Origin: a virus
Lineage: Duplodnaviria; Caudoviricetes
Length of the DNA stretch: 34,479 nt
Direction: 5' to 3' (one strand)
Virus record (IMG/VR): IMGVR_UViG_3300032266_001082
Coordinates: 1 to 34,479 of that record
A model generated the notes under the pieces. That model saw only the letters and a list, made by a program, of their open reading frames with translations. It did not search any database and was not told the DNA's origin. Below are positions 1 through 34,479 of this stretch, in pieces (the stretch's first letter is position 1; the number at the start of each line of letters is the position of its first letter). The position numbers and the translations under genes were made by a program.

Positions 1-1092
1 CCAGATATGGAGCAATTTATTGCAGAATGGAAATCTCTATATGATTCAAAGTCAGGAGAACGAGGTATATACAATGTGGCCGCAGCTCAAGCCCAAGCAG
101 CCAAGTATGGAAGAAGAGATCCAGATATACACTATGGAACTAACCCGTGCTCAGAGATTATTTTACGTCCTTATCAGTTTTGTAACCTTTCAGAAGTCGT
201 ACTACGTGAAAATGATACAAAGAAAGATATTCAACGCAAGGTAGAGCTTGCAACCATTCTGGGAACATGGCAATCTACACTTACAGACTTTAAGTATATT
301 CGTAAAATTTGGAAAGACAATACAGAAGAAGAACGTCTGCTTGGTGTTTCTTTAACTGGACAATTTGGACATAAGTTTATGTCAGGAAAAGAAGATCTTA
401 TTTCTTTAGAGTCATTTTTGATGACACTAAGAGAATCAGCAAGAGCAAAGAATAAAGATGAGGCTGGGAAAATTGGGATTCCAGAGTCTGCTGCTATTAC
501 ATGTGTAAAGCCATCAGGAACAGTATCTCAATTGGTCGGGGTATCTTCAGGAATGCATGCTTGGCATTCTCCATATTATATTCGTACAGTGCGTGGGGCA
601 AAAGGAGATCCAATCTCTACATTTTTAAAGGAAGTTGGAATTCCAGTAGAAGATGATGTTATGAAACCAAACGATACATACGTATTTTCATTTCCAGTAA
701 AAGCACCAGAAGGTGCAATTGTTAGAAATGATTTAACCGCTATTGAGCACTTAAACATTTGGTTGGTTTACCAACGTGCATGGTGTGAACACAAGCCATC
801 AATTACAGTTTCTGTAAAAGAAGATGAATGGATGGAAGTTGGTGCCTGGGTGTATAAGCATTTTGATGAGGTTTCTGGAATTTCATTCCTTCCGCATTCA
901 GATCATTCATATAAGCAGGCTCCTTATCAAGAAGTAGATAAAGCAGAATATGATGCTCTTGTTGAAAAGATGCCAAAAGATATCCGATGGGAAGATTTAT
1001 CTTTTTATGAAACAGAAGATGGAACTTCTACAAATGCCACGCTGGCATGCAGCTCAGACGGAAATTGCGAGCTTGTAGATATTTCTGGTTAG
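1..1092 (+). CDS. nrdJ: Class II (adenosylcobalamin-dependent) ribonucleotide reductase, C-terminal part; 5'-truncated by the window
   Basis: Motifs GTNPCSEI (thiyl-radical Cys), FCNLSE and TCVKPSGT, plus a C-terminal Cys pair LACSSDGNCE. The frame is open from base 1 (CCA GAT ATG), so the ATG at 7 is probably internal. Confidence 0.93.
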   Translation, partial: PDMEQFIAEWKSLYDSKSGERGIYNVAAAQAQAAKYGRRDPDIHYGTNPCSEIILRPYQFCNLSEVVLRENDTKKDIQRKVELATILGTWQSTLTDFKYIRKIWKDNTEEERLLGVSLTGQFGHKFMSGKEDLISLESFLMTLRESARAKNKDEAGKIGIPESAAITCVKPSGTVSQLVGVSSGMHAWHSPYYIRTVRGAKGDPISTFLKEVGIPVEDDVMKPNDTYVFSFPVKAPEGAIVRNDLTAIEHLNIWLVYQRAWCEHKPSITVSVKEDEWMEVGAWVYKHFDEVSGISFLPHSDHSYKQAPYQEVDKAEYDALVEKMPKDIRWEDLSFYETEDGTSTNATLACSSDGNCELVDISG

Positions 1093-1101
1093 TGGTAGAA
1101 T
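1093..1101 (+). promoter_or_regulatory. Extended -10 promoter (TGGTAGAAT)
   Basis: TGn-TAGAAT lies immediately after the nrdJ stop and upstream of the AGGAG RBS (1146-1150) of the next gene. Confidence 0.55.
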
Positions 1102-1105
1102 AGTA

Positions 1106-1144
1106 TTGGTTTAAAAACCAAATTTACAGGGCACCGTGTCCTGT
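1106..1144 (+). promoter_or_regulatory. Two leader hairpins upstream of the holin-like gene
   Basis: TTGGTTT/AAACCAA (1106-1112/1115-1121) and ACAGGGCA-ccg-TGTCCTGT (1126-1144, one G.U pair). The second ends 1 nt before the RBS. Confidence 0.45.
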
Positions 1145-1158
1145 TAGGAGATGATAAA

Positions 1159-1401
1159 ATGGCTAAATTTGCAAAAGCAGATTTAAACAAAGATGGGAAA
1201 GTTGTTATGACAGAACAGATTTTAGCAGCGCTTGGAACTTATGCTCGTGCATTTCTTTCAGCAGCAATTGCTTTATATATGACTGGCAATACCAGTCCAA
1301 GAGATCTTTTGATGGGTGGGTTTGCCGCAGTGGCACCAGTTATTCTTAAGGCTCTAAGCCCAAGTAATAAGGAATTCGGATTCGTTTCAGAATCAAAGTA
1401 A
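1159..1401 (+). CDS. Small membrane protein, putative holin, with an N-terminal EF-hand-like motif
   Basis: 80 aa with two hydrophobic segments (ALGTYARAFLSAAIALYM; LLMGGFAAVAPVILKAL), a charged tail, DLNKDGKV at the N-terminus and an AGGAG RBS. Confidence 0.55.
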   Translation: MAKFAKADLNKDGKVVMTEQILAALGTYARAFLSAAIALYMTGNTSPRDLLMGGFAAVAPVILKALSPSNKEFGFVSESK

Positions 1402-1410
1402 TTTCATTAT

Positions 1411-1452
1411 TAGGACTGCTCCTGTGCTAAAATTAGTACAGGAGTTTTCCTA
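1411..1452 (+). terminator. Hairpin/terminator that contains an extended -10 element
   Basis: CTCCTGTGCTA-aaat-TAGTACAGGAG (1419-1444, one G.U) followed by TTTT. Outer arms are TAGGA/TCCTA. TGCTAAAAT lies at 1425-1433. Confidence 0.55.
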
Positions 1453-1466
1453 TTCTAGGAGTAAAA

Positions 1467-1820
1467 ATGTCAGCGGTTAAAAATTTTGAAGTAGACCAAA
1501 ATACAACATTTTCGTTTGTTGTAGAATATAAAGACAATCAAGATTTGCCAATAAGCCTAGTTGGAGCCTCAGCAAAAATGCAAGTACGTGATACAAAAGG
1601 CGGAACAAAATTAGCATTTACTTTATCAACACCCAATTTATCAGATGGAATATCTATGGATCAAGCTGCTGGTAAATTAACAATTAAGATGTCAGCAGCA
1701 CAAACAAATAAATTATTTTATCCAAAATCAGCCTATGACATTATGGTGACAGATAGTAATGGAAACAAAATAAAATTACTTGAAGGTTTTCTGGCTTTAA
1801 GTAGATCGGTTACGATATGA
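1467..1820 (+). CDS. Small virion structural protein (Ig-like baseplate/fibre adaptor type)
   Basis: AGGAG RBS. The pattern ISLVGASAKMQVRD...AYDIMV...KLLEG is typical of phage fibre-adaptor proteins. It is the first gene of the fibre block. Confidence 0.55.
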   Translation: MSAVKNFEVDQNTTFSFVVEYKDNQDLPISLVGASAKMQVRDTKGGTKLAFTLSTPNLSDGISMDQAAGKLTIKMSAAQTNKLFYPKSAYDIMVTDSNGNKIKLLEGFLALSRSVTI

Positions 1821-2257
1821 CAGATAAAGTAATAGTAACGGAAATTGTAAATGATGTAGTAATTTCTTCCCCTGGCCCACAAGGACCAAGAGGAAAGACT
1901 ATACTTAATGGCTTAGGGGTTCCAGCAGAAAGCCTTGGCCTTGAAGGCGATTTTTATTATGATAAAAACACAACAAGATTTTATGGCCCTAAACCTTCAG
2001 ATTTCACTTGGGTAGGAGCAACAAGTTACCTTTTAACAGCAGGAACACTTACATATCCATTTATGTTAACTCAAATAACAGGTCCAGTATCTGGAGTATA
2101 TAGCCTTCCAATAACACACAATCTGGGATATAACCCAAATGTGACTGTAAAAAATTCTGCAGGCGACATATTAGAAACAGGAATAGACTATAATAGTATT
2201 AACCAAATTACACTGACGATGGCACAACCATTTTCAGGGACAGCATATCTGTCCTAA
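1817..2257 (+). CDS. Short tail-fibre-associated protein
   Basis: ATGA overlap, GPQGPRG collagen triplets, a GLEGDFYYD module and a C-terminal ITHNLGYNPNVTV module. Confidence 0.65.
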   Translation: MTDKVIVTEIVNDVVISSPGPQGPRGKTILNGLGVPAESLGLEGDFYYDKNTTRFYGPKPSDFTWVGATSYLLTAGTLTYPFMLTQITGPVSGVYSLPITHNLGYNPNVTVKNSAGDILETGIDYNSINQITLTMAQPFSGTAYLS

Positions 2258-2269
2258 AGGAGATAAAAA

Positions 2270-3697
2270 ATGGCAAGATTATTTGTAACCAACATTGACC
2301 TCAACAAGAATGAGCTGCTCAATGCCCGAATTCAAAATTTAAGTGCTGCACCATCCAGCCCAGTAGCAGGTCAAGTTTACTATGACACTACAAACAATAC
2401 AATGTATTACTACAATGGACTCACTTCTCCTAACGGCCCATGGATGCCAATGTCTGGATCTGCAGAGGTCATTCAAGACGTAGTTGGCGCATTAATTTCT
2501 GGCGGAACAGGTTTAACAGCAACATACAATGACCCAGCAGGAACGCTATCAATTAAATTAAATGATACCGCAGTAACAGCAGGCTCATATGGTTCAACAA
2601 CAAAGATTCCAACATTTACAGTAGATCAACAAGGTCGTTTAACTGCCGCAGGTGAAGCAAATGTTGCAACAGTCCTCAGCATTGCAGGAGAAACTGGTAC
2701 AGATACAGTAAATCTTCTAACAGATACATTAACAGTAACTGGCGATAGTGCAATTGATACAGCAGTAACAGATAATACAATTACAATTACGGCAAAAAAT
2801 GCAACTTCATCTCAAAAGGGTGTTGCTTCATTTGATTCAACAGACTTTACAGTAACATCAGGCGCAGTAACAGTAAATGCTGAGCGTGTACAAGATATTG
2901 TTGGAGCTTTAGTACAAAGCGGAACTGGAATTACAGCAACGTATAATGATGCTGGAAATACAGAAACAATTAATATTGCAAACACTACGGTAACAGCTGG
3001 TACATATGGAGCTTCAAATAAAAGCTTAACAGTAGCTGTAAATGCACAAGGACAATTAACTTCTGCAGCAGAACAAGATATTTCAATCCCATTAAGCACA
3101 CAAACAACTGGAGATTATGTAGCAACAATTGCAGGAACTGCAAATCAAGTAACAGTTTCTCCAAATAATGGTCATAATGCATCTGTCACAGTAGGATTAC
3201 CAAGTGATGTAACAATTACTAATAACTTGACAGTTGGCGGAAACTTAAATGTAACTGGAACAATTAACTCAGTTAATACTACTCAAGTAAATATTGTTGA
3301 TAATAAGATTAATCTTAATACCGACTTTACAGGAACACCAACAGTAGATTCAGGTATTAGAGTAGAGCGTGGAACATCATCAGATGTAGAAATACTATGG
3401 AGAGAAGCAGCGGGTTCAAGCCAAGCAGCAACTACATGGGGACTAACAAATGATGGAACAAACTATCACTCAATTGCAAGAAAATATGCAGCAGATCTTG
3501 CTAATCCATCAACACTAACAGCTTTAGTTGTAACACATAATTTAGGAACAACAGATGTTGCAGTAAATGTATTTGAGGCAACAGGATCTAGAGCAACTGT
3601 TGAAACAGATGTTGAGCGTACATCAGCAAATACAATTACATTGAGATTTGCAACAGCACCTGCAAGTGGAGCATACAGAGTCGTAATTACTGGTTAA
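2270..3697 (+). CDS. Tail fibre protein
   Basis: AAGGAG RBS; Thr/Ala/Gly-rich. Two internal repeats (QDxVGAL...GTGxTATYND...TxVTAGxYG...VxxQGxLTxA) and a C-terminal VTHNLGT module. Confidence 0.75.
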   Translation: MARLFVTNIDLNKNELLNARIQNLSAAPSSPVAGQVYYDTTNNTMYYYNGLTSPNGPWMPMSGSAEVIQDVVGALISGGTGLTATYNDPAGTLSIKLNDTAVTAGSYGSTTKIPTFTVDQQGRLTAAGEANVATVLSIAGETGTDTVNLLTDTLTVTGDSAIDTAVTDNTITITAKNATSSQKGVASFDSTDFTVTSGAVTVNAERVQDIVGALVQSGTGITATYNDAGNTETINIANTTVTAGTYGASNKSLTVAVNAQGQLTSAAEQDISIPLSTQTTGDYVATIAGTANQVTVSPNNGHNASVTVGLPSDVTITNNLTVGGNLNVTGTINSVNTTQVNIVDNKINLNTDFTGTPTVDSGIRVERGTSSDVEILWREAAGSSQAATTWGLTNDGTNYHSIARKYAADLANPSTLTALVVTHNLGTTDVAVNVFEATGSRATVETDVERTSANTITLRFATAPASGAYRVVITG

Positions 3698-3708
3698 GGG
3701 AGTTTTAA

Positions 3709-3960
3709 ATGTCAGTACAAAGATTAGTTCCCTTACATGCAGTAGCTTTAGCAACAGACCCAGCTAATCCACGCATCGGTGACATTTATTATAATACCGC
3801 TGCAACAGAATTAAGATACTATAATGGATCTATTTGGTCTCCTGTAGGAGGAGCAATAACTGGTTTGCTAGATCATATTCATACATATGATGGTGCAGTT
3901 TATTCTGTAGAAGCATATCAAGTTCCAAATCCTGGCACATTAGATGGCGGCGTTGCATAA
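3709..3960 (+). CDS. Small tail-fibre-associated protein
   Basis: GGGAG RBS. The PxxGDIYYNT...YYNG..W module is also present at the N-terminus of 2270..3697. It ends in LDGG. Confidence 0.6.
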   Translation: MSVQRLVPLHAVALATDPANPRIGDIYYNTAATELRYYNGSIWSPVGGAITGLLDHIHTYDGAVYSVEAYQVPNPGTLDGGVA

Positions 3961-5186
3961 TGTCATTTGTAACAATAAAAATAAGAAGGTCAACAACTGC
4001 ACAATGGGCTAGTTCTACAAAAATATTAGGCGCAGGCGAACTAGGACTAGATACCACATTAAATAAAATTAAAGTTGGTAATGGAACAAGCTTATGGTCA
4101 GCTCTTCCATTTATTAATGTTCTTCCAAGTGAATTTACAGAGTTGGCACAAGATGCTGTTGAGTCGGCATTAACAGCAGGCACGGGAATTACTAAAGTTT
4201 ATAACGATGCTGCAAACACAATAACATTAGCAGTTGATAGTACAATTGCAAATAAAACTTATGTAGATACAGCCGTATCAGGATTAAGCAATACTGCTTC
4301 AACAACCTATATTCCATTAAGCCTTTTAGGTAACTTTGATGGCGTAGCAGAGCTTGATGCAAGTGGATTTGTTCCAGATTCACAAATTTCAGCAACAATT
4401 GCAAGAGACTCAGAAGTGTCTTCAGCTATTTCAACGGAAATAACGAATAGAAATTCGGCTATTTCAACTGCAATTTCTACAGAGGTTACAGATAGAAATT
4501 CAGCAATATCAACTGCAGTAAATAATCTTATTAATTCAGCTCCAGGCACACTAGATACATTAGGTGAAATTGCAACAGCATTAACTGCTGATGAATCAGC
4601 GGCAGCAGCATTAACAACATTAGTAAATACTAAAGCTCCAAAAGCAGATCCAACATTTACGGGAACAGTTTCTGGAGTTACAAAAGCACATGTCGGGCTT
4701 GGCAATGTAGATAATACAACAGATGTTGGAAAACCTATTTCTACCGCTACTCAAACAGCACTTGATTTAAAAGCAAATCTTGCAGGACCAACATTTACAG
4801 GAACCGTATCAGGTATTACAAAAACTATGGTGGGTCTTAGCAATGTTGACAATACCTCAGATGACACAAAAGCTTTAATTTCTTATATTCCAGTTTCTGC
4901 CGCAACTCGAACAATAAATTCTTCAACTGATAAAAATCGGATGCTTGAATGTAGTGCTGCAATAACAATTACAATTCCAAATGATACTCAAGATGCTGGG
5001 TGGCCTATAGGATCTATGGTTGAAGTAAGACAAACTGGAACTGGTCAAATTACCATAACTAAAGATGCAGCTGTAACCATGGTAGGAGCAGATTCTGGAT
5101 TTAAGTCAAGAGTTCAATGGAGTACTCTAATGCTTGAAAAAAGAGCAGCTAATTCTTGGTTAGTTACAGGAGATACAACTGCATAA
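3960..5186 (+). CDS. Tail fibre protein with a major-tropism-determinant-like (Mtd_N/hyaluronidase-N) anchor
   Basis: N-terminal IKIRRSTTAQW...ILGAGELGLDT...KIKVGNG...W, GLxNVDNT fibre repeats, a 15-aa coiled-coil repeat (SAISTEITNRN) and a C-terminal WLVTGD domain. Confidence 0.8.
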   Translation: MSFVTIKIRRSTTAQWASSTKILGAGELGLDTTLNKIKVGNGTSLWSALPFINVLPSEFTELAQDAVESALTAGTGITKVYNDAANTITLAVDSTIANKTYVDTAVSGLSNTASTTYIPLSLLGNFDGVAELDASGFVPDSQISATIARDSEVSSAISTEITNRNSAISTAISTEVTDRNSAISTAVNNLINSAPGTLDTLGEIATALTADESAAAALTTLVNTKAPKADPTFTGTVSGVTKAHVGLGNVDNTTDVGKPISTATQTALDLKANLAGPTFTGTVSGITKTMVGLSNVDNTSDDTKALISYIPVSAATRTINSSTDKNRMLECSAAITITIPNDTQDAGWPIGSMVEVRQTGTGQITITKDAAVTMVGADSGFKSRVQWSTLMLEKRAANSWLVTGDTTA

Positions 5187-6415
5187 TGCCAAAGTCATCC
5201 AGAAGACTACATTCAGCTACTATTTCAAGATTAAAGGCTTTACTTTCTCTTATAGAAAATTTTAGTAGACTAGATCTTACAAATGCAGGATCAACATCTG
5301 CAAAATGGAAGCATATTGTTGCAGGTTGGACAACTTCACTTGGAAAAGGAACATCAACAGCAATTGGAGCACTTATATCAACAACTTTTGCATCAACAGA
5401 TGCAACATTAACTGCAAAAAATCCAGCATCTGGAGTAGGTCCAGCTTTCTGGATTACAGACTCTGGAAATTATTGGGCAGTAGTAAAAAATACAACAAAT
5501 ATTTGTCAAACATGCTCTGCCTGCGGTGTATATAATAGTTGTTCTTATTGTAGTTCATATGCATATGGGTCAAGCTCAAGCTGTGGGTGTGCTTCTTATA
5601 CACAAACACAATGCTGTAATACATACGGATATGTTACAGTCTGTTCTTCATACGGCACAACTACATGCTGTACAGCTTATACCTATGTTGTTTGTTGTGC
5701 AGCAGGATATTCAGATTATTACTATACATGTTGCCAAGCATACACCAGCTCAACTTGTTGTACTCAATATTATACATATTACGGCAGATTTTGCTGTGCA
5801 GCATATACTTATAATTCATACAAAGGTGGAGTTGTTTGTAGTCAATACTATAATTGTGCAGTGACGTTATGTTACGCTTATGGAACTTGCACAACATGCT
5901 CCTCATATGGAACTTGTTCAGTTTCTACATGCTTAGGTTATGGCGGATGCTTGCAGTGCAGCACATATGGAACATGTCAAGTTTGTACAGGATATTCAGA
6001 ACAGTTTACTTGCACAGGTTATACTTCTTGCACTGTATGTGGAGCCTATAATCAGTGCCAGTACTGTGATGGGTATTCCTATGGACCTAGCGCAGCATGT
6101 GGATGTGCCTCATCTTATACATATAATTGCAACTGTGCAGATCAGCACAAAATAGAATTAATTAAAAAAGAAAATGGATCAGAAACAGTTGTATCTTCAA
6201 CAAGTAATTCATCTTCGCAGATTGCTGGAATTAAAGTTACTACGGATGGCAATAATGTTACAGCTCAAGCCTATTCAGATACTAATTATTCTTCACAGAT
6301 AGGATCAAATCTAACTGCTGTAAATACTGGACAAAAGTCAAAAGACCATGGTATAATTTCAAGAGCTTCAAATGCAAGCCAAGGATATACAATAGATGAA
6401 TTTAGGGTAAATTAA
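5186..6415 (+). CDS. Putative fibre-tip protein: beta-sandwich (lectin-like) scaffold split by a 40-Cys/37-Tyr insert
   Basis: Start moved to the ATG at 5186 (TAATG overlap with the fibre gene). The flanks are Cys-free and beta-strand-like (PAFWITDSGNYWAVVK...KIELIKKENG...IKVTTDGNNVT...HGII...IDEF). The insert spans 5504-6136. Confidence 0.7.
   Translation: MPKSSRRLHSATISRLKALLSLIENFSRLDLTNAGSTSAKWKHIVAGWTTSLGKGTSTAIGALISTTFASTDATLTAKNPASGVGPAFWITDSGNYWAVVKNTTNICQTCSACGVYNSCSYCSSYAYGSSSSCGCASYTQTQCCNTYGYVTVCSSYGTTTCCTAYTYVVCCAAGYSDYYYTCCQAYTSSTCCTQYYTYYGRFCCAAYTYNSYKGGVVCSQYYNCAVTLCYAYGTCTTCSSYGTCSVSTCLGYGGCLQCSTYGTCQVCTGYSEQFTCTGYTSCTVCGAYNQCQYCDGYSYGPSAACGCASSYTYNCNCADQHKIELIKKENGSETVVSSTSNSSSQIAGIKVTTDGNNVTAQAYSDTNYSSQIGSNLTAVNTGQKSKDHGIISRASNASQGYTIDEFRVN
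5513..6112 (+). repeat. 28-aa direct repeat bracketing the Cys insert (5513-5596 and 6029-6112)
   Basis: CSACGVYNSCSYCSSYAYGSSSSCGCAS versus CTVCGAYNQCQYCDGYSYGPSAACGCAS: 17/28 identical, no gaps. Confidence 0.85.
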
Positions 6416-6814
6416 ATGAATAACAAACTTAGCTTTATTCAAAGCCTTAAAGACTATTTTAGAGATGTTAGTATATATATAAAAACACATGCCAATAAGT
6501 ATTTAAGAAACAATTTAAAAATAGGGTATAAGGTTCCAAAAGATCATGAGTTTATTCCAGATCAGTCTAAGCTAGGAATGCACCTTGCCATATTAGACCC
6601 AACATCTATGATAGTAGAAGACATTATGACAACAAACCCAAAGTTTGGTAATTTGCTTAAAATGGGACCAATTTTTATTGAAATTAATCATGAGCAAAAA
6701 AATAAATTAGATTTAAATTCAAAAAATTGGATATATAATGAAGACGAAAAAGATTTTTTTGAAATTAAAGAAATAGAGCCAGTTCCACTAGAGGAATGGA
6801 ATAAAAATGGTTGA
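6416..6814 (+). CDS. Hypothetical protein; C-terminal half resembles the small fibre-partner proteins at 7046, 23048 and 23350
   Basis: Abuts the upstream stop codon. Contains the pattern LAILD...IVEDIM...PIFIEI...WIYN...F. Confidence 0.55.
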   Translation: MNNKLSFIQSLKDYFRDVSIYIKTHANKYLRNNLKIGYKVPKDHEFIPDQSKLGMHLAILDPTSMIVEDIMTTNPKFGNLLKMGPIFIEINHEQKNKLDLNSKNWIYNEDEKDFFEIKEIEPVPLEEWNKNG

Positions 6815-7049
6815 TCCGTTTGAAAGGCCAGCCAGGCCATGGGACCTATATAATAAAAAAATAGGACGTGTAGATACATTAACTGCAGAACAAAGACTTG
6901 AGATTTGTAAAGGTTGTACTTTTTTTATAAAAACTACTAGCCAGTGCAAAAAATGTGGATGCTTGATGATAGCAAAAACAAAGCTACCAAACGCAGAATG
7001 CCCTATTGGAAAATGGGGACAAACAAAGATAGAGGAGGAAATAATATGA
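6807..7049 (+). CDS. Small six-Cys, probably metal-binding protein (DUF6171-like)
   Basis: RLEICKGC...CKKCGCLM...KLPNAECPIGKW with a GAGGA RBS. Family name recalled from the motif, not searched. Confidence 0.65.
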   Translation: MVDPFERPARPWDLYNKKIGRVDTLTAEQRLEICKGCTFFIKTTSQCKKCGCLMIAKTKLPNAECPIGKWGQTKIEEEII

Positions 7050-7318
7050 CAGTATATGAAGAGTGGTTAGCCACACAAAATGTTCCTGTTGCAGTGCCAC
7101 CAGAAAACATTAAAAAGCTAGCTTATGTTATTGATGGTAAAGTTGTTCAGACTTTAGCTACAGACGAAAGAATGTGGGCTATTATTTTGAGTAATCCAAC
7201 AATTGTTGACATTACAGATATAACATTTCCAGATCGTGTAGAAGGCGAGCTTATTTCACAAGTAGCAATAGGCACCGACTGGGCATACGACGGAACAACA
7301 TTTACACCACCAGCATAA
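7046..7318 (+). CDS. Small fibre-partner/chaperone-like protein
   Basis: Start moved to the ATG at 7046 (ATGA overlap, AGGAGG at 7033-7038). Pattern LAYVIDGKVV...IVDITD...GTDWAYDGTTF. Confidence 0.65.
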   Translation: MTVYEEWLATQNVPVAVPPENIKKLAYVIDGKVVQTLATDERMWAIILSNPTIVDITDITFPDRVEGELISQVAIGTDWAYDGTTFTPPA

Positions 7319-7326
7319 GAGGATAA

Positions 7327-8067
7327 ATGAAAAAAATTAAATTCGTAGCCTCTCCAGATATGGTAGACATGCTTGAGCCTTCTCCTATAAAAAATCATAT
7401 ACCTCAATGGTATAAAGATGGAGAAGTATATGATGATAAAAAGTCTGCAGGATTAAAAACATGTGTACCATTTCTTGATGTAATGCTGACTGGCTACGCC
7501 TTAACAACTATTGATGACTTAAAAATATCAAGAGAAGATGGCTTTGTTGTTATTGAAGATGGAAAAATAAAACAAGATGGTTCTTTTGAGCCTAATAAAA
7601 AAAGAACTTTGCATAACCATGCCCTTAAAGATAATCAAATTTTTAGCAGAATGGTAAATGAAAGAAAAGGTTCAAGTGGATCTACTATACCAAGACCACC
7701 AGGACATATGCAAAATCATTTTGTTTGGAGCGGAAAGTGGGGGTGGAAAGCTCCAAGAGGATATTCTGTACTTGTAACACATCCCTTTAATAGACTTGAT
7801 CTACCATTTACAACACTTTCGGGAGTTATTGACAGCGATGGTTGGGTTCCATCTGGCAACATTCCATTTTTTTTAAAAGAAGATTTTGAAGGGGTTATTC
7901 CAAAAGGAACTCCAATAGCTCAACTGCTTCCATACAAAAGAGATTCTTGGGTTATGAAAATTAGTAAAATACTTGAAGCTCGTTATACAGTTGACATTAA
8001 AAGCCACTCAAAAGGTTCTGACGGCTACTACAAAAAGAAGTACTGGAACCGCAAGAACTATAACTAA
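7327..8067 (+). CDS. Conserved phage protein, probable beta-fold enzyme (DUF6065/dUTPase-fold-like)
   Basis: Motifs PQWYK, KTCVPFLD..GY, W..PRGYSVL..HPFN...PF...GVIDSD and G.IPKGTPIAQLLPYKR. Function cannot be determined from sequence. Confidence 0.55.
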   Translation: MKKIKFVASPDMVDMLEPSPIKNHIPQWYKDGEVYDDKKSAGLKTCVPFLDVMLTGYALTTIDDLKISREDGFVVIEDGKIKQDGSFEPNKKRTLHNHALKDNQIFSRMVNERKGSSGSTIPRPPGHMQNHFVWSGKWGWKAPRGYSVLVTHPFNRLDLPFTTLSGVIDSDGWVPSGNIPFFLKEDFEGVIPKGTPIAQLLPYKRDSWVMKISKILEARYTVDIKSHSKGSDGYYKKKYWNRKNYN

Positions 8068-8072
8068 TCAGA

Positions 8073-8088
8073 GGGTATAATATAACAT
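8073..8088 (+). promoter_or_regulatory. -10 promoter giving a probable leaderless mRNA
   Basis: GGG-TATAAT (TATAAT at 8076-8081) ends 7 nt before the ATG at 8089, with no SD sequence in between. Confidence 0.6.
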
Positions 8089-10773
8089 ATGGCAATTACA
8101 TTCCCTACTACTTTAGATCAGCTGTTAAATCCAACAGGCACTGATTCTGTTCAGCTTGTATCTCATGCCGATCAACACTCAAATGCCAATGATGCAATTG
8201 AGGCACTAGAGGCCAAACTTGGTGTTGATAACTCTACAAATCCAGCAACTATAGATTATAAGGTTCGAGATTTAATATCTAAGATTTATACCAATGAGAT
8301 GGCGCAAGATACAATTGCTGCCGCATTGGCCGCAGGAACACATGGCAATATAACAGTTAATTATAACGATGCTGCAAACTCATTAAGTTTAACCGCTACA
8401 TATGGCGATGAAGAGGTAATGGATGCAATTGCTACATCCCTAACTGCTGGCGGCGGAATTACAAAAGTATATAATGATGCAGCTAATACAATAACCATAT
8501 CAGTAGATACTACAGTTATAGCAACAAAACAGTATGTAGACACAGCAGTTTCTGGACTTTCAAATACAGCATCAACAACATATATTCCACTCTCCCTACT
8601 TGGAAATGTAGATGGAGTTGCACAACTTGATTCAAGCGGATTTGTTCCTGCTTCTCAATTAAACCTTGACGAAAAGATTCAAGATGTAGCAGCAAAATTA
8701 ATTACAGATGGAACTCACTATAATATAACTGTCTCATATGATGATACGGCTGCAAAACTAAACTTAAGTGCAAATTATGATAACGAAGAAGTTATAAGCG
8801 CAATTGCTACAGCATTGACTGCTGGAAATGGCATAACAAAAACTTATAACGAAATTCCAGCAAATTACATGGGCGATTATAACAATGGAATTGCGTACGC
8901 TTTAAATAGTGTTGTAAGTATCCCAGTTGGCAGTCCTTACGGCATTGTAGGTTCATATTTTATAAGATCAGGTAATCCAAGTAATCCAGGATATCCACCA
9001 ACACCAGGCGGAGCAACAAATGCTTCTTGGACTCTATACTCTTTTTCTAAAACAATAACCGTTGGAGTAGATACATCAGTTATTGCAGATAAAACATATG
9101 TAAATACAGCAATATCTAATTTAATTAATTCTGCCCCAGCAGTACTAGATACATTAAAAGAAATAGCGGATGCTTTAGGAAATGATGCAAATTTTGCAAC
9201 AACTATAACAACAGCCCTTGCTACTAAATTAAATATAACTACTGCTGCAAGTACATATGCAACAATTGCTAGCGATAACTTAAAGGCACCAATTGCTTCA
9301 CCAACATTTACAGGTACAGTTTCAGGCATTGATAAAACTATGGTTGGGTTGTCTAATGTAGACAATACAACAGATGCAAATAAACCAATTTCAACGGCAA
9401 CTCAAACAGCCCTTGATGCTAAGCTTTCTTCAGCAACAGCAGCAACAACATACCTTGCTCTTTCAGACACAGATGAAAGAATTCAAGATGTTGCTGGTGC
9501 AATGGTATCTGGCAATACAGAGCCTACTGGACTTTCTGTAACCTATGATGATCCTACGGGTAAATTAAACTTTGACATAACAACAGCAAATCTTCCAGGT
9601 TTTACAGAAGCTGCACAAGATTCAGCTGCTGCTTTGTTTACACATTCAGGACATACAAACGTAACAGCCACATATGATGACGTAGCAAATAAAATTAATC
9701 TTGCTGTTACAGCGCAATTAACACAAGAGGAAGCTCAGGATTATATAGCTCCTTTATTTACACACGGGCTAAACCCTAATATAACAGCTACCTATGATGA
9801 TGCTGCTAATAAATTAATATTAGAAACAATTATTCCTCCATCAAAAGCTATTATGTCTGCTTCTGCACCCACATCACCAGCAGATGGAACTTTTTGGTTT
9901 GATACGGATGAGTATAGAAGCGGAAACACCTGGGCACTAAAAGTTTGGCAAGCATCGACATCATCTTGGCAGTATGTAGCATCAGATCTTTCTTTATCTA
10001 CAACAAATACTTGGACATCAAAAAATACTTATACCAATGGTGTAATTATTGGACTAGATGCAGCGCCATCTTCACCAGTACATGGACAAATTTACTACAA
10101 CAAACCGTTAGATAAATTAAAAGTTTGGGATGGATTATTGTGGCAAGATATTCAAGGTTCAGGCGGCGGTGGAGGGTTAACATTAATTCCAACAGATGCT
10201 ACTGCTGCACCAAGTACATTCTTTGTTGGTTTAATTGCGCCACCAACGGGCGCAACAACAAATGGAGATCTTTGGATTGATGTTGATGATATTGATACTC
10301 CATTTAATCAATTTTATACAGGCGGAGTTTCTCCAGATCCAGCTCAATATGAATTTTGGGTAGATAACGCAGAACCAATTCAAGAATTAATTTATAGTGC
10401 TAATGAACCAACAACGCCTTCATACGCGGGAGAGCTTTGGATTGATACAGACGAATATGATGGAGCAATTGTAGAATTTAATACAACCGCTCCTAATCCA
10501 GCTAATGTTCAGCTATGGGTTGATTTAAATGAAAATGAATCTCCAAGCTATTATAAAGATTTATCATTTACTAACTATGCTACAGTTGCAGATTTTCCAG
10601 CAAACGCTGCAAATGGATTTGTTGCTTCGGATGCCGCAACTGGATTGGCCTATGTAAGAAGTCAGGGTCAATGGTTAGCAATAGTAACTTCATCAAATAT
10701 AAATACTATTATTTCTTCAAACTCAACAGTATTTGAAGATTTAAAGGCCTTAACCTGGATGGGATTTGAATAA
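8089..10773 (+). CDS. Long tail fibre protein
   Basis: Multiple QDxxAxxxxxGxHxNITxxYDDxxxKLxL repeats, a LINSAPxxLDTLKEIA module, a GLSNVDNT repeat and acidic C-terminal PxxxGxLWxD repeats. Confidence 0.8.
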   Translation: MAITFPTTLDQLLNPTGTDSVQLVSHADQHSNANDAIEALEAKLGVDNSTNPATIDYKVRDLISKIYTNEMAQDTIAAALAAGTHGNITVNYNDAANSLSLTATYGDEEVMDAIATSLTAGGGITKVYNDAANTITISVDTTVIATKQYVDTAVSGLSNTASTTYIPLSLLGNVDGVAQLDSSGFVPASQLNLDEKIQDVAAKLITDGTHYNITVSYDDTAAKLNLSANYDNEEVISAIATALTAGNGITKTYNEIPANYMGDYNNGIAYALNSVVSIPVGSPYGIVGSYFIRSGNPSNPGYPPTPGGATNASWTLYSFSKTITVGVDTSVIADKTYVNTAISNLINSAPAVLDTLKEIADALGNDANFATTITTALATKLNITTAASTYATIASDNLKAPIASPTFTGTVSGIDKTMVGLSNVDNTTDANKPISTATQTALDAKLSSATAATTYLALSDTDERIQDVAGAMVSGNTEPTGLSVTYDDPTGKLNFDITTANLPGFTEAAQDSAAALFTHSGHTNVTATYDDVANKINLAVTAQLTQEEAQDYIAPLFTHGLNPNITATYDDAANKLILETIIPPSKAIMSASAPTSPADGTFWFDTDEYRSGNTWALKVWQASTSSWQYVASDLSLSTTNTWTSKNTYTNGVIIGLDAAPSSPVHGQIYYNKPLDKLKVWDGLLWQDIQGSGGGGGLTLIPTDATAAPSTFFVGLIAPPTGATTNGDLWIDVDDIDTPFNQFYTGGVSPDPAQYEFWVDNAEPIQELIYSANEPTTPSYAGELWIDTDEYDGAIVEFNTTAPNPANVQLWVDLNENESPSYYKDLSFTNYATVADFPANAANGFVASDAATGLAYVRSQGQWLAIVTSSNINTIISSNSTVFEDLKALTWMGFE

Positions 10774-10779
10774 GCATTC

Positions 10780-10801
10780 TGGTATAATTTAGGATAGGAG
10801 G
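10780..10801 (+). promoter_or_regulatory. Extended -10 promoter (TGGTATAAT) and RBS
   Basis: Perfect TGn-TATAAT at 10780-10788, AGGAGG at 10796-10801 and ATG at 10810. Confidence 0.7.
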
Positions 10802-10809
10802 GTCATAAA

Positions 10810-11430
10810 ATGTCATTAAAAAGATGGAACGGTACTTCATGGGTTACCGTCGCTGGTTCAAGACCAGGACCCCAAGGTGCAACAGGACCTACAGGTTCTG
10901 CAGCAACTATTTCTGTAGGAACAGTATCAACTGTTGCAGCAGGAACTTCAGCAGCAGTTACAAATGGTGGAAGTTCATCAGCTGCAATATTTAATTTTCA
11001 AATTCCAGCAGGACCAACAGGTGCAGCAGGATCAGCAGGTGCACAAGGCGTGGCGGGACAAAGAGGTTCCTATACTTATACAGGAATTGCTAATCCAACA
11101 GGATCAAATCCAGCAAGTAAGTTAGGTTTAGATACATATCTAAATACAACATCTGGAGATTACTTTCAGTATAATTCTGGAACATCTACATGGGTACTTC
11201 AAGGAAACTTACGAGGCACAGCAGGAGCAACGGGTTCACAAGGTATCGCAGGCCCAACTGGTGCAACAGGACCAGCGGGAGAAACAGCAGTAAATAACGT
11301 ACTAAAACAATTAGCAGCATGGGAAGCAGACCAAATACTCAATCTTGGTGTATACTATCCAAAGTACCAATTCTTAACAAATATGTCACAAAACAATGCA
11401 ACACTTTTAGCAACAAGCATGATTTTCTAG
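10810..11430 (+). CDS. Collagen-like fibre protein
   Basis: Three G-X-Y tracts. An ATISVGTV...VTN.G...A.FNF module is shared with 26189..28555. Confidence 0.7.
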   Translation: MSLKRWNGTSWVTVAGSRPGPQGATGPTGSAATISVGTVSTVAAGTSAAVTNGGSSSAAIFNFQIPAGPTGAAGSAGAQGVAGQRGSYTYTGIANPTGSNPASKLGLDTYLNTTSGDYFQYNSGTSTWVLQGNLRGTAGATGSQGIAGPTGATGPAGETAVNNVLKQLAAWEADQILNLGVYYPKYQFLTNMSQNNATLLATSMIF

Positions 11431-11442
11431 GAGAAAAAAACT

Positions 11443-14400
11443 ATGGCAAGAAAAATTTTAAGTTTAACAAATCTTGTATTTGTACCAGCTACAGGCACAC
11501 TAACAATCCCTCAAATTATTCGTCGGGAAAAGCTGTTGTTGATTACCAACACAACATCTAATAAGATTGTTTATAATTTTGCCGACCCTTCTCTTGGACT
11601 CTATAGCCATACAATTAATAATGATTCAACCACACTCACAGATACCGCACATGGATCTACAACTCTTGTATTAAAATATGGTACATCATCAATGTCATCA
11701 ACAGATACTTTCCAAATTGTTTATGATGCAACAAATGAAAGTTTTGAGCCAGCCGAATTTATGGTGGATGCAGTAGGAAAGCTTCGCACAGCTAACCCTA
11801 AGTCTCTTATTGATACTGACTTTGAATATGGTATTCAGAACTCTAAGTGGGAAACACTTACAATGATTCAAAATTACCCAGGATTCTATGGAAGATCATC
11901 TGGAGGAAATGCATTAGATCTTCAGTTGTTAACAGGAAATGGAACAACTACATCGTCTAGATTTTCAACAATTACTGGAACATGTAATAGCCCACACGGA
12001 CTCAGCGCAGGAGATGTTATTTCTGTTCAAGAAACAACAAGTGATGCTGCAGACGGAACATTTTTAGTTACTCCAACATCATCTACTACTTTTACATATA
12101 CAGCAAAAGGTATTGTTACAGGAAGTATTCTAGACGGAACACTAACATCTATCTATGGTGGAGGCGTTTTTGATAATGCTCACATCATGGGTGGAATTGT
12201 TGGAAACTTAGGAGCATTTGCTGCAGTATCAGATCAAGCATCTCCTTCAAGAATTACAATTGTGTCACCAAAGCCACACGGACTTCTTCCAGGTACACCA
12301 ATTCTTATTACAGCAAAAGAAGGAAGCAATTTTAATGGTGGTTTCTTTATTGATACAGTAGATACACCAAACTCAATGTCATTTTTAGCGGCAAGTCAAA
12401 TAAACAATCCAATTAATACAACAGACCAAGCCGTTTATGCTAAACCAGAAGGTTATGTAAACCATAGACCACATGATGGTGGAGTTATTCTTTCAACAGG
12501 AAATAACGTTTGCGGAACACAAACAATGCGTCAAACACGTAGATATTTTAGATATCAGTCAGGTAAATCAATTCAATTTTCAACAGGTACAAAATTTACA
12601 CCAACTTTTCAAGTAGAATATATTGCAGCTAATGGAATTGTTCCAGGCTCAACAGATATTACAGTAACAACAAATTCTTCTCACAACTTACAACCAGGTG
12701 CGTATGTAAAGATTGATGGCGTAGAAGTTTCAGGATCATATAATCCATTTAATGGCATTTATCTTGTGACAGCTGTTATTGATCAAACAACATTTAAATA
12801 TAACGTGGTATTTACAAATACACTATCAGCAATTGATCAAATTCCAGGTGGAGTCAATGTATTCTGTACAGCATACATTTGGAAGGGTGCTTCAACAAGA
12901 GCAGGCCTTTATTCAGAACAAGACGGATTCTTTTTTGAATATGATGGACAAGGAGTTTATTGCTGTCGTCAATGGGCTACTAATACGCTCAGAGGAGATA
13001 TTGCAGTAATTAAATATAATTCAACCATCACTGGAACGGGTACAATATTTAGAAAGCAATTAGTTTCAGGAGATAAGATTGTGATTCGTGGACAAACTTA
13101 TAGAGTTATTCAAATTGCATCAGATACCTCTATGACAATTGCACCAGCTTATCGTGGAGCATCTCAGTCATCAGTTAAAGCTCGTAAAGTACAAATTATT
13201 AAAATTCCACAATCACAATGGATTCTTGATAAATTTGATGGAACTGGTGCTTCGGGACATAAGTTTGACCCATCAAAAATGCAGATGACATACATTGATT
13301 ACTCATGGTATGGAGCTGGAACAATTAGATATGGTTTCAGAGGTCAAGGCGGTAAGATTACTTGGGTTCATGAAATTTCAAATAATAATAATAATTTTGC
13401 AGCATATCAAAGATCAGGTAACTTGCCTGCTAGATACGAAGCAATTAACGAGCCAACAAAGTTTTCAAAGCTAGTAGCAGGCGGAACGGCAGTAAGAGGC
13501 TCAAATCTTCTTCCACAAGATACAGTTATGTATGTTGACAATGTTGATTACTGGCCAGCAAATGGTTATATTAGAATTCAAGATGAAAACTATGTAGAAA
13601 TTGCAAAATACACATCTATTGGAGCATATAATCAAACAGCAAAGGGATGGGCTATGAATTTAATTCGTAGACAGCCATACTTAACATATTATTCAGGTGC
13701 AGCGTATAGCCTTAACGGAACATATGTATCTGCAACATTTAGACCAGATGCAACAATTCCTGGAGGTTCAGGTTCTGCTCAGGTTTCAGTACAAGTTATT
13801 TCTCAAGAATGTGCTCCTGTAATGAGCCACTGGGGATCTTCAGTAATTATGGATGGAGGCTTTGATGATGATGCTTCCTTTATCTTTACGGCTGGTATGC
13901 AGCGTTATTTGCAGGTCGGTGGTTCTGGATCGGTTTCAGCAACTATTGTTTCAAGAGTAAGAACATCAGGAGTTGCAACAATTACAACTTCAGCACCTCA
14001 CTCATTGCTTGCAGGATATAATGCAACAATATCAGGTGTAGATGATATTTCAGTAATTACATATAAGCAGCTTACATCAAATACAGCAAGCTTGACAACA
14101 TCTGTTGCCCACAAGCACAGAGCTGGTCAAACAGTTACAATTTCTGGAGTAGATTCAGTATTTAATGGAACATATACAATTACTGGAACTACCTCTACAA
14201 CAATTCTTTATACAAAATCATCAGTAAATATTCCATTCCAGTCAGCAACTGGAGCAGCGCTTACATCAAGTTATTTTAACGGGACATTCCTTATAAGCTC
14301 TGTAGGTTCAAATACAATTTCATATGCAGTTGCACAGGCAGACGAAGCATCACAGTCAGTTAACCCTAACGGTGCAATTGTTCAAACATTTGGTGCTACA

Positions 14401-14943
14401 CAGCAGGCACGTCCTCTAATTTCTCTTAGAGTGGCACCTTCTGTAGATAATGGTACAGGGCGTAACTTTGGTCTTCGTGAACTATCAAATAACATGCAGC
14501 TAAAACTCTTTAACATTAACGTTCTTTCTCAGGGACAGTTCTTGATTGAAGGAATTTTGAATGCACAGTCACTTAACGGTGTATCAATTCCAGATGCATG
14601 GGCAAATAACAGAGTAGGTTCAGGATCACTAGCTCAAATTATTTATCACGATGGAACAGGAACAACAGGTTCCCCAGTTCTCTCTCCTACAAATACAGTT
14701 TCTGGAGGTGACCGTGTGTTTGCATTCTACACAGATAACGCTGGTGGTACTAACTACTCAGTTACTCGTGTAGATCTTATAAAGGCTCGTGACTTAGGAA
14801 ACTCAATTCTAAATGGAGATGGAAGTACGGCTTGTCCAGGTTTTCCAAATGCTCCAGATATTTTGACAATTCTTGCAACCAACCTTGGTTCATCAGCGGC
14901 TAATATTTCAGCTACTCTATCATGGACAGAAGCGCAGGCGTAA
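11443..14943 (+). CDS. Large virion structural protein with repeated small beta domains (E1-FCCH-like HGLxxG repeats)
   Basis: AGGAG RBS. Motifs LLLITN...IVYNFAD, DAVGKLR...SLIDTDFEYG.Q..KWE and QTRRYFRYQSGK resemble structural proteins of large aquatic phages. Five H.L..G..V.I..V...NG.F-type repeats. Confidence 0.7.
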   Translation: MARKILSLTNLVFVPATGTLTIPQIIRREKLLLITNTTSNKIVYNFADPSLGLYSHTINNDSTTLTDTAHGSTTLVLKYGTSSMSSTDTFQIVYDATNESFEPAEFMVDAVGKLRTANPKSLIDTDFEYGIQNSKWETLTMIQNYPGFYGRSSGGNALDLQLLTGNGTTTSSRFSTITGTCNSPHGLSAGDVISVQETTSDAADGTFLVTPTSSTTFTYTAKGIVTGSILDGTLTSIYGGGVFDNAHIMGGIVGNLGAFAAVSDQASPSRITIVSPKPHGLLPGTPILITAKEGSNFNGGFFIDTVDTPNSMSFLAASQINNPINTTDQAVYAKPEGYVNHRPHDGGVILSTGNNVCGTQTMRQTRRYFRYQSGKSIQFSTGTKFTPTFQVEYIAANGIVPGSTDITVTTNSSHNLQPGAYVKIDGVEVSGSYNPFNGIYLVTAVIDQTTFKYNVVFTNTLSAIDQIPGGVNVFCTAYIWKGASTRAGLYSEQDGFFFEYDGQGVYCCRQWATNTLRGDIAVIKYNSTITGTGTIFRKQLVSGDKIVIRGQTYRVIQIASDTSMTIAPAYRGASQSSVKARKVQIIKIPQSQWILDKFDGTGASGHKFDPSKMQMTYIDYSWYGAGTIRYGFRGQGGKITWVHEISNNNNNFAAYQRSGNLPARYEAINEPTKFSKLVAGGTAVRGSNLLPQDTVMYVDNVDYWPANGYIRIQDENYVEIAKYTSIGAYNQTAKGWAMNLIRRQPYLTYYSGAAYSLNGTYVSATFRPDATIPGGSGSAQVSVQVISQECAPVMSHWGSSVIMDGGFDDDASFIFTAGMQRYLQVGGSGSVSATIVSRVRTSGVATITTSAPHSLLAGYNATISGVDDISVITYKQLTSNTASLTTSVAHKHRAGQTVTISGVDSVFNGTYTITGTTSTTILYTKSSVNIPFQSATGAALTSSYFNGTFLISSVGSNTISYAVAQADEASQSVNPNGAIVQTFGATQQARPLISLRVAPSVDNGTGRNFGLRELSNNMQLKLFNINVLSQGQFLIEGILNAQSLNGVSIPDAWANNRVGSGSLAQIIYHDGTGTTGSPVLSPTNTVSGGDRVFAFYTDNAGGTNYSVTRVDLIKARDLGNSILNGDGSTACPGFPNAPDILTILATNLGSSAANISATLSWTEAQA

Positions 14944-14946
14944 AAA

Positions 14947-15615
14947 ATGCCAGACTATTCATCACTAAGTACTCAAATAACACAGTTTAAAACAGCTGCA
15001 ACTACTTTAATGAATAGTGGGTCATTGACTGCAAATGATCTTCAATTAGTAGGAGCAGCATTAAACTCAATGTCTAACACACTTGGGGTAGCAGATGTAA
15101 ATAATTCTGTTGTTGATGGGCAGGCAACTATTAATTCTACAAGAGATGCGGCAATTACAGCATTTAATACAAGCACTAATGGTACAAGATTAACAACAGC
15201 AGAATCAAATATAACAACACTTCAGGGTAAAGTTACCAATATTGAAGGATTTGTTTCTACAAATGGGGCTCAATATACAACACTTCAATCTACGGTTTCT
15301 GGTCTCCAGTCGTCTTTATCAACAGTTCCGTCCTCGTGGAAAATTATTACATCAACATATACAGCTTCTAATAATGATAGATTAATGGTTCAAGCAGCTA
15401 CATCTGGTTTAGTAATAACATTGCCACTAAATCCTACCCTGGGGTACACAGTTGAATTTGTAGATGCTTTAGGAACTGCAGCAACAACTAACTTTACAAT
15501 TGCAAGAAATTCACAAAATATACAGGGAGTTGCACAAAATCTTGTATATAACGTAAATGGTTCTTATATAAGACTAATCTATGTAGATGCAACAAGAGGG
15601 TGGACAAGAGCATAA
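14947..15615 (+). CDS. Fibre/adaptor protein: MPDY-type N-terminus, coiled coil, baseplate gp9/gp10-like C-terminal domain
   Basis: The N-terminus is paralogous to 21379..21711. Heptad segment followed by ITLPLNPTLG..VEFVD...TIARN...I.G...LIYVDATRGW. Confidence 0.65.
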   Translation: MPDYSSLSTQITQFKTAATTLMNSGSLTANDLQLVGAALNSMSNTLGVADVNNSVVDGQATINSTRDAAITAFNTSTNGTRLTTAESNITTLQGKVTNIEGFVSTNGAQYTTLQSTVSGLQSSLSTVPSSWKIITSTYTASNNDRLMVQAATSGLVITLPLNPTLGYTVEFVDALGTAATTNFTIARNSQNIQGVAQNLVYNVNGSYIRLIYVDATRGWTRA

Positions 15616-15992
15616 TGGCAAACTTAAGCGACATACTTGCAGATACCAGTGTTAAAACAGGCATTGATCTTCAAACTTATAAAACTGGAAGACGTGATCT
15701 AGGCACAGTAAGCGGTGCAGTAAATCTAGATCTTTCTTTATCAAATGATTTTACAGCAACAGTAAATGCAAATACCACTTTTACAATTACAAACTGTCCA
15801 TCAACTGGAGTTGTAGGCTTTTCTTTACAACTAAATGGTGGCGGATCATACACAATAACATTTGCAAATGGAAGATACCCATCAGCAACAGCACCAGCCT
15901 TAACATCAGGGGGAATTGATGTTATAACATTTATCACTTACGATAATGGAACTAACTGGCGTGGAACTCTAGCAATGAAGGATTCAAGATAA
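15615..15992 (+). CDS. Tail-fibre connector-like beta protein
   Basis: Start moved to the ATG at 15615 (TAATG overlap). Paralogous to 24558..24995 (GGSYTIT...P.L...F.T.D.GT). Confidence 0.65.
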   Translation: MANLSDILADTSVKTGIDLQTYKTGRRDLGTVSGAVNLDLSLSNDFTATVNANTTFTITNCPSTGVVGFSLQLNGGGSYTITFANGRYPSATAPALTSGGIDVITFITYDNGTNWRGTLAMKDSR

Positions 15993-16492
15993 TGTACGCA
16001 CAAGTTATAGACAATAAAATTACTCAAGTTATAGATGAGGCTTCGTTAAGAGAGCTTTATCCATCAACACATTTTCCAGCAACAATTACTCAATCATCTT
16101 TAGAAGGATTTGATAATTGGTATGTTATTGAAGATAACAATGTTTTGCCAGAGTTTGACAAAGCATCTGAAAAATTAGAATTTACTAGAGCATTTAATGG
16201 AACATCAGTTGTGGGTCAATACTCAGCTGTTAAACTTTCAGCTGGAGAAAAAACAGCAGCAAAAGAATCAAGAAAAAGTGAAGTTAGATATCACAGAGAT
16301 AATACTTTAAACGCAACAGATTATCTTATGACATCAGACCTATTTAATTCATTTTCAGCAACAGATCAAAAAAAGATAGTTGAATATAGAAAAGCTTTAA
16401 GAGATTTAACAAATCAAGCAGATCCATTTAACATTACTTGGCCATCACTTGATATTGAATCGGTTACTCTAAGATATAAAGTAGAGATCTAA
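15992..16492 (+). CDS. Tail fibre assembly chaperone-like protein
   Basis: C-terminal VRYHRDNTLNATDY...YRKALRDL...ITWP motif typical of tail-fibre assembly chaperones. Paralogous to 25014..25457. Confidence 0.75.
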   Translation: MYAQVIDNKITQVIDEASLRELYPSTHFPATITQSSLEGFDNWYVIEDNNVLPEFDKASEKLEFTRAFNGTSVVGQYSAVKLSAGEKTAAKESRKSEVRYHRDNTLNATDYLMTSDLFNSFSATDQKKIVEYRKALRDLTNQADPFNITWPSLDIESVTLRYKVEI

Positions 16493-17406
16493 TGCCGTTT
16501 CCGCCAGCCAGATATGCTACTCAAGCAGGAGCAAAATCTTTTTTTCTAAGACAAATTATTACAAAGGGTTACGTACTTGCGGGTTACAGAAATAGTCAGC
16601 CTTGGTCAAGTGTTAATGAAGTTACGCATTCAACCGATACAACAATTGATTTAGGATCTCCTTTAAATAATAGTACCTCCTATCCAGGCGGGATGTGTGA
16701 TGATACATTTGCCTATGTTCTTAAAGCAAACAATACTGTTGGCGGAACAGGCACTCAAACAAATAAATATAACATGAGAACAAACTCATCTATTGTTGGC
16801 CCCAGCTCTCCTTATAACGTAGGAAATGCAGGAACACTTATGCATCAAGAACAACTATATGCTTATGGAAAACCAGCAGATGGATCTGCAGCAATTATGA
16901 AATTTAATTTTACAACACAGTCTTGGATGAGCTCTTTAGGTGCTGCTTATGGAAATAATAGCCAAACAATGTCAGCTTTTTATCACGAGAAGTATGGATA
17001 TCATTATGGAGATGATAATGGAGTTAGATTAACATTTGCAACAGAAACTCAAGCTAACTCTCCATGCAATGGTGTACACGGACAACAAAAAGCAATTTCT
17101 TCAAAGCTAACTTATGTCTATGCAGGAAATGAAGGCAACTACTCTGGCGGATACAATCTAAGAAGATTTAATGTTGTTACAGAAACAAACGTGGGTACCG
17201 TAACAAAGCCTATTGGAAATTGCGGAGAAGAAGATTTTGATATGGGCCAAAACCAACAGTACATGCTCGGAAACTACAATGGAGAGCAAAATAATAGGTC
17301 TTGGAGATTTAATTACGCAACAGACAGCGGATACGAAGGCGGATCAGGAATGCAGTCTAAGGGAGTTCCAGGCAGAAGTTCTGCCCAATCGGCATACCGA
17401 TCATAA
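16492..17406 (+). CDS. Kelch-like six-bladed beta-propeller, putative fibre tip
   Basis: About six repeats of xxY(V/M)xG...(R/K)F(N/T)xxT(D/E)(T/S). Coupled by TAATG to the chaperone gene. Confidence 0.65.
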   Translation: MPFPPARYATQAGAKSFFLRQIITKGYVLAGYRNSQPWSSVNEVTHSTDTTIDLGSPLNNSTSYPGGMCDDTFAYVLKANNTVGGTGTQTNKYNMRTNSSIVGPSSPYNVGNAGTLMHQEQLYAYGKPADGSAAIMKFNFTTQSWMSSLGAAYGNNSQTMSAFYHEKYGYHYGDDNGVRLTFATETQANSPCNGVHGQQKAISSKLTYVYAGNEGNYSGGYNLRRFNVVTETNVGTVTKPIGNCGEEDFDMGQNQQYMLGNYNGEQNNRSWRFNYATDSGYEGGSGMQSKGVPGRSSAQSAYRS

Positions 17407-17421
17407 TAGATAGGAAATAAA

Positions 17422-18150
17422 ATGAGATACATAAACGATATAACATCGGATGTTTCTAATTACACAAAATCACAAAAAGATATTCTTCTTTACGCTACAA
17501 ATAGACACTGGGGCACTCCAACATTCAAAATAGATAATTTTGTTGGTGGATCACAATTTACTCCTTTTGGAAAATTAAGACAGCTTCTTTTAGAGCTTGG
17601 GTCAAGAGAAACAATGATTGTAGAGCAAGAGCTTAAAATAGAAAGAGTTAAGCTAGAAATTGAACTAGAAAAAGAAAGAATTAGTTTTAGCACTTCTCCT
17701 ATAGAAATAAAAATTCATGAACTTAATATTAAAGAAAAAGAAAGAACTCTTTTAAATCAAAAAAATGGAGTTAGCTTAGTATACGAAGAACGAGATAAGT
17801 ATATGATGTTAATTGAGAAATTTAATAATTCTGAAGAGGGAAAACTTCCAGATGGTCGTCAGATTATGGATATCATTGGGAATTATGAAGAAGAAGAAAG
17901 ACTTGAAGCAGAGCTTTGGGGAATCAGGCTTGGGGCACAGGCAGCTTATGATTTAATGTTTTACGGAAGAGTAAATGGCGGAAATATGGAAGCAATTGAT
18001 CAGCTACCAAAAGAGATTAGAGAAATAGCCCTAGAAACTGCAGTAACTAAAGCAATTGAAACTAACAAACATTTAGATGTCCTTCAAATAGAAACTAGAA
18101 AGAGATTAGAATTATCTGACTCAGAAAACGGTCTTTGGGAAGAAGTTTAA
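17422..18150 (+). CDS. Coiled-coil hypothetical protein
   Basis: AGGA RBS; Glu/Lys/Leu-rich heptads after TPFGKLRQLLLEL. Confidence 0.7.
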   Translation: MRYINDITSDVSNYTKSQKDILLYATNRHWGTPTFKIDNFVGGSQFTPFGKLRQLLLELGSRETMIVEQELKIERVKLEIELEKERISFSTSPIEIKIHELNIKEKERTLLNQKNGVSLVYEERDKYMMLIEKFNNSEEGKLPDGRQIMDIIGNYEEEERLEAELWGIRLGAQAAYDLMFYGRVNGGNMEAIDQLPKEIREIALETAVTKAIETNKHLDVLQIETRKRLELSDSENGLWEEV

Positions 18151-18698
18151 TGATATATTTTTTATTTAGCACAGAAGATAATGCTCCACATATAAAAGAA
18201 GTAGGGTCATGGGGTAATGTTATGGTAGGGGAAATAGATGAAAGCCTAATACCATATATAAAAATTCCAGACTCAATATTTGTGTCGCAAGATGTAGCCT
18301 ATGCCTGGAAATTTGCAGGGAAGTATAAAGGAGAAATTAGCGTCAGAGAAAATACTAACTCTTATGATCAATTAGATATATCTTTACTAAAGCCACATAA
18401 AGACAAGTTTAAGTATACTTTATCTGAGAAGGATAAAGAAAACGGTTGCCTTTTTCATAAAGCAGTAATGTATTTTCTGTTAAACAAATATTATTATAAT
18501 AAGACTTTGATTTCAAAATTTACTCCTGAAGAACTAAGAGGCCCCGACTGGAAATCTGAAGAGCACCTAACAAATGACAAAAACAAAATAATTGCAGAAA
18601 TAAAGTCTTGCCAAGACTGGCATGAGACTGGTATACTAATATCTAATAGATTCGGAATTGCTCATATTCCCGAGGCCCTAGCCAAAATAGATTTGTAG
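18150..18698 (+). CDS. Hypothetical protein
   Basis: Start moved to the ATG at 18150 (TAATG overlap). It fills the gap exactly; no motif recognised. Confidence 0.65.
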   Translation: MIYFLFSTEDNAPHIKEVGSWGNVMVGEIDESLIPYIKIPDSIFVSQDVAYAWKFAGKYKGEISVRENTNSYDQLDISLLKPHKDKFKYTLSEKDKENGCLFHKAVMYFLLNKYYYNKTLISKFTPEELRGPDWKSEEHLTNDKNKIIAEIKSCQDWHETGILISNRFGIAHIPEALAKIDL

Positions 18699-18703
18699 GA
18701 AAA

Positions 18704-20347
18704 ATGTTTAGTGTACCGCTAAATCCCAAGCTTAACGAAAATCAATTAAATGATTTTATTTCTTTTTTAAAAAAATATAAAGCATTTATATACGATTTTT
18801 ATTTTACTTGCAGGGTAGCCCCATTCAATCAAGATGCCATGGGCGATATATTTCAAGGCGGCAAAGAAGATCACGACTATTTAATTGATCTTGCATTACA
18901 TATCCAGCAAGAGACAGGGGTGATTGCTTCAGCAGTATTTAATAATACAGAGGTTAGACCAGACCAAAAAAACCTAGATCTTTTTATTAAAAGCTTTTTA
19001 CCAATATATGAAATGGGAATTAAATCTGCCACAATACCACACACTCATTGGATGGCAACAGGACAAATTAAAAAAGCATTTCCAGATCTATTTGTAAAAA
19101 ATACTATTCTTAGAAATGTTTCAGAGCCAAGAGATATTGAGCACCTAGCAAAAGCTGGATTTGATTACATTAACCTTGACCGTGATCTAATGCGTGATCA
19201 TGAAAAGTTAAAACGTTTTAAAAAGGCAAAGGCTCAATTTGGGATAAAGATATCTCTGCTTGCCAACGAAGGATGCTATGGCGGCTGCATAATGATGGAT
19301 GAGCACTATCAATTCAACAATACCCGCACAGACGGACCTCAGTATTTTAATGACCCTATAAGCAGGGTTTCTTGCCCAAAATGGGATCATGAAGATTTTG
19401 CGGTATCTTTAAAGACAGCCAATTTTCCACCCTGGAGAGAAGACTGGCAAGAATTTATTGATGACCTTGGAATTGATGTTATTAAGATGCATGGAAGAGA
19501 ATCCCATGTCCGCTTAAAAGAAACAATGGAAATAATTAAGAGATATGCAAATAACGAAGAAATTTTATTTGATAGTTTTAATGATTTTATTGAAGAAACT
19601 AATTTAATAGACAAGCCAATTGCCATCTGGCGCAACAAAATTAAAAATTGTAAGTTTGATTGCTGGGATTGCGGATACTGCGATAAAATCATGGCTGCTA
19701 AATACGGTAAGCATATTAATCCAAAAGTTGCTGTTGTTGCAAAAGAATTAGTTGATTCTGTAAATAGTTCAATTGAAATTGATATACCAGGACTAACCTC
19801 TACTAGAGTTCAGTCATTAATTAATAGTTTAGCTAAGTCTTCTGCTGGATACCTTGAAATTGGTTCATACCAGGGCGCTACAGCCGCTGCGGCGTTAAAG
19901 GGCAACAACCTACATGCATATTTTGTAGACACATGGCAGGAAGCCCCACAAGCCGTAAAAGAAGGTTGGGATACACCAAGCACTAATTCATTAGAAGAGT
20001 TTAAAAATAATATAGCCCCATACAAAGGACATAATAAAGTATTTATATCTAACTCAGATATGTTTAAAGTAAACGTAAAAAACATTTCAGATATCGACCT
20101 ATTTTTTTATGATGGACCCCATGATCTTGAGTCTACAAAAAATGCTGTAAAGTATTACTCACCAGTATTTGCTAAACATTCTATTTTAATATTTGATGAT
20201 GCAAATTGGACGGAAGTAGTGCAAGGTGCCTATAAAGGAATAATTGAATCAGGATTAAAAATATTGTATAGTAAAAAAGTGTTAAATGCACTTGAGTCAG
20301 ACACCGAGTGGTGGAATGGACTTTATATAGTAGTGGTGGAAAAATAA
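18704..20347 (+). CDS. U32-family (Fe-S) domain fused to a class I SAM methyltransferase (Methyltransf_24-like)
   Basis: U32-type motifs INLDRD, LANEGCYGGC, SC and GIDVIKMHGR, plus an extra CKFDCWDCGYC. The C-terminal domain carries YLEIGSYQG...VDTW...DLFFYDGPH...IFDD. Confidence 0.75.
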   Translation: MFSVPLNPKLNENQLNDFISFLKKYKAFIYDFYFTCRVAPFNQDAMGDIFQGGKEDHDYLIDLALHIQQETGVIASAVFNNTEVRPDQKNLDLFIKSFLPIYEMGIKSATIPHTHWMATGQIKKAFPDLFVKNTILRNVSEPRDIEHLAKAGFDYINLDRDLMRDHEKLKRFKKAKAQFGIKISLLANEGCYGGCIMMDEHYQFNNTRTDGPQYFNDPISRVSCPKWDHEDFAVSLKTANFPPWREDWQEFIDDLGIDVIKMHGRESHVRLKETMEIIKRYANNEEILFDSFNDFIEETNLIDKPIAIWRNKIKNCKFDCWDCGYCDKIMAAKYGKHINPKVAVVAKELVDSVNSSIEIDIPGLTSTRVQSLINSLAKSSAGYLEIGSYQGATAAAALKGNNLHAYFVDTWQEAPQAVKEGWDTPSTNSLEEFKNNIAPYKGHNKVFISNSDMFKVNVKNISDIDLFFYDGPHDLESTKNAVKYYSPVFAKHSILIFDDANWTEVVQGAYKGIIESGLKILYSKKVLNALESDTEWWNGLYIVVVEK

Positions 20348-21258
20348 TGCCTAGTCTAAGTATATTGCTTGAAGAATGGTACTATGTTCTAATGCTTGGG
20401 ACCGTAATGACCCTTTCATATTATGCACGTAAGTATGATGTGTTTCAGCCATTTTATTCATTTATTGCAAAAATTGTAAAATCTAAAAGAGCAGTAATTG
20501 CTTTAACCTCCGCAATTTCGGGAGTGCTTCCAATTAATGGAAGAGTAGTAATATCGGCTGGAGTTTTAAATACAATGGCTCCACAAGATGATAGAAGAAA
20601 AAAATATGGGGTAATTGATTATTTAGCTACCCACCATTTCTATTTTTGGTCACCATTAGAAAAAACAGTAATTCTTCCAATGGCAGCACTTAACATTTCC
20701 TATGCATCATTTGTTGGATCAGTATGGCCTCTTCTTGCAACCTTATTAATATGTGTACTATATTATATTTTTGTTGTAGTTAAAGAAGACGACGTGGATA
20801 TTGTTATTCGTAGTCAAAGAGAAAAGCATACACTAGATACAAAAAAAATTATTAAAGAAAATATTGTAACTTTAGCAATTGTCACAGGGCTTTTAATGGC
20901 AGGCAATTTTGTTGGATATCACAAAGAGTATTTCTCACAAATTGTAGATTCAGCTCATAAATCAGGACTACTTATTCTAGTCCTTTTAGGATCTTTTGTT
21001 CTATCATTCATACTTGGCAGCAGCGGTAAATTTGCTGGGGTCCTATCAATTTCCCTTCCAATATTTGGAGCAGCTTCTTTGCCAATACTCTTTGCCGCAA
21101 ATTGGGCTGGATACATTCTTTCTCCAATGCATAAATGTATGATAATTGGCAAGAGAATGTTTGGGTCAACCTTTAAAGACTATTATACTGTTTTGGCTGG
21201 GGTTGTGTTCTTTGTATTCTTAGTTGCAGTTGTTCAGACCTATACAACTGGCCTATAA
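20347..21258 (+). CDS. Polytopic membrane protein, permease-like (DUF401/ion-transporter-superfamily-like)
   Basis: Start moved to the ATG at 20347 (TAATG overlap). Roughly 8-10 hydrophobic segments; motifs SGVLPINGR, THHFYFWSPLE, GSSGKFAG and GYILSPMHKC. Confidence 0.65.
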   Translation: MPSLSILLEEWYYVLMLGTVMTLSYYARKYDVFQPFYSFIAKIVKSKRAVIALTSAISGVLPINGRVVISAGVLNTMAPQDDRRKKYGVIDYLATHHFYFWSPLEKTVILPMAALNISYASFVGSVWPLLATLLICVLYYIFVVVKEDDVDIVIRSQREKHTLDTKKIIKENIVTLAIVTGLLMAGNFVGYHKEYFSQIVDSAHKSGLLILVLLGSFVLSFILGSSGKFAGVLSISLPIFGAASLPILFAANWAGYILSPMHKCMIIGKRMFGSTFKDYYTVLAGVVFFVFLVAVVQTYTTGL

Positions 21259-21310
21259 TTGACCCTTATCCCGCTGGCTTTGAAAATGCCAGTGGGGTAT
21301 AATGGGTTAA
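21259..21310 (+). terminator. Long interrupted hairpin (terminator or processing site)
   Basis: TTGACCC-TTAT-CCCGCTGGC pairs with GCCAGTGGG-(GT)-ATAA-(T)-GGGTTAA: 20 bp with two G.U pairs and no U-tract. It starts 1 nt after the stop codon. Confidence 0.55.
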
Positions 21311-21348
21311 GCAAAGGCAATAGTACTGTCCTTAGCAATAAAGATTTA

Positions 21349-21371
21349 TGATATACTTTTAGGTATAGGAG
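21349..21371 (+). promoter_or_regulatory. Extended -10 promoter (TGATATACT) and RBS
   Basis: TGn-TATACT at 21349-21357, AGGAG at 21367-21371 and ATG at 21379. Confidence 0.55.
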
Positions 21372-21378
21372 ATACAAC

Positions 21379-21711
21379 ATGCCAGATTATGCAAGTTTAA
21401 CAGCTCAAGTAGACTTATTTAAAACTAAAGTCACAGCCCTTAGCGGTTCCACACTTGGAGCACAAGAATTGATTTATCTAGCCAAGGCTATTGAATCAAT
21501 GGGAAATCTTTTGGGAGTCAACGATGTTTTGGCAGCTACAACTACAAAACTTAATGATATCTCAACTGCAGTAACAGCCGCTACAACAACAGTAGCTGGA
21601 GCAGGAAGTACACAAGTAGCAGCAGTGGCTGCAGCAGGAGCAACCCAAGTAGCAGCAGTTGCAAATGAGTTAAACAACTTTACAATTTATCAGAATATGG
21701 GAGTAATATAA
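21379..21711 (+). CDS. Short MPDY-type adaptor protein
   Basis: Paralogous to the N-terminus of 14947..15615. Carries an AG(S/A)TQVAAVA repeat and ends in NMGVI. Confidence 0.7.
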   Translation: MPDYASLTAQVDLFKTKVTALSGSTLGAQELIYLAKAIESMGNLLGVNDVLAATTTKLNDISTAVTAATTTVAGAGSTQVAAVAAAGATQVAAVANELNNFTIYQNMGVI

Positions 21712-21712
21712 A

Positions 21713-22033
21713 ATGCCAACAACAGTCAGTTTACCAGCACGTTTTTATGCAGGAACGCTTACAGCTTCAGAAGTAGGAGTTTGGACAGTTCCAGCAGCAG
21801 AAACAGATGTAATCACATCTATTACAGTAATGAATATAACACTTGCAGCACAGACATTTGATGTTAAAATGGCAGGAACATTTTTGGCTTATCAGGTAAG
21901 CCTTCCACCACAAACATTTATGACATTAGACATTAAGCAAGTTCTTAACACCGCAGAGAGCATTCTTGTAAAAGCTTCAAACGCTTCATCAGTTACAATG
22001 TTTATCTCAGGCGTAAAAATAACATCATCTTAA
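21713..22033 (+). CDS. Small beta-sandwich virion protein
   Basis: PARFYAG...WTVP...ITVMN...VLNTAESI...MFISGV. Paralogous to the N-terminal domain of 26189..28555. Confidence 0.65.
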   Translation: MPTTVSLPARFYAGTLTASEVGVWTVPAAETDVITSITVMNITLAAQTFDVKMAGTFLAYQVSLPPQTFMTLDIKQVLNTAESILVKASNASSVTMFISGVKITSS

Positions 22034-22052
22034 TTTAAAGGAGTAGTAAAAA

Positions 22053-23045
22053 ATGCCATCATCCAATAGCACGTCCTCTATATATTTACCAGGACTTACA
22101 ACAACAATTGATGCTGCCGTAACAGCAGGTCTACAAACTGGTATTACCGCACAAGCAATTGCAGCAGGTGGAGTAAGCTCAATGTATATGCCTATAGAGG
22201 CTAGAGTTTATAGCTCTGGTACCTGGACACGTCCAGCAAATACAGGGCCAGTAATTAAATTAGTTCTTGTTGGTGGCGGAGGAGCGGGTGGTTGTGGTGT
22301 TTCATGGAGCCATAGCGGATCTGGTGGCGGAGGTGCAGGACAACTTGTTGAAAGATGGTTAGATATTTCTGCAATCCCTATTGGAGGAACCATTCCAATT
22401 ACTATCGGTGATGGTGGAGCAGCAGTAGGTGGAAACTCAAACGGAAACAACGGTGGTAATTCTACTTTTGGCGCTAATGGAAATTCATTTTACTTAATTG
22501 CATATGGCGGCGGCGGCGGAGGCTATCCAGAAAATAATGGAAATAATGGAAATAGCGGAAGCATGGGAGCGGGTTATAGTAATCAAAACGGCGGCGGTTC
22601 TGGCGGTGGAGGCGGATCTAACTTTGGACAATCTTACGGCGGCGGAGGCGGCGGAGGCGGCGCAAGAATGGGAGGCGGGCCAGCAAGATGTACAACAACA
22701 ACAAATGGAGTTGGATCATCTGGTCGTATGGGTGGATACGGATTTGGACCTGGAGCATCTGGTGGAGGATCGGGTGCATCGCATAACTGGACTTCATGGA
22801 TTGGAGTTGGTGGCCCAGGTGGAGACGGCGAATATGGAATTGCAGGCGGCGGCGGTGGCGGCGGCGGCGCAGGTGGTGGAGGATCTTGTGGTGGCGGAGC
22901 AGGAGGCTCACAAACAACAGATAACACTGGTGGACAAGGCATGAACGGAACAGGATCAGGCGGAGGCGGCAATAATCACACTGGTGGAAACGGTGCAAGG
23001 GGAGGTTCTGGCGTAGCTATTATTACATACTACGTTAAGGCATAA
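22053..23045 (+). CDS. Glycine-rich domain virion protein
   Basis: AAGGAG RBS. SGTWTRPAN...VLVGGGGAGG...GGSGVAIITY architecture of phage Gly-rich domains. Confidence 0.8.
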   Translation: MPSSNSTSSIYLPGLTTTIDAAVTAGLQTGITAQAIAAGGVSSMYMPIEARVYSSGTWTRPANTGPVIKLVLVGGGGAGGCGVSWSHSGSGGGGAGQLVERWLDISAIPIGGTIPITIGDGGAAVGGNSNGNNGGNSTFGANGNSFYLIAYGGGGGGYPENNGNNGNSGSMGAGYSNQNGGGSGGGGGSNFGQSYGGGGGGGGARMGGGPARCTTTTNGVGSSGRMGGYGFGPGASGGGSGASHNWTSWIGVGGPGGDGEYGIAGGGGGGGGAGGGGSCGGGAGGSQTTDNTGGQGMNGTGSGGGGNNHTGGNGARGGSGVAIITYYVKA

Positions 23046-23047
23046 TT

Positions 23048-23350
23048 ATGAGAGATTACATATTTATTAATGAGGATGGAACAGTACATAACATATTGCA
23101 TCTAGTTGGACCAGAAGCAATTGCTGAAAATGAAGATTTAAAAGATCTTTTACATTTTGATTACACAGACTGGGACTATGATGATAAGCCAGGACCAGAT
23201 TGGACATATAATAAAGAAACACAAGTATGGACAAAATCTGCTCCATTTATTTCAACAGTTGTTGTAGAAAATCTTGTACCTTTAGTTGAACCAGTAGCAG
23301 ATTCTCCAATTGTACAGCCAGATACTGCTCCAATGGTAGGTGAAAACTAA
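23048..23350 (+). CDS. Small acidic fibre-partner protein
   Basis: YIFINEDGTVHNIL...PGPDWTYN...W; follows the Gly-rich gene by 2 nt. Confidence 0.65.
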   Translation: MRDYIFINEDGTVHNILHLVGPEAIAENEDLKDLLHFDYTDWDYDDKPGPDWTYNKETQVWTKSAPFISTVVVENLVPLVEPVADSPIVQPDTAPMVGEN

Positions 23351-23595
23351 TGTCAAGAACTTGGGCTATAGTAGTAAATAATATTATTGGAAACGTAATT
23401 GTTGCTGAAGAAGATTATATTGCTTCACATCCAGATTTATCTGGATTAGATAGAATTGATATTACAGATTATAATCCACAACCAGGAATTATGTGGACAT
23501 TAGAAGATAATAAATTTAAAGCACCAGAATCAGTAAGACCAAAACCAGGGCATGAAGTATCAAACAATGCTCTTGAAATCGAGGTAAAACCATAA
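23350..23595 (+). CDS. Small fibre-partner protein
   Basis: WAIVVNNIIGNVIV...IDITD...PGIMWTL...F..P, with TAATG overlaps on both sides. Confidence 0.65.
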   Translation: MSRTWAIVVNNIIGNVIVAEEDYIASHPDLSGLDRIDITDYNPQPGIMWTLEDNKFKAPESVRPKPGHEVSNNALEIEVKP

Positions 23596-24530
23596 TGGCA
23601 ACATACGGAACAATTAATCAAATTTATGTACCAGGACTTGATGCAGCAATTCAATCTTCAGCAACAACACTTTCAACATCTATTGCAATTCCGTTAATTG
23701 CAGCAAACCTTTCAGGTTTTTATAATGCTTATGAAGTTTCAATTTTAAGCGGTGGGTCATGGACTCGTCCAGCAAATAGTGCACCACAAGTACAGGTAAC
23801 ATTGGTTGGCGGCGGCGGAGGCGGCGGATGCACAGCTGGATCAACCGATCATGGTGGCGGAGGTGCAGGACAACTGTTAAGAAGAACTCTTGATATTTCT
23901 TCTGTTGCAATAGGTTCAGGAATTTCAATTGGTATTGCATCAGGTGGAACCTGTAATAACCAAGGTGGAAACTCAACATTTGGAACTTCAGGACAACCGT
24001 TTTATATGATTGCATACGGCGGAGGGTCAACACAAGGTAACGGACAATCAGGTTCAAACGGACCAGGGGCTAACGATAGAACAGGAATTGGCTCAGGCGG
24101 TGGCGGTCAAGGTGAATGGCAAAATTCATGGGGCGGCGGCGGCGGTGGCGGCGGAGCAGGTGGAGCTGGACAAGAAGCTGATACACAGTACCCTAACTCT
24201 GGAGGATACTCTGGATACTTTGGTGGATCAAGAAACTCATCAGAAGGATCATCAGGTGGTGGGCCAGGTTCCGCTAACTCAAATGACTCAGGATATAGAT
24301 CACACGGAGGTCGTGGCGGTTCTGGACTTTACGGTCTTGCAGGCGGCGGCGGTGGATCAGCAAGAGGATCAAGTGGTAGTGGATCTAATGGCGGAGGCCA
24401 AGGACAAGCAGACTACACTGGTTCTGCAGGAACAAATGCTCAACCAAACTCAGGATCAGGCGGCGGCGGTGGAGCAGCAAACACTGGCGGTTCAGGAATC
24501 TGCAAGATTACCTATTGGGTAAAAGCTTAA
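23595..24530 (+). CDS. Glycine-rich domain virion protein (paralog of 22053..23045)
   Basis: Shares IY.PGL, WTRPAN, GGGGAGQL, FY.IAYGGG and ITY.VKA with the upstream paralog. Confidence 0.8.
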   Translation: MATYGTINQIYVPGLDAAIQSSATTLSTSIAIPLIAANLSGFYNAYEVSILSGGSWTRPANSAPQVQVTLVGGGGGGGCTAGSTDHGGGGAGQLLRRTLDISSVAIGSGISIGIASGGTCNNQGGNSTFGTSGQPFYMIAYGGGSTQGNGQSGSNGPGANDRTGIGSGGGGQGEWQNSWGGGGGGGGAGGAGQEADTQYPNSGGYSGYFGGSRNSSEGSSGGGPGSANSNDSGYRSHGGRGGSGLYGLAGGGGGSARGSSGSGSNGGGQGQADYTGSAGTNAQPNSGSGGGGGAANTGGSGICKITYWVKA

Positions 24531-24557
24531 TAATTAAAGAAATAAAAGGAGAATAAA

Positions 24558-24995
24558 ATGCCAGTATCAATGACCCCACAAGCTGTTACACCATCTTTGT
24601 GGACATACACATACCTTCAAGCACCAATTAATGGTCAAGGGTATACATACTTTAATATTCCTGTACAGTATACTGATTTGGGAACAAAAACAGCTGGAGG
24701 AACAGCAACATGCGATATATCAACAGCTGGTGTATTTAAAGTAATTGCAAATGGTAACATGACAGTAGCATTTACTAATTTACCAGCAACAGCTAAAGGA
24801 GCCTTCTGGCAACTTGAAATTAAATCTGGTGGATCGTATACTATCACATGGCCAGGATCTATAAAGTGGGACGGCGGCGGAGCTGCAAACGTAGCACCAC
24901 TTTTATCAACAAACACAACATTGTTAAACTTCTACACAAGAGACGGCGGAACAACTGTCTATGGCGGATACGCATTCGCTGATTTATACGTATAA
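24558..24995 (+). CDS. Tail-fibre connector-like beta protein (paralog of 15615..15992)
   Basis: AAGGAG RBS; GGSYTITWP...LLNFYTRDGGTT. Confidence 0.65.
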   Translation: MPVSMTPQAVTPSLWTYTYLQAPINGQGYTYFNIPVQYTDLGTKTAGGTATCDISTAGVFKVIANGNMTVAFTNLPATAKGAFWQLEIKSGGSYTITWPGSIKWDGGGAANVAPLLSTNTTLLNFYTRDGGTTVYGGYAFADLYV

Positions 24996-25013
24996 TAATT
25001 AAAAGGGGAATCC

Positions 25014-25457
25014 ATGTACGCAATAGTTAAGGATAAAGAAATTATCAATGTTGGTGAAATAACAATATTATTTCCCAATACTTCATTTCCAGCTAACGGC
25101 GACTATGGAGACTTTTTAAAAAATAATGATGTATATCCAGTTATAACTGATTTAGAATATGACTCAAATACTGAAAAGCTAGTTCCATGTGCACCATACA
25201 TTAAAAGCAAAAAGGTTTATAATGTTGAAGTGCAACCAATTTCTGAAGATGATCAAAAAGATATCTTGCTGGCGCATATCAACTTTGAATTAATATCTAC
25301 AGAAGGACTTGAGACTAAATCAGATTTATCTGCAAAAGATAAAAAAGCTTGGGTAGCATATAGAGAAAAACTTAATTTATTAAAAGAATATTCAAATGTA
25401 TCAGAAGTTACATGGCCTACAAAGCCTGTGGTTTATGGTGGAACAGAGGAAAAGTAA
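25014..25457 (+). CDS. Tail fibre assembly chaperone-like protein (paralog of 15992..16492)
   Basis: MYA...LFPNTSFP...YD..TEKL...WVAYREKL...VTWP. Confidence 0.7.
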   Translation: MYAIVKDKEIINVGEITILFPNTSFPANGDYGDFLKNNDVYPVITDLEYDSNTEKLVPCAPYIKSKKVYNVEVQPISEDDQKDILLAHINFELISTEGLETKSDLSAKDKKAWVAYREKLNLLKEYSNVSEVTWPTKPVVYGGTEEK

Positions 25458-26174
25458 TTGTTACCTAATCAGCGTTCAAATTTTCGTAGAGCTAGATTTA
25501 CAACAGTAGGTTTAAGCTTACACCTTGACGCCGCCCTCCCTGGAACAGTAGTTAGAGATGGCTCTAATTTTTGTTCTCAATGGACAGACAAATCTGGACA
25601 ACAACGACACATGGTGCAGGCAACACAAACTAACAAGCCTCTATTCTTAGCATCTGGCCTTGGTGGACTTGGAGCCCTTCAGTTTGATGGCTCAGATGAT
25701 TTTATGACATTTTCAGATCAAACTTTAGCATACATAGCATCTCGTTCATTTACAGTTATTTATGTTGCATCAAAACCAGCAAATGCTAATACATGGATTT
25801 TTGGTGGAACAAATACAGGAACTAGAACAAACTTTTTTGCAGGAAACTTAGCAGCCAATACACATAGAACTGGTTTTTATAATGATGATCAAGGATCTAT
25901 TGTTACAGCTGCCGCTTCAGGAACAACAGAAATTTACACAATTGTTTTTGACTCTTCAACAAATGAAAGAACTGTAAGAAGAAATAGAGTTGAAGTTTCA
26001 CGTTCTGTTGCAGGAGGATCAGTAGCTTCAATGACGGGACAAGCAATTGGAAGATATGTTTCATCTTATGGAAACTTTAAAATTGGAGAATTTTTAATTT
26101 ATAATAGAGCTTTGCAATTCTCAGAGTATGAAACTGTTGAAAAAGATCTAATATCTAAATGGTCTATAGTCTAA
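25458..26174 (+). CDS. LamG/concanavalin A-like lectin-fold protein, putative fibre tip
   Basis: TTG start with a GAGGA RBS. Motifs LSLHLDA...WTDKSG...FDGSDD...IGEFLIYNRAL...L..KW. Confidence 0.75.
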   Translation: MLPNQRSNFRRARFTTVGLSLHLDAALPGTVVRDGSNFCSQWTDKSGQQRHMVQATQTNKPLFLASGLGGLGALQFDGSDDFMTFSDQTLAYIASRSFTVIYVASKPANANTWIFGGTNTGTRTNFFAGNLAANTHRTGFYNDDQGSIVTAAASGTTEIYTIVFDSSTNERTVRRNRVEVSRSVAGGSVASMTGQAIGRYVSSYGNFKIGEFLIYNRALQFSEYETVEKDLISKWSIV

Positions 26175-26188
26175 GGGGGATTTAAGGT

Positions 26189-28555
26189 ATGACATACGCT
26201 CCGATTAGATTTGCAGGACCAACATTAATCCCAGCATCTCCAGCCAAAATATACACGGCTGTATCTACAATAATTATTAAAGAGTTTACTGTAACAAACT
26301 TTAGTAGCTCAACATTGCCATTTAGCTTATTTCTTTTGGGATCAAATGGTGACTCTGTAATCAATCTATATAATATAAATAGATCAAGCCTAGATGCATA
26401 TTCACTTTATGGAAATGTAAATGTAAATAATAATACAACTCTTAAACTAGAACACTCATTAATATTAAATGCTGGAGAATCAATTGCAGCAGTTACAACA
26501 ACACCAAATTGCTATTCATTAACTATATCTGGAGTAGATCTTTCTGGGACATTGGCTTCTGAAGGAACAACTGGCGGAACTACGGGTGCATCAGGTGCGG
26601 GGTATTCAGATGTAACTTCATTAACAACAAATCTTATTGGAACAGGATCAAAAGTATTTTATGTAAATAATAGCGGAGCATATACAGCAGGACAACGTGT
26701 ACGTGTAATTAATCCACTAGCTTTAACAACATATGTTGAAGGTATTATTACTCAAGTTGTAAAAAATGTAAGCATAACTGTATCGGTTGATGCAACAAAT
26801 GGAACTGGAACATATTCAAGCTGGGTGTTTGCTGTAACTGGAAATCCAGGAACATCTGGTACATCAGGATCAAATGGAGCAGCAGGACCCACTGGCGCAA
26901 CAGGACCAACAGGACCAACTGGATCAACTGGATCAACTGGAGCAACTGGAACGTCTTTAACATTACAAGGCACTGTTGCAAATGTTGCAGCATTGCCAGC
27001 AACTGCATTTTTAGGTGCAACATATTTAGTAGTAGACACTCAACAAATGTATGTTTGGAATGGAACATCATTTTCAAATGCAGGATCATATAAAGGTTCT
27101 ACGGGAGCAACGGGATCAACAGGCGGAACTGGCCCAACAGGCGGAACTGGCCCTACTGGTGCTGCTGGAAGATCTATCAATATTAAAGGAACAAAAGCAA
27201 ATGTTGCAGCACTTCCATCTACAGGAAACACATCGGGAGATTCATGGATTGCATTAACTGATTTGCATTTGTATGTTTGGGATGGCACAGCCTGGTTGGA
27301 TGCAGGACAATTTCAAGGACCAACTGGAGCAACTGGCCCAGCAACCATTGCAGTTGGCACTGTATCGTCTACAGGACCAGCAGGTACAACTACTGTAACA
27401 AATTCTGGTTCTGGAACAGCGGGAGTATTTGATTTTGTTTTACAGCAAGGACCTACAGGCGCAACAGGCCCAACAGGCTCTGCGGCTACAATTGCAATTG
27501 GAACAATCACATCAACTGGACCTACAGGAACTCCTTCTGTTACAAATGTTGGAACAACAACTGCAGCATTACTTGATTTTATTTTAAAACAAGGAATAAC
27601 TGGACCTACTGGTCCTGCTGGACCAACAACAATAACTTTAGGCACAATTACTTCTACAGGACCAACTGGTTCTCCTTTAATCACAAATTCTGGAACATCT
27701 ACAGATCTTGTTTTAAATTTCACTCTTAAGCAAGGCCCAACAGGTGCTGCTGGCGCAACAGGTCCTACAGGTGCAGCAAGCACAGTAGCAGGCCCAACAG
27801 GACCAACTGGTATTGGAATAACAGGTGCAACAGGTGCTGCTGGAGCAGATGGAACTTCAGTTAGAATATTAGGGTCATATGCATCACAAGCAGCCCTTAC
27901 AACAGCAAGACCAACAGGAACACTTGGCGATGGTTATTTAGTTAATGGAGAGCTCTATGTATGGACAGGCTCAGCTTGGACAAATGTTGGAAGTATTGTA
28001 GGCCCTACAGGTGCTACAGGCCCTACAGGAGTAGGTTCTACAGGTGCTACAGGGGCTACAGGCCCTACAGGAGCAAATGGATCAAGTATTCAAGGTCCCA
28101 CAGGACCCACTGGATCAGCAGGATCAACAGGAGCAACAGGAGCAACAGGAGCAACAGGAGCAACAGGATCTGGACTACAGGGACCAACTGGACCAACTGG
28201 AGCAACTGGCCCTTCTGGCGGTGCTACAGGTGCAACTGGATTAACAATAATTGAAAATTATCAAGTAACAAATGTTGGTTCTGGAAGCTACACTATTGAT
28301 GGAACGGCAAGTAAGACTTTAACATTAGTAAGAGGAAAAACTTACTTTTTTACAGTAAATGCTACTGGTCATCCATTTTATATTAAAACAGCTCAAGTAA
28401 CAGGAACTGCAAGTTCTTATGATACTGGAGTTACAGGAAATGGAACAGCAGTTGGTGGAATTACATTTACTGTTGACGCAACTGCACCAAATACGTTATA
28501 CTATATTTGTCAATTCCATGCTGCAATGACAGGTACTATTAACATAATCGGCTAA
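26189..28555 (+). CDS. Collagen-like (GPT/GAT/GST) fibre with a C-terminal cupredoxin-like domain
   Basis: Long G-X-T tracts, three xLP...G..Y/W...(L/M)YVWxG knobs and three TIxxGT(I/V)...VTN modules. The C-terminus reads GHPF...[11 protein letters not shown]. Confidence 0.8.
28125..28168 (+). repeat. Perfect 9-bp tandem repeat (CAACAGGAG, about 4.9 copies) encoding GAT triplets
   Basis: Read directly from the sequence. Confidence 0.85.
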
Positions 28556-28573
28556 TTAAAAGTCAGGAAATAA

Positions 28574-29635
28574 ATGAAAATAGCAGTATATACAATTGCT
28601 TTAAATGAAGAGCAGTTTGTTAAGCGTTGGTATGAGTCTGCAAAAGATGCTGACTATTTATTAATTGCAGATACAGGCTCTACAGATAAAACAAAAGAAT
28701 TAGCATCAAAACTTGGTATAAATATTTATGATATATCAGTGGCCCCCTGGCGATTTGATGATGCTAGAAATGCTGCCCTATCATTAATTCCAGCAGATAT
28801 TGATTACTGCATATCATTAGATATGGATGAAGTTCTTTCTGAAAACTGGAGAGAAAAACTAGAAAAAATAAACCCTAATACAACAAGACCTATACATAGA
28901 TTAGTTACTTCATTTGATGAAAATGGAAATCCAGGTGTTGAATTTGATGCATTAAGAATGCACTCGAGACATGGACATAGATGGAAATATCCAATACATG
29001 AATCTGTTTCATTTTATGGCATAGATGAGGTTAGAGAAAATGTAGATATAAAAATATTACATTATCCAGATAACAATAAATCAAGAGGACAATATCTTCC
29101 GCTTTTACAAATGGCTGCACAAGAAGATCCAGCTAGCGATAGATGTGCACATTACTATGCCAGAGAGCTATTCTTTTATGGAAGATATGAAGAAGCGGCA
29201 GCTGAATTTAAAAGGCATATATCTTTGCCGTCTGCTTTCTGGAAACCAGAAAGATGTGAGTCAATGAGATATATTGCAAAGTGTCAACCAGATGAAAAAG
29301 AGTACTGGCTTAAATCAGCTATTACAGAATGTCCAGAAAGAAGAGAGCCTTTTGTAGATCTTGCTCAACATTTTTATGACATAAAAGACTGGGACAAGGT
29401 AAAAGAATATTCGGAACTTGCTTTAAATATAAAAGAAAAGTTTTTAGGATATTTTTGTGAGGCAGAAGCTTGGGGCTGGAAACCTCATGATTTATTAGCA
29501 TTAGCAAGCTATAATCTAGGGCTATATGATGCGGCATTAGTTCATGGTAAAATTGCATTAGAGTTAAATAATCATGATAGGCTAAAAAAGAATATAGAAT
29601 TCTATGAATTAGCTTTATTAAATAACGGAGAGTAA
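28574..29635 (+). CDS. Glycosyltransferase family 2 with C-terminal TPR repeats
   Basis: IAVYTIALNEE, IADTGSTD, FDDARNAAL, the DxD motif LDMDE and W.YPIHE, followed by a TPR-like helical tail. Confidence 0.88.
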   Translation: MKIAVYTIALNEEQFVKRWYESAKDADYLLIADTGSTDKTKELASKLGINIYDISVAPWRFDDARNAALSLIPADIDYCISLDMDEVLSENWREKLEKINPNTTRPIHRLVTSFDENGNPGVEFDALRMHSRHGHRWKYPIHESVSFYGIDEVRENVDIKILHYPDNNKSRGQYLPLLQMAAQEDPASDRCAHYYARELFFYGRYEEAAAEFKRHISLPSAFWKPERCESMRYIAKCQPDEKEYWLKSAITECPERREPFVDLAQHFYDIKDWDKVKEYSELALNIKEKFLGYFCEAEAWGWKPHDLLALASYNLGLYDAALVHGKIALELNNHDRLKKNIEFYELALLNNGE

Positions 29636-31395
29636 TGTCATATAAATTAAAGGTTGTAAAAGATAACCCTATTGGGTTCTGGATGCTTGATGAATCATCA
29701 AGTAGTAATACAGCCTTAGATTATTCTGGATGCAATAATAATGGATCATACACTGGTTCTCCTGCTACAAACATTTTACCTCTTGTTCCAGGGGGCGGCT
29801 CAGGAACAAAGATTACAAACTCAGCCTATATAACTTTTCCAATAACCAATAACTATTACACAAATACATCAACCCCAGGAATGGCTACAAAATATTCTTC
29901 CGATAATGATTTTAGCTTAGAGTGCTGGATTAATCAATCAATTGAATCTAACACAAAAACAATATTGTTTGCAGATAATTCTAATAAAATTGGCCTGTAT
30001 TGGGATAATGGGGATATTGTATTTAACGTATCTCAAGACGATGAAATTAGATATCCTGTAACTTATTCAAAAAGATCAATGCATATTGTTGGAGTTTATT
30101 CTATTTCTTCAATTTCATTATATGTTGATTCAAGACTAGTTGCCACAAAGTCTTTAAATTCAAAATTTAAATTTACAAATACATTGATTTCTTTTACATC
30201 TGGACCAACATCAATTGCATCAGATACATTTATATTAGATGCTCCTGCTATATATAGATATGCAATTTCACCACAATCAATATTAAGTCATTTTAATGCT
30301 GGTAGCGTTTCATCCTCTGCAATACAAATTGTAGCACCAGATGAAGGTATTCTTTTTTCTGGAACAGATGCTTCTATTAGAGCGCAATTTCAATACTCAT
30401 ATCCAATAAATAGAAAATGGACTGAGTTCCTTGATGCAAATACTTATTATGATGAAGCAGCAGGATATATTTCATTTTATAAAACAGATACTTCTGTTTC
30501 TAAAACATTTATCATGCAAGATTTTTTTATGGTTCCAAGCGGCATTCCTTATGTAACTTCAAAAGTTGAGTGGAGAAATGATTTAAATATATCTGTTGAA
30601 TCAAGTGTGGACGGAATATCATGGCAAAGCTGTACTAATGGAATGCCATTACCTCAATATACAAAAGATTCATTTAGCTCAACAGGATTAGTTTATTTAA
30701 AGATAACAATGACAACTTCAGACGCTAGTAAATACCTGCCAAGACTTGCTTATTTTGCGGTAAGTTTTTATACAAATAAAGATATTTATGCAGATAATTT
30801 TGGATATAAAATATCATCTCCAACTGAATATTATATTGGATCTTTAAATTATCCAGTTCTTTCAAGACACTATGATAATGGAATTAGAACTAAATCTGGC
30901 TCTGGGTTTAACTTATCCGCTACATCTTCTGTCAATGCTGTAGAAATGCTATTTACACCCTCTACAAGCGCTTCTAACACCTTAATCTATCTTCCAGCGG
31001 GTTCGGGGTTGCCAGAAACAAAGTACGCCTGGAACGGCTCAGGAACGGTTTCAAAGGCAAATATTCTATCAATCTATGTAAATGGGGTAGATAGAACATC
31101 TGCAACCAATATAAGCTCATTCTTAGTAGAAGAAGAAATTCATCATATTGTAATTAACTTCACTACACCAATTTTAGGTAGCATTCAGTTCAACTACTTA
31201 GTATCTGGGGGCCCAACCTCTCTATATAATAATATTGCTGTATATCCAGGATACCTAACTCAACAATCTGTGAACACACATTACGGACTATATATAGGAA
31301 AAGCTTTTATTTCTATTTTAGATCCGTCCATATCTTTGACAGAAAAACCTTTTAAAGCGTACAATAACGACTGGATAGTGTTACAAAGTATTTAG
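29635..31395 (+). CDS. Virion structural protein with LamG/ConA-like domain(s)
   Basis: DNPIGFWMLDE...DYSG..NNGSY...FSLECWI...HIVGVY...LYVD...AIYRYA. A second degenerate LamG-like region lies at the C-terminus. Confidence 0.7.
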   Translation: MSYKLKVVKDNPIGFWMLDESSSSNTALDYSGCNNNGSYTGSPATNILPLVPGGGSGTKITNSAYITFPITNNYYTNTSTPGMATKYSSDNDFSLECWINQSIESNTKTILFADNSNKIGLYWDNGDIVFNVSQDDEIRYPVTYSKRSMHIVGVYSISSISLYVDSRLVATKSLNSKFKFTNTLISFTSGPTSIASDTFILDAPAIYRYAISPQSILSHFNAGSVSSSAIQIVAPDEGILFSGTDASIRAQFQYSYPINRKWTEFLDANTYYDEAAGYISFYKTDTSVSKTFIMQDFFMVPSGIPYVTSKVEWRNDLNISVESSVDGISWQSCTNGMPLPQYTKDSFSSTGLVYLKITMTTSDASKYLPRLAYFAVSFYTNKDIYADNFGYKISSPTEYYIGSLNYPVLSRHYDNGIRTKSGSGFNLSATSSVNAVEMLFTPSTSASNTLIYLPAGSGLPETKYAWNGSGTVSKANILSIYVNGVDRTSATNISSFLVEEEIHHIVINFTTPILGSIQFNYLVSGGPTSLYNNIAVYPGYLTQQSVNTHYGLYIGKAFISILDPSISLTEKPFKAYNNDWIVLQSI

Positions 31396-31418
31396 TTTTG
31401 TCATAAGTCATGACAAAA
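31396..31418. promoter_or_regulatory. Perfect 9-bp inverted repeat (operator or terminator)
   Basis: TTTTGTCAT-aagtc-ATGACAAAA lies directly after the stop codon and 3 nt before a -35 box. Confidence 0.55.
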
Positions 31419-31421
31419 AGC

Positions 31422-31450
31422 TGGACATAGGCACAGAATAATGGTAAAAT
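31422..31450 (+). promoter_or_regulatory. Sigma70/SigA-type promoter giving a probable leaderless mRNA
   Basis: TGGACA (31422-31427), 17 nt, TAAAAT (31445-31450) with a TG extension. The ATG is 8 nt downstream and has no SD. Confidence 0.65.
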
Positions 31451-31458
31451 AAAATACT

Positions 31459-31800
31459 ATGGATATTAACCGTATAAATACTAAAGTTCTTGATGAAGAG
31501 AGCACCCTAGGGATATATGTCTGGGAGATGCCTGACGGTAGATGGATTGGAGACGATGATGGGAATTTTCTTTCAGTCACGTCCAAAAAAGGCAATAGAT
31601 CCAAAGTCGATGCTTTGGCTAGAGAAGTTCGCTCATTTGGTATATACGAGGGCGGGCCTAAGTTTCTTTCTGGAAGAAGGAAGATTGACGATGAAGAATT
31701 CCAGCATCAAAAACAAAGACTTGATTGGGGATTAGTTCCAGACCCATTAGATATTGGAAACTATAAAGACGAAATGAAAAAGCTAAAGGGGTTAAGATGA
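31459..31800 (+). CDS. Hypothetical protein coupled to the portal gene
   Basis: 113 aa with its own promoter and an ATGA overlap with portal. Confidence 0.7.
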   Translation: MDINRINTKVLDEESTLGIYVWEMPDGRWIGDDDGNFLSVTSKKGNRSKVDALAREVRSFGIYEGGPKFLSGRRKIDDEEFQHQKQRLDWGLVPDPLDIGNYKDEMKKLKGLR

Positions 31801-33380
31801 GCGTAGAATTTCTTGATGAAGATAACTCAGAAAACATAATTAATATTTCAAATAACGCGGACTGGTTTTCTTTAAAAAAAGACGAAATCAGCAATGATCC
31901 ATTTGCAGCAGGCCTTGAAGATCTTAAAAAAGTAAGAGGTCTTGGATCATCATTTAAGCGCAAAATGAACAGAGAATTTTCAAAAGCATTTACAGGTGTA
32001 GATGGAATTGGAACACAACAGAATTTATTAGCACAGGCCATTACAGGCTATGCTATGTTCGATTTAGTAGAGCCACCATATAACTTAGAATATCTTTCAA
32101 AGGTATATGAAATCTCAACATATAACTATGCAGCAATTAATGCAAAGGTTGCTAACATTGTTGGGCTAGGATATGATTTTGTAGAAACAAAGAAAACAAA
32201 TGATGCATTTGATTCAATTACAGATGATAAGTCTCTTGAAAGAGCACGTAGAAAGCTTAGCAAATTAAGACAAGATCTACACTCATGGCTTGATACAACA
32301 AATGATGAGGATACATTTACTCAAACATTAATTAAGGTATTCACAGACTACGAAGCAACAGGTAATGGCTATATTGAAATAGGCAGAACTACAGCAGGAA
32401 ACATTGGTTACATTGGCCATATCCCAGCAAAGACAATGCGTGTGCGTAGATTAAGAGATGGCTTTATTCAACTGCTATACGGTAAGGCTGTATACTTTAG
32501 CAATTTTGGAGATACGGAAACAGAAAATCCAATTGCGGGACAAGAAGATCGTCCAAACGAAATTATCCATTTAAAGAAATATACTCCAATGAATAATTAC
32601 TACGGGGTGGCAGATATTATTGCGGCCCAAGTATCCCTGGCTGGTAATGAATTATCTGGAAGATATAACCTAGATTACTTTGAAAACAAAGCGGTTCCAA
32701 GATATATTATTACAGTAAAGGGAGCCAAGCTTTCTCCAGAGTCAGAAAGAAAATTACTTGAATTTTTCCAAGTTGGACTAAAAGGAAAAAATCATAGATC
32801 CCTATATATTCCACTTCCAGGGGATACTCCAGACTCAAAGACTGAATTTAAAATGGAACCCGTGGAGGCAAATCCACAGGAATCTTCATTTAATGTTTAT
32901 CGTAAATCAAATAGAGATGAAATACTTCTAGCTCACCGTGTGCCAATTAATAAAATTGGAACTCCAGAGGGAGTTAATTTAGCGGTAGCCCGTGATGCAG
33001 ATAAAACATTTAAAGAGCAAGTATGTCGTCCAGCACAAATGATTTTAGAGAAAAAATTAAATAAAATATTTGAGGAAAAGACAGATGCTTTAACCCTTAA
33101 ATTTAATGAATTAACTCTTACAGATGAAGATACTCAATCTAAAATTGATGAGAGATATTTAAGAATGCAAGTAATTACCCCTAATGAAGTTAGAATTAGA
33201 AAAGGTATGATTCCTTTAGATGGTGGGGATGTAGTAGTTGAACTTAAAGGCCCAGCCGCATCTGAGCAAGCAGCCGTAGCTGGAAATACCAGACAAAGAT
33301 CTCAAGATCGCCAAGCAACTGCACCCGATAAATCGGGAGAAGGCAGAAATGCAAAGGGCGACGGTAGACAGGTTGACTAA
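31797..33380 (+). CDS. Phage portal protein (PBSX/HK97-like)
   Basis: GNGYIEI, HIPAKTMRV, EIIHLK...YYG, YFEN.AVP..II, EILLAHRVP and TPNEVR. It lies upstream of the prohead protease. Confidence 0.92.
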   Translation: MSVEFLDEDNSENIINISNNADWFSLKKDEISNDPFAAGLEDLKKVRGLGSSFKRKMNREFSKAFTGVDGIGTQQNLLAQAITGYAMFDLVEPPYNLEYLSKVYEISTYNYAAINAKVANIVGLGYDFVETKKTNDAFDSITDDKSLERARRKLSKLRQDLHSWLDTTNDEDTFTQTLIKVFTDYEATGNGYIEIGRTTAGNIGYIGHIPAKTMRVRRLRDGFIQLLYGKAVYFSNFGDTETENPIAGQEDRPNEIIHLKKYTPMNNYYGVADIIAAQVSLAGNELSGRYNLDYFENKAVPRYIITVKGAKLSPESERKLLEFFQVGLKGKNHRSLYIPLPGDTPDSKTEFKMEPVEANPQESSFNVYRKSNRDEILLAHRVPINKIGTPEGVNLAVARDADKTFKEQVCRPAQMILEKKLNKIFEEKTDALTLKFNELTLTDEDTQSKIDERYLRMQVITPNEVRIRKGMIPLDGGDVVVELKGPAASEQAAVAGNTRQRSQDRQATAPDKSGEGRNAKGDGRQVD

Positions 33381-33397
33381 CTCTACTCAACTGTTAT

Positions 33398-33426
33398 TTG
33401 CCTTTTTATCTATAAGTCGCTAAAAT
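33398..33426 (+). promoter_or_regulatory. Sigma70/SigA-type promoter giving a probable leaderless mRNA
   Basis: TTGCCT (33398-33403), 17 nt, TAAAAT (33421-33426). The ATG at 33434 is 7 nt downstream and has no SD. Confidence 0.6.
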
Positions 33427-33433
33427 TAAGCAT

Positions 33434-34479
33434 ATGAATATTGAAAAGTCTTTATGGACTAGCCATGGCAATGACATTAATTTGTCTGTTCCTTTCACTA
33501 AAGTTAACCGTGAAAAGAGGACCGTTTCTGGATTTGCAACCCTAGACAATGTTGATCAAACAAGCGATGTTGTAACAGCAGAATCAAGTCTTAAAGCTTT
33601 TGAGAATTTTAGAGGCAACATTCGTGAGATGCATGGATCGAATGCAGTAGGCAAGATGGTTTCATTCAGACCAGAAACTTATTATGATCCAAAGTCAAAA
33701 GAATTTTACAATGGGGTTTATGTTGATGCATACATTTCAAAAGGCGCTCAGGACACCTGGGAAAAAGTTTTAGACGGAACTCTTTCAGGATTTTCAATTG
33801 GTGGGAAGATTCTTGAATCAGATAATGAAGTCAACAAAGCAAATGGCAAAACTGTAAGATTTATAAAGGACTACGAATTAATTGAACTTTCAATAGTAGA
33901 TTCGCCAGCAAATGAACTTTGTAACATTCTTTCTATTCAGAAAGTAAATGGGCAATACATTGCAAAAGGTATAGCGGTAGGCGTTGTAACTGAAAATATT
34001 TTTTACTGTGAAGACAGTGACTCTGTTTTTATCTCAACAGAGAAAACATATGACTCACCAGTTTCTGGTAAGCCAGCACAACTAATTGGTTGGGTTGAGA
34101 GTTCGGATGTTAATAAAGCAAAAGAGATTGATAAGATTCTTGATGCGTACAAGCACTCAAGATTTACGTTGCCTGAAACACAAACAATTGCAAAACAGGC
34201 AAACGCAGAAGGAGGTAATGAAATGTCAGACAATACAGAAAACGTAGTTGCTGAAGATGTTGCAGTTGATGCAGCAGTTGAAGTAGCCGTTGAAGATACA
34301 GCAGTAGTTGCAGAAGATGCAGCTCCAGTTGAGGCTCCTGCAGAAGAAGCAGTAGCAGAAGACGTTCCTGCCGAGACTCTGGAAAAAGCAGCCGAAGTAT
34401 CAGAAGATAAGGTTGATGAACCTGATTTTGCGAAGATGTTAGGCGATCTAAAAGGCTTTTTCTCAGAAACTCTAAACAA
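33434..34479 (+). CDS. HK97-type prohead protease fused to a scaffold region; 3'-truncated and not in the ORF track
   Basis: Manual translation MNIEKSLW...VSGFATLDNVD...IREMH...GFSIGG...ELSIVDSPAN shows the catalytic His/Ser motifs of HK97-type proteases. The frame is open to the window end. Confidence 0.9.
   Translation, partial: MNIEKSLWTSHGNDINLSVPFTKVNREKRTVSGFATLDNVDQTSDVVTAESSLKAFENFRGNIREMHGSNAVGKMVSFRPETYYDPKSKEFYNGVYVDAYISKGAQDTWEKVLDGTLSGFSIGGKILESDNEVNKANGKTVRFIKDYELIELSIVDSPANELCNILSIQKVNGQYIAKGIAVGVVTENIFYCEDSDSVFISTEKTYDSPVSGKPAQLIGWVESSDVNKAKEIDKILDAYKHSRFTLPETQTIAKQANAEGGNEMSDNTENVVAEDVAVDAAVEVAVEDTAVVAEDAAPVEAPAEEAVAEDVPAETLEKAAEVSEDKVDEPDFAKMLGDLKGFFSETLN
34223..34479 (+). 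CDS. Nested in-frame scaffold protein (internal start); 3'-truncated
   Basis: AAGGAGGT at 34209-34216, 6 nt before an in-frame ATG at 34223. The product MSDNTENVVAEDVAVDAAVE... is Ala/Glu/Val-rich and acidic. Confidence 0.7.
   Translation, partial: MSDNTENVVAEDVAVDAAVEVAVEDTAVVAEDAAPVEAPAEEAVAEDVPAETLEKAAEVSEDKVDEPDFAKMLGDLKGFFSETLN

Follow-up and report, generated by a model that had tools for sequence, protein, structure and literature searches.

The window, by which we mean the whole 34,479-nucleotide stretch of tailed-phage DNA that was analysed, contains a fibre gene followed directly by the gene for a 409-residue tip protein (P0001) and a set of small genes (Table 1). Placement of the tip gene directly after the fibre gene, as for gp38-like fibre tips, was seen in the window and in the related loci listed, and the order fibre, tip, two accessory genes, DUF6171 and phrog_7084 was common to those loci. 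The C-terminal domain of the fibre protein was found in the gene immediately upstream of 41 of 72 family tips and may be the docking site for the tip protein. No match to the tip gene was found among cultured phages, so its probable placement on the virion draws on gene context. The products of 6416-6814 and 7046-7318 were matched by the same HMMs although pairwise BLAST did not link them, and the 132-residue product belonged to no library family. phrog_7084 was present within 4 kb after 23 of 31 family tip clusters, and a fold search with it gave no result. Up to three paralogous copies of phrog_7084 sat directly after tips (window, L124, L126, L127 and L130), sharing a conserved K-x-C-x-P motif.

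Table 1. Features of the fibre-tip cluster in the window
Feature	Coordinates	Strand	Basis
Fibre gene, 408 aa, Mtd_N at N-terminus	3960..5186	+	Pfam PF18454 E=3e-12; PHROG tail fibre/minor tail
Fibre C-terminal domain, last ~104 residues, conserved	4872-5183	+	repeatedly found just before tip genes
Tip protein P0001, 409 aa, predicted ConA-like domain with cysteine-ladder insert	5186..6415	+	ORF, composition, structure prediction
Basic/helical N-terminal segment and first half of predicted ConA-like beta-sandwich, Cys-free	5186..5503	+	composition, predicted structure
Outbound arm Cys107-Cys204, 20 Cys, mostly CC-x-x-Y units	5504..5797	+	sequence, ladder
Basal module, residues 113-138, sequence twin of return-arm residues 285-311	5522..5599	+	sequence comparison
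Val150, outbound half of lost Cys pair	5633..5635	+	Cys there in P0014, P0016 and 48-50-Cys relatives
Tip loop AAYTYNSYKGGVV	5798..5836	+	conservation 0.80; modelled turn 211-214
Return arm Cys218-Cys317, 20 Cys, C-xxY-xx-C-xx units	5837..6136	+	sequence, ladder
Thr275, return half of lost Cys pair	6008..6010	+	homologue alignment
Return copy of basal module, residues 285-311	6038..6118	+	sequence comparison
Second half of predicted ConA-like beta-sandwich, Cys-free	6137..6415	+	composition, predicted structure
Accessory protein, 132 aa, possibly chaperone-like, judged by position	6416..6814	+	profile shared with 7046-7318
DUF6171 / phrog_13558, 80 aa, six invariant Cys, candidate helper for Cys-rich tips	6807..7049	+	family match
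Accessory protein, 90 aa, ends W-x-Y-D-G, possibly chaperone-like	7046..7318	+	shared HMMs
phrog_7084, 246 aa	7327..8067	+	PHROG match

The DNA is real, as one public contig, which may be its source, covers the whole stretch; a second run of the same study covered 5399-6562 with 14 differences from the window, and a freshwater run contained diverged pieces of the stretch. An RNA-library run (X19) was rejected as a sign of transcription, since it covered only part of the tip gene. The window makes up an entire virus record and also encodes what we take to be ribonucleotide-reductase-like, portal-like and prohead-like genes. The host is probably a freshwater actinobacterium, because whiB, which is used as an actinophage marker (PMC6802176), was found in two of five related contigs.

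All 40 Cys of the tip protein and 37 Tyr lie in an insert of 211 residues (residues 107-317, nt 5504-6136) with five charged residues and no His, between two Cys-free flanks. Twenty Cys stand on each side of the tip loop, which sits between Cys20 and Cys21 and holds the only Lys of the insert. An earlier sequence-only reading had proposed from this composition and its mirror symmetry that the insert forms a long disulfide-bonded hairpin. Its counts were all correct when repeated from the 409-residue ORF, including the 20 Cys on each side of the loop at 5798-5836. The outbound CC-xxY and return C-xxY-xx-C units were seen again in the ladder, and its spacer series of 10,7,10,7,7,7,7 and 4,2,4,2,2,2,2 holds under that reading's own way of counting. 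When the linkers were shuffled, 104 of 20,000 arrangements were as mirror-symmetric as the window ladder or better. A DNA inverted repeat or hairpin was ruled out as the origin of this symmetry, since a single 17-nt pair was the only one found and was not adequate. Gly made up 21 of the 211 residues without Gly-rich runs. The tip protein had no match in Pfam, PHROG or NCBIfam, and curated families gave two stray matches among 108 tip relatives. BFVD returned six uncharacterised proteins of uncultured phages, and the ESM Atlas returned only unnamed clusters and one SO2946-like row below threshold (score 0.89, 37% of members).

To follow the ladder among homologues, the 40 closest of the 48 sequences found by the homologue search were combined with the window protein and 18 full-length locus sequences into a close set (n=59), leaving out a fragment (P0042) and the distant P0043-P0049. 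The arm centre was fixed independently of Cys by the YKGG-type loop motif. The number of Cys was equal on both arms in 59/59 sequences, with 14-25 per arm in 23 distinct ladders, and arm lengths correlated over those ladders (r=0.90). The sequence-only reading had named unpaired or asymmetric Cys change among homologues as what would count against it, and not one of the 59 showed any. It had also expected units to come and go in mirrored pairs, which is what was found. L097, 87% identical to the window protein, carries two insertions about 400 nt apart, one of 66 nt in the outbound arm and one of 54 nt in the return arm, each with 4 Cys. When rung changes were mapped on a tree built from the flanks only, six well-supported sister pairs or groups differed in rung number and did so symmetrically every time (40/50, 40/42, 42/50, 48/42, 30/32 and 34/36 Cys), and paired units were gained or lost on at least six branches. 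In a 14-member clade (support 100/98) the arms are swapped, with the CC units on the return arm. Three colinear relatives keep 40/40 Cys despite 7, 8 and 16 synonymous changes in Cys codons.

The window ladder itself is missing one mirrored pair, as had been claimed from a compensated double loss at Val152 and Gln273. The nearer relatives P0014 and P0016 (42 Cys, 75-77% identical) carry the pair at Val150/Thr275 instead, and the more distant P0026 fills Val152/Gln273; both position pairs have the same index sum of 425. The double loss observed in P0014 (Cys 10 and 33 of 42) forms a nested pair, and crossed pairing within units was rejected on this ground. This covariation of Cys in the homologues strongly supports nested Cys(i)-Cys(n+1-i) pairing, which for the window is the Cys(i)-Cys(41-i) pairing first proposed.

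Under nested pairing the linkers fell in a small set (0/5, 7/2, 5/0, 2/7, 10/4, 4/10, 8/8 and 10/10). Beyond the four basal intervals of the distinct ladders, 268 of 350 intervals had a difference of 5 or 6, and in 34 the difference was zero, a 0/5/6 rule derived from the same family on which it was scored. In the window the index sums of partners alternated between 420-422 and 425-427, suggesting two types of rung in the stalk, a constant type A and an optional type B offset by 5 residues. A type A rung would join two C-x-x-Y motifs in a constant register (sums 420-422), at a spacing of 9 or 11 residues, and each Tyr would likely pack against the disulfide of its own rung; such rungs were present throughout the ladders listed. 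Type B rungs would lie 5-6 residues off that register (sums 425-427); the position can be filled at either of two symmetric places, and where the rung is lost, 8/8 stands in place of 5/0 plus 2/7, or 10/10 in place of 5/0 plus 4/9. Read in this way the window ladder has lost one type B rung. Residues 113-138 and 285-311 are sequence twins, and nested pairing would set them antiparallel about a Cys122-Cys294 rung. Because the type B rungs would stand 5 residues off the type A register, a plain straight beta-ribbon could presumably not hold both, and each unit would therefore have to kink. The antiparallel stalk with up to 20 disulfides originally proposed is thus supported as a hairpin and would not be a straight ladder. 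Its length had been put at no more than about 35 nm, which stands as a ceiling. The covalent path gives a loose bound of 29-33 nm, with a ceiling of 32-33 nm to the tip, hand arithmetic with rungs taken across the axis (52 shortest-path steps plus the loop) gives about 20 nm, and a length of 20-32 nm is likely by these sums.

The fold of the flanks was assessed by structure prediction. An AF2 model of P0001 from 40 in-register sequences had a mean pLDDT of 63 and a pTM of 0.39, with strands at 135-210 and 215-288 joined by a turn at 211-214. pLDDT was 70-81 over residues 141-280 and below 50 in the basal module (113-140 and 281-309), and residues 12-66 were also poor. AF2 drew a regular beta-hairpin, a shape that could not accommodate the two rung types together. 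A natural short-insert relative, P0061, was used as a stand-in for the insert-less fold, and its model from 108 sequences had a pLDDT of 82 (94-98 in the flanks) with the insert leaving from one hairpin. The best matches to the P0001 model spanned both flanks (range 24-408; CBM66 Z 11.0, TM4 gp23 Z 10.3), as did those to P0061 over residues 26-295 (CBM66 Z 15.5, galactocerebrosidase lectin domain 15.2, TM4 gp23 receptor-binding domain 15.2, Douge 8zdo_a 14.8). The models thus bear out the earlier expectation that the flanks close into a single domain, predicted here to be one ConA-like sandwich with the insert extending one beta-hairpin that turns at YKGG. The C-terminal domain of TM4 gp23 (9n6a), Douge 8zdo chain a and CBM66 (4b1m) have the same kind of beta-sandwich and matched P0061 at Z 14.8-15.5, with rmsd 2.8-4.2 A over 148-176 residues and 5-16% identity. 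The TM4 and Douge actinophage domains also share with P0001 a tail context and a probable actinobacterial host. The matches to all three were limited to the flanks and left the Cys ladder uncovered. Foldseek of the P0001 model against the PDB gave no match at E<=0.001, and the structure searches turned up no counterpart of the 211-residue Cys ladder, a result that is by itself no proof of a new fold. When DUF6171, phrog_7084, the family profile and the C-terminal domain of the fibre protein were searched by sequence against solved structures, no match was better than E 0.014.

Together these data strongly support the mirrored Cys ladder as a real feature of what would be a phage tip adhesin of lectin fold, and no structure found resembles its stalk. 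Our preferred reading, to which we give a probability of roughly 0.7, is that the 211-residue insert is an antiparallel hairpin with 20 nested disulfides, held on a ConA-like base that probably caps the fibre, and with its basic loop turned toward the host. The two arms, matched Cys for Cys, would likely zip into one long hairpin and form a stiff uncharged rod of about 20-32 nm that reaches through or past the outer cell layer, where the Lys/Tyr tip would contact an anionic receptor. Paired duplications and deletions would retune the length and side chains of the stalk; such changes would arise by duplication or out-of-register recombination and then be filtered by selection, with the mirrored ones alone surviving. 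The disulfides may be formed in or after the dying cell, possibly aided by the neighbouring six-Cys DUF6171 protein. The disulfides, the place on the virion and the receptor contact by the tip are inferred. In the close family the tip loop was more conserved than the mid-arms (0.80 vs 0.61). Across the wide family Lys and Arg made up 5.5% of tips as compared to 1.3% of arms, and at least one was present in 60 of 122 tips as compared to 150 of 1008 arm 13-mers. This four-fold enrichment and the conserved tip argue against the best-surviving alternative, in which the hairpin is real and disulfide-stapled, the ConA-like base binds a host glycan, and the rod acts as a spacer, tether or shield. That alternative is improbable in our estimate, and it draws on the resemblance of the base to carbohydrate-binding modules, on the half of family tips that have no Lys or Arg and on an insert span that varies from 42 to 373 residues. 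It also draws on the Douge baseplate CBM, which binds M. smegmatis cells (PMC13033339); Douge 8zdo chain a (311 aa, range 104-308) fits this gp23 module.

The wide family was collected by a profile search that gave at least 234 clusters at 50% identity, of which 150 were listed and the 128 with both flanks were analysed. Among these 128 listed matches 2350 of 2356 Cys were inside the insert, and the number of insert Cys was even in 125, odd in 2 and zero in 1 (odd counts were seen in P0064 and P0178, and also in the loci L048, L051, L119 and L122). Counts of 0 and 2 modulo 4 were about equally frequent in the distant matches listed (65 vs 60). Because counts were even with no preference for multiples of four, the unit of change is taken to be a pair of Cys, as in a disulfide, and not a Cys4 site. 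This bears on a second and quite unlikely alternative, in which the Cys bind metal (Zn, Cu or Fe-S) bridging the arms or two chains, at least in the cytoplasm. Phage proteins are made in a reducing cytoplasm, the insert has CxxC motifs, the neighbouring DUF6171 has six invariant Cys, and an Erv1/Alr-type oxidase search of five related contigs gave no match (its controls were silent too, so that it stood without a positive control), all of which would suit metal. Against metal, Cys are lost two at a time, His and acidic residues are depleted in the wide-family inserts (0.2% His, 1.9% Asp+Glu), and the five charged residues of the window insert are too few to offset ten thiolate sites. The composition and counts are not those of intrachain Cys4 metal-site proteins. 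Metal bridging had been left possible by the sequence-only reading, and the pair-wise counts now disfavour Cys4 sites; two-Cys-per-chain sites between chains and a transient Zn-held precursor are variants that these counts accommodate.

A mirror test of the 122 listed members with at least 8 Cys was passed by 67 at p<0.05 and by 44 at p<0.01. The 55 listed distant members that failed did so partly because regular spacing leaves the test powerless and partly because of one-sided repeats or knobs. Members of the L029-L039 type, P0114, P0170 and P0171 resemble local knobs or one-sided repeats. In 797 of 1149 pairs nested partners agreed on the +3 aromatic, more often than shuffled partners did (null 728 +/- 12, with a maximum of 767), and linker differences across the wide family peaked at 0, +/-1, -5 and +5. 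The one-sided members bear on the very unlikely possibility that the insert folds into a row of small disulfide knots, each of them local, or into a solenoid, with no out-and-back hairpin, for which the short C-x-x-Y repeats on both arms and the one-sided CPSGG-type repeats of some distant members can be cited. Local knots would leave the coupled indels about 400 nt apart, the paired losses across the loop and the tracking of arm lengths without a reason, and parallel (5/19) or shifted (at most 9/19) registers fitted worse than the nested register (14/19). A hairpin that enters the membrane as a beta-barrel pore stem or class II fusion-like finger is hardly credible, as its weak Foldseek pore-stem rows (E 0.11 or worse, rmsd mostly >25 A) were dismissed as homology and reflect merely a long hairpin, its profile match to alphavirus E1 is weak (E 0.014), large hydrophobic residues (ILVMF) make up 7.6% with no period-2 pattern, the length varies nine-fold where a membrane span would be of fixed length, and the base is ConA-like and not a fusion domain I.

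Several family members depart from the common plan. P0182 has no Cys and carries a 65-residue insert with PPSYYAG repeats on both arms, making it a natural control, and P0124 has 10 Cys with a central loop of more than 150 residues and N-Y-G-x-T-G-G-type repeats. L029-L039 (upstream of 5001) share the same flanks and have Cys-free YSAQLNPAYSFS-type outbound repeats and CPSGG-x-LSG-x-x-C return repeats, the copy numbers of which climb together (22, 24 and 26 Cys). The return repeat may resemble the TraN stalk repeats. The sole family match in a cellular genome collection, L258, is on a Bacteroidetes-labelled MAG contig and is likely a mis-binned phage contig, as it has the same cassette as phage locus L142.

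The proposed hairpin was compared to known systems. Theta-defensin and protegrin types are short free cystine-ladder peptides with two or three rungs in one register; nested cross-strand Cys pairing would be common to both, and the P0001 insert would differ in having 20 rungs and two registers, with alternating index sums, over 211 residues inside a folded domain. The T4 gp37 needle is likewise an elongated out-and-back receptor-binding tip, and is a trimer that uses His-bound iron, whereas the P0001 insert has no His. The loose likeness drawn earlier to the bovine ultralong CDR H3 holds in that a hairpin of a beta-sandwich has grown into a projection with a distal binding element. The bovine hairpin has 40-70 residues, an Ig base and disulfides in the knob (PMC5994613); P0001 has 211 residues, a lectin-fold base, its Cys in the stalk and a Cys-free 13-residue tip. 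The T-even/S16 gp38 and Pam3 gp24 proteins are, like P0001, separate tip modules of the fibre cluster with variable aromatic loops, and they have glycine-rich lattices and no ladder (PMC9942802), in contrast to P0001, which has no such lattice. The same paper reports disulfides in the Pam3 virion by mass spectrometry, at the attachment of fibre to wedge, so that freshwater phage tails do form disulfides. The mycobacteriophage Jabs virion has about 1,700 disulfide bonds and CBM-bearing adhesion proteins (PMC13419713), in a cross-component network as compared to the single intrachain hairpin proposed here. The sequence-only reading knew of no described phage receptor-binding architecture of this kind, and a literature search covering few subscription papers likewise gave no account of a phage protein with a hairpin of this type.

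Receptor-binding proteins of phages of freshwater Actinobacteria are essentially uncharacterised. If the preferred hairpin reading is right, the tip protein would recognise the host with a newly shaped device, namely a rod of tens of nm that is zipped covalently and has its length edited in mirrored pairs. The coupled indels would give a direct read-out of a disulfide pattern, which is a rare natural case. Protein design, too, would gain a useful element in a two-stranded rod that is stiff, uncharged and programmable in length. How phages assembled in a reducing cytoplasm form many disulfides would become testable, with DUF6171 as a named candidate.

The association of DUF6171 with the tips was scored over the 4 kb downstream of each tip, in loci collected with the tip profile, and 22 of 78 tips lacked enough room. 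DUF6171 was downstream of the tip in 50 of the 56 loci with room (28 of 31 clusters), and one of the three clusters without it has a 4-Cys tip. Cys-poor tip families of the same kind of phage had DUF6171 in 0/18 and 0/19 cases, each family being one single cluster. Of the 29 distinct DUF6171 genes, 25 had an ORF with at least 6 Cys just upstream, and these ORFs included unrelated Pro-rich stalks that carry Cys knobs. The six Cys were invariant across 112 DUF6171 sequences, and an ESM Atlas search with the neighbour at 6807-7049 also led to DUF6171. Counting against a dedicated role, DUF6171 is carried by 81 cultured-phage records of other hosts. Among seven cultured-phage DUF6171 records, none of the translated neighbouring genes was Cys-rich in four, and three had neighbours of only 1-2% Cys. 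Thioredoxin was present in two of five related contigs and is not specific. Export by Tat or Sec for oxidation outside the cell was ruled out, since the basic N-terminus has no following hydrophobic stretch and is absent from many relatives. The literature, with few subscription papers covered, contained no paper naming DUF6171. A role for DUF6171 as a helper of tip oxidation is suggested by this gene context, tentatively and at perhaps one chance in three. Still more doubtful is a larger version in which the zipper is a new repeat fold with its own folding pathway, a ruler for the depth of the host layer adjusted by mirrored duplication, and is oxidised by DUF6171 inside the infected bacterium. 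Were that the case, C-x-x-Y rungs would be interchangeable and two-fold-symmetric with optional 5-offset cross-braces, and DUF6171 would be the first factor dedicated to disulfide formation in a tailed phage.

DUF6171 also came after unrelated tips with PPFF, PTPT or VTP stalks and small Cys-rich end knobs (L053, L065, L075, L078, L080, L084 and L092). DUF6171-like frames were unannotated or lay under other frames in the Syn9, PSS2, S-LBS1, Sf-FP1 and BUDD records (L260:4001-4165, L261:4001-4195, L262:4001-4186, L263:4001-4144 and L264:4001-4132).

Elsewhere in the window, at 26189-29635, a collagen-like protein with GPT/GAT repeats precedes a glycosyltransferase-like TPR gene, and the two are possibly a fibre glycosylation pair. 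At 16492-21258, by labels read from sequence, a 304-residue aromatic-rich tip-like gene is followed by two accessory genes, by a 547-residue protein that has a Cys cluster and ends in a methyltransferase-like part, and by a membrane protein. A tandem pair of glycine-rich adhesin-like genes, separated by two small accessory genes, lies at 22053-24530 and served as Cys-poor controls.
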